From Octopus vulgaris (lineage: Eukaryota), in assembly GCA_951406725.2 (NCBI GenBank), contig OX597817.1, positions 52,142,001-52,206,000 on the forward strand: DNA of 64,000 nucleotides, in the 5' to 3' direction. The translations under genes were made by a program, and so were the position numbers. This document shows, piece after piece, positions 1 to 64,000 of this stretch. The stretch's first letter is position 1. Each line of letters starts with the position of its first letter. Below the pieces are notes generated by a model, which saw nothing but the letters and a program-made list of their open reading frames with translations, had not been told where the DNA came from and ran no database searches.

Positions 1-280
1 ACCATGGCCGTTGCCAGCTTCGTCTGGTCCCCGTGCCAGTGGCACGTAAAAAGCACCATCCGATCATGGCCGTTTGCCAGCCTCGTCTGGCACCTGTGTC
101 GGTGGCAGGTAAAAAGCACCCACTACACTCACGGAGTGGTTGGCGTTAGGAAGGGCATCCAGCTGTAGAAACACTGCCAGATCAGACTGGGCCTGGTGCA
201 GCCTTCTGGCTTCCCAGACCCCAGTTAAACCGTCCAACCCATGCCAGCATGGAAAGCAGACGTTAAATGATGATGATGAT
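1..280 (+). mobile_element. RTE-related retroposon 3' region, here called family B (gtgccggtggcac units, ggagtggttggcgttaggaagggcatcc core, (GAT)n tail)
   Basis: The same core and tail recur at about 2822-3020(-), 6773-6856(-), 6860-7128(+), 8266-8653(+), 9040-9525(+), 16291-16606(-), 29727-29942(+), 30497-31058(+), 34440-34904(+), 37610-37900(-), 41521-41780(-), 51908-52241(+), 55521-57770(-) and 61030-61154(+). Confidence 0.85.
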
Positions 281-287
281 ATTTTAA

Positions 288-508
288 TCCTTTTGATACC
301 TTATTTCTATTGAGATGCTCTGTGTTTCTTTCAATTAATTTTAAATATAACACAGAATTTAGTAAAATAACTCAGTTGTCATTCAGCTAGTGTCAGGAAC
401 ATAAATTGTGACTAAGGTTTGGTGGAAGATTTTAATTCTAAACTTATCAAAACAAGATATTTGTACTCAGAGCCAGAGCCGGTTTCAGCTGGCTTGGTAA
501 CGAAAGGA
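288..508. mobile_element. piggyBac-type MITE, family 1
   Basis: TTAA on both sides and degenerate CCCTTTCGTTAC-like termini. A sister copy lies in the opposite orientation at 11025-11246. Confidence 0.75.
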
Positions 509-1060
509 TTAAGAGTACCTGTGTCTGTGGAGTACTCAGCCACTTGATTGGATCACCTGGATCCCTCACCATCACAACCGACAGATTGCTAGTCTTTTTT
601 TTAATTTTATTGGTGTCGTATGTGTGTTAGTTGTGGTTGTCATTTACATGGATTGTTTAGAGTTCATCATTTCCCATCCACCCTGCCATGCTTGTATGAG
701 CCTGATAGAATTTGCTGAGGCATATTTCTAGAGCCAGATGTTTAAGTATTTCTAACATGGGGAGGAGCTGTTTATAAAATGCTGTTGAAAGAGAGCAAAG
801 GCTGAAAACGTTGGGGTCATATGGACCCAAACTCTATATTATGTTCGTGCCAAAAAGTTTTTAAAATTTCACTCATAATTTTTGTGGAGAAAACTTAGTA
901 TTTGTCAGTTTGAGAATCTCTGAGATGAAGTAAAATGTGTGGCACCATCACACACACACACACACACACACAACCATTCTACTGAACTATGAATACAGTG
1001 CTTTATGAAATACCTAGATTTTCTAACGTGTTTATTTTGTTCTTTGTTTATCCCATACAG

Positions 1061-1159
1061 ACCCCGCTCTGGTTTACTTACGGTTGTGCTTCACTTGCTG
1101 CCAGCAAATTCGAGACTGCTGCAAAAGCATTCCATCGCTGTGTCATGATTGATTCTGAC
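1061..1159 (+). CDS. TTC27: TTC27 internal exon (TPR region): TPLWFTYGCASLAASKFETAAKAFHRCVMIDSD
   Basis: Acceptor cccatacag and donor gtgagt. The 99-nt peptide resembles vertebrate TTC27 as I recall it ([31 protein letters not shown]). Upstream exons lie outside the window. Confidence 0.93.
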
Positions 1160-1957
1160 GTGAGTATACTTATTGATTGATTGTGATTTGTGTTTATTTT
1201 GGACACCTGCTTGACTTCAACTCGTTAATCAAAAGAGATTATTAACAACTGAATAGTATCTACTCCTCTTACTTCCACCCATCTAATCTTCTAATTAAGT
1301 GTCTAGTTTATTATGTGTACGTAGACTGAGATGTGCTGTTTGTTATATTCCGCTGTTTGAATTATTTCTGTTAATTTTCGCCTAAGTAGAACGTGGCTAG
1401 TTTTATCACGTTGTCTGTGTTGTTTTATAACCGAGTCCTTGCTATCAAGGGAGATAATCTGTCTCGATTTTTTTTTTTAGCTTTTTTTACTGTGGCTATG
1501 CTGGGGCACTCCCTTGAAGGCATTAATCAAACAAATCGACTCCAGTACTTTTTTTTTAAAGTATAGTATTCTGTTAATCTATTTTGCTGAACTGCTAAGT
1601 GGTTGTTAATAAACCAACATCAATCACCAAGTAATGGTGGGGACAAACACAGACACATAATACATACACACACACACACATACATATGTACGTACATACA
1701 TTTATACATATATATATTTAAATTTAAAATAATAAGGGGGAAAATTGAATATTAATATATATATATATATATATATAAAAAAGACTTGTTTTATTTATAT
1801 TCCTGAGCGCCATACTAATACAATTGTTTGTTTGTATTCCACCTGCCTTCGTCTTTTGTTTATTTTCATAAAGCTTCCCGTAATATATATATATATATTA
1901 TATGTATATTTACATACATACATACACACACATATAATTAATGTATTTTCTTTGCAG

Positions 1958-2010
1958 AACTTTGAAGCGTGGGGTAATTTATCTACTGCATATCTGAAAC
2001 TGAAGAAAAA
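1958..2010 (+). CDS. TTC27: TTC27 exon: NFEAWGNLSTAYLKLKK
   Basis: Acceptor tttgcag, donor gtaagt, 53 nt, ends in phase 2. Matches the TPR motif NAEAWNNLSTSY. Confidence 0.93.
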
Positions 2011-2444
2011 GTAAGTTTCTAAATCTTTTTCTTTTTCTCTCTATTTCTTTGCCTTTAACTTCTCTCAGAACTGTAGAACATTAAAGTTCTATGTGTGGCA
2101 GAGAAACCTTCCCAGTTGTATGATAAGTTCAGGTTATGTCTAATGCAAAACTAGGCTTAAGAGAATGGATATCAGAAACCTCACTCAATGAAGAAAGAAC
2201 AACTATCAGGGATAATAATAATACCCAAGACTTTTTTTCCCAGATTCTTTGAAGCTCCCAGCAAGAACGGAGGAAGTTATCCTCAGCCTAAGACCCAGTT
2301 TGAACATTTTCAATAGAATGGATTCTGCAAGAGGGCCCCACAATCACACACTACATTTAAATGTTCAGCTACTCATAACACAGTCACATATACACACACA
2401 TATTTATGTAGGTTATACTGAAAGCATAACTAAATTAAGTAAAC

Positions 2445-2672
2445 ATTATTTGCCAACATAACATGGCAGTCCCCGTTTAGGACGGATGTTACTGTAATTT
2501 AGCCCTGGGAGACATTGTCCTCAGCAGGCTATACAACATTATGTGTGTCCTTATACTTTCGAACAAGGATACAGATCGTGTCGTATAGCCAGCTAGAGAC
2601 GATGTCTCCTGGGGCTAAATTACAGCAACATTCATCCTAAACCAGGATTGCCATGTCATGTTGGCAAATAAT
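2445..2672. mobile_element. Palindromic (hairpin) MITE-like element
   Basis: Arms at about 2445-2552 and 2565-2672 are reverse complements with scattered mismatches. The loop is about 12 nt. Confidence 0.75.
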
Positions 2673-3126
2673 CTTTTCTCCAAAGTACTGTTGCTGAATA
2701 TTTCTCTACATCAGAACAGTCAGTCTTGGTACTTATGATATCATGATGTGCGTATTTGTATTTTGTTATTAGTAAAGCTTCCATAGCTTTCTTCCTATTT
2801 TTTTGAAAGAAAAGCCATTATATCATCATCATCATCATCATCGTCATTTAACGTCCGCTTTCCATGCTAGCATGGGTTGGACGGTTCGACCAGGGATCTG
2901 GGAAGCCAGAAGGCTGCACAGGCTCCAATCTTGATCTGGCAGTGTTTCTACAGCTGGATGCCCTTCCTAACACCAACCACTCCGAGAGTGTAGTGGGTGC
3001 CTTTTACGTACCACCTGCACGAGCGTCACGAAAATATCGTGTTTTTATTTATTTTTTTTTTTACGTGTCACCTGCACAACTCATCTCTTAATTTTTATCT
3101 TATTCTTTCTCTCTCTCTCTTTCTAG

Positions 3127-3205
3127 GAAGAAGGCCTTTGCTGTGCTGCAGGATGCCATAAAGTGTAGCTACGATAACTGGAGGTTATGGGAAAACTATC
3201 TTATT
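3127..3205 (+). CDS. TTC27: TTC27 exon: (K)KKAFAVLQDAIKCSYDNWRLWENYLI
   Basis: Acceptor ttctag after a CT tract, donor gtaagt. The 79 nt complete the split codon. Similar to [24 protein letters not shown]. Confidence 0.93.
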
Positions 3206-3328
3206 GTAAGTTAGGGACAGATTTCTTTTCTCTCCATATCACTCAAACCAATCTCAACAACATTTGTAGAATGGTTTGTCCCTGTTTCCTACTTTCAATT
3301 TTCTTGTTTTGATTTTATTTTTTCCTAG

Positions 3329-3415
3329 ATTGGTACTGATTGTGGACAATTTAGTGAAGTAATTCGTGCTTATCATCGCTTGATGGACCTACGAGGAAAG
3401 TGGCTGGATGTTGAG
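3329..3415 (+). CDS. TTC27: TTC27 exon: IGTDCGQFSEVIRAYHRLMDLRGKWLDVE
   Basis: Acceptor tttcctag, donor gtaagt, 87 nt in frame. Similar to [20 protein letters not shown]. Confidence 0.93.
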
Positions 3416-3766
3416 GTAAGTGAAAGATTAATATTCTCATTTTTTTCTTATTTAATAATTTATGTTAATTACAGTAATACCTTTAGCTTCAAATGAATTA
3501 ATGATATTAAGATAAATTGGTAACAGATAGAGCATCCAGTCATAGAAAATTTGCCTCTCCAAATTCCGTCTGATCCATGTGAGATGGAAAAGTGGGCATT
3601 AAAATGATGATGCAAATCCTCAGAGACATTTAGGGTCCTAACACAAGTATAAAACCTTGTATAGCAATCAGTTCCATAATTATTTCGCTGTGTATAATTG
3701 TGTATTTTGTATATTAGTGGTGTCGATGACAAATTGTCATAAATATTGGTATTGCTATTGTTACAG

Positions 3767-3880
3767 ATCCTGAAAATACTTGTTAAAGCCATTAAAGAGG
3801 ACATTCCAGATGCTAATGCTATCCCTTCCTCATATTTGCTACCCAAAGCATTAGAATTATTTGGTAGGCTTACCTCGAAA
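3767..3880 (+). CDS. TTC27: TTC27 exon: ILKILVKAIKEDIPDANAIPSSYLLPKALELFGRLTSK
   Basis: Acceptor ttacag, donor gtaagt, 114 nt in frame. Carries the LKILV and ELFGR.TS motifs. Confidence 0.93.
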
Positions 3881-4804
3881 GTAAGTACATTTTAAAAATC
3901 TTAATTCAATTTAAATTTTTTTTAGTCAGCCTTTTAGCATTTAAACCAGCCATTTTCTACCTGTTTTATGCTCAAACTGGCCAGATTTGGTCTCTCGCAT
4001 ACAACCGATGCCAGTGTTGCCTTGACTACTGACGCTGGTGCCACAATATCAATTTAAAAATAAACAATTGCATCATAGAAGTTTTGAATCTGCAAGACGA
4101 TGCATGATAAGGTTTTTTCCACCTAAATATGATTGTAAATACTGTGAAATTTTCAGCAGAAGTGGCTATGTGGTAAGTAGCTTGGTTACAAACCACATGG
4201 TTCTGGGTTCATTCCCACTGCATGGCACCTTAGGCAAGTGTCTTCTACTATAGCCTTGGGCCGACCAAAGCCTTGTGAGTGGATTTGGTAGACGGAAACT
4301 GAAAGAAGCTCGTCGTATATATGTATATGTGTGTGTGTGCCTGTGTTTGTCCCCCCAACATCGCTTGACAACCGATGGTGGTGTTTACATCCCCGTAACT
4401 TAGTGGTGCTTTTTACGTGCCACCAACATGAACGCCAGTCGAGCGGCGCTGGCATCAGCCACATTCGGATTTTATCTATAATTAAAACAAAATGAAATAA
4501 AAAAATTAACTCTGTAATTGGCCAGCCAATGGTGATCTTCTGAGCTGCATGGCAACCTTAGTAGTACTAAGACAGACATTGAAATATAGCGATGTGTATT
4601 AATGTTTCTATATTCCATGCTCATCGCAGACTGAGCAAAGTGGTCCTGGTGTTGATATTATGAAGAGTTGCTCTTTACTTCTGAAAACTTTTGGAATGAC
4701 GATATCTCTTACTTGAAATGCAGGTATGGGTTGACAACAGGAAGAGCACCTTGATGTGAAGTGAAGGAATGAGCATGTGTGTGTGTGAGAGTTTATATAT
4801 ATAT

Positions 4805-5906
4805 TGTTACGATTGGCTAGGTGCATTTCTGGTGACCCACATAGGAATAATGGCACCATGATGTCTGGTGAAAATGTGACAGTCTTTTGTCTAATGGAGG
4901 ACTAATGGGTTTTGGAATGACCTGTGACCTCGTGCGGCTGAGAAGAGGGTCAGGAGAATGTGAGAGAGGAAGAGAGATTAAGGGCTGAGAGCAAATAGAG
5001 ATAGGGTATAAGCAGTAGGGGATGGATGGAGAGGCTAAGAGACAGCAGGCGATATGGATAGAGTATAAGGACCAGGGCAGTTAGAGAGGGTGTGAGCGGT
5101 ACAGAGGGAGATGAGGGAGTGGAAGAAGGACAGAGACGAAGTGAGGTCTGGGCAGTCGTTGAGCGGTCGTCGAAGAATACAGACGGATCTTGCGGTCGCT
5201 GGCCGGTCCTCGAGGAAGACAGTCGGATTCTGGAGGTCAGAGCGAGTGGATGGAACCTTGGATTTAAGGAGCAAGCGTTGGAATTCCTGGGAGCGAGCTG
5301 GGATGCGGGGAGGCCTAGGAGCAAGCGATTGGAATATGCACAGAGGGGAATTAGCAGAGTATTCAGAGGATTTGGCAGTATTCAGAGATGAGAGGAATGG
5401 GACACTGGCAGATTCAATTAGGAATCGAGGTATGTGTTTGTGCATTGATATGTGTCACGAGGTAAAGAGACTGTAAAAGAAAAGAAAGAGAGAGAAAAAG
5501 AAGGACTCTGTTGATGTGGTCGATAAAGGACATTGTGAAGAAGAAGAGTAAAGGACTTGTTGTCTTGGGACGTGTACTCTTGAATTGTTACATGATGTTG
5601 TATTATGCTTTGATCTGTTGTATTATGTATTGAGTAGTCACGTGCATGTCTTCCTTTAAATGTCTGCCTTAAATGTATTTGATGTGTAGCAATTGTAATT
5701 GTCGTATAAACTGTTGTTTGAATATAAGCCAGTGTCTCTGTTGCCTTGCCTCTCTTTGGGTTGTATCTCGGGTTGTGCCTCTATATCTCTGTGCTGTTGG
5801 GGTTGTGGCAGTATCTATCTGTATCTCCTCTCTCCGCCTCTTTGGGTTCCGTGGCGGAACTTGTGTGAGCCGTTCGGGACGGGCGACGACGGGTGATTCC
5901 GTAACA
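4805..5906 (+). mobile_element. Solo LTR, probably Ty3/Gypsy, 1102 bp, in a TTC27 intron
   Basis: Ends are TGTTACG and CGTAACA (7-bp inverted termini, TG..CA) with ATAT on both sides. The interior is GC- and purine-rich, with TATAA followed by CAGT. No gag or pol sequence. The strand is tentative. Confidence 0.75.
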
Positions 5907-6241
5907 ATATATATATATGAGGCAAGTCATATTCAGTAAACAACAACAAAATTCTGAGGAAGATTCACAATTAATGTTATTTGGTTGATGCTCAAAGGAA
6001 AATAAAGGTTGTGGCGTAAAAAGTACAACTTTTCAGACTTATCCCTTTGTTGGATTCTTACTTGTAATTTCTTTTAGACACATTTAGGAGACACACGCAT
6101 ACACACACCAACACACTGAAGATTAAAGGCAAAAAGAAAAGAGCAGCGGACCTACAGGCTTATGTGATATGTCTGATAGAGTTTAAATTTTCCTTTTCTT
6201 TCTCAATACATTTGTTTAAGTCTTTTGTGGTCTTTAAACAG

Positions 6242-6322
6242 GTCACCACTGATGCACAAGTCTGGGAATTGTACGCCAAACTGACTGAATTGAAAACTGA
6301 AGACCCGATGAAGGACGAGAGG
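6242..6322 (+). CDS. TTC27: TTC27 exon: VTTDAQVWELYAKLTELKTEDPMKDER
   Basis: Acceptor aaacag, donor gtaagt, 81 nt. Similar to VTNDGEIWRLYA. Confidence 0.92.
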
Positions 6323-6391
6323 GTAAGTGATCGAGAAAAATATTAACAATTTCATTTGGTACTTGTCTTAGTTGTAATGCAGTTGTTTATA

Positions 6392-6426
<35 letters not shown>

Positions 6427-7416
6427 TTGGTGATGTTGCAGCTTAGATAAGCGGGAAGTATCATCTACCATAAATAATAGCAATGCCCTGATGTTTACTT
6501 GCCATATAAAAAGGTTTGGTAGGGTTTGTGGAAGGATGTTATGCATATATGAAGAAGTAAACACTATGGTGTATATATTGTGATATAATGTATATTAACC
6601 CTTTAACATTTAAACTGGCAATGTTCCTGTTTTATGTTCCATCTGGCCAGATTTGGCTTCTTACACTTACCCTACAGTGTCATTCCTAAAGTAAAGAGTA
6701 ACATGAGTGAAAACTCAAATCTACAAGACATTGTAATTTATAGAGTAATCTGCTGGAATTGGCTAATTAGGTCATCATCATCATTTAACGTCCGCTTTCC
6801 ATGCTAGCATGGGTTGGACGATTTGACTGAGGGCCGGCGAACCAGATGGCTGCACATGTTTACTGGCACCTATGTCTGTGGCATGTGTAAAAAGATTCGA
6901 GCGAGGTCATTGCCAGTACTGACTCCTCCTCCCCCCCCCCCCGGTGCCGATGGCACATAAAAGCACCCACTACATTCTCGGAGTAGTTGGCGTTAGGAAG
7001 GGCATCCAGCTGTAGAAACTCTACAAGATCAAACTCGAGCCTGATGCAGCCTCCTGGCTTCCCAGACCCCGGTCGAACCATCCAACCCATGCTGGCATGG
7101 AAAACGGACGTTAAACAATGATGATGATATAAATTATAAAAATAATTTTAAAAATATAAATTACTGCTTCTATTTCATAGATTTTCACCTATCGCCAGGG
7201 TGGGGAGGAGTGTTTGGAACGTAACACCCCCGATAGTGAGGAATTACTGTAGTTGTCTTACCATAGAAGGAATACTTGGCCTCATATATATATATATATA
7301 TATATATTATATTTTGTGAAATTTGATTTAGTATTTCTAAATGATGATGATGATGAAATTGAATTTTTCCCTGTATGTTTGGAATAATATTCCCTCATAT
7401 TATTATTATTATTATA

Positions 7417-7453
<37 letters not shown>

Positions 7454-7768
7454 TCCCTCATATTATTATTATTAACCGTCCAACCCGTGCTAGCGCGGAA
7501 AACGGACGTTAAACGATGATGATGATGATGATATATATATATATATATAAAGAAACCTGGTGTAGCCCACTGGCTTGCCAGACCTCAGTCAAACCGTCCA
7601 ACCCATGCTAGCGTGGAAAGCAGACGTTAAACGATGATGATGACATAAAGTGAGAGAGTCTGTTTCTTAAGTGTCAAACAATAGGCCATGGTATAGCATT
7701 TGACTCTTAATCTAAAGGTAAGCCTTACACTGCCAAATTATTTACCTAACCATTTATTATATTTACAG

Positions 7769-7880
7769 GTGTTGCAGTTCTTACAGAAAGCCTACAAATG
7801 TTCCACTCAGGAATCAGGCTGGGAGAAGAACCCTGAGAAGTGCAACGAAAAAGGGAGTTTGGCCCTAGAACTTGCAGATG
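7769..7880 (+). CDS. TTC27: TTC27 exon: VLQFLQKAYKCSTQESGWEKNPEKCNEKGSLALELAD
   Basis: Acceptor tttacag, donor gtaagt, 112 nt, ends in phase 1. Carries the KAYKC.TQ...WEK motif. Confidence 0.92.
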
Positions 7881-9824
7881 GTAAGTTGAAGTTTTGTTAG
7901 AATAATTAATTATGGTAGAATGTGTTAAACTCTGAGTGATTAGAATATCAGCTTTTCCTGAAAACGCACAAATTCTTCTCCCACAACCAAGTCTGTTTTG
8001 TTAGAATTCTGTTGACAGTTAATAACTACTTTCTTGCAGGCCCTCATTGGTCTAGCACTGTTGTGACAGTAGCAGCTGGTCAGTAAAGGATTGTGATTAT
8101 TAATTTTTGTTGTATAGTGAAACAGTGCACCCCTCGCGGTAAAAAGTGGTAGGAGAGGGCATTATAAATAGACCAGTAACCAGTCGACAGGAGAAAGTCA
8201 GAAGATCAAGAATACATGTAGACTGTGTTGATAGTCGTGTCTGTGCTGAGATAGTGATTATACTAAGATATTGACTGCTGTGCTTGGGAAGACCTGTTGA
8301 GTCAAGTACATCAACATCAAAATAAATATCAAATGGAAATTGTAGTTGTGATACCTGTGCCGGTGGCACGTAAAAAACACCATCCGAACATGGCCGATGC
8401 CAGCACTGCCTTGATTGGCATCTGTGCTGGTGGCACATAAGAAACACCATCTGATAGTGGACATTGTCAGCCTCCTCTGGCCCGTGCCGGTGGCACTACA
8501 CTCATGGAGTGGTTGGCGTTAGGAAGAGCATCCAGCTGTAGAAACACTGCCAGATCAGATGGTAGTCTGGTGCAGCCTCCTGGCTTCCCAGACCCCTGTC
8601 AAAATGTTCAACCCATGCTAGCATGGAAAACGGACATTAAACAATGATGATGATTGAGTTGACGTTATAACGATCCAAACCCTTTGAGGATAACAACACT
8701 GTACAACTGAGGGATCGTACAGTGCCAGATAGAACCATTCTATCAACAACATCAGAATATAACAATATCTGTGAGAGCGACAACCACCTTCAAAAGACAG
8801 ATACAACAGTAGCAAAAGACTGCTTTACAACAATCTCTAAACCCTTTTCCTGTTGTTTGAACATCTGTCTGCTCTCTGTTTGTTGTTAGGCTTTGTGGGT
8901 ATGGATCCTTGTAGATGCAGTCTTACCTCTCATCAATTCAGGGTCGATGAATAAGGTGTCATTCAAATCCTAAGGTCAATTTAATTGACTAAGCCTACTC
9001 CTTTCAAATTTCAGGCTTTCTGCCTATATTCAAATGGTTATTACATAAACCAGCCCACTTGCAAAGGCCTGTTGAGGCAAGCGAAATCAAAATTGCTGAC
9101 GTGGCCGATGACAGTACCGCCTGATTGGAACCCGTGCCAGGGGAACGTTAAAAGCACCATCCAAGCATGATCGCTGCCAGGGCCACTGACTGGCTCCCAT
9201 GCCAGTGGCACATAAAAAGCATCATTTGAGTGTGATCATTGCCAGCATCGCCTTACTGGCACCTGTGCCAGTGGCACATGAAAAACAACATTCGAGTGTG
9301 GTCTTTGTCAGTGCTGCCGAACTGGCTCCTGTGCAGGTGGCACGTAAAAGCTTCCACTACACTCTCGGAGTGGTTGGCGTTAGGCAGGGCATCTGGCTGT
9401 AGAAACTTTGCCAGATCAGATTGGAGCCTGGTGCAGCCTTCTGGCTCACCAGTCTCTAGTCAAACTGTCCAACCCATGCCAGCATGGAAAGCAGACGTTA
9501 AACAACGACAATGATGATGATGATGAACAGAAATGTCCTTTTCTTACACTTTTACTTAAATCTGTTTCTAGAAAAGTTTAGATCCGTTTTTTTTCTTGTG
9601 CTTGTAATTTTTTGTTTATTATAGGTACAGGCATGGCTGTGTGGTTAAGAAGTTCGCTTCACAACTATATGGTTTTGGGTTTAGTCCCTCTGTGCAGCAT
9701 CTTGGGCAAGTTCCTTTTACTATGGCTCAGGACCAACACCTTGGGAGCTCAGGAGTGAATTTGATAGACAGAAAGTATGTGGATGCCCATTCTGTGTGTG
9801 TGTTGGTGGGGTTCCTCCACACAA

Positions 9825-10216
9825 ACACACACACACAATACTGCTTGACAACCACTGTTGGTTTGTTTACATCCCTGTAACTTAGTACTTTAGCAAAAGA
9901 GGAAGGAATTACAACCGTGTTCCGTGGTCTGCTACCACAACAGCTCCTTTATAGGATCCAGTTAGCTCAAGACATCATCAGGAGGAACCACGTCCGGTTT
10001 CAGCAGCCTACTCCTCTACCGTTTTGATGTCGCGGGGCCCTCCTTTTCGGAGGTGTCTTCAGCTCTGGTGTTGGGTGCATGTCTTCTTTCTTCTGTTCCC
10101 TGGTTCTTCGGTGTATCGTCAAGTGTCAGCCGGCAACTGACACACATACACAATACTGCTAGACAACTACTGTTGGTTTGTTTACATCCCTGTAACTTAG
10201 TACTTTAGCAAAAGAG
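9825..10216. repeat. 77-bp direct repeat (9825-9901 and 10140-10216) flanking a 238-bp GC-rich insert
   Basis: Direct alignment shows 3 mismatches. The repeats duplicate part of a decayed family A SINE. Confidence 0.85.
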
Positions 10217-10393
10217 TAATTGAATAAATATTAATCTCCAAAAAACAAAAAAGCACCAGGGTTGATGTATCCAACAAAACCCTTTAAGACGACCCAGCAA
10301 GGCGGGGAAATATGAGTAAAAGCTTTAAAAGAGAAGAAATAATATAAAAAGGCTTCACCATTCTTCATGCTTTTCCTTTCTTTCCATTGCCAG

Positions 10394-10494
10394 CTCATTT
10401 GATCTACAGTGCCCAAGCAAAACATTCCACCATATCCGTTCAGACCTTATCGTCAGCAAAGTTAATGCTCCGCTCCATCCTTTCCACAATTAAG
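10394..10494 (+). CDS. TTC27: TTC27 exon: (A)HLIYSAQAKHSTISVQTLSSAKLMLRSILSTIK
   Basis: Pyrimidine tract plus ccag acceptor, donor gtaatc. The 101 nt restore the frame. Similar to VQMLSSVRLNLRGLLS. Confidence 0.85.
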
Positions 10495-10814
10495 GTAATC
10501 AACTTCACTTCGTTATGTTCTCAGTAATTTAACTCATTTTGAACATTTAAATGTTTTTTATCCATTTTACCAGGCTGGCATCTGTGTAGATTTCATGTTG
10601 GAGCAATTTTTTGTTTTTGTTTTACCTTCATCTTCTGCTGCAAGAGAAGGCACGTGGTTGAGTGGTTACAGTGTTGCTCTCATGGTTGCAATTCATGGAT
10701 CAAGCAAAGCATTGTGTTCTTGAGCAAGACACTTCATTTCACATTGCTCTGGTCCACTTGGTTAGTAAAAATGAGCAACCCTTTAACAGAATGAAGACAT
10801 GTGTAGGTTTGTAA

Positions 10815-11020
10815 GAAATGAAGCCAGTATGCTCCACTGGATGGGTAACGTGAGTGTGTATGCATGACAGAGTGTAAGCATCCTGAGAGAGAAGTCGGGC
10901 ATAAGAGGCATCAAATGTGGTGTGCAAGAGAGATGACTGCACTGCTGTGGTCATGTGGTGCATATATGGACGAGGACAGTTGTGTAAAGAAGTGTCGCAC
11001 TCTAATGGTGGGGGAAACCA
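10815..11020 (+). pseudogene. RTE LINE ORF C-terminal fragment
   Basis: Decayed translation GIKCGVQER..LH..GHVVHMDEDSCVKKCRTLMVG resembles the RTE R.RW.GHV.RM motif. Confidence 0.6.
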
Positions 11021-11024
11021 TTAA

Positions 11025-11246
11025 CTCTTTCATTACTAATCCGGCTGAAACCGGCTCTGGTTCTGTTGTACAAATGCCTTGTTTTCATAAGTTTTGAATA
11101 AAAATCTTCCACCAAACCTTAGTCACAATTTATGTTCCTAACACTGGCTGAATGATAACTAAGTTATTTTACTAAATTCTTTGTTATATTTAAAATTAAT
11201 TGAAAGAAACACAGAGCATCTCAAAATAAATACAGTAATGAAAGGG
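11025..11246. mobile_element. piggyBac-type MITE, family 1
   Basis: TTAA|CTCTTTCATTAC at the left end and GTAATGAAAGGG|TTAA at the right. Reverse complement of 288-508. Confidence 0.8.
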
Positions 11247-11534
11247 TTAAATGATGATGATGAGACTGGCATCCTGTTCAGTGGGTGTGTTGTGATCTCA
11301 GCCACTTATACCACCATGGAAATGAAATAGCTGGTCTTATGAGTACAAGACATATGACAATCATCATCATACAACTATTTTCCATGCTGGCACAAGTTGG
11401 ACAGGTTAATAAAATTACAATCGACACACGCATGGCTGTGTATCACAGGACATCTTATTCTAATGTAAATAATTTCTTACTTTTTAACAATTTTGTTGAT
11501 ATATTATTTAAATGATATATTTTATCTTTTACAG

Positions 11535-11651
11535 AAATTCCATGGTGATGCAATAACTGGTGACATTGAAGATAACGTGAAAGAAATCTGTTCCAAATTA
11601 GATTCTGCAATTACCATAGTTATAAGCAAGCTAACATTGGCCCAGACTTAA
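11535..11651 (+). CDS. TTC27: TTC27 terminal coding exon: KFHGDAITGDIEDNVKEICSKLDSAITIVISKLTLAQT*
   Basis: Acceptor ttttacag, 117 nt ending in TAA. The D..TG motif and the length fit the TTC27 C-terminus. Confidence 0.85.
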   Translation, partial: KFHGDAITGDIEDNVKEICSKLDSAITIVISKLTLAQT

Positions 11652-11799
11652 TGCTACACACTTTATTATTATATTTTTATTCTTCCCCGTTTTTAGCAAA
11701 TTATCAAATTAGCCATGTCTCTTGATTGCTTTTTGTTGCTTGAGTTTTTCATTATTTTGTCTGGTCCCTATCAGGGACGAAGGCCAATATTTTAACTGC

Positions 11800-11805
11800 A
11801 ATAAA
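11800..11805 (+). promoter_or_regulatory. Candidate polyadenylation signal (AATAAA) for TTC27
   Basis: First AATAAA after the stop codon, about 150 nt downstream. No transcript evidence. Confidence 0.45.
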
Positions 11806-13740
11806 AAAGACACAAACCAGATATCTCTCTCTCTCTCCATATATATATATATATATATATATATAATCACAAGGGAGAGAGAATAAAATTACAGACAATC
11901 AGAAAAACAAAACAAAATAATCATTCTTGATATTATTTCCTTCATACGGTTTTTTTTTTCTTCCTTCAAATCCTTTTATGTAGTATTTGAAACTAAATAC
12001 AAGGAAATAATTTGAAGGAGAAAAAAATGGGATTCTTGGAGAGAATGAAGATGATGTATTTTGTGTGAATGAAAATGTGGCTGTCTTTGATGGATGCATG
12101 CCTAATAGACTTTGAGTTGATTGATGCATTGGGAGTGGAATTTGGTAAGCAGAAACTGCAGCAGTGTCCTTGCAAATATTCCAGCATGGCCAAAGTCCGC
12201 TTGCTTGCATGGCCAAAGCGTGCTTGCATATACCGGTGTGGCAAGTATTCCCCATTCATCTCACAAAAGATGATTTTGCCTTTTGCCATGCAACAGAGAT
12301 CTATACCAAAAGTACTGGAGACCAAAATCAATTCTGGAATCAGTATTAACAAAGTTACCTTGCAGTATTTAGTAGCATTCTTTTATGTTTCTTTTAAGTT
12401 CAAATCACACTCAGAGTCAAATTTTCCATCTCCCTTTGGAGTTGATGCAAGAAGTACCAAACATGGGGCTTTGTGCTAATTTTTACTGTATTAAGGAAAA
12501 ATACAATCGTGATTAAATACACGCACACAAACTTGACTTTATCTGTAAATACTATAAAGATTTTTAATCTATGTTTTGTCCACAGGTGGGTCTGTATCAT
12601 AGCTTAATGCTATTTGTTTCAATATTTTGTCTTGTGTAAAAGGACCAATATCAGATTTTTCCCATCTCTCTCCCAGTCTTCCTTTACACAGGTACCAATT
12701 TCTAAACACAAAGGACACAACTGTTCTTTGGTGTTTCCAAAATAAAATTCGAAAAACTCAAAAATCTTCAGTGTTTGCGTATTCATTCTTTTCGGGTTTT
12801 ACATCGGCCTTATTTGTTCCTTGCTAGCATAAGTTATCCTTTGCTTCTTTCAGTCATTGCCCCTTGAAAGGTTTTGTGAAATTGTCCCCAGTACTTATTA
12901 CAATCTGTTCCTTATTTTATCCATCTCTTTTGCTGAACTGTTAAGTTACAGGGGAAATAAAGAAACCAACAACAGCTGTCAAACGCTTGAAGGGTACAGA
13001 CAGAAACAGATATATGACAGGCTTCCACAGAGCTTGTGTCAACCAAATTCACTCACAAGGCCTTGGACAACCCAGGGCTATAGAAGACACATGCATAAGA
13101 TGCCATACAGTGGGACTGAAATCAAAGTCATGGGGTTGCAAAGCAAGCTTCTTAACAACTCGGCCAATATAGCCAGAGGAAGATATTAAGTCATTGCAAC
13201 CCTTCATGTCATTAACCCTTACCCTGTTTTTCAAGTAAGAGATCTCTTATATCATACATCTTCAAAAGGTATAAATCCAGTAAGAGCCATCACTACTTGT
13301 AGCTCAGCAGTTTTAAAGTTCAGATGTAAAGAAACACACACACACACATTGGTAGTCTTCTTTCAGTTTCCATCTACCAAATCCACTCACCAGGCTTAAA
13401 CATGAATGTACTTTGATATACTTCGCTAATAAATTCCATTCTTTGCAAATTAGTTGTGTAAAGGAGGGAAATAACTATACTGAGAACTGTATCTAAGGGT
13501 GTAGAGATTTATAAATAAGACTTTAGTGTTAGCAATCGTATGATGAGTAACTTTCAAAGTATACTTTTGCCACCATCAGTAAATAGCCAATATTAATATT
13601 AAATGCTAAGCTATTAACTTTTTATTAATTTATGGCAAAATTGAATTTCATTTCCATACTTAGCATACAAAACTACATCAATACACCAAATTTGAAATCA
13701 AATTGAACAAAATTGAAAAGTGAAAACCAAACAGAAGAGC

Positions 13741-13793
<53 letters not shown>

Positions 13794-13797
<4 letters not shown>

Positions 13798-14530
13798 GTC
13801 ATCTCATAAGTTCTGTCCGATTTTACCTTTTTTTTAAAATTGAATGAAATTTAATAGTATTTTAGAATGTCTAATGGAATTAAAAATTATTTTTATGCAT
13901 TTGTGTACATTTAAACTAATTAAATATTATTTTACAGAATAATAGAATTAAAATTTCTTTGATTAAAACCCTTTCTAACATGGAAGTATCCAAAGAGGAT
14001 TTAAGGCACATAATGCTTTATGAGTACAAAAAAGGAAACTCTGCAGCCGAAGCGACTCGAAACATACACTCAGTTTATGGGAAAGAATGCTTGAATGAAC
14101 TTGCAGAAGATGGTTTGCAAAATTCAGAAGTGGAGATTTCAACCTTGAAGATGAAGATGGAACAGGACATCCATCAAACCATACAACTGTTCATTGTCAT
14201 CTTCAGCAACTTGGAAAGGTTCCTAAACTTAGAAAATGGGTGCCTCATAAATTGTCCAAAAGCAACTGCAAATCCTGAGTTGACATCTGCCTCGCCATTC
14301 TTGCAAACTCTTTTCACCCTTTTTGGATAGACTTGTGACTGGTGACGAAAAATAGATCTTCTATTGAAATGTTAAACGTCATAAATAGTGGCTTTGTAAA
14401 AGGGAAATGGTCAACCACAATCGAGAAGGGAACTTCATGGAAAAAGGTTCTTCTCTCTATCTGGTGGGATTACAAAGGAGTAATTCACTTTGAATTGTTA
14501 CCACCTAATGCAACAGTCAATGTTCACATC
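13794..14530 (+). mobile_element. Decayed Tc1/mariner transposon (Mos1/SETMAR-like transposase pseudogene)
   Basis: Starts after (TA)n with a TIR-like tcaggtcatctcataagttc. Frameshifted peptides include LRHIMLYEYKKGNSAAEATRNIHSVYG (HTH), KWVPHKL, LVTGDEK and KVLLSIWWDYKGVIHFELLP. Confidence 0.85.
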
Positions 14531-14643
14531 CAGCGGGAAATATATATGCCACAGAAACCAGGAAACTAATCCAATGAGTCTAAATGACATGGAAACGAAC
14601 TTTATCTTTATTACCTCCCTCTAACAACTGTTTATTAAGTTTA

Positions 14644-15260
14644 TGAGGGGTGTTCATTAAAGATTTTCCCTGACCCACTTCTGGTTACTGCAGGAAATGG
14701 AGCTTGTACAGGTATAATCATACATGTCTCTACATGTCACATCATAAATTACAGCTTTCCACTAGTATTCGTTTGTCTTTTACAACTGCTGAGGTGGACT
14801 AAGGTGTTATAATGAAGGCAGTTGAATGCAGATCTGTGATCAGGTTCTTATACTTCGATGGTCATACACCAAAAGAGACTTTCAATGAGATGAAAAGTTT
14901 ATGGCGATGATGCACCATCATACAGCATAGTCAAGCACTGACATTGCCAGTTCAAATGTGGTCGGACATCGGTGGAAACTGCTCCTATTCCACCATTGAT
15001 AACACTATCCATAAAGTGGAAGCCTCCAGTTTAGAGGATTGCTGCATAACTATTTGGCAAACTAGCTTGAGAAGTGGAGATAAGTGTAGGGTCCATGGAA
15101 AAAAATCATTCACAACCATTTGCGCACGTGGACATTGTCTGCATGATCAATTCCCTGGATGCTCACAGCTTTTCAGAAGCAGGGATAAATCCATTGCTCC
15201 CAGGCTCTTTTGGCAATGTGCCAAGAAAACTAGGACATTTCCTGCAGGCTTACCTTACAG
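14644..15260 (+). mobile_element. Second decayed mariner, 5' part
   Basis: Mariner-like end TA|TGAGGGGTGTTCATTAA. Broken frames read RSVIRFL..G.TPKETFNEM, YGDDAPSYSIVK, FKCGRTSVE and ISVGSM. Confidence 0.7.
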
Positions 15261-15460
15261 AGTCAACAACTATTGAAAAAGTTGAAAAATGCAACAAAAA
15301 TTCTAGAAAAATAAATGAGTGGAACTTTTACTGATGAGTTTGTTAAATTAATAAGTCACTAAAAAAAGAATGATTCTCCCCAGACAACAGAGATGTTCAT
15401 TTGTTGTCCACATTGTGCCAGGTTTTCATTTCATATATATATATATATATATATATACGT

Positions 15461-15720
15461 GGAGGCGCAATGGCCCAGTGGTTAGGGCAGCGGACTCACG
15501 GTTTCGATTCCCAGACCAGGCGTTGTGTGTGTTTATTGACCGAAAACACCTAAAAAGCTCCACAAGGCTCCAGCAGGGTGTGGTGATCCCTGCTGTACTC
15601 TTTCACCACTCTTTCTCTCACTCTTTCTTCTGTTGGCCTGCTCACTTAACAGCTAAAACAATGCAAACGCATTGTGACCAGCGATGTGTAGCAACATCTG
15701 ATGGTCTGGTCGGTCACGTG
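15461..15720 (+). mobile_element. tRNA-derived SINE, family D
   Basis: A-box tggcccagtgg and B-box gtttcgattcc. The same head occurs at 59822-60160. Confidence 0.75.
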
Positions 15721-16099
15721 ATATATATACATGCGCCCAAGGTACCACACAGTGGGACTGAACCTGGAACCATGTGGTTGGGAAGCTTGCAGGTGTCTTC
15801 TACTATAGCCTTAGACCAAACAAAGCTTTGTCTGTGGATTTGATAGACAGAAACTGAAAAAAGCCCATCGTATGTGTGTCTGTGTTTGCCCCCACCTCCA
15901 CCCCCACCCACTGCTTGACAACTGATGTTGGTGTGTTTACATCCTTTTACTTAGTGGTTCAGCAAAAGAGACCAACAGAATAAGTAACAAGCTTAAAAAA
16001 ACAAGTACTGGAGTTGGTTTGATAAACTGAAATTTCAGGGCATAACTTTAGTAAAAAACTTCAATTATAATCCAAACATTACCTTAACCCCTTAGTGCC

Positions 16100-16253
16100 C
16101 ATGGTCGAGCAAATCAACCCCCAGGACTTATTCTTTGTAAGCCTAGTACTTATTCTATCAGTTTCTTTTGCCGAACCACTAAGTTATGGGGACACACTAG
16201 CATCGGTTGTCAAGCGATGTTGTGGGAACAAACACAGACACACAAACATATAC

Positions 16254-16291
<38 letters not shown>

Positions 16292-16803
16292 CATCATCAT
16301 CATCATCATCATCATCGTTTAGCGTCCGTTTTCCATGCTAGCATGGGTTGGACGGTTCTACTGGGGTCTGTGAAGCCAGAAGGCTTCATCAGGCCCAGTC
16401 AAATCTGGCAGTGTTTCTACGGCTGGATGCCCTTCCTAACACCAACCACTCCGTGAGTGTAGTGGGTGCTTTTTACGTGCCACCCGCACTGGTGCCAGAC
16501 AGAGCTGGCAAACGGCCACGAACGGATGGTGCTTTTTATGTGCCACCGGCACGAGGGCCAGGCGAGGCTGGCAACGGACACGAAACGGGGCGGTGCTGGC
16601 AACGGTCTATATATACATATATATATATACATATACATACGACAGGCTTCTTTCAGTTTCCGTAAACCAAATCCACTCACAAGGCTTTGGTCGGTCCAAG
16701 GCTCTAGTAGAAGACACTTGCACAATGTGCCACGCAGTAGGACTGAACCTGGAACCATGTGGTTGGCAAGCAAGCTACTTACCACACAGCCACTCCTATG
16801 CCT
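16100..16803 (-). mobile_element. Family A SINE with a family B copy (16291-16606) nested in its central microsatellite
   Basis: The 5' and 3' halves of family A flank the inserted element. Confidence 0.8.
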
Positions 16804-18143
16804 ATATTGTAATAAAAAAATTTTTTTTTATATATTTAGTATCAGATAAAGTTGTATAAAATAAGATTTTTGGAATATAAATCAAATAAAAAAATTTGGG
16901 CACTCCTTTTCTTTTTTACTAGATCCCTTCAAATTCTGAACTCTTTAAAAACTTGACACACATAAGTGGAAATATTTTATTAGAAATATGTTTTCAAATT
17001 TAGTCTGAATGTGAAAGTGGATGGCTACAGAGAAAAGACCTCATAGTAAGTGTAAAACTATAATTAAGTTAATGTTCTTCTGTTCTAATCTGTTGATTCA
17101 GTCCAAAACGTGGTCCAATGAAATCACTGACTTTCTGACAATTAGGTCACTGACTCAGCTAAATGGATTTTCAATAAATAAATACACAAACAATAACAGT
17201 AATTATTCCTGATTTAGGCACAAGGCTATTAATTTTGACAGACTGAGATGAATTGGCTGACAATTTAGCTCAAGCGAAATGAGCATTCAACCTATTTTAG
17301 TATTGGATGCAAACACACACACACATTACTCTTTTACTTGTTTCAGTCATTTGACCATGGCCATGCTGGAGCACCGCCTTTAGTCGAGTAAATTGACCCC
17401 AGGACTTATTCTTTGTAAGCCTAGTACTTATTCTATCGGTCTGTTTTGCTGAACCGCTAAGTTACGGGGACACACCAGCATCGGTTGTCAAGCGATGTTG
17501 GGGGGGACAAACACAGACACACAAACATATACACACACACATACATACATATATATATATATATATACGACAGGCTTCTTTCAGTTTCCGTCAACCAAAT
17601 CCACTCACAAAGCTTTGGTCGGATGTGATGATGAGAGTACCAGATGATCCAATCAATAGAACAGCCTGCTTGTGAAATTAATATGCATGTGGCTGAATAC
17701 TCCACAGACATGTGTACTCTTAATATAGTTCGCAGGGCAGTTCAATGTGACATAGAATGCAACAAGGCTGACCCTTTTCGAATTGCAGGCATGACTCACT
17801 TTCGCCAATTGAGTGAACTGGGGCAACATGGAACAAAGTATTTTGTTCAAAGATGCAATGCACTGCCTGGTAACAAACTCATAGCTTTATGATTGTGAGC
17901 CAAAAGTCCAAACCACTTAGCCACATGCCTTCACTAAAGCGATCACACTCTTTTACTTGTTTCAGTCATTTGACTGCAACCATGCTGGAGCACCGCCTTT
18001 AGTCGAGCAAATCGACCTCAGGACTTATTCTTTGCAAGCCTAGTACTTATTCTATCGGTCTTTTTTTGCCAATTGGAGACACAAACACACCACCATCGGC
18101 TGTCAAACGATTGTGGGGGCACAAACACAGACACATATACAAT

Positions 18144-18300
18144 GGGCGGCGGCATATGATGTAGTGGTTAAGAGTGCAGGCTACTAACCCCAAGATTCCG
18201 AATTTGATTCAAGGCAGTGACCTGAATAATAATAATAATAATATTAACAACATTGAAAATACTTTAGGAATGAGAACCCAGGTTCAAAATTTCCCCAAGA
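18144..18300 (+). mobile_element. tRNA-headed hammerhead-SINE family, copy truncated just before the ribozyme
   Basis: Head, (AAT)n tract and ...tttccccaaga are colinear with 35370-35512. Confidence 0.7.
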
Positions 18301-20603
18301 AGTCCTGTAGTCAATTTGTTCAACTAAAACCCTTCATGGCAGTGCTCCAACATGGCCACAGACTGAAGTAAAAAAAAAAAATGAAAGATATTTTTTTATA
18401 AATCATTAAATTCCATAAAACAATTACTACAAATTAAAATGCAAAAATGTTTTAAAAATGTCTGTGAATCTAAAGTTACAAATGTTTTTTTTTTTTAAAA
18501 AACAAACAAAAATCTGAAGTAAAAAAAATATTGGCAGAGTACAGATGAGGATATTAGATAACTTGGTTGTAGCTTTTCCCCTACCATTTCTTCAAATTTA
18601 TTTTCAATGAAGAAGATACATTTTTTTCCCCTTTCTTTGTTCCTCTTTTCCCATTTTTTTTCTTTTTCCGGGTTTGGATTTATATCTTTAATGTGGTTTT
18701 GTATTATATATTTATCATATACATATCTAGAAGAGCTGATTCTGTAAAAAAAAAAGACATTTTCAAACTTTTCTTTTCTTTTGTTGTGCACCTGAGCACT
18801 GTATACAATAATTTCGTTATTATTTTTTAAATACTGTCCCTCTCCTATGGAAAAGAAAAAACAATGAAATCTTTTAATTTTCCACTTTCTCGTCTCCTCC
18901 CCTTCAAGCTCTTGCATTTTTAATACATGTTTGAAAATACGGACGATTTGAGTCCGCTGACATTTTCCTTCGAAACACGAAAATAAAAGAAGCACATTAT
19001 TTTGCGCACCTTCCGATGCGAAATAAATAACGATTTTTAAATTTTGACACAAAGCCAGTTATTCTAAGGGAAGTGGGCAGTCGATTAATTACATCGACCT
19101 CAGTACTCAGCCGGTACTTTATCGACCTCGAAAGGGTGAAAGGTAAAGTTTGCCGAATTTGAACGTAATTAATTGGAATAAAGGATCTTCTCCCTTCCAA
19201 CGGCAGATCGAGAAATTAATTTTTTGTAACTAAACACTTTCAAACTTCGGACACAGGTAGAATGAGTCATATAAAACATCTTTTACTCTTAGTATTGTGG
19301 GGAAAAGTTTATATTTTCCGGAATAAATACTGCTAAGCATTTTGTCCGGAATATTACCGATTCTACCGCTTAGAGTCGAAACAAAGCTCGCCCCGCTTTA
19401 GGTGAACCCCACCTCATATACCTACTGGGAAAGCTTTCGTTGTGTATTTGCATACAAATTATGACAGATTCAATGTGTGGAAGGATGATGACCTTTCATT
19501 TCATTCAACGTAATATTATTAAAAGAAACCATGTAATCTATTCGAAAAATGTTATACAGACTTGTTGCATATTTTTAATAGGACGTGGATCTACAGATGG
19601 CATTGTGATACCAGATTTTTCTGTGGGTTTTCCTATAGTTTATTAGGTGTGAAATAAGCTTTCATAATTTTCATATACACGCATATATCAATTTCTGGAT
19701 ACACACACACACACATAGAAAGTTATTTCGTTTGTCTTGAGCAAAATTATAAGATATTTATTTATGGGTAATTAATTTCCAATTTCGAAAATTATTTTAA
19801 AAGTTTGAAAACCTTATGGAAGAGGCAGGTATTCGTAATGTCTGCCTTTTCTTAATTACAAATAAAAGAAGGCTGGAAAAATTCCATAGAGGAAAAAATT
19901 TTGAGAGGAGGGGGAGAGATTCAGAAAAATATTTTTCTTCTTAAAATCGCAATCTTCGACGTTGCAAACAGAGATTGTCAAAATAAAATCAATAAAAAAA
20001 AAGTTTCAGACGGTTATATATGGTGTGCTTCAATTAGAACTTTGCCTAATTAACTGAAATATTTCAATTAAATAATGTTAATTATAAGTTTATATAAACA
20101 ACAAATCCATTACCACGTGCTTGGAGAATTAAAAAGTTACACAATACGTTTATTGTTTGTGTTAATTGCTATCCGAAGTAGAATAAAATAAAACTTGTTA
20201 GTGTATTTATATGTTGAAAGCAACATAATTAATAATTTACAACTTTTAAATCATTCATAAGTTTGGAAACAGTAATTAAGAAAATCTACATTCGGTCGTT
20301 TCCGTGTATTTCCGTGAACATTACTTGTTAACAGCTTGATTTCGTAGTTTTCTATGCAAATGATATATATATATATATTAATTTTATTCTCATTTAAACA
20401 GAGCTTGTGAACATTTTATTTCTTCCATTTAAATATATATTTGTGCTTTATGTATTTTTTCTTCAAACTTTAAGGATGTCCTCAGATTTTAAGCAAAAAA
20501 AAAAGTGATTAGACACACCTGGTGATAATTGTAGAAACTATATGACATAAGATACAATAAAAAAAGCGGTAAAACACTAAAAAAATTATACAACAAAATT
20601 ATA

Positions 20604-21355
20604 GGCATAGTTTCGGTTGTAGTAGCACAGATTTCCGTCGATTTCCGTAAAAAACTTTTATTTTTTTACATAAGTAATGAGAGCGAAAGAGACTAAGAGG
20701 AAGCGATTTTACGACGAGAAGGTTTCACTTTGAAGTCGGCCTGTGTGTGTTTGATGGGGTGTGGGAGACAGACAGTATGTTGTGTAAGTGAAGTGCTTCT
20801 GTTAGTGTGTGCGAAGAGACAGACATACATATACACATACACCGAGTACATACATACATACATACACACACACACATACATAGATACATACACACACACA
20901 CATACATACACACACACATACTTACACACACACACACACACATAGATACATACACACACACACATACATGCAGACATACATATACACATACACCGAGTAA
21001 AAAATTACGATGAATCGGCCATACATACACACACACATACTTACACACACACACATACATAGATACATGCATACATACATATACACATACACCGAGTAAA
21101 AAATCAGTTATCTCTCTCTTTCACACATTACTCTCTCTGTCTCTTCACACACACTAACAGAAGCACTTCACTTATACAACATACTGTCTGTCTCCCACAA
21201 CCCATCAAACACACACAGGCCGATTTCAAAGTGAAACCTTCTCGTCATAAAATCGCTTCCTCTTAGTCTCTTTCGCTCTCATTACTTATGTAAAAAAATA
21301 AAAGTTTTTTACGGAAATCGACGGAAATCTGCGCTACGACATGCGAAACTTCGCC
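20604..21355. mobile_element. Fold-back/MULE-like non-autonomous DNA transposon with 220-bp TIRs
   Basis: 20604-20823 and 21136-21355 are reverse complements with GGC...GCC ends. AAATTATA is duplicated exactly at 20596-20603 and 21356-21363. The spacer is CA/TACA microsatellite. Confidence 0.85.
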
Positions 21356-22094
21356 AAATTATATTCTATTCCTTTGTTAATTATATAAAAATCACTGAAA
21401 TATTATTTTCATAAACGTCGCATAAGCTTATTTTAGAGAAACAGTTTAGTCTACAATTTAAATCCTTGGTTTCGTATCATCAAGCATGGCTGAAGAACAT
21501 TTCTTTAGAATTGTTAAGGCATTATATATTTTGAAAATAGATCTGGAGATGTAAAATATTTTGTAAAATGAGATTTTTTTTTATTCTATAACGACGCGAA
21601 GTCCCTGTCTGATTGTTTGTCAAAGTTGTGGAAAGATCCCAGTGACTTAGCCGACCTGTTTCTGGCCAATAGTTTTCAATTTATTTCTTTATTGCCCTCA
21701 AGGGGCTAAACATAGAGGGGACAGACAAAGGGAGAGACTTATGTTACAGCTAATAAAGTGTTAACTCAGGAGGGAAGCAAATAATAATAATAAATAAATA
21801 AATAACGAGCCTCATACGTAATCGTATGACATGCCTGAAACAGTAATCTCTACCGCCCTTAAAAAGAAGAATGTGGACAATATAGTCGGAGATACACTAA
21901 GCCAGAAAAAAAAAGAGATCGATGCTAACTGAACAAGACGAACAACTCGTTCAATGATCCATCTGGTATTTATTTTATCAACCCCAGAGGGATAAATGAT
22001 GTAAACTGTGGTAGTATTTGAACTCCAGAAAGCAGAATGTCGAAAATGAAACTAAATATTAATTTCTGACGCTGGCGCAAGGTCACACACAAAA

Positions 22095-22540
22095 TCTCCC
22101 CCTTCCTTCGCATGTGTGGTCGTTGGGGCATTCGTTGATGACGTCGCAACCAGATTTCGCCTCCTCTCTCGAACTTGTGCTACCCTCTATAAGTTGGAGA
22201 AATCGAAGCCGGTCCACTTTTTGTTAACCCAGGCGACGACCAGTCAGGTTCTGGTTGTCATCATCATGAATGTATCATGGGTAAGTTAGTTTGGCAGTAC
22301 CCATTCCTCTCCAAGCCGTTATCCACAACCGTATACTTCTACCCCAGATGCGTTTTGGCCTTGAACTCTAGGCCGTTGATCTGGACAGGTTCTTCCTCCT
22401 TAACTGGGGACTCCCTGGGAAGCCTTACCCAGAATCTTTTGCCTACTAGTGTAGTACTAATGCCATTCCCTTACTTGGCTCAGCTCACCAGTTCAAGTGG
22501 GGTACCAGGGGCGGCTCTAGGAGCCATCAAGTGAAAGATA
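22095..22540 (-). mobile_element. RTE-related element: GC-rich putative 5' UTR joined to an ORF C-terminal fragment
   Basis: Minus strand 22225-22100 reads KKWTGFDFSNL*RVAQVRERRRNLVATSS, an RTE C-terminal pattern. Confidence 0.5.
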
Positions 22541-23136
22541 GGAGTTGAATAAGGATCAATAATGCCTCTCCACTTGACCATTCCTGGCAAGGTGCAGTTG
22601 TCAGACACCAAAGGTTACTCTACCTCTATTCTGAGCCCTATCACTCTGCACATTGAAATATGTTCGATTAGATCGATAAAGTACTTGACAGATATACGAA
22701 TGCTAAGTTGGCTTCCGCCAGATTAAATTTGCCTCTCATCCACCCTTGGCGTGATGAAATAAAGTATCAGTCTAGTACGGATCGATTTCAACTCAATATT
22801 TTATCTTTTTCCCCACCCGATAGAAAATTTAATTAAAAAATTTTTTTATCTAACAAAGATATTAACGAACCCAAGAGAGTTTTGAGAATCGATGCTAAAG
22901 ACATGGATATAGCTACTGGCTAAGAGTCGGAATGTTTTGCTTAATCGACTTACATATTTCTATGAAATGTTAAAGCTCGTATGGATAGTGATAAAAAGCT
23001 GAGCACCAATACGAATTTAATTTGCATCATTGTTTAGCACAAAACTAAATTAGATAAAAGTAACTAATCCATTTCTTCACTCCAATTGTCTTCGGGTGAA
23101 GCGTACATGCTAAGGGGACGAAACGCTCGCGACCTT

Positions 23137-23613
23137 GAAATACCTACTGGCAATACAGAAGGGTTTTCAGCATTGCAATGGATTCAGAAGAGATTGCAAA
23201 GCCCCTGAGTAGCTCTTTCCGTGTGTGCAAGGCCGGCCTTAAGCCGATTGGACCGATTGCTCCCAATCGGGACCCACGCCGAAGGGGGGGGGGGGTCTCG
23301 CGCATAAGAGGTGCACATTCTAAACTGCGACATTTCATAAGAGTGGTCTCCCTGAAGTCTTTAAAAAACATCTACATGGACTTGCAAAAAAACACAAAAA
23401 AGCAAAAACATATTTTCTAGACTTATATCCTTATGTATTGAAGAAAATCATTGACACTTGTGTCGCTAAAGTGTAGAAAATATGTTTTCGCTTCGGTCCA
23501 ATTGGCTTAAGGCCGGCCTTGCACATACGGAAAGAGCTATCCGGGGGGTTTTGCAAGCTCTTCTGAATCTATTGCAATGCTGAAAACCCTTCTGTATCGC
23601 CATTAGGTATTTC
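23137..23613. repeat. About 120-bp inverted repeat containing hAT-like termini (CAAGGCCGGCCTTAAGCC)
   Basis: 23137-23256 and 23493-23613 are reverse complements with few differences. Confidence 0.8.
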
Positions 23614-24522
23614 TTTCCGATTTTTGCCAGAATATTTTTTAAATGTGTACTTTAGATATAGTTTAAATTTATAGTTTAACAACACCCAACTCGATTTCAG
23701 TGAGAAATAATGTTTTTTCCTCGTTTTTCTTGTTTCTTGTGCTATCAACTAATCTCATCTCCTAATATATCGCAAAAGACTTTTTTCCACCGAAATCGGA
23801 GCGGCGGGGGGCTCGGAATCTCCCCTCGCCTTGGAATTATTCATTTTCCTTGTTTTTTTTTTTCTTCTGTGTGCTATCAACTACTCTCGGCTCCTAGTAA
23901 ACTGCAAAGGACCCCATTGCGGCGTATTAGATCAGTATAGTGGCTGTTTTGTTATGCCTAATAACTGTTATTTCTAGCATACTAAATAACCACGTTGAGG
24001 ACCGGCTACCTTTGAGTTTAAAGAGAGACAAAAGAGTTTTACACCACAAAACCATCTGAGACGTATATTCAGAAACTTTTATTAACAAATTATCCATGTT
24101 TCAGAAAGTTACCACACACACACACACAGTATATTTATTAATATCCCTCGTGTCTGATACTTATTTTATACGTACCTGAAGGGTTTTTAACTGAAAAGGC
24201 GATTTTATTTGTAGTCCAGACCAAACTTGTTTCTTTTGCAGACTCAAAACTCCTTTTTTTTCTGTTTTTAGTGACATTAAGTAGGGCATTCGATACTATT
24301 ATACTTGATATTACAATCTCGGTTTCATTTTCATGAAATGCCGATTTGGGATATCGCATTTACTCATGCAATAAGCTCACTCTTAAATAAATGTTGAATC
24401 TTTGTTCAATTTTTTTTTCGCTTCGTAGGTTTAGCATTACACTGTGTGTAAGTTATACCCCAATATTTTCAGATAAAAGCAAGCATAAAATAGTGCAACT
24501 TACACATGAGTAAACACAATAC

Positions 24523-24574
<52 letters not shown>

Positions 24575-25284
24575 TTTAAATGAAGGATGACGTATACTTT
24601 CCCCCACTAGGACGGGACACCGGCCCAACGCAGAATTACTCCATTTTTGCCAGCTGAATGAAATGAAGCAACGTATAATGAAATGTTTTGTTCAAGAATA
24701 CAACGCATCGTCTGGTCCAGGAATCGAAAGTACAATCATCCAATCATGAGTCCGACACAACTAACCGCTACACCACGCGCCTTCACGACGTTGCCTTTCG
24801 AGTTCAGTCCCGGCAGTCCCGGCACATGCCTTCTGCTAATCCCCAGGTTAACATGCAATTTCCACTTTTTTTTTTTTTTTTTTTTTTCTTCACCACTTCT
24901 GTCAAACGATTTTCTTGCTCGCTTTTACTTTTGTCTGTTTTTATAAGGTTGCTTCAGAGAGTAAAATGATTCTTTCTGGCACAAGGCCTGAAAATTGTGG
25001 GGGCGGGTTTAGTCGATTACATCGACACCTCCCCATTCCCACTGTTCACCTGGAAACGATGAAAGCCGAAGTCCTACTCGGAACGTAAAGACCGTCGAAA
25101 TACTGCTAGACATTTTCGTCCAGCATGCTAGCGTTTTTGCCACCTTGCCCACCTTAGACGACGAACTTAACTACAAAATCCCAAGTCCCATCCCCAACCC
25201 GTGTGGACCAGTAATCAAGGTACATAACTCTGCCAAGAACACATTCCTTAATCCATTTACTGTTCACACTAAGTCAAAGCGGTT

Positions 25285-25326
<42 letters not shown>

Positions 25327-25566
25327 ACTGCGACCACGCTGGAGTACCACCTTTTAGTCCAAGAAATCGACACCAGGACTTATTCTTTGTAAGCCTGGTA
25401 CTTATACAATTGAACTCATTTGCCGAACCGCTAAGTTACGGGGATGTAAAGATACCAGCATTGGTTGTCAAGCGACGGCGGGCTGGGGGACAAACACACT
25501 CACACACGTATATATATATATATATATATATAATAACATAAATAATATATAAATATATGCATATTG

Positions 25567-26397
25567 TGTGCGCTACCGGCACACAAAGGTAAACGACATG
25601 CAGACTGGATACACTGGCCCGGGAAGAATTGCAATCCCTGAGTCAAAATCAGTGCGTGACCTGGGCATTGACATGAGCAATGATGCATCTTTCCAAGTGC
25701 ATATTACTAATCTGGTGATAAAATGCAGACGGCTAGTTAGATGGATTCTCCGAACTTTCAGAACAAGAGAGGAGACACTGATGGTCCTCAGCCGCTTGGA
25801 CACTGCTCCCAACTATGGTCACCACACAATATAAAACTAACAGCAGAACTCGAAGCAATTCAAAGAAGCTACACAAAGAAGATTGTCTCAATGCAAAATA
25901 TCAGCTACTGGGAAAGACTGAAAGTATTAAACCTCTTCTCCCTAGAGCGAAGGTGGGAGAGATATGCGGTGATATACATCTGGAAAATCCTGGAGGGTCT
26001 TGTCCCAAACTTTGGCATTCAAAGTTACCCCAACCGCAGAACGGGGCGCCTCTGCATGGTGCCAAAGATTCCAACATCACCATCAAAATACAGGACCAGA
26101 TACTGCAACAGCTTGGGTTTCAGAGGACCACAGCTCTTTAACATCCTCCCTAAATGCCTGAGAGACTTGCATGGTGTGGGTGTGGGTTTCTTTAAAACTA
26201 AACTGGATCTCTTCTTGTCGGGGGTCCCAGATGAACCTACCTCACGACAGGAGACACAGATGCGGGCAGCGGCATCGAACTCCCTTGTTGACCAAGTGCC
26301 ACGTATCAGAGGTGGATTCACATATTAGTGTAGCTCATTCAGCGGTGGTGCCCCAGTATGGCCACGGCCTTCGGGCTAAAACATTTTAAAGGATTTA
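25567..26397 (+). mobile_element. 5'-truncated CR1-group LINE (ORF2 C-terminus and 3' end) inserted in a family A SINE
   Basis: Reads VRDLGI..., SQLWSPH...LEAIQRSYTK...SYWERLKVLNLFSLERR.ERY...WKIL.G with one frameshift. SINE halves lie at 25324-25500 and 26620-26790 (-). Confidence 0.85.
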
Positions 26398-27847
26398 TAT
26401 GTACATACCTACATATATATGTATATAGACATGCATATATGGGTACAGGACATCAAAAAACTTTGAACACCATGAGAAACGAAAACATAACAAAAACATA
26501 GAAACGAACTTTTTTCGACCCCCCCCCCCCAAAAAAAAAACTGAGAAACGAGACATACAACATAAAGAATATTCCCCTTCTTCAGTTGTCTGTTTCAAAT
26601 ACTCCGCGTTATATATATATATACAACGGGCTTCTTTCAGTTTCCGTCTACCAAATCCACTCACAAGGCTTTGGTCGACCGGAGACTATAGTATAGTAGC
26701 AGACACTTGCCCAAGATACCATGCAGTGAGACTGAACCCGGAACCATGCGGCTAGGATGCAAGCTTCTTACAACACAGCAACGCCTGTATATATGTGTGT
26801 GTGACCTTGACGAACGTGACAGAGACGTAAAAGTCAGAGTAAAGGTTAAATGAATGCTAACTTTTGAAAGAATGAACTATTTATTGCTGGTGTCTTTTCT
26901 TCTTCTTTTTCGTATCTTACAGAAATAAAAGTACGCGTGTAATAATATGTTTATAATTCTATATATAAATATCAGCTACATATACGACAACAAGATGAGA
27001 AACCAGCTATTGCACAGTCAGCTGCATTAACTAACTGCACATACCTAGGAATATAAACTATTATTATTATTGTTTCACTTGAAAAGGAAGGTGAGAGTAG
27101 AGAGGGAAGTGCTGTCTCGTAGCAAATTTATTGAAAGGTGGGTGAATGTCGGAAGAATGGCCAGTATGAACGGACCAATTCTGAGGTTACACCTGTGACA
27201 AAAAAAAAAAAAAAAAGGTAAATATAAAAGGAGAAAAGGGCTCTCTACCCCCCTTTTGACCAGGCTCCCGTGGTTTTTATGGGTTTTTCCACGAGTAACC
27301 TTTCGAAGCGCCTCTCCCTATTATTTGTTATATTTTTCGTTGTTATCTTGCATTTGTACACAGACTTTTCAAACGGACAAAACCCTTTTGTAAATTTCGT
27401 CCTGTATTTTGTCCTTACATGCTTTATTTGATTTTCGTTAGCCCATGTGGCCAATAAACGAGAATTAATTAATTATTATTATTATAATTGAAGACGTCGC
27501 ACAGTATCCAATATAGTGACGTTGTACAGGAATGAGCAATTTTTCGTGAAGTGGGGGCCGCATCGTACCATTTCCAAGTGGGAGCGGGCGGCGTGATAAA
27601 ACACGTATGCATGAAATATCCCTTGCCCACTTTACACTGAATTTTGTTGCAGTTATTCTTAATTTTATTTGTCTTAGTATGAAATTAGTAACCTAGGAAC
27701 TCGTCAAGGGCCGCAGGTTGTCCATGCATGTGTAGATTGAAGATATTGTGTGTACCAGGGGTTTGTACTGTCTGTCAAGTCACAAGGACTTCAGACAAAC
27801 AGTACTTTACACATTATTGTTATTATGCAAAATTGGATTTGATTTAA

Positions 27848-28238
27848 GGGATCTTTTCGGTTTGAACGGCAGTTTTTTCTAGCGGTGTCATGAAATTGTC
27901 ACCCATAATTATGACCCTAGTATCGATCTATTGCATTTCAATCTATTTTAGGGTTAGGGGTGGGGGAAAGGGTATCTTTTTTTCTTCAGAAATGTAAATA
28001 AACCCAATCTGTTTCTTAAACGAAGGACATATTCATATGGCACAGAATGTTTTCACCTCAATAGACGTCATTGATTGGTTGAAATTGCAGAAAATATCTT
28101 ACAACCTATAGAATTTTTTCAATAAAGCCAAGAGAAAAAGATATTTTATAAACACATTCTACCAGTATACGAAGTTTAAAAGTGTTTAGTTACGTGGAAA
28201 TTATTTTAAAAACCTGCGGTTCAAACCCAAAAGATCCG
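27848..28238. mobile_element. Unclassified MITE with about 28-bp TIRs (GGATCTTTT.GGTTTGAAC.GCAG)
   Basis: Imperfect inverted termini. A related end fragment lies at about 19180-19320. Confidence 0.65.
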
Positions 28239-28846
28239 TACATTGAATATTTGCATTTGATAATTCTAAATTGCTATGTTTAAGTCGAAATTTACATGTA
28301 ACTTTTAATTCTTCATCGATTTATATAAAATTTTATATACATTCTGAGGCAACTTTTATAAGTGAGGTACATTTGTGTTATTTGTCCGCAAGCATGGGTT
28401 ACAGTCTGGGTAGGGGTATATTCTGGGCTGACTGTCTGGATGGGGTATAGTCTGGGCAGGGGTATATTCTGGTCTGTTACGCCAGCTCATTGATGACATA
28501 GTCCGCAAGTGTGGTTTGTGAAGGGGTTGCGATTTTGTATTCACCATCACACTCGCTTCAAAATTAGCGACCGAACTTGTTTGTTAAGCAGACAAATAGA
28601 GTTACGGACCTTGATGACGAGCTTAGTGGCTGCAAGACTTGAAATCATAAATTGCTATATGATAACCAGTATGAGTAGGGCCTTAATGAGCCATTTGCTA
28701 ATTAAGATAAATCCTTTAGAGGTGGAAATAGCATTAACAAATCAAACATTTATGTTGTATGACATTTGACATACATGTATTTGTCTATGTTATTCAAATA
28801 GCCACTGGCTATTTTGAGTTATTTCTCTTAGATCATGTTTGTTTAA

Positions 28847-29439
28847 CCTTTCAGCATTTAAACCTGTCCAAATATTCTACCTGTTTGTTACTAATTTATC
28901 AGTTCAAACCAGCCAGATTTGGCTTCTCACACCTACCCAACAATGTCATCCAAAAATATACATTCACATCTGCAAAATCTCAAACAACAATATAAGGCAT
29001 GATTAATTAAAAATGTCAATAAATATTACATTTACTCTTTTACTTGTTTCAGTCATTTGACTGCGACCATGCTGGAGCACTGCCTTTAGTAGAGTAAATC
29101 GATCCCAGGACTTATTCTTTGTAAGCCTAGTACTTATTCTATCGGTCTATTTTGCTGAACTGCTAGGTTACAGGGACGTAAACACACCAGCATCGGTTGT
29201 CAAGCGATGTTGGGGGGGACAAACAAATACCCCGCAAACACACATATATACGATGGGCTTCTTTCAGTTTCCATTCATCATATCCACTCACAAGGTTTTG
29301 GTTGGCCCAAAGCTATTGTAGAAGACACATGCCCAAGGTGCCACGCAGTGGGACTGAACCCAGAATCGTGGTTGGTAAGCAAGCTACTTACTACACAGCC
29401 ACTCCTGCACCATGACAGGATAATCTGAATACTAAAGGG
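28847..29439. mobile_element. piggyBac-type MITE, family 2, interrupted by a family A SINE (29031-29408, -)
   Basis: TTAA|CCTTTCAGCATT at the left end and ATACTAAAGGG|TTAA at the right. Confidence 0.7.
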
Positions 29440-30496
29440 TTAAATAAATATTATTATTATTATTATTACTACTACTAGAGTCAAGCTAGGGAGAAGAGAC
29501 TGTCTGGATTAAAAATTAACCTATTGTAGTGAGCATCAATGACAAAATTAGCTTGAGAGGCCTAACTTTGCATATAAGAACCAGAGAGATTTTTTGAGAA
29601 TATTTTTATTAGAAAAAGTGAAACTTGTATCCCATCAAATACACAAGTCCATCTATAAGACTTGGGCTGACTTTTTTTTGAGACATTCTTTTGGGAATGA
29701 AGTGTGTTTTGTATCGCATCAAATATGGTAGTACCGCCTGACTGGCCCCCATGCCGGTGGCACGTAAAAAGCACCCACTACACTCTTGGAGTGGTTGGCG
29801 TTAGGAAGGGCATCCAGCTGTAGAAACTCTGCCAGATCAAGATTGGAGCCTGGTGCAGCCATCTGGTTCGCCAGCCCTCAGTCAAAATCGTCCAACCCAT
29901 GCCAGCATGGAAAGCAGACGTTAAACGATGATGATGATGATGGTAAGTGCTACAGATATTTGTGATACACCAGTCACATGAGAGACTGCTTAAAGAAGAG
30001 AGATTATCACAAAACGTTAATGCTCAACAGTAATTGAGGAAAATAAATGCTGTAAAACAAGATATGCAAAACAGAAACAAGACTCATCGAGGTGGAAACA
30101 GACCTGTAAAACGAGATACGAGATGAAATATCGGGAAGACAGAGCAAAGCTGAAAGGGAACGAATGGGCAATATATCAATGTCATTAATTTATTGGTTTG
30201 CAACACTTGTTGGAATAATTGAAGTATTAGTCATTTAAGCATGCTTTAAAACCACAAGGTTTTGAGTTCAGTCCCACTCTGTGGTGCCTGGAACAAGTGT
30301 CTTCTACTATAGACTTGTGAATGGGTTTGGTAGAGAGAAACTGAAAGAAGCCCATCACATAAATGAACACGTATGTATATATCCATGTGTGCCTTTGTGT
30401 TCCTATAACTTAGCAGTTCAACAAAAGAGTCTGTTACACTAAAGTACAAAAAACATAATTTTGAAGCTAAAAGCATTGAATGATACAATCTTTAGT

Positions 30497-31058
30497 GGAT
30501 TGGCTCCTGTGCCAGTGACATGCAAAAAGTACCACCTGAGCATGGTCAATGCCAGTGGTACCTGACTGGCCCCCATGTTAGTGCCACACAAAAAGCATCA
30601 TCTGAGCTTGGTTGGTGCTAGTACTGCTTGATTGGCTCCCATGCACGTAAAAGCACCATCCAAGCATGGTTGATGCCAGTGTCACTTCACAGGCTCCTGT
30701 GCCTGTGGCACATAAAAAGCACCATTCAAGCGTGGTCAATACCAGTGCTGCCTGACTGGCTCACATGCTGGTGGCACATAAAAAGCACCATCTGAGCATG
30801 GTCAACGCTAGTACCGCTTGATTGGCTCTCGTGCCAGTGACACGTAAAAAGCATCTTTCAAGCATGGTTGTCACCAGTGGCACATAAGCACCCAGGACAC
30901 TCTTGGAGTGGTTGGCATTAGGAAGGGCATCAAGCTGTAGAAACCTTGCCAGAACAGATTGAAGCCTGGTGCAGCCTCCTGGCTCGCCAGTCCTCAGTCA
31001 AACCATCCAACCCATGCCAGCATTGAAAGCAGATGTTAAACAATGATGATGATGATGA
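30497..31058 (+). mobile_element. Family B retroposon with 6-7 tandem units of about 65 bp
   Basis: Repeated gtgccNgtggcacNtaaaaagcacc units, followed by the core and the (GAT)n tail. Confidence 0.8.
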
Positions 31059-31280
31059 TTGTGAAAACAATATGCATGCCCCAATGAATGACAGAACATA
31101 GCCTAGTGGCCAGGGAATTGCATTCACAATCGCAAGGTCAGTTTCAGTTCCTGTTTGTGTCCTTAAGTAAAACTTAGTTCCACATTGGCCCAGTCCACTC
31201 AGCTGTAAATGAACAACCACACAATGGATTGATGCTCCATCGAGTGGGGAATGTTGTAATCTCAGTCACTTAAGCACCAT

Positions 31281-31678
31281 TCTTTTCAAATGGCTAATAA
31301 TGTGTGCGTGCACCACTACTACACACATTGGAAAGCATTGTACAACCAAGCACTAAAGAAGATCTTTCCTCCTCCATGAAACAAAGCTGTTCCCGCTGGA
31401 CGTCAACCCAGTATTTCTAAGCTATGGGCTGAGTGATTTGTTGTAAGGTTATCTCCCTAGACAGATTGCCTTCACTACGGCTAAGGAGCCCTTTCTACCC
31501 CACAGACACAGGTTGTACTGGTATAGTTTACCAGAGGGCGCACACTTTCCTCCCTTATGTAATCTCCAGGGATACAGGCATCCAGCAACAGGACCTCCGT
31601 AATGCTATGATGGACCGTGAGGTCTGGCGTGGCACAGTAAATTCCATTGTCTCGACCTCGGTCGAACAATGATGATGA
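31281..31678 (+). mobile_element. Bipartite (internally deleted) non-autonomous RTE-superfamily retroposon
   Basis: 10-bp TSD TAAGCACCAT at 31271-31280 and 31679-31688. The last about 150 nt match the LINE end at 38331-38484. (GAT)n tail. Confidence 0.75.
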
Positions 31679-31890
31679 TAAGCACCATGGAAACCAGAGG
31701 ATTCGAGACAGCAATGTTCACAGGTTGACGATGATGAAGGATTCAAGTTCTTTATTGGCTGTGGGAAGAAAATAGCTCAAAGAAATACAATGCATGCAAA
31801 CATGGAGAAATGGATCTCAAAACAATAATGATACAGGAACACAAATGGAAGACACTGTATAACAGTATCAAAAGAACATAAACAGATATT

Positions 31891-32035
31891 ACCGTTCTAT
31901 ATTTCAGAGATGAGGGATTCCGTACATTATCTACATTGGACTGATATGTGTCCTCAACTTGTTTGTTGTTAACATAACATTTTAGCTGAGATACCCTGCA
32001 GCCTTCATCAGGTGTCCTGGTAGAATTTTGAACTC
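31891..32035 (-). mobile_element. Hammerhead-SINE family, 3' half, decayed
   Basis: Minus strand reads gacac-ctgatga-a-ggctg-cagggtatct-cagct-aaaa-tgtt-atgtt and is colinear with 35215-35349. Confidence 0.7.
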
Positions 32036-32191
32036 AACGAGGACACATATCCGATCAATGTTGATAATTAACAAATATTGCGAGTGTGGAAAATAATGCT
32101 GTAACTCCAACGAAAATTTTAGGAAAATAAAAATAAGTGGAAATTTTACCAATGAGTGTGTTACATTATAAGACAACAGAATATGTTTGTT

Positions 32192-32235
<44 letters not shown>

Positions 32236-32238
<3 letters not shown>

Positions 32239-32416
32239 TAATTCCTTGACCCGTGGTGGGTGAAAATCTGCAAAGTAGAAACAGTACTGTACAGTATATT
32301 TTTTAAAATTGATTTTATAATTTGTATATATTTATTTTACCATAAATGCAAAAGAACACCACGGAGGAATCAGCATAAGCTTAAATAATAAACCATGATA
32401 CAGCAAGATATTACTG
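32236..32416. mobile_element. Tigger/pogo-like MITE in (TA)n
   Basis: Inverted ends CAGTAATTCCTTG and CAAGATATTACTG in a TA context. Confidence 0.55.
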
Positions 32417-33592
32417 TGTATATACATATATATATATATATATATACTAGACTACCTGTGACCCGTTGGATCACTTCGAAAGTCCGAGTTTCCCAGCAAC
32501 GGAGTTTTGTTTCAGGGTTTTTTTTTTTTCTTGGTTATTTCGCATGCTTTCAATGAATATGACATTGAAATCATGCGAAAACAGCACTTTTCCCTGGAAA
32601 AGGAAAGATTTGGCTGCTATTTCTTGTACAACCTACTATCACATAACAGGTATTTCAGGTCCTTTAACTCAAACAGCTGTTACGTGGTAGAAGGGCGTGC
32701 TAGAAATAGCAGCCAAATCTTTGGAGCTGAGATATGTTGAATGCACCCGAAAAAAATTTTTGTAATGGTATTCCCCTGGGGCGATCTTTTTGCTTTGATT
32801 CTCAGAACTGTCATCTGGATCAGCTGGTTTTGTTTGTTAATTTCCGTAAATTTTTTTTTATTTATTTACTTTTGTTTTAAAGTGAAAGAGGAGAAAGTGA
32901 AAGATGTATGAACATGTATATGAAATGGACATGCGTGTGTGTGAGAGAAAGAGTTCCACTTACACATACATGAGAACACAAATGTTCATTCACACATGCA
33001 CACAGATACATACAAAAAAGACATATGCATATGTATTGATGTATGTACGTATACATGACAATACACTGCTCTCACTCTCTTTCACTTATTGTGTACATCA
33101 GAAAGTTGACTTTTTTTTTTGTCTTAGAGAGCAAAAAGACTATGTGTGTATATATGTCACAGATAGACGTAGGTTTGTGTTGATTGACAGGCCATGGCAT
33201 TCACTATATGTGGGTATATTCTGTACGTGTGTTGACGTCATGAGTAAACACAAAAAACTATGGTTACTCGTTTTCATTAATAGAGGACTAAAATGTCACA
33301 AAAATTTGTACTGCACTGCCGAAGGTAAGTATGAAAATAAATATGCAAAAAAATTAAGATAAATATACTATTTCTGAGATATTTCAGGTACACACAAACA
33401 TCCCTTCAGTTTTAGTATTATTAACACACACACACACACATAACAATTGCAGCATGGAAGGTGTTTATAAGCCATTTAAGAAACACACAAAAACCGTTAG
33501 ATTCACTTCAACATTTAAATTTTCGTTCCAGCACAAGATTTCAGATCAGGTCACTTGCTATGCAAGTACATCTCCGTAATATATATATATAT

Positions 33593-33870
33593 ATAGACAC
33601 ACCTCGTGTGCATTTTTGTGTATGTACTACGTATAAAACATATTTGCAAGAAACAGTACAATATAGCATTTATTTTGTTCTTGCCTTCATGTTTACATAT
33701 ATATGACATCTATAAATATACATATATATATATATATATGTATGTATATTTATAGATGTCATATATATGTAAACATGAAGGCAAGAACAAAATAAATGCT
33801 ATATTGTACTGTTTCTTGCAAATGTTTTATACGTAGTACATACACAAAAATGCATACGAGGTGTCTCTAT
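33593..33870. repeat. 278-bp near-perfect palindrome centred on (TA)n
   Basis: The arms are reverse complements with about 2 substitutions and a 2-bp indel outside the microsatellite centre. Confidence 0.9.
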
Positions 33871-35214
33871 GTCTAGATGAATGAAAGTATAATCCAGTGG
33901 CATACACTTGAAAAATTGCAAGGTATCTAACCTAAATTAAAGCTCATTCATCTCCAAGTAGTTCTGACAGTGGAATCTGCACTCAGCCCTGCAAGTTCAC
34001 AAAAACATATTTTAATGATATTGAATACTCTATACTTACCAAATTGAATTACATATCAATAAGAATATCATTTTATACATGGAAATAAACCAGAGTGTGT
34101 GAAGTATCTTCTAGAACATACAGTTAAAACAGTTTAAACCTCTTTCTATCTGTATGACTGGTAACTCAATTGAACCAAATGCAGCCCTTAATATGCCTAT
34201 GAATATAGAGCAAAGATAGAAATTTTCAGAATATTTTAAACCAACATTTGAAATACCCAGCATGACCATTTTTGTCTGGTAAGATAGTTCGTGCAATTAA
34301 AATATTTTTGAAGCCAAAATTAAGAAGCACGCGAGTTTTCTTGGAGCATTGTGATACAGAAATAAAATAACGAAATAATGAAGACAAGAGTTTCTTACTG
34401 TGCTTAAGGGAAAATTTAGAAACCTTTAAATAATTCAGGTACAAAGCGGCTAACCGGCTTCCGTGCCAGTGGCACTTAAAAGGCACCATTAAAGCGTGAT
34501 CGTTACCAGCGTCGCCTTACTGGCACTCGAGCCCCGTGCTAGTAGGGTATTAAGAGCACCATCCGAGCTTGATTGTTGCCAGTGTGGCTATCTGGCCTCC
34601 ATGCCAGTGGCACATAAAAGACACCATTCGAGCATGATCATTACCAGCATCGCCTTACTGGCACCTGCGTCGGTGGCATGTGTAAAGGATTTGAGCGAGG
34701 TCGTTGACAGTAACGCTCGACTGGCACGTAAGAAGCACCCACTAAACTCTCGGAGTGGTTGGCGTTCGGAAGGGCATCCAGCTGTAGAAAATCTGCCAGA
34801 TCAAGATTGAAGCCTGGTGCGGCCATCTGGTTCGCCAGCCCTCAGTCATTCGTCCAACCCATGCTAGCATGGAAAGCAGACGTTAAACGATGGTGATGAT
34901 GATGAAATATCCAGCATCAGAAGTGAATGAAATAAAGAAATCTGAGTCTTTGCAGATCTGGCAATGTTGGTTGTAGTGAAGATAGTGGCACCGTAGGATC
35001 CATGTTGATGGCAGTGAAGTAAGAAGTTTTGTATTCATTATTTTGCTATTTTAAGAAGTTCACAATAACGAAAAGCAGGAATTAAAGAAGGAAAAAAGAA
35101 ATTTGAAAGTCTTTGATTTCTCTGAAAATGATGTTCCAATTTAGGGCTTTCATAATCTCTTACCATTTTTTGTTTATAAAGATGAACTGAGAAGTAAGAC
35201 ACTTGGAAGATAAC

Positions 35215-35605
35215 ACAGTTCTATATTTAAAAGATGAGGAATTATGTATATTATTTACATTTGATCGATATTTGCCCTCATCTTGTTTGTTGTTAACACA
35301 ACATTTCAGCTGATATACCCTCCAGCCTTCATAAGGTGTCTTGGGGAAACCAATACGCCATATGCCCACGGGTATATGGCGTAGTGGTCAAGAGCACAGG
35401 CTATTAACCCCAAGATTCCAAGTTTGATTCCAAGCAGTGACATGAATAATAATAACAACAACATTGAAAAATACAGTAGAAAAGAGAACCCAGGTTTGAA
35501 ATTTCCCCAAGACACCTGATGAAGGCTGGAGGGTATATCAGCTGAAATGTTGTGTTAACAACAAACAAGATGAGAACAAATATCCGTCAAATGTAAATAA
35601 TGTAC
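35215..35605. mobile_element. Head-to-head dimer of a tRNA-headed SINE carrying a minimal hammerhead motif
   Basis: The + copy (35370-35605) has A-box tggcgtagtgg and a decayed B-box. The - copy (35366-35215) is internally deleted. Confidence 0.75.
35511..35556 (+). ncRNA. Type I minimal hammerhead ribozyme motif, Penelope type, CpG-decayed
   Basis: Stem I GACAC/GUGUU, core CUGAUGA, stem II GGCUG/CAGCU, then GAAA-U-GUU. Confidence 0.6.
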
Positions 35606-36809
35606 TTGAAAGACAACTCTCATTTCTCAAAGATACACACTGGTAGCTGTGTTTTTGGAAGATTAAATTCAAAGAAAACTACAAAGTAAAAATAACCAAA
35701 ACAGAGCAAATATTTACACTGCTGAAATGAAAAATAAAATTATTCGACTCTTTAGATACCAAACAGCTTGAGATTGCTCCTGGTCGTAAGAGACAAACCC
35801 CCAGTTTCAAAGTGATCCAAACAAAAACCTTTTGTCAAAATTTCTCGATTATGTTCAAACACTTAGCTTAATAATTCTTTTACTTGTTTCAGTTATTTGA
35901 CTGCAGTCATGCTGGAGCACTGCCTTAAAGGATGTTACTCAAAGAATTTGACTGCAAGACTTATTCTTTGTAAGCCCAGTACTTATTCTATCAGTCTCTT
36001 TTGCCAATCCACTAAGTTACAAGGATATAAACACAGACACACAAAAAAAATATATATACATGACAGACTTCTTCCAGTTTCCATCTACCAAATCCACTCA
36101 CAAGGCTATAGTAGAAGACATATTACCTAAGGTTCCATGCAGTGGGACTGAACTATGTGGTTGGAAAGTGAGCTTCTTAACATTTATTTTATTAAAAGTG
36201 TGAAGGCACGTGGCCTAGTGGTTAGGGTGCTGCACTCACAATCTAGCAATCATGAGTTCGATTCCTGGAGTGCACAGTATGTTGTGCTCTTGAGCCACAC
36301 ACTTCATTTCCTGTTGCTCCAGTCCATTCAACCACGGGTAACCCTGCAATGGCCCAGCCTTTCAATCAGTGGGGAAGCTGGCCTGCTCACACAGCTAGTG
36401 GGGTTGCATCATTTGAAAGTTAAAACAATGAGAGAAGCACACTGTGATCAGTGATGTATAACAACTTCTGATAATAATCGAAACATAGGCAAACACAGGT
36501 AGAGCAGTACTTTCAAAATACTGTAACAAAATGGACAATATACTTTGATGGTCAGTTTAAGGTCTTGATAGAGGAGATGTATAATCAATAGCTATGGCTA
36601 TTTGATCTTATTTTCAGACAAAGAATCTCATATCACAATATGCAATAGTAAATTTTTTTCAAAGATGATGAGTTGTTTGAAGGAAATTTAGCTGCTACGT
36701 GTAGTAGGACATACACTTACACAGAGACCAATCATGTCTTTTTTTTCAAATGTACAATACATCTCAATCAGATGTTTTCTATCCTTTAGTATTCAGATTA
36801 TTCTGTCAA

Positions 36810-37179
36810 GGCGCAGGAGTGGCTGTGGTAAGTAGCTTGCTTACCAACCACATGGTTCTGGGTTCAGTCCCACTGTGTTGCACCTTGGGTAAGTGTCTTC
36901 TACTATAGCCTCGGGCTGACCAAAGCCTTGTGAGTGGATTTGGTAGACAGAAACTGAAAGAAGCCTGTCATATACATATATATGTGTTTGTGTGTCTTTG
37001 TCCCCCCAACATCGTTTGACAACCGATGCTGGTGTGTTTAAATCCCTGTAACTTAGCGGTTCGGCAAAAGATACCGATAGAATAAGTACTAGGCTTACAA
37101 AGTCCTAGGATCGATTTACTCGACTAAAAGGCGGTGCTCCAGCATGGCCACAGTCATGACTGAAACAAGTAAAAGAGTA
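36810..37179 (+). mobile_element. tRNA-derived SINE, family A, full length
   Basis: Head tggctgtggtaag...gggttcagtccc, central TA/TG microsatellite, tail ggcggtgctccagcatggcc...gaaacaagtaaaagag. Other copies at about 4156-4406, 12846-13170, 17326-17620, 17946-18140, 35876-36180, 49205-49612(-), 50124-50512(+) and 54054-54443(+). Confidence 0.85.
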
Positions 37180-38186
37180 TTATATGTATGCAATATGTAA
37201 CTTAAGGACCACAAAAAAACCCCCCTTATTGCAATACAGCAATGGAATATACACCAAAATCAGAGCCAATTAAGCCTCTCACAGGCTTAATTGCTTTGGT
37301 GCTTGCATTTAGTTCTTTTTATTTTTACGAAGCTAGTTTCCTAACTATGTAGTCTTGGGTTCAGTTCCACTGCATAACATCTTGGACAAAAGTCCTCTAA
37401 CTATAGCCCTGGGCTATACACACAAATACTGTGAAGCATCCTGGTGCTTTACTGACTGAGTTTGCTCAAGTTTTTTCAAGCTATGAATGGACATTCCTAA
37501 CAGGTAAAACTCTCCTTTATTACTCTTTAGCATACAGGTTACTCTGTTAAACCAAATGCAGTGCTCATTCAATCGTATTGATTTGAATTAATCATGTATA
37601 GCATTGATTATCATCATCATTTAATGTTCGTTGTCCATGCTAGCACATTCAAAGGCTGCACCAGGATCCAGTTTGATTTGGCATGGTTTTCTACGGCTGG
37701 ATGCCCTTCCTAACGCTAACTACTCTCAGAGTGTAACAGGTGCTTTTATGTGCCACGGCTGCAATTTTGCTTGGCTTAATGGATCTTCTTCTCAAGCATG
37801 ACAATGCCAAAGGTCCTGGTCATTGCCTCCATGAGGCCCAACACTCGAAAGGAACTCAGCCACCTCGCCTCTATGAGGCCCGCTTGAAACGAACTCAGTC
37901 GTTATTTTTAGAATGGCATTGTACGGCAAGTATGAAAAGCAAAATCTAGCCAGGTTCAAGCTCACGCGATGTCTGCTCCAATAATCAGTGAATTCTTTGT
38001 GACAGTCAGCAATTGATGACAAGATGAGTTACTACAGGTCACACCATCCCAAAGTGTGTATGCATGTGACCACATGTGAACTTGTATTCTCACTGAATCC
38101 TTCAAACATGACTTACTGGTTGGAGTCAGCTCCACCCATCCTCATTGAAAACCACCACATGTACTAGTAGCTATGCTACCTTATAA

Positions 38187-38484
38187 TAATACCAACCTAT
38201 GAAACTTATGGGAAACTACCACCTGTATCATCTCTTGTGAAAGGTAGAAGAGTCCAGTTTGCAGGACATTGTTGTAGAGCTGAAAACGAGGTCATTTCTA
38301 CTCTTCTCCTCTGGAAGCCATCTACTCGCGATACCAGAGAGTGCAAACTCTCCTACCCTGATGTAATCTCCAGGCATACAGGCATCCAGCAACAGAACCT
38401 CCGTAATGCTATGATGGACCGTGAAGTCTGGTGTAACATAGTAAATTCCATTGTCTTGACCATGATAGAACAATGATGATGATG
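38187..38484 (+). mobile_element. 5'-truncated RTE-superfamily (RTEX-like) LINE end
   Basis: Reads YGKLPPVSSLVKGRRVQFAGHCCRAENEVISTLLLWKP...MMDREVW, then a (GAT)n tail. TSD ACCTTATAA at 38178-38186 and 38485-38493. Confidence 0.8.
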
Positions 38485-39502
38485 ACCTTATAACAACAGT
38501 GCTGCCCACCGAAAGGCATTCTTAACAGGTAAAACTTTCCTGAGCCTAGATGTACTAACAAGAATCATTCATCTCGATCTGAAATATCCACTTGTAAGTA
38601 AAACCAATGCAAAATGAAATCCCTAAATTAATAAAGAAATACAGTAACATGTAACAAGAAAAAGAGACAAGAAAGAAATCAAAAATTCTCATGTCAGATT
38701 ACCAAGTAAGAACTGCAAATACATGCTGTTGTAGGTTTTATTGAAAGAGGCTGCCATTTGGCGAACACTGTGGAATCCTCTTCCTCCATTACAGCTGCTC
38801 TCGATGTTTTTTTTTTGCCATTTTTTCTTCTCTTTAAACATAATTTCTTATAATGTCCATAAATTTTCTTACCTTTAATTCCAGTTTGTAATAGTAATTG
38901 TTAAATTTTTTAAAGTCATTTTTTTAATATGTTTATGTCTTTATATTTTTTTTTTGAAATATTTAAAACTTTCTTTTTATATCATTACTGTTAACAGTCT
39001 CCAAGAACAAAAATAATTCCTGGAGGTACTAAAATCTTTATTATTATTAATTATTCATTTTTTTTTTTTTACTGGCAACCAAAAAAAAAAAAAAAACGGA
39101 TTTTATTATTTTTTTTGTGAAATTTTCTTTTCTTTTCTTATTTTTTTAAAGGAGAGGGTTTAAGAGAAGAGCAGCATTTCGAGGATACCCCAGGAAGATA
39201 TCATTAAAAATTTTCAATAATACCAACCTATGAAACTTATCTATCTCCTCCAGCAAACGGACAGATAGCCAGCCACTGTCGTACACATAGATAAGTTGGC
39301 AAGTACGTTGCTGCGTTCCAGCCAAAGAAATTAGAGTCACTATGAATTTCAAAGTTCTAGCTTTTGTTGCACTTAAAAATGTTATCCTTTTATTTAATAT
39401 CTTTTTTTAACTTTTAGCTTAAATTTTTTTTAAGTCCCCCACCCACCCTTTCAGTCCTATCAATATATCATCTTCCCCTTTTTCCGCTTGTTGAGATTGT
39501 TA

Positions 39503-39520
39503 ATTTGAAAATCCTTCAAA

Positions 39521-39566
<46 letters not shown>

Positions 39567-39584
39567 TTTGAAGGATTTTCAAAT
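39503..39584. repeat. 82-bp palindrome centred on (TA)n
   Basis: atttgaaaatccttcaaatatatatt...aatatatatttgaaggattttcaaat. Confidence 0.85.
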
Positions 39585-39592
39585 ATATAATG

Positions 39593-39634
<42 letters not shown>

Positions 39635-40480
39635 CATATGTATATATATACATATATATATGTAGATATATTATATATATAATATACAGAGATATAAGTT
39701 TTTAGATCACTACCCCCATAACCCCTAAAGAGCAATCAAACAGCCTTTTTTGTTTTAGTTATTTTTTCTTTCTTGTTGTTTTTTTTTCCATTAATCATAG
39801 ACAACGTGTGGAAACTGCCTCTTCCATTATTCCAATTTCAATGTTGTAGTTTTTTCCCTAGATATGATAAAGTCAGTAAATGTTTCTTTTTGTTAAACGT
39901 CTGTTTTAGAGAGAAGGAATTTATTTAGTGAGTCCATATATATGTTGGTGCATGTGTTTGTTGTTGTTTGTTGCGTGCGTGTATGGATGTGATATGTCTG
40001 AGCAATCATGTATTTTACGAATGTTTCCTTTAAAAAAATTTCTTTTTTCTGTGTGTGCACATGTTCGTGTATTGTCAATCTGAGCATGACTGCAGTACAA
40101 TGTATTGGAGTGTGTATATGTATGTATATATATATATGTCTGTGGGTGTGTGTGCAAGTGTTATTTTCTTTTCCTCCCTCATTTCGACTTAGTGGATATA
40201 GGTTCAAGCCTAATCTACTTGAGAATCTTTCTGCCGCTGATTGGTAGAGACCGCTGCTCGCCTTTCCTGCAAAAGTAGAAAGAGATCTAATGTAAAAATA
40301 ATTCTGAGACAACAACTAACAGAACAACACATCGACAAAATAACAGATCCCCCCCCCCCCACCGTCCACCCAATCCCTTTGTCACACCGCTTCCTATTGT
40401 TTTTACTGACACCTAATTTCCTCAGACCAAATCTCAGATGTCATGGTTGTGATGTTAAAATGACAAATTTTAGTGTTTAA

Positions 40481-40700
40481 CCCTTGTGTTCGCATTATTC
40501 TGCCAAAATTAATCCTTTTTTATCCACATTGTTTTGAACTAATCATGCATTAATGTTGTAGCTATGAGATTTTGATGAGGTAGCTGTTAATTTTTAAAAC
40601 GATATTGTAGGGTTGGTGTGAGAGACCAGATCTAGCCAGTTTGAACATAAAACAGGTAGAATACTTTTGGCCGGATATGGCCGGTTTAAATGCTAAAGGG
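40481..40700. mobile_element. piggyBac-type MITE, family 2
   Basis: TTAA|CCCTT at the left end and CTAAAGGG|TTAA at the right. Sister copies at 44218-44437 and 50717-50937, partial copies near 3.9, 6.6, 37.5 and 58.3 kb. Confidence 0.8.
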
Positions 40701-43700
40701 TTAAGTAGGATACTAGAATCCTTGTCGAACCCCTAGCATGCTGATTCTCATATCAGAGTCAGTCAGAGATGCAAATTTCAAACAGAGACGTTAAAGCAAG
40801 AACCAAAGTAAATCCCTAGCAAAGACAAAAGTTTCACCTGGCGGAAAAGAAGGTAAGATTCTCCTGTCATTTGACAAGTGGCTGTGTTCAATACACATAA
40901 AAGGAATAAGAAGAAATTTCATATGATGTGCTCAACGAACATTTCAGATGCACAAGCAATATATTGAGATCATAGACAAAGTTTGACAAAGAAGGAAGAC
41001 GCTGTATGTCGTAGGTGGATGCAAGTAGTTAAGAGCCAAGAGTACCAGAAAAAAATTCTTTCATATGTTAATAAGGTTTCAAATGTTAATAAGTAACAGA
41101 TAGCTTCTAATATGTAGGTGACTTAATCTGCAATGGTTGTGGGTGTTCCTCAGCACAGTATGATAAGAGTAGAATGAAAAATGTACAGGTAGCCATGACT
41201 TTTGTGAGCAACAAAAAGTCTCTCTCTTTAAAAAGAAGAAGCAGATTGTATGATGCTTGAGTGAAAAATGTGATGTTGTATACTAGGGAAACAATGAATA
41301 CTGACTGTGGAGGATGTATGGAAGAAAGAAAAGCATCAACATCATTTAACCTCTGTCTTTCATGCTTGCATGGGTCAGGAGCTGATAAACTGGAGGGTTA
41401 CACCAGACTCCAGTTGTGTTTTAGCATGGTTTCTACAACTGGAAGCCCTAATGCCAACCACTTTATAGAGTGCATTGGTTGCTTTTACGTGGCACCAGCA
41501 TAAAATTAATGTGCCTGTGCTCATCATCATCGTTTAACGTCCGCTTTCCATGCTAGCATGGGTTGGACGGTTCGACTGGGGTCTGGGAAGCCAGAAGGCT
41601 GCACCAGGCTCCAGTCTGATCTGGCAGTCTTTCTACAGCTGGATGCCCTTCCTGATGCCAACCACTCCATGAGTGTAGTGGGTGATTTTTACGTGCCACT
41701 GGCACAGGCTAAAGGAGGCTGGCAAATGGCCATGATCGGTTGGTGCTTTTCACATGCCACCGGCATGGAGGCCAGTCGATGCAGCATGAGCAATGAGATG
41801 TAGTGATCAAGAGAAGACTGAGTTGGTACAGACATTGGGATACAAATCAAGAATGACCATTGGAATGACAGAAAGGTCAAGAGATTTAAGAGGAAGGAAA
41901 CTGTGGATAAGGAAGCTCAAGAAAGATTTATTTGACCCGTACAAGGCATGGGGAAATAAATACAAAAATTATGTTAATTGACCACACAAAGATCTTTTGT
42001 ACAATACAGAGAGAAAAAGTAGAAAAACGTTAAAGAAAAATAAAACATTTTGTAGCTGAATTAAATCGGTCAACTACCTGTAATTGCCATCATTCAATGA
42101 ATCATAAGTGGTATGTGGTTGTGGAATCTTCCATTCTCACCCAATAAAAGTATCAAGAGGCAAGTCCAACTGGAAGTGTATGTGCAGGGGGATGGGGTAG
42201 AAGGATAGATCATGAATAGTAAGTGAAAGCAAAACAATACTTAAAGGTAATGGAACTTTAACGAAACAATCAATCTGACAAAGAGGTTAAGAATGGCAAT
42301 TAATTCAAATAAATCATTCTCTTTCCTTTTAGAATTATTTAGATTTAAACAGAACCACAGATATTTTAACACTAATTTCTTGTCTTCTTTACCAAAAATT
42401 TCTGCCATTGTACCTTTATTGCTATTGCTGTTATTCCACCGAGGTCAACTTTGCCTTTCATCCTTTCGGGGTCAATAAATTAAGTACCAGTGAAACACTG
42501 GGGTTGATGTAATCGACTAGTCCCCTCCCTCAAAATTTCAAGGCTTTGTGCCTTTAATAGAAAGGATTACTATTATTATTATTATTATTGCTGTTTAAGA
42601 GATGATACGGTAGAGTATTAGGATATTTTAAATGAGGAAGGTGGTCGATGTGGAAGGAGAAGCGATCAAAGGGGGTGAGGTCAATGGTTGAAAAAGTTTG
42701 GCGACCCCTAAACTAAGGGTCTATCCCTATATGAGACCCCATGCCTGCTCAAGCAAATCATCAGTAACAGACATATCACAGATACAATATAAATGCAGTA
42801 ATGCTTTTGAACTGACATATTGGAAATGTGTCCTCATTAATCTCATAATTAAACACAGAATCGTGAGAGTTTGTAAGTAATGAAGCATAACAAAATTAAA
42901 CTCTTCTCATCAGCCTAGAGTTGAGACCGTGTGTGTGTGTACAATTCTTGCTTGTTTTTCTTACCAGTTAAGCAGTGAATGACAGAATGTTAGTGACATG
43001 GGATACAAAATCCTAACCCATTGAAAGGCGATCAGTACATCCACAGTATAAAGCTACAACTAGCCATTAAATGTTTAAAATCATTGAATCAGTGTAAATA
43101 TTCCTGTAAAAGAGTGACTTTTCAGGCTAGCTTAAATAATGTGTGTGTGTGTGAAAAAAGAGCAAGGAAATATAGAAAAAATGTGATACCCAATGACTAA
43201 ACAAATTTCTTTTATTATTTAACACATTGTTAGAAAAAACAACAAAAAAAAAAAGGAAAAAAGTCCTTATATTTCAGTAGCTCTCAGAAAAACTTTCTAA
43301 ATAAAGAGTAGTTGGTGGCTAAAACTACTCATAAAATCACAAAGGCCATAATTAAATGAAAAGATTTTATTTGCCCCTTTTTTCCGCCCTTAAACAAATC
43401 CAGTTTGTAATAACGAATGTGCTGAATAGTGAAAGCAAAATAACTAGCTTAAAAAAAAAAAGTGACAGAGAGAGAGAGAGAGAGAGAAAAGGAACAAAAT
43501 TGTGAGGATAGAAGGAAAAAAAGGAAACAAAGAGAAATCCAACTGCTGGGAGAAAGAGGTGGGGGAGGGAGGGGATGTATTGAGGCTAATCAATATTTCA
43601 ATAGAACTATAACAAGGAACCTACACGGTTATAGAATAGAAAAATGTCAATAATCCACCTAATTAGAACAACCAGCTTTAAGAGGAAAAACAGGGCAAAA

Positions 43701-46650
43701 CTGTAGACAAATAATTTACTGGTTCATCAAATAGCAGAGAATTACACTGCTTGAGATGGTAAGATGATGACAGCAGGAAGACAGGCAGCAAAGTTAAAGA
43801 GATGTGAATAGACACGATATAGAATGACAAGTGGGAAATGAACACAGACTTAAGAGTCAGTATCAATAAAACTATATCGTGTAATTATCTGCTAATTTAT
43901 GATTTAATTACATCATATGCATACACACCCAGCAACACATGCATGCACAGAGCTGGATCTGAATGGATTAACTTCTGCCTATTTTCACACACACACACTG
44001 TTATATTGAGTTTTCAACAATCACCCTCAAATTATATAATAAATGCATTGATAATCAGGTCAGAGTATCAACAATCAGATTGTAAATGTACACTATGCCT
44101 GATATCTAATTATAGTTTTTCTATGCAAACATGGGTTAAGTGTGGGTGTGGTGGGGTATTTGGGATCAGATGTCATTTTTGTTGCCAACCCTTTCTCAAA
44201 GAGACTTTTTTTTTTAACCCTTTAGTCTTTAAACTGGCCATATCCGACCCAGATATTCCACATGTTTTATATTCAAACTGGCCAAACCTAGCCTCTCACA
44301 CCTAACCTACATTGACATTCTAAAAATAAACAACCACATCATTGAAACCTCAAAGCTATAAGATAATGCTTGATTAATTCAAAACAATTTGAGTGGAAAA
44401 GTATTAGATTTAACAGAGTAATCTGAACACTAAAGGGTTAAATTACATTGGCAGAAAATCTGTCTTAATACTTCTACCTGATGCATGCGAGCATGGAGAA
44501 GTGGACATTAAATGATGACGGTTGATGACAATGCAGAGCAACCAGTCGTGTCAACAAGCAAGATAAATATATCCCCCTTTCACTCAGATGGGACAAGCGA
44601 AGCTGTAGAATGTCAACATTGATGCGCACACAGAGATATATGATGTGGCTGCCATAAATCTTCAGCCAATCAATTCCACTTGCAAGATACTGGTTGAATC
44701 AGGGCTAGAGAACACATCTGCCTAAGGAGCAGTGGAAATGAACCTGGTACAAACTGGCTCTTAACCACACATTCATGTGTGCATGTATATGCATGTGCAT
44801 GTGTGTGTAATAGGTTTGGGCTAAAATGGATATCAGTGCATATTGTAAATGAACCTGAAAATAGTTTCAATATGCAATCTCAGATGTTATCTCTTGCTGA
44901 GCAGACATAAATAGATTTCAGAGACAAAAGAAGAATCATTAGCTACACATACACTCTGCAGAGTGGTTGATGTTAGGAAGGGTATCCAGCCCCCAAAACA
45001 GACAACAAAGCATGGTGCAGTCTTTTGTCTAGCCAGCTCCTCTCAAACCATCCAACCCATGCCAGCATGGAAAGCAGACATTTAACAATGATGATGATGA
45101 TACATATCAGATTAAATTATTTCAAGTTAATTGTGTTTATTGATGTTTTACATACATGTTTTACATCATCGGTGGTGCCCCAGCATGGCTGTGGCCTTCG
45201 GGCTAAAACATTTTTAAGGATTTAAGGATTTATACATCTTTATAACACTTCAGTCGGCTTCTTTCTAGCCACAGGTTTGCTCAAGCAATTAGGGGCCACT
45301 GAAGACAACATGTGTTCCTACAAAATCACTTTTGCAGGCATGGGTGCATAGTTAAGAAGCTTGCTTTCCAACCATGAGGTTTTGGATTCAGTCCCACTGC
45401 ACAGCACCTTGGGCAACCAAATCATTGAGTGGATTTGCTAGATGGAAACTGGAAACCTATTATGTGTGTGTACACGAATGTTTTGTATATATATCCTTGC
45501 CTCAACATCATGTGACAGGTGCAAATAAGCACCATTTGTTTCCAGTCTTCCATGAAAATATTACCTCATTTGGAAACAGGGGAGGGTTGATGACAGGAAA
45601 GAATATCTGCCTCAGCAAATTCCATCCGACCCATGCAAGCACGAAAACGTGGGTCTTAAAGGACAATGTTTCTAGACATTAGGCTATACTTTAGTTGACA
45701 GCAACAGCTCCAGGTGCACCAACACACCAATCTACAGTGGGTCCATGAAAACTGAGTCAGCAAACTGCTACAGGTCGAGGGGAGGGGGTTGGCCGTTTAG
45801 TGCTGACTTATCAATTAAAGCAGTTGCTGTTGCAACACGAATATGCCAGGGTGGTGATACACGAAACCAAACATCCTCTATTTTTCTGCATTTGTTGATC
45901 TTACATAACACACCACTGGATAAACAGCGGATAAATTATAATAAATAAAATAGCAAGAAATACTAACATTTTAATTTTGATATTTAACATCAAATACACT
46001 ATTTTCCAATGGTACAGCCTCTTTCTTAGTCTCCCACTTCGATGTTCTAGCCTATTACTGTGTTGCAGTATCTTTCAATATGTTACATACATAATTGTTT
46101 GTGTATCTTGCACATTACTTCCTGTCCACATTGATGCCAGTGACTCGTACAAAGCATCTAATACAATCTGTGAAGTGGTTGGCATTAGCAAGGGCGTCCA
46201 ACCATAGAAACCATGCTAAAGGAGATATTGGAGCTTGGCACAGCCCCCTGGCCTGTCATTTCTGTTGAACTGGTCAACCCATGCCAGCACGGAAAATAGA
46301 TGTTAAATGGTGATGATGATGAGAAAGGAGGATACTCATCGTTTTCATAGCAATTAAGAAATAACTAAAATTAATTGTCTTAGACCATAAAAGAATGGAC
46401 GGAACCCTCAACCTATTTCTTTGCATAAAATTCCCAATTAATTTTTTTTTTTTTTGTTAAAAGACAAACTGTTTCATATTTTCAATAATTATCAAATGCC
46501 TCAAAACCATCTCAAATACTTGTACATAGAGAAGTAACAACTGTCAGTTGTCGTTTATATATTATTAATGTAACGAGTTCTTTAGACAGAAATCTTGGAG
46601 GTTAATTCTTTTGTTGGATCAACTTCCAAAATATAAATACTTTCTTTTAA

Positions 46651-47725
46651 CCCTTTCGTTACTATATTTCTGACCAAAATACACCCCTTATGTGTTTCAA
46701 TTAATTTCTAACGTAATCATAAATTTAGTCTGGTTTCATTAAACAACATTAACTTTTTTATTTATCAATATATTAATCTGATTTTTTGGAAGATAATTTA
46801 ATGAAATATTCTCAACCAATTCTATACTATAATTTTTGTCACAAAGTGACTCTAATTGCAGGTAGATACAGGTAAATTCAACAAAATATAAAATTAAAAT
46901 TTTGTTCAAACATCGCTATAGAAAATGGATTATTAGCTAATATTCAATTGGGTATACAACAAAATTTTACGATAGAATTTGTTATTCTGGGTAACTTTCT
47001 GATACCCATAATAATATTTACGGCAAAATAGTCTTAATTTCATTTAAGGTTATGGGAAACCACAAACTATCGTTTCTTTCGCTTTGTTTACGTTTAGCGT
47101 AATGGTTCGTTTTCGCCATAATGATTTCAAATAGGCTCATTCGAAAAAGTAAAAAGAAATAGTCTAAGGCTTTACTCCTCTGGGAAAGTCTGTGGCTTGG
47201 TCCAGTCTCTTCAGAAAAATCACCGAAAGAAACAGTTTTTAAATTTTCACTCCATTCAGGTGCCAATTCGTTTTCTTTATTGCTGTCGGAGCTCTCGAAT
47301 TCACTGTTTTCACTTTCGGAAAATGAAACATCAGATTCATTATCAAATACCATGTGCTTTTTTTTTTCAGTCATAGAGTTAGATTTATGAAGGTCTTCAG
47401 TAGAAAATCCTTCGAATTCTGACTCGCTGCTTGATATAATGAAATTCGTATCCATTTTTTGTCAGAATTACAAATTTTGAAAACACAATAGGAACAAATT
47501 TCGGAAAAAAAATCTCTCAAAATTCACGGAATTAAAATTACACTTCGATTATTGTACAAAACTGTAGTTGAACTGTTTACGAAGTATAATACGTGTTTTC
47601 ACGAATGTACTAAAGAGATTTACTCTGATATTCTCATTTAAATATGAATAGGCAGCTTTGGGCGGTTTGGTCACATTAACCAAAATTTTTTTCGGGCGGC
47701 TTTGGGCAGTTTGATAACGAAAGGG
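46651..47725 (-). mobile_element. Internally deleted piggyBac transposon (1075 bp) retaining the transposase N-terminus (47018-47455)
   Basis: TTAA|CCCTTTCGTTA and TAACGAAAGGG|TTAA termini. Acidic N-terminus, then LDYFFLLF...EII..KTNHYA...W.PITLNEIK, typical of piggyBac/PGBD transposases. Confidence 0.88.
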
Positions 47726-49622
47726 TTAATCAATCACTGAAGAATGGAAAGCAATTTAGTGAACTTGAATTCCCGTTCTACAGATTTAGCCATTTTCACA
47801 GGCTTTGTAACTGCTGTATTTACTTGCACTTGTAAGTTGCACCCCTAATTTAATGTTAAATCTTGGTACAAAACATTTCCTCTTTATAATTTTAGCTCTG
47901 CCTTATGAATAAATCACACCCCAGGCTTTTCAGTTAAAATCAAGTATAAAATAGTGCAATTTTACACACAAATGGTATAGTTATATTTATATAACACATA
48001 TTTGATAAATATTTGAACTTACAGGGCGATTATTCTTCTTCATTGGAACTTCTGACTTCAAAGGTGCTACAGGCTCCTGTAGAAACAGAAATGTATATTA
48101 GACTTTTCATAGCATACTGTAATCAATGCACATATGGTAATCATACTGTAATAAGAAAAGATTTTATAACTTTTTTTAACAACTTCAGTTGTAAGAAAAC
48201 TGACAACACTTGTAAAGACTACTACATATATGTATATATAAAACCATAATTCATGTAAGCTGTCTATATAAGAAAATAGAAGCAAACTATTTTTAAACTG
48301 CTTAAAAAAGTTTAATGCTTTTTTTAAAATTTTACCTAGACTGGCTTGCCAGTCCTCAGTCCAACTGTCCAGCATGGAAAGCGAATGTTAAACAATGATG
48401 ATGAGGTAGAGAGAGGAGAGAATGAACATTAAAACATCTGATGTGAAATAAATGAGAGTCAAATCAGCAATGCCAAAACATCTCATACTCGATGAGTATG
48501 AGAGCCATAGTTTGCAGCAGAGAGCTGGAACAGACTACTAGGAATCCCATCTGATGCTCTAACAATTCTACTAGTCCATTGTCCCAGATTGATACTTTGA
48601 TAAATGAATTCTCCACACATTCTGTAATGAATGGTAGATTCACTGACACCACACTCATAGCCCACAACAGCAAAGGTTTTGTCAGATATTTTCTTTATCG
48701 TCTACCTTTTCATGCAAAGAATTCACTCGTCTGCATCATTTGTGGAGTCAGAGGCCTTTGTAGTTTTTCCTATCCACTAGTCCCATGTTAATGGGTACAA
48801 GCACATAAATCCACATCAAAAACACACAGGCCTGCAGCATGGTCATGTAAACACAAGCAAAAATTAGTGCACTGTAGGTCGTCACTAGTATCATGTTCTT
48901 ATAGATCAGTGATGAAGGAGTCAGTGATAAATGACACTGTCATGTTCCAGGGCAAAGCTGGTGTCTGTCTACTTCAGTCCACCTTATCAACAAATTCCCA
49001 CTTCTTGGTTGACCAATAGTTGAAGGAAAGGCACTAATCTGGGATTGGAGAAGAAATGCAGTGGAGTAACCATTGCATACTTGTTAGCATTTCTTACGAT
49101 ACAGATCTAAGTTCCAAATAAGAAGTTTTGTTGATTGGACTAGTCTTGCTTAAACACTGAGACTAAATGTTTCTGCTTCTGTTTATTTCCTTTTAAAACC
49201 AAACACTCTCTCTTTTCTCTTTTACTTGTTTCAGGCATTTGACTGCGGCCATGCTGGAGCACCGCCTTTAATCGAGCAACTCGACCCCGGGACTTATTCT
49301 TTGTAGGCCCAGTACTTATTCTATCGGTCTCTTTTTGCCGAACCGCTAAGTGAAGGGGGACATAAACACAATAGCATCGGTTGTCAAGCAATGCTAGGGC
49401 GACAAACACAGACACACAAATATACACACACATACATATATATATACATATATCCGACAGGCTTCTTTCAGTTTCCGTCTACCAAATCCACTCACAAGGC
49501 ATTGGTCGGCCCGAGGCTATAGCAGAAGACACTTGCCCAAGATGCCACACAGTGGGACTGAACCCGGAACCATGTGGTTGGTAAGCAAGCTACTTACCAC
49601 ACAGCCACTCCTCTTATAAATA

Positions 49623-49851
49623 TATTTCTTTACTACCCACAAAGGCCTAAACACAGAGGGGGACAAACAAGGACAAACAGATTAAGTCGATTACATCAAC
49701 CCCAGTGTGTAACTGTTACTTAATTTATCGACCCCGAAAGGCTGAAAGGCAAAATCGACCTCAGCGGAATTTGAACCCAGAACGTAACAGCAGACGAAAT
49801 ACAGTTACGCATTTCGCCCTGCATGCTAACGTTTCTGCCAGCTCGCTGCCA
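49623..49851 (-). mobile_element. tRNA-derived SINE, family C (central domain gcctttcatcctttcggggtcgataaa)
   Basis: 11-bp TSD TCTTATAAATA. Sister copies at 52717-52943 (TSD TTTTAACTTCT), 57845-58080 and 54590-54780. Confidence 0.8.
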
Positions 49852-52800
49852 TCTTATAAATAACAGTACAAAGTTTCAGAGTTGTACTTGTTTTTAACAG
49901 GTGACCTATATGCATGTATGTATATAGGTGTGTTTAATCACATTTATCAACGTTATTTTTAGATTACTTTTGCACCCACCCTTTTAACAACCTCTAGATA
50001 GCAGTAAGCTAACTTCTAAAGAATTTTACCCAAAAAGAAATGTACTGGAGTACTTTGCTTATACATATGCATTGGAGCATGGATAAATTAAAAACTTTAA
50101 AAAAAAAAAGTTGTAAACAAATAGGCGTAGGTGTGGCTGTGTGTTAAGTAGCTTGCTTACCAACCACAAGGTTCCGGGTTCAGTCACACTATGTGTCACC
50201 TTGGGCAAGTGTCTTCTACTATAGCCTCAGGCCGACAAAAGCCTTGTGACTAGATTTGGTAGGCAGAAACTGAAAGAAGCCCGTCGTATATATGTGTGTG
50301 GCTATGTATCTGTGTTTGTCACCCCCAACATTGCTTGGCAACCAATGCTGGTGTGTTTACATCCCATAACTTAGCGGTTTGGCAAAATAGACCGATAGAA
50401 TAAGTACTAGGCTTACATAGAATAAGTCCTGGGGTCGATTTGCTCGACTAAAGGCGGTGCTCCAGCATGGCCACAGTCAAATGACTGAAACTAGTAAAAG
50501 AGTAAATAAGTAAGGCCTAGTTTGAAGTCAATATGAATACAGGAGGTGCATAATTTCAGTAAAAGAAAAAACTGCAAGGCCTGTAAGAAGAAACCATTAA
50601 CTGCATTTCAAACAGTTTTCTGGAGCTGTGTCAATGACCAGGTCACAGATGTGTGAGGAAAAATTCTGACAGCTCAAGAAATAAGCATGAATTTAACAGT
50701 ATATGTTAGCTTTTAACCTTTCAGCATTTAGATTATTCTGTCAAATATAATGTTTATTTATTCCCAATGTTTTGAATGAATCCTGCATTATCTTGTAGCT
50801 TTGAGATTTTGATGATGTTATTGTTTATTTTTAAGATGACATTTACAAGGTAGATACGAGAGGCTAGGTTGGGATGGTTTGAACATAAAGCAAGTGGAAT
50901 ATTTCGGCTGGACATGGTCAGTTTAAATGTTAAAGGGTCAAATAGCTAAACAAACTCTTCTGATGACATAAATGTAATAATGTTATGTTATTACATTAGT
51001 TATTTATTAATTATTTGATAGTTTTATCTATCTCACCATTCAATAATGTTTCAAGCTCTCAAAAAGTAAAATGAAGATATGATATGAATCACCAAATTGG
51101 AATGAGATGTTCTGACAATCAAACAGTTAAGGGTCTAGGGACACAACACAATGATTGCTGTAGTAAAGGTTTTTGAATGTGTAACCATATAGTCGGTCAG
51201 TAGTGTGTTTAAAAGATATTAAATCATAAAATTTAACCTTCTGCCTATTTTTTTTCAACCACCAGAGTAATTTGGGACTTATGAAAAGGAAAGCTTTACA
51301 TTGCTCAGAACATACAAAACAAGCATGGACATTTTGGACAACTTATAAAAATGCTTTGGAAAGGCAATGTGTTAAAGATAACAAAAAAAAAAAAAAAAAA
51401 AACCCAATTATTTTTTCTAATTTCTGATATGGTTTCTGCAAGAAGCAATTCAAGGGTTTACGTTTGAAAAAGAAACAAATAGCAAGGAGTTGTCTTTAGA
51501 TGAATCAGCTATAAATATTCATCTACCAAGGAAGAATATTTTGAGAGCATAAGTGAAAATCTTCAAAATGCTTTTCAAAATTTTATGGCAATATAATCAA
51601 ACAATACGATGCCAATTCATATTTTTTCACTTTACAGAAAATGCAAAATTATGTAGTTATATACACCTGGTGACAAAATTTCAAGTCTGTACATAAAAAG
51701 TTAAAGTGACAAACAAATATTGTTGTGAACAATCTTGATTATGATTAATTTAAACCAATGTGAATGAAAGAGTAATCCAAACACTTAAGGATTAAAGTAT
51801 ACACTGGTTTTACAATTAATGAATAAAAATTATAAATTACACTGATGCAATGGTATTGTATGCTTCTATAAAAATCAAGTGAAAGACACCTTAAGAGTAA
51901 TAATCTGGGAGCAGCCAACTGGCTTCCGTACCCATGGCACGTAAAAGGGCATCATTTGAGCGTGATCGTTACCAACATCGCTTCACTGGCACCTGTGCCG
52001 GTGGCACGTGTAAAAGATTCAAGCAAGGTCATTGCCAGTACCGCCTGACTGGCGCCTGTGGCACGTAAAAAGCACCCACTACACTCTCAGAGTGATTGGC
52101 GTTAGTTAGGAAGGGCATCCAGCTGTAGAAACTCTGCCAGATCAAGATTGGAGCCTGGTGCAGCCATTTGGTTCGCCAGCCCTCAGTCAAAATCGTCCAA
52201 CCTATGCTAGCAGGGAAAGCAGACGTTAAACGATGATGATGTCACCTTACCAAGAAACCATTACTGATGTGAAGACAAGGAAAGATGCACACACACACAC
52301 ACACACATTCAGTTTCTTTGTACAAAATCCATTCACAAGGCTTTGTCAGCCTGCGGCTATAGCAAGAAACATTTTGCCCTTGGTGCCAAGCATTGGGACC
52401 GAGCCCAAAGCCATGGGTTTGGGAAACAAACCTCTTAACCGCATAGAAACTCCTGTGCCTACAAAACAGTGCATGTTCACCTACAGAGAGCAGAATTTTA
52501 TCAGTACCAATTTTTATTTTGGTATTTACCAACACTCAAGACGTAAATGCGAAAATAAACACACACACACAAGTAACATTTAACCTCAAAACTATAAAAT
52601 GAAACTAAATACATTTGACATCTTGTTGACCAACTTATTAATCTGTGATGGAAAATAATAAACCACTGCTCTATCAAGACAAATTCAACAGAATTTCGTC
52701 GGTTGTTTTAACTTCTTATTTCTTTATTGCTCACAGGGGGCTAAACATAGAGGGGACAAACAAGGAGAAAGGGATTAAGTTGATTACATCGCCCCCAGTG

Positions 52801-53122
52801 CGTAACTGGTACTTAATTTATCAACCCCATAAGGATGGCAGGCAAAGTCGATCTCGGCAGAATTTGAACACAGAACATAACGGAAGACGAAATATTGCTA
52901 AGAGTTTCGCCCAGTGTGCTAACATTTCTGCCAGTTCACTGCCTTTTAACTTCTGACGAAGGTTTATTAATTGAGAGCTTTACATTTGATTCAATTACTT
53001 ACACACACTCACACACACAAAAGAAATTCAGTTACAACAGATTTTTGACTTGCAGTCACTATTCCTATATATAATAGTTATTAGTTGTATGGTAACTAGT
53101 TCAGCAAACGAGTCAGACCATT

Positions 53123-53161
<39 letters not shown>

Positions 53162-55520
53162 AAAATAAGTACGTACACATTGACAACAAAGTTGACTAAG
53201 ACAGGTAGAAGTAATAAATAAATGTGACTGAGGCACAACGCAACAAGGGCAGCAGAGTTTGAAAAATAGGAATTCCAGATTAGATGTCTTGCTCAATAAC
53301 AACAACAACAACAATTCTACTGCAGTTCAATTCGTTAGACAAAATTATAGCTCTGTTCTATTTAAGCAACAGTAAACAGCAAGCAAGCAAGCAAGCAAAC
53401 AAGTCCTTCAAAATGCAAGTAAACAAACAAGTACAAATAGACAGAATACAACCTCCTAACTCAAATGCTATTATATTCAAGCTGTGTCCATAGTGCATAC
53501 ATTATCATTATGAACCTGAAATCAGACACACATACACCTACACACACTGTAGATAACAATGCTTATCTTATAAGACATGTTAAGTTAATTCAAAAAGTTG
53601 TTTTATTTTATTAGCCCATTTGCTTTACTGAGTCGGTGTTTATTTGCGAAATTAACATTTGTTAAATAAAAGCCTGCTTTTCTTTGATCAGATGCAGTGA
53701 GACTTTAAAATATTTTTTAAATAGTTAAAAACAGTCGTCGACGTTTTTCTATGTATTTTAAAATCAATACAACTTGAAAAGAAATTAGAATTTTCTTGTG
53801 GTGAAATTTAAATTATATTTCAACAAGTGAAGGTCACTCAATACTGTGCTACTTTTGCTGTTATGATATCATTGGATTATTGTTAAACAGAGCTCTTTAC
53901 AAACATTGGGAAAAATAACATATGTGCTTAGCCATGAATCCAACAGCTCTAGGATGCAAATTCACAGCTTAAATAACTTGGAAAAGTAAGTCTGTGAGCA
54001 CAGACACATACTGAGGATTGAAAATCGAAGACAGTGGATATTATTCATAATTTACTGGCTGTGTGGTAAGTAGCTTGCTTACCAACATGGTTCCGGGTTC
54101 AGTCCCACTGCGTGGCACCTTGGGCAAGTGTCTTCTACTATAGCCTTGGGCCGACCAAAGCCTTGTGAGTGGATTTGGTAGACAGAGACTGAAAGAATCC
54201 CGTTGTATATATGTATACATATGTGTGTGTGTGTGTGTGTCTGTGTTTGTCCATCCAACATCGCTTGACAACTGATGCTGGTGTGTTTACGTCTCCATAA
54301 CTTAGCGGTTCGGCAAGAGACCAATAGACTAAGTACTAGGCTTACAAAGAATAAGTCCTGGGGTCGATTTGCTCGACTAAAGGCGGTGCTCCAGCACGGC
54401 CACAGTCAAATGACTGAAACAAGTAAAAGAGTAAAGAGTAAGAGATATAAGCATTTTTGCAATTGTCCAAAATAGTATGAAACTTTTTATTTGGCTGGAA
54501 TGTTTTGAAACTGATATTGAGAACCAAGTGTGATATTTTAATAACAGCAGCAGCATGCTGCTACTACTATTATATTATTATTATTATTATGGCAGAATTG
54601 TTAGCACACCAGGCAAATGCTTAGCAGCATTTCGTTGATCATTATGTTCTGAGTTCAAATTTGCCTGTTGTCTTTCTAAGGTTGATATAAGAAGAACCAG
54701 TTAAACACCAGAGCTGACGTAATCAACTTGCTTCCTCCCTGCAAATTTTAGGGCCTGTGCAATATAGCAGAAAGGATTGTTAACAATTAACTGCTTTGTA
54801 CGTTTGATCATGAATAATCAGAGTTATTCATCAATGGGTGATTGAGAGAGAGAGAGAGAACGAGATGATTGGGAGCAGTTGTATGGATGCAGGTGATTTA
54901 GCAGGATGGACAGGACATTCAGCCTGTTTTGGCACTGGAGAAGAAACACACACACACACACACACACACACTCAGATTAAAAAGAAAGTGAGAGGGGCAT
55001 GTATTACAATTTATGAATTGAACCTGAATGGCACAAACACTTTCCTCTACCTCATACATGTACAGATAAATATGTTCACATGAAGCGAGGAGAAACATTT
55101 CAATGCCTAATGTCGAATAAGTTAATGTTGAATAGGCAACACCAAACAAGTGACATCAAAACATCTCAAACCCACCAATAAAATGAGAGATCAAATCTGA
55201 ACAAACTTTATGCAGAAATATTAAAAACATAAGGGGAAATAATTACAACTGGTAATGGTCTCAGCTGACCACATGTTTTAATTTTACTCTAAAGGTGCTT
55301 ACCAGACAAAACACATATTTGTACATGCATTGCTTATGGTTTTCATCATCAGATGTCGAAATTAAGACAAAGGATAATCAGTTTCACAGGTGCTTTGAAC
55401 AGAAGGAAGAGATAAACCAAAAGAAGTTAATATGTGTGTGAAAGGAATAGAAGTTAACAACCAAGACAAATTAAAGGACCAACTTTGTTAGTTTTTGACT
55501 GATACATCATTCACCACAAT

Positions 55521-57770
55521 TCATCATCATCATCATCATCATCATTTAACGTCCGCTTTCCATGCTAGCATGGGTTGGACGGTTCAACTGGGGTCTGGGG
55601 AGCCCGAAAGCTGCACCAGTCCAGTCAGATCTGGCAGTGTTTCTACAGCTGGATGCCCTTCCTAACGCCAACCACTCCGAGAGTGTAGTGGGTGATTTTA
55701 TGTGCCACCGACACAGGTGCCAGACGAGGCTGGCAAACGGCCACGCTCGGATGGTGTTTTTTATGTGCCACCGACACAGGTGCCAGACGAGGCTGGCAGA
55801 CGGCCACGCTCGGATGGTGTTTTTTTATGTGCCACCGACACAGGTGCCAGACGAGGCTGGCAGACGGCCACGCTCGGATGGTGTTTTTATGAGCCACCGA
55901 CACAGGTGCCAGACGAGGCTGGCAGACGGCCACGCTCGGATGGTGTTTTTATGTGCCACCGACACAGGTGCCAGATGAGGCTGGCAAACGGCCACGATCG
56001 GATGGTGCTTGTTACGTGCCCACAGCACGGAGGCCAGTCGATGCGGTACTGGCTACGGCCACGTTCGGATGGTTTTCTTATGTGCCACGTGCCACCGGCA
56101 CTGGTACCACAAAGATACAGATTCCATTGATGTTCATCTATTTTGATTTGTTTTGATTTTGATTTTCACTTGCCTCAACAGGTCTTCACAAGTGTCACAA
56201 GAAGGAAGGTATGCACAGGTGGACTGACTACGTCCCAGGTAGGGGCCATGGGTTATGGCCTGACTAGTCTTGCCGGGTCTTCGGATGGTGTTTTTATGTG
56301 CCACCGACACAGGTGCTAGATGAGGCTGGCGAACGGCCACGATCGGATGGTGTTTGTCATGTGCCCACCGCACTGACTACAGCATTGATGGATTTCTTGT
56401 GTGCCACAGGCACTGGTACCACAAGATACAAATTCCATTGATGTTCATCTATTTTGTCTATTTTGATTTGATTTGATTTGATTTTCACTTGCCTCAACCG
56501 GTCTTCACAAGTGTCACAAGAAGGAAGGTATGCACAGGTGGACTGACTAGTCTTGCCGGGTCTTCGGAAGGTGTTTTTATGTGCCACCGACACAGGTGCC
56601 AGATGAGGCTGGCGAACGGCCATGATCGGATGGTGTTTGTTACGTGCCCACAGCACGGAGGCCGGTCGATGCGGAACTGGCTACGGCCACTTTCGGATGG
56701 TTCTCTTGTGTGCCACCGGCACTGGTACCACAAAGTGTGTGCCACCGGCACTGGTACCACAAAGATACAGATTCCATTGATGTTCATCTATTTTGATTTG
56801 TTTTGATTTTGATTTTCACTTGCCTCAACAGGTCTTCACAAGTGTCACAAGAAGGAAGGTATGCACAGGTGGACTGACTACGTCCCAGGTAGGGGCCATG
56901 GGTTATGGCCTGACTAGTCTTGCCGGGTCTTCGGATGGTGTTTTTATGTGCCACCGACACAGGTGCTAGATGAGGCTGGCGAACGGCCACGATCGGATGG
57001 TGTTTGTCATGTGCCCACCGCACTGACTACAGCATTGATGGATTTCTTGTGTGCCACAGGCACTGGTACCACAAGATACAAATTCCATTGATGTTCATCT
57101 ATTTTGTCTATTTTGATTTGATTTGATTTGATTTTCACTTGCCTCAACCGGTCTTCACAAGTGTCACAAGAAGGAAGGTATGCACAGGTGGACTGACTAG
57201 TCTTGCCGGGTCTTCGGAAGGTGTTTTTATGTGCCACCGACACAGGTGCCAGATGAGGCTGGCGAACGGCCATGATCGGATGGTGTTTGTTACGTTCCCA
57301 CAGCACGGAGGCCGGTCGATGCGGAACTGGCTACGGCCACTTTCGGATGGTTCTCTTGTGTGCCACCGGCACTGGTACCACAAAGTGTGTGCCACCGGCA
57401 CTGGTACCACAAAGATACAGATTCCATTGATGTTCATCTATTTTGATTTGTTTTGATTTTGATTTTCACTTGCCTCAACAGGTCTTCACAAGTGTCACAA
57501 GAAGGAAGGTATGCACAGGTGGACTGACTACGTCCCAGGTAGGGGCCATGGGTTATGGCCTGACTAGTCTTGCCGGGTCTTCGGATGGTGTTTTTATGTG
57601 CCACCGACACAGGTGCTAGATGAGGCTGGCGAACGGCCACGATCGGATGGTGTTTGTCATGTGCCCACAGCACGGAGGCCAGTCGATGCGGTACTGGCTA
57701 CGGCCACTTTCGGATGGTTTTCTCTTGTGTGCCACCGGCACTGGTACCACAAAGATACAAATTCCATTTT
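55521..57770 (-). repeat. Family B retroposon expanded into tandem arrays: about 5 x 59-bp units and about 2.5 x 650-bp units
   Basis: Near-identical ORFs recur at 56134, 56784 and 57434 (period 650). The short units lie at about 55697-55990. Confidence 0.9.
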
Positions 57771-58574
57771 TAGTGTTAAAAAATCCAGGTCCTATCACAT
57801 TGATCATACAAACACATCTATTTAGGTCACACAAAACTTTTACTTCTTATTTCTTTATGGCCCACAAGGGGCTAAAGATAGAGGGGACAAACAAGGGCAG
57901 ACAACGGCAGTCAGTCGATTACATTGATCCCAGTGCGTAACTGGTATTTAATTTATCGATCCTGAAAGGATGAAAGGCAAAGTCGACCTTGGCAGAATTT
58001 GAACTCAGAACGTAACAGCAGATGAAATATCGCTAAGCATTTCACTCGGCGTGCTAAAGTTTCTACCAGCTCACTGTCTTAAAACATTTACTCCTATCCC
58101 TCCCTCCAGCTAAATACTGAGGTTTATAGAAAGATGTAATTCTTCAGCCACAGTGGAGGTGAACCATCTGGGTTTCGCTCACTCAGAACAACCCAATAGA
58201 ATACAAAAAGATTATAAGCTGATTATGCACTGAGGAGGCATAGATTTCTCAAGACGGAAAGAAGGCAACCCACCAAGAAGAGCAGGAATTTTAAATACAC
58301 AAACTCTTTAGCATTCAGGTGTCTTTGTTAAATATATATCTTATTCATTATATTAATCAGACATTATCTTGTAACTTCAAGATTTCGATTATGTGTTTGT
58401 ATATTTTTAGAATGACATAGTAAGGTAGGTGCAAGAAGTTGGATCCGGTCAGTTTTAACATAAAACAGGAAGAATATTTGGGTTGGATGTGGCCACATTA
58501 AATACTGACGGGCTAACTGAAGATGGACAAAGTGTTGAAGAAAACAGCCCTCTCTAATGCTGGGGGCATGATGA

Positions 58575-58880
58575 AATGCACATGGTCCATGCTGTGATTG
58601 GCAATAGAAAAGGGATCCCCCAAAAAAAAAACCTTATTTGCATATACAGGACAATGACTTCCTCTAGGTATGAGCATCCATCAGACATCACCAACTCAGC
58701 TGCAAAACCTCAGGGTCGCCACCTTCTACACATGTTGGAGAGATTGTAAAAATGCTAGAGTAGAAACAAGTAGCTCTGCTCTGCAGACAAATGGAAAAAT
58801 AGAGGGAAGCTATAGCCAGCCTCCTCACAAGCAAGGAACAGCGGCAAAGATTTTTAGTACAAGGAAGGAGTGAAGTGGAA
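58575..58880 (+). pseudogene. Decayed RTE LINE 5' end and start of the endonuclease
   Basis: Broken frames read LRVATF..VGEIVKMLE...W..RGS..ASLLTSKEQR. Confidence 0.5.
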
Positions 58881-59821
58881 AACAGCCATCTGATCATCTA
58901 CCATTCAGATAAACTTTATACTTATCAGGTGGACAGATGGTTGTGAAAAATTAGATTTTACTCAGTGGAGAATGCACCATGCAACATAGACAAGTGGTTA
59001 GCAAAAACAAGGTAAATGTGAGATCAATCAGTAGCACTCAACCTCTTCTTTACAATGGTACAAGATTCATGTTTTGCCTCACAAAATATACGAAATATTC
59101 TCATATTCTAATGTTAGAGATTTCATTGAAAATGCTTTTTTTTTTTTAAACATAACTACTGTACCTGGTTTTAATATTTAATTTCAAAGAAAACTCTTGA
59201 CTTTAGTAAACAACCAATACACTTCTGACATTTTCTACCCCTTTGTGAACTCACAACATCCCCAAAGGGGAACTACCACTATGTTAGATGGACTCAGGTT
59301 CACAAGATAATTTAGAAAAAGTATGGAAGCTGAAAAATCCCTCAACCATTCAACATATAACAACAAAAGACACCAGGGAAGTTTTTACAAGACAACCTAC
59401 TGCAAACCACAGACCAGATGTGAGGATAGATCAAGGTTCCAGTAACATAAGAAGTGATAGTAGCAAAATGATAGAGTAGACAAAGACACAAAAACAACAA
59501 AAAAAAAAAAAACAAGAGATAAGAATAGAAGTGGGAGTAAGAAATAAATCTCAAGCAGCAAACAGAAGAAGCTAGATCAGATATATAAACCAAGATAAGA
59601 AGCAGAAAGTTAAGAGCTGTCAAGGTTCTGCAACAACAAAATTAGACTCACAAGGTGCTCCAGATTACAAAGTGTGTCAACGTGACCAGAGGCATTAGTT
59701 AGAAATGTGTTGGGAAAGCTACTGGTGCACTCACCCTCATTGATTCCAAAGAGATATAGTCACGTATCTGAGAAGGCGAAAGGGAGGGAGAGAGACTACT
59801 CCAAATTCAACAACAGAGCCA

Positions 59822-60160
59822 GGAGGCGCAATGGCCCAGTGGTTAGGGCAGCGGACTTGCGGTCGGAGGATCACAGCTTCGATTACCAGGCGTTGTGTGT
59901 GTTTATTGAGTGAAAACACCTAAAGCTCCACGAGGCTCCAGCAGGGGGTGGTGGCGACCCCTTGCTGTACTCTTTCGCTCCAACTTTCACTCTTTCTTCC
60001 TGTTTCTTGTCCCTGACTTCCTATGCAACCGCTGAGCCTGGATGCACATTCATCCACCTGTCGATGCTCTCGGTGTCAGGGGTTGACTTGCTTTCTCTTC
60101 TGCGGGTCTTACAAATAGCAAAGGACCATGTTTTGGACTTCTCCCACAGGGACGAAGACC
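59822..60160 (+). mobile_element. tRNA-derived SINE, family D
   Basis: Head shared with 15461; the 3' part differs. Confidence 0.7.
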
Positions 60161-61447
60161 GCTTCACTCAACAAACAAACAGCAGAACCAGCTCCTAAAG
60201 TTGAGAGCTATATAGTTGAAAGGTCTGTAAAGGATACGAAGCTAGCATCATAAGTAGCTAGATCACCATGGGTAATTCCTGAGATACTGAAATTATCCAG
60301 TGAAGCAAGGTATAAATAGTCACTTAATAAGGCTGCACAAGGAGATTTCATCCCTAATGACTAATATAACAGGATTTAGTTCCCCACCCCCACCTCATGC
60401 TGTTTATTATGGTACTCTTGGCTGTAACAAGCAAATTTAAGACAGCTCTAGGATCTCCTTTATGCTGATAACTTAGTTCTTAAAAACCTAATCCGGCAAA
60501 TAATTAGAGGAAATATTGCAAACATAGAAACAGAGCCCAAAATGAAAGTGTAAAAATAAAGACAAAAGCCATTATTAGTAGGGAAGAACACAAAACTCTA
60601 TTACAAGCAGCCATGTTCAATATAAAGAGAAAGTAACATCTATCCTTGTTTACCATGGGTATTTGATTACAAAAGACACAGTGTTAAATGAATAACAAAC
60701 CATATGGGGGAAAATAGGTTTCATTCTGAGACCCCCAAGGTGCACCCCAAACTCAATCAAACATTCAGTTTTCAAACACACATAATGATATTGTTTCATA
60801 GTTGGGATAATATTTAGGGTAAAATGTAATAACATATGATCAGTAAACGTATGTAAATTCATACAGAAGAAAAATACACAACTTTGCAGCATCGTGATGT
60901 AAACACGAGCAATAAATTAGTGCATTCTGTGCAGCTGAGCATCGTGACCGGTCACTGAGAAACACTTCTGTACTCCAAGTGGGATCTTTGATATGTTGCA
61001 GACCTGTGTTAACACAGATCAGTTTGTGTTCCAGCTGTAGAAACACTGCCAGATCAGACTGGAGCCTGGTGCAGCCTCCTGGCTTCCCAGACCCCAGTCG
61101 AACCGTGCAACCCATGCTAGCATGGAAAACGGACGTTAAATGATGATGATGATGTAACAAGGTTCACAATTAAGCATATGTTATCTTGGATCAGTGATAA
61201 ACAAGGATAGATGCATAGGAAGAAGGTCTGTACTGTTTATCCAAAATAAATTACAAGTATGCAAAAGATGGAATGTGCTTAGATGCAGGCTGAGAAAAAA
61301 GAAAAGACTTTGCATGCAACAAATGCACAGGAAATATTTAGCAGTAAGAACATTTATGGAATGAATTCTTTGAAATGCCCAGAAGACTTTCTAGAGAGAG
61401 AGTGATAGAGAGCTTCTGTTATTGAGAAGATTTAACAAACAATGGTT

Positions 61448-61756
61448 CTATCTATCTATCTATCCACTCAGTCGAAGTTAACTCTCGGTTACTCGATGGA
61501 TCAGTGTCCTCCAGCCAGTTCTATCCTGGGTCACTTCTTTCAGATTGGCTATGTCCATTCCCGTGTCACTCTTGATGGTGTCAAGCCAGCGGGTTCTTGA
61601 TCAGCCTCTTCCTCTCTTGCCACTGACCATTCCGAGCATGATGTCTTTCTCTGGGGATTTTCTCCGCATATGACCAAAATATGTTAATCTATACTTGGTG
61701 GTCCTAGCTTCTAGCGACAGTTTCGGTTTGATCTGATTAAGAACTTCTTAACTTCT
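61448..61756 (-). mobile_element. 5'-truncated RTE (BovB-like) LINE end with an (ATAG)n tail
   Basis: Reads EVLNQIKPKLSLEA...LTYFGHMRRKSPEKDIMLGMVSGKRGRG..TRWLD...QDRTGWRTLIHRVT. TSD AACAATGGTT at 61438-61447 and 61757-61766. Confidence 0.85.
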
Positions 61757-62855
61757 AACAATGGTTAGCCAGAATGAAAACAGGAGAAAAACAGTCCATG
61801 GAACTATTATTACTTCCAGTGGTAACAAAGGGATTTTCTCATTGTCTGAAATCTGGTATTACATGGTAGCAAGGCATAGACACTGAATGCAAAAACTGTA
61901 CAAAGGTGAGAAGAAACAAAGTGAGCACGGTCCAGTGAACATGAGTAGAAACAGCAGAGCACAAATGAATTGAGAGAAAAATTGGGTAGAAGAGGAATCA
62001 ACTGTAATGTACATCACTATCACCATTCAAAATCCACTTTTCTATGCTCACCTGAGTCAGTTAGAATTTGTCAAAGCCCTTCCTGTCACCAACCCTCATC
62101 TGTTTCCAAATAAGGTAATACTTCCCCATAGCTAGACATGTTTTTTTTTTAGGGAAGATAGGAAATGAATAACTTCGCTTGTATAACACTGATGCTCGTT
62201 TACAACTATCGTGTGATGTCAGAACAAGGGTATACACATACACACACATGAAGGGGCTCTTTCAGTTTCCATCTACCAAATCCACTCAGAGAGCTTTGAT
62301 TCCCAACCTGTGGACTACAAAGGAGTACTGGTGATCCGTGAACGTGTTAAGCTGACAGACCCTTCTGGGGTCCATGGGAAAACTCATTTAAATAAAAAGG
62401 GTCCTTTGTAGAGAAATGTTGGGAACCACTGAGCTAGAATACGAGACGCATATCCAAGGTGCCACATAGTGGAACTGAACCAAAAACCACATGGTTATGG
62501 AACAATCTTAACCATACAGCCACACCAGCACCTATAAGAGAAGAATGTGCTGATATGGACATGTAATCCACATGAAGGTTGACAACAGGGTAAATCCAAG
62601 ATTGAAGAAAACGGAAATAAATGGTTAAGAATAATTTCAGGTAACTGGATCTCACAAATGAAATGGCATGAGACTGCTAGAAAAGAGTGGCCTTGCTGAA
62701 GATCTGTCCAAGAATAGAAAAACTATATACATACACACACATATATATATATATATGGGGGGGGGGGAGATTCGGTAATATTGCGAATAAAGGGACCTCA
62801 CTCTCTATTTGTATCACATCGGAATGAACTATGACTTAATTTTTCCTCTCACACC

Positions 62856-62907
62856 GTCTCCGATGAAGGGATATTATTAATTAATATCCTAGAAACAGCT
62901 GTAATAC
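62856..62907 (+). ncRNA. Penelope-type minimal hammerhead ribozyme motif in a pLTR-like fragment (about 62757-62980)
   Basis: Reads gtct-CCGATGA-ag-GGATATTA-ttaat-TAATATCC-ta-GAAA-CAGCTG-TA-atac. Stem III is palindromic. Confidence 0.6.
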
Positions 62908-62977
62908 TTTCTATATATAAATGCTCTAATATCTATACAGCCTTGGGTTTTTTTTTTATCTCATTACGCAAAAATTC

Positions 62978-63010
<33 letters not shown>

Positions 63011-63168
63011 TGCCCGAGGGTATAAAAGGAATTGTTATCTAGAAGACCCAAAGAGTGACAGGTAATGCTAAGTAAGTGCTATGGACAGGCCATAGTTAAA
63101 ACTCTTGGTTTGATCATGATTCGAGTGACGAGTTTAATGTGGGTCTTATTATCTGTTTTTGTCTGATG

Positions 63169-63200
<32 letters not shown>

Positions 63201-63697
63201 GTAGTGTGTGTGTCAGTTTTAGTGAAGTTTAAAGGTCAATGATGTCATGTTTACAATTTCATTTTGAAATACTAAATATAACATTAGTGAAGTGGAAAAT
63301 GGAAATGCTGTTGGGTCAAGAGAGGAAAACATAGTAAAGTAAAACAGTGCGTTGATTAACACTCGTTAACCACTCCCAGAACTCTTGACTTGAAATTTTA
63401 AATCAATTCCTCATTTCTTTCAATATACAACTGAAGCACAAGAAGTTTTTATAAATATATACACAAAAAAAAAAAGAAAGTGGCTGATTTAAAACAGGAA
63501 GAATATCAAAAGGGTTTTTTTTTTTTTTTTTTTTTTTTGTTTAACTACGATATGAATGAGATTTAAAACATTGCTAGAGAACTTTTGAAAACGTATTGAA
63601 ATGAACACCAGCTGACAAGTTCTATCTTTTCTCATATCGAATCTCTCTCTCATATCTGTGTGTGTTTTAGGAAAACCGCAAACAGCTTTTCTTTCAA

Positions 63698-64000
63698 ATC
63701 TCTCTATATATAAACGGCAAAATGTCTGTCTGTGTGTGTGTGTGTGTCCTTTATACAAATCCACAATTTTTCAGTTAGAGGGCTCGCACTTTCTATGGTC
63801 ATTCAAAATCAACCAATGGTGGTCGTGCACATCTTTACATTTCCCCAGTCACCCCGCAAAGCCATTAAAAAATCAATAGAAGTGACATTTTTGTGAATTT
63901 TCTGTCCAAAACCCAATCAAAATGCCCGAAACTTGATACGCCAATTGAATGCCAGCTAGCTGTATGTGATTGGTCGGAGATTTGGACAGTACTCACGTGT
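63698..64000 (+). mobile_element. Probable non-autonomous Helitron-like element, 5' end, running off the window
   Basis: atctc..tatatataaa followed by (TGTC)/(TG)n. No 3' hairpin or CTAG end is visible. Confidence 0.35.

Follow-up and report, generated by a model that had tools for sequence, protein, structure and literature searches.

A Penelope-like element of Octopus vulgaris with a tRNA-like pseudo-LTR and a minimal hammerhead motif, and its possible relation to SINE-like short copies

tRNA-derived SINEs of octopus were reportedly described by Ohshima and Okada in 1994, and the 'Twin' SINE is said to appear in the O. bimaculoides genome paper. Set beside these by description only, the repeat family treated here shares the octopus host, the tRNA-like head and the high copy number. 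In Penelope-like elements (PLEs), an inverted 5' copy, a one-sided tail and a short target duplication form the published arrangement, and the available parts of the two sources describe both the mode of PLE transcription and the cause of the inverted, one-tailed insertions as unresolved (PMC8557442, PMC3846280). Moreover, the minimal hammerheads of PLEs were found to be inactive as monomers and weak as dimers, and pairs of them on opposite strands, 100-700 bp apart, were reported in metazoan PLEs (PMC4209133). Hammerheads are likewise part of short repeats. The SMalpha and Sjalpha repeats of schistosomes are tandem repeats cut into monomers, with no autonomous partner named in the accessible portion of PMC6765202, and non-LTR retrozymes, as far as the accessible portion of PMC7229834 describes them, feature canonical hammerheads, head-to-tail tandems and circular RNAs.

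In the 64,000-nt stretch of Octopus vulgaris DNA that was analysed (contig OX597817.1, here called the window), a sequence-only reading had proposed a retrozyme-like SINE at 35370-35605, composed of a tRNA-like head joined to a Penelope-type hammerhead. This copy forms one arm of an insertion whose two arms lie head-to-head, with the tail on one side only and a target duplication of 14 nt. The left target-site duplication (35201-35214, + strand) is identical to the right one (35604-35617, + strand) at 12 of 14 positions. It is followed by an inverted, 5'-truncated arm on the - strand (35215-35349), which covers positions 132-264 of the repeat unit and includes the hammerhead and a tail of ~30 nt. 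A palindrome without strand (35350-35387) forms the arm junction, with a loop of 2 nt between 35350-35367 and its mirror image 35370-35387; copies linked to an open reading frame (ORF) already contain the short central hairpin. The + strand arm begins with the tRNA-like head (35370-35442) at the start of the pseudo-LTR (pLTR), in register with genomic tRNAs, and continues with an (AAT/AAC)n linker (35445-35462) of variable length from copy to copy, the family ATG position (35482-35484), which is AAG in this copy, and a minimal type I hammerhead motif (35511-35556) as defined in PMC4209133, with a predicted cut after 35551. The remaining pLTR (35557-35603, + strand) ends at unit position ~234 and lacks the tail. 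Over 104 nt, the inverted arm (35215-35349) matches 35502-35605 with 94% identity. Pieces of the family had also been listed at 18144-18300, 31891-32035 and 35215-35349. All of them are real, and the last is no separate copy, being the inverted arm of the same insertion as 35370-35605, joined to it by the palindrome and flanked by the duplication. The copy at 18151-18300 (+ strand) comprises head and linker only and stops before the hammerhead core, and the one at 31894-32035 (- strand) is a 5'-truncated copy of a second subfamily, B, with hammerhead and tail. A short + strand piece of the 3' part of the unit at 32036-32067, found by eye, abuts this inverted subfamily B copy, which suggests another head-to-head remnant. 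The window further contains a near-perfect palindrome of 120 nt with an (AT)n centre (33673-33792), whose below-threshold Rfam microRNA matches reflect the hairpin, as well as a tandem array with periods of ~63 nt and ~650 nt that is linked to an abundant dispersed repeat (55691-57768) and two or more further families of abundant short repeats, 280-400 nt long (49210-49612, 50129-50514, 54056-54458, 29009-29438, 36783-37190, and many more).

The unit was defined by a search of the 2.8-Gb genome, which gave 5,044 candidates, 40 of them scored and 30 loci fetched; it measures ~265 nt. Abundance was estimated from 1.0 Mb taken at 100 arbitrary coordinates, where 16 loci with 4,368 bp of the family were found. 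The density of 9-26 loci per Mb corresponds to ~45,000 loci and 0.4% of the genome, as extrapolated from this 1.0-Mb sample. At non-CpG sites, 66 arms of subfamily A differ from their consensus by 4.2% in the mean and by 1.1% at minimum, and the family now looks old and broken. Words of the unit are present in sequencing runs under seven organism labels.

The tRNA-like head is confirmed, with an A-box at 35377-35387 (+ strand) and a B-box at 35422-35430 (+ strand), and it lies in register with genomic tRNAs. At tRNA spacing, the boxes fit the pattern given in PMC8969392. The B-box had been called decayed, which holds for the window copy with its one CpG-type change and not for the family consensus, where the box is intact. 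Similarly, the arm resembling tRNA-Asn exists in the window copy, and it is a variant of that copy (T in 4 of 30). The comparison covered 30 genes for tRNAs of the genome, limited to Arg, Ala, Thr, Cys and Lys plus a single Glu call, with none for Asn or Gln; of these, tRNA-Arg(TCG) matched best, scoring 15 where shuffles reached at most 9. Neither ARAGORN nor Rfam called the head a tRNA.

As to the hammerhead, a minimal type I descriptor with a two-base helix III matched a single site on both strands of the window, position 35516, which is the motif at 35511-35556. The same descriptor gave no match in 400 kb of arbitrary genome, where the family copies are decayed, and none in each of 10 shuffles. 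In the window copy, CpG changes at 35543 and 35548 turn the G10.1-C11.1 pair into G-U and break the palindrome. The proposal that reversal of CpG decay would restore the motif was borne out across the family: unmutated CG outnumbers every other form at each of the two sites, namely at the helix II/G12 site (CG 51, TG 32, CA 10 in 96 arms) and at the 15.2/16.2 site (CG 42, TG 36, CA 9 in 95 arms). Judged by its sequence, the restored family motif is a minimal hammerhead with an AACGUU palindrome. The family consensus features everything described for PLE minimal hammerheads in PMC4209133, i.e., the core boxes, the bulged base, G10.1-C11.1, the palindromic 15.2-16.2 and helices I and II, so that the Penelope-type assignment stands at the place where it had been made. 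The CUGANGA and GAAAC boxes and the stem pairing are likewise present in the consensus, core and helix II being identical in subfamilies A and B, which differ at 3 of 46 positions (two in loop II, one in helix I). A fully intact hammerhead was found in 7 of 88 arms; the window copy, having lost the palindrome, is not among them. The Rfam search called no hammerhead at its E-value threshold, even on a copy with an intact motif, and free-energy folding draws the hammerhead into other structures, both as monomer and as dimer, and thus neither supports nor tests the fold. Two further PLE families of the genome have the same hammerhead architecture with different helix sequences and an AAUAUU-type palindrome. 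Another minimal hammerhead family, also with an AACGUU palindrome, adjoins microsatellites (L004:1770-1810 and L181). At L034:~1200-1510, several head-to-tail repeats of ~70 nt each carry a decayed subfamily B hammerhead, a rare direct tandem in which dimer formation could be possible.

With high confidence, the unit is the ~265-nt pLTR of an autonomous, protein-coding PLE. This element of ~2.6 kb runs from an upstream unit through an ORF, coding for a reverse transcriptase (RT) and then likely a GIY-YIG nuclease, to the stop codon, 28 nt of spacer and a downstream unit that starts with the head. The reading frame opens inside the upstream unit and passes through the hammerhead and a tail of 30 nt into the body, and the ~30-nt tail of the short copies is this continuation into the ORF body. 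An arbitrarily sampled locus (L114) already contains a decayed RT-thumb and nuclease frame that runs into the tRNA-like head. A search with this coding stretch returned 30 loci, of which 29 have the head within 45 nt of the end of the match and 16 keep the hammerhead span; after removal of seven duplicates of one insertion on contig C31, the head is found in 22 and the hammerhead span in 16 of 23, the query locus included. The C31 insertion is part of a multi-copy segmental duplication, with eight copies (L229, L231-L234, L236, L241, L244; G000 C31) whose flanks are 95-98% identical. At the other end, a search with the 5' part of the ORF gave 30 loci. The unit lies directly upstream and continuous with the body in eight of them (seven aligning from the first three bases of the body and one with a deletion there), and inverted upstream in 11. 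Locus L344 shows the head, an ATG at unit position 112 and then 208 open codons leading through the hammerhead into the PLE N-terminus. Contigs X15 and X17, from runs of two organism labels, span the ORF end and the head. The whole unit, head included, therefore belongs to the autonomous element, and no separate SINE lineage sharing merely the 3' tail was found. The picture of a SINE with a tRNA head and a borrowed Penelope 3' half is not supported. The suggested search for an RT/GIY-YIG Penelope sharing the 3' half did find a PLE, one that shares the whole unit.

The protein was derived as a single frame of 723 codons in the alignment consensus of 50 pieces. A Pfam search recognised RVT_1 (41.7 bits, cut-off 29.6, E 1.4e-10) and called no GIY-YIG domain. 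All 19 sequences compared keep the C, Y, R and two H residues of the motif unchanged in the C-terminal domain. Relatives of the protein carry PF26215; two are named GIY-YIG, and one, from Octopus sinensis, has 74% identity. In the predicted structure, which is of middling confidence (pLDDT 60.5), residues 211-282 superimpose on the I-TevI catalytic domain over 67 residues (Z 5.5, rmsd 3.3), a Z within the range of a common arrangement, and the Foldseek matches of the domain have E about 1. Taken together, the invariant residues, the names of the relatives and the I-TevI match make a GIY-YIG assignment likely. No extra cysteine motif was seen in the RT-nuclease linker of L220 and L226.

Three other PLE groups of the genome were considered as partners and rejected. 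One is a young PLE from the GIY-YIG family search with an intact RT-GIY-YIG frame of 781 codons (L135:406-5226 and L136:81-4826; G000 C16 and C5), which lacks a shared 3' end. A further frame, 359-479 codons long, lies upstream, and CCAAT-like and TGACGTC motifs recur in the 3' region; two of its copies share 98% identity, many more are listed, and the descriptor found no minimal hammerhead in it. The second, an old family (L141-L165), has its own hammerhead and tail, and the tail of the octopus unit occurs alongside in 1 of 25 loci. The hammerhead at its 3' ends combines a long helix II with a palindromic helix III of the CCGAUCGG type. At L136:5520-6654, as the only case among 25 loci, the 29-nt tail of the octopus unit stands in inverted orientation at the 5' end of a fragment from another PLE family, which may reflect a template switch between families. 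The third group (L166-L195) consists of two families with minimal hammerheads of their own, 180-320 nt after the ORF and with an AAUAUU-type palindrome; the resemblance of their 3' ends to the tail was reached by 1,133 of 2,000 shuffles.

The insertion signature points in the same direction as the structure. Among 46 pairs of adjacent copies at most 120 nt apart, search-selected loci included, 38 are head-to-head and seven are on the same strand. In 33 pairs both arms reach the 3' region; the tail is found on exactly one arm in 31, on neither in two and on both in none. A target duplication score of at least 8 was obtained for 23 of 31 pairs versus 21 of 930 mismatched flank pairs, and the duplications measure 9-15 nt. 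Mobilisation by Penelope rather than LINE machinery, as suggested earlier, is thus supported by both the insertion signature and the position of the unit as pLTR of a PLE. The retrozyme-like character is not supported, given the prevailing head-to-head orientation and copy ends lying 50-85 nt beyond the predicted cut. Arm ends cluster at unit positions 231-241 and 262-265, and the cut is predicted after 181. As the ends lie away from the cut and intact motifs are so rare, a role of the hammerhead in defining the copies is disfavoured. Two hammerheads come to lie on opposite strands because the copies are mostly head-to-head. The arms of one locus share 16 non-CpG variants among 88 and 110, i.e., ~16% compared to 5% between loci, a weak excess that is no proof of fold-back copying. 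In L026, the inverted arms are separated at their junction by a telomere-like repeat, which reads TTAGGG on one strand.

Probably, the pLTR boxes serve as an internal Pol III promoter and the short transcripts would be reinserted by the enzymes of the element as SINE-like, often head-to-head copies. One element would yield full-length copies and, in addition, tens of thousands of short SINE-like ones. Transcription would start a few bases before the tRNA-like sequence, and a lone unit would give rise to a short RNA that could be copied back by the RT and nuclease of the element. The copy of the RNA 5' end might fold back on the small hairpin, or jump at a microhomology, and so generate the mirror arm; in the available part of PMC3846280 such palindromes are read as self-priming on an antisense template. 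Any short copy would retain the boxes and might itself serve as a source. Within a direct tandem, the promoter would lie upstream of the ORF without a terminator and could read through, which would place two hammerheads on one RNA. Since the hammerhead lacks a helix III of its own, cleavage is predicted for the dimer alone, so that single and head-to-head copies are likely silent and direct tandems could be active. With the predicted cut 70 nt downstream of the first ATG, cleavage would detach this codon from the ORF; RNAs that are cut and RNAs that are translated would then form distinct pools, or else translation would begin further down.

The case for Pol III has to be weighed against an ordinary Pol II-transcribed Penelope, whose pLTR captured a tRNA or SINE head as a passenger and whose short copies are 5' truncations with starts set by hairpin self-priming. 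On the evidence of start positions, boxes and TTTT content, it seems fairly probable that the tRNA-like sequence acts as a Pol III promoter, and the Pol II explanation is rather unlikely. The start pile-up was seen in the sampled loci, where 5 of 13 with starts between -8 and 156 begin at -8 to +1 (binomial P 7e-4, for an interval chosen after looking). Such a pile-up need not mean Pol III, since rotifer pLTR 5' palindromes co-occur with TATA/Inr motifs and occur without a tRNA, according to the accessible part of PMC3846280. The Pol II explanation does not readily account for five loci (L009, L028, L047, L105, L162) that start within ~2 nt of the first base of the head and have no mirror palindrome. 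It gains from the one dissected PLE promoter, which resembles TATA-less LINE promoters in the part of PMC2377424 at hand, and from the 8 of 16 sampled loci that start inside the unit and the three that extend into the ORF, as truncation predicts. The preservation of the boxes speaks for the promoter. Both fit the consensus in both subfamilies, and the non-CpG differences between the subfamily A-boxes are two G/A swaps. At these two positions the box consensus is left as a purine. TTTT is absent from the 2,385-nt body and the unit, compared to 5 in 1,029 nt, 5 in 726, 8 in 1,492 and 16 in 4,710 in four other PLE families (3.4-6.9 per kb). With 2.6-3.4 expected in the ORF, three shuffles put the absence at P 0.02-0.04 and a first-order Markov null at 0.11; the test covers one lineage, GGGG is likewise missing (2.8 expected) and four LINE ORF pieces are TTTT-poor too, so that the significance appears modest. 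RNA reads, in turn, show no discrete start, which suits the Pol II explanation. In three runs of one study (9,951, 8,169 and 7,395 reads), they are balanced between both orientations, 81-83% continue into unlike sequence, and neither starts nor ends pile up. This pattern fits passive transcription inside host RNAs and reflects presence in RNA, not independent transcription. A depth profile along a long copy dropped over the unit, conflicted with the layout of the RNA reads and was left unused for the head-step test. It is possible, if somewhat doubtful, that the whole 2.6-kb element is transcribed by Pol III from the upstream pLTR and that its sense strand is kept free of TTTT for that reason.

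A further explanation assumes a separate SINE lineage, with short units arising from masters of their own and the long element having gained a SINE at its 3' end. Its appeal lies in the anatomy, as a tRNA head, a linker and a retroelement tail are what a SINE consists of, and in the numbers, as units are much more numerous than ORF copies (unit sequence in 15 of 16 sampled loci, compared to three that reach the ORF end). Against it, 33 short-start arms compared with 28 ORF-linked arms (two of them subfamily B) showed no diagnostic position beyond CpG sites and scattered single changes, an indistinguishability that would equally be expected from truncated Pol II copies. Moreover, subfamily B arms are also found with upstream PLE sequence, in the few arms available, and the first codons of the ORF itself lie within the unit. 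A separate lineage is thus improbable, and Pol III-driven copying of the pLTR of the element is the preferred reading.

If the use of Pol III proved true, SINE-like families could arise inside an autonomous element, without a separate fusion of tRNA and tail, a route that may be relevant to how the schistosome hammerhead repeats arose. If the long RNA were also made in this way, the element would be a protein-coding retrotransposon run by Pol III and, besides, its own SINE source, and it would become a question how an uncapped RNA gets translated. If Pol III is not used, this is an ordinary old Penelope family, and annotation pipelines would probably list it as two things, a SINE and a PLE. 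As a recognisable type of promoter falls at the start of the pLTR and ~45,000 loci record starts and arm joins, the PLE mechanism becomes testable both statistically and at the bench.

A PLE with a tRNA-derived pLTR was not found in searches of the open literature; Repbase and Dfam were outside this comparison and may hold the family. It is not described in the available parts of PMC13282606, supplement included, or PMC8967140, and the main text of PMC4209133 mentions neither octopus nor tRNA. The octopus element agrees with an endonuclease-bearing PLE in its RT-containing ORF, its pLTRs and its insertion signature, and likely in its nuclease; it behaves like a SINE and shows no sign of a separate lineage. 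As far as the accessible parts of the sources go, it resembles Pen2/Pen2a of Adineta vaga (PMC3846280) and the general PLE scheme (PMC8557442) in having one ORF, for an RT and likely a nuclease, between pLTRs of ~200-270 nt. With Penelope/Poseidon PLEs, as described there, it shares a pLTR that holds the first codons, an inverted 5' pLTR, a 5' palindrome, a short target duplication and a tail of ~30 nt on one arm that extends the ORF. Its hammerhead agrees with the metazoan PLE type (PMC4209133) in the core boxes, the one unpaired base before helix II, G10.1-C11.1, the long helix II, the short helix I, the palindromic 15.2-16.2 and the missing helix III; there is no architectural difference, the octopus motif being known from sequence alone. 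Like the non-LTR retrozymes in the consulted part of PMC7229834, the family has a short non-coding unit, a type I hammerhead and a mollusc host, whereas its hammerhead is minimal instead of canonical and its copies form inverted pairs instead of head-to-tail monomers, with 7 of 46 adjacent pairs on the same strand. SMalpha and Sjalpha likewise combine a Pol III-type promoter with a hammerhead in a short repeat (PMC6765202, in part), whereas the octopus copies lie scattered through the genome and mostly head-to-head, reach beyond the predicted cut and represent the terminal repeat of an element with an ORF. The promoter end is where the differences to other PLEs lie. TATA/Inr motifs are present in the rotifer pLTR (PMC3846280), and Drosophila Penelope is driven by an internal promoter of LINE-like type (PMC2377424), each according to the part of the source available, whereas the octopus pLTR begins with a tRNA-like sequence containing A and B boxes. 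Schistosomes already offer an example of a hammerhead next to a Pol III promoter, within the accessible part of PMC6765202; the new part is the presence of tRNA-type A and B boxes at the pLTR start of a coding PLE.
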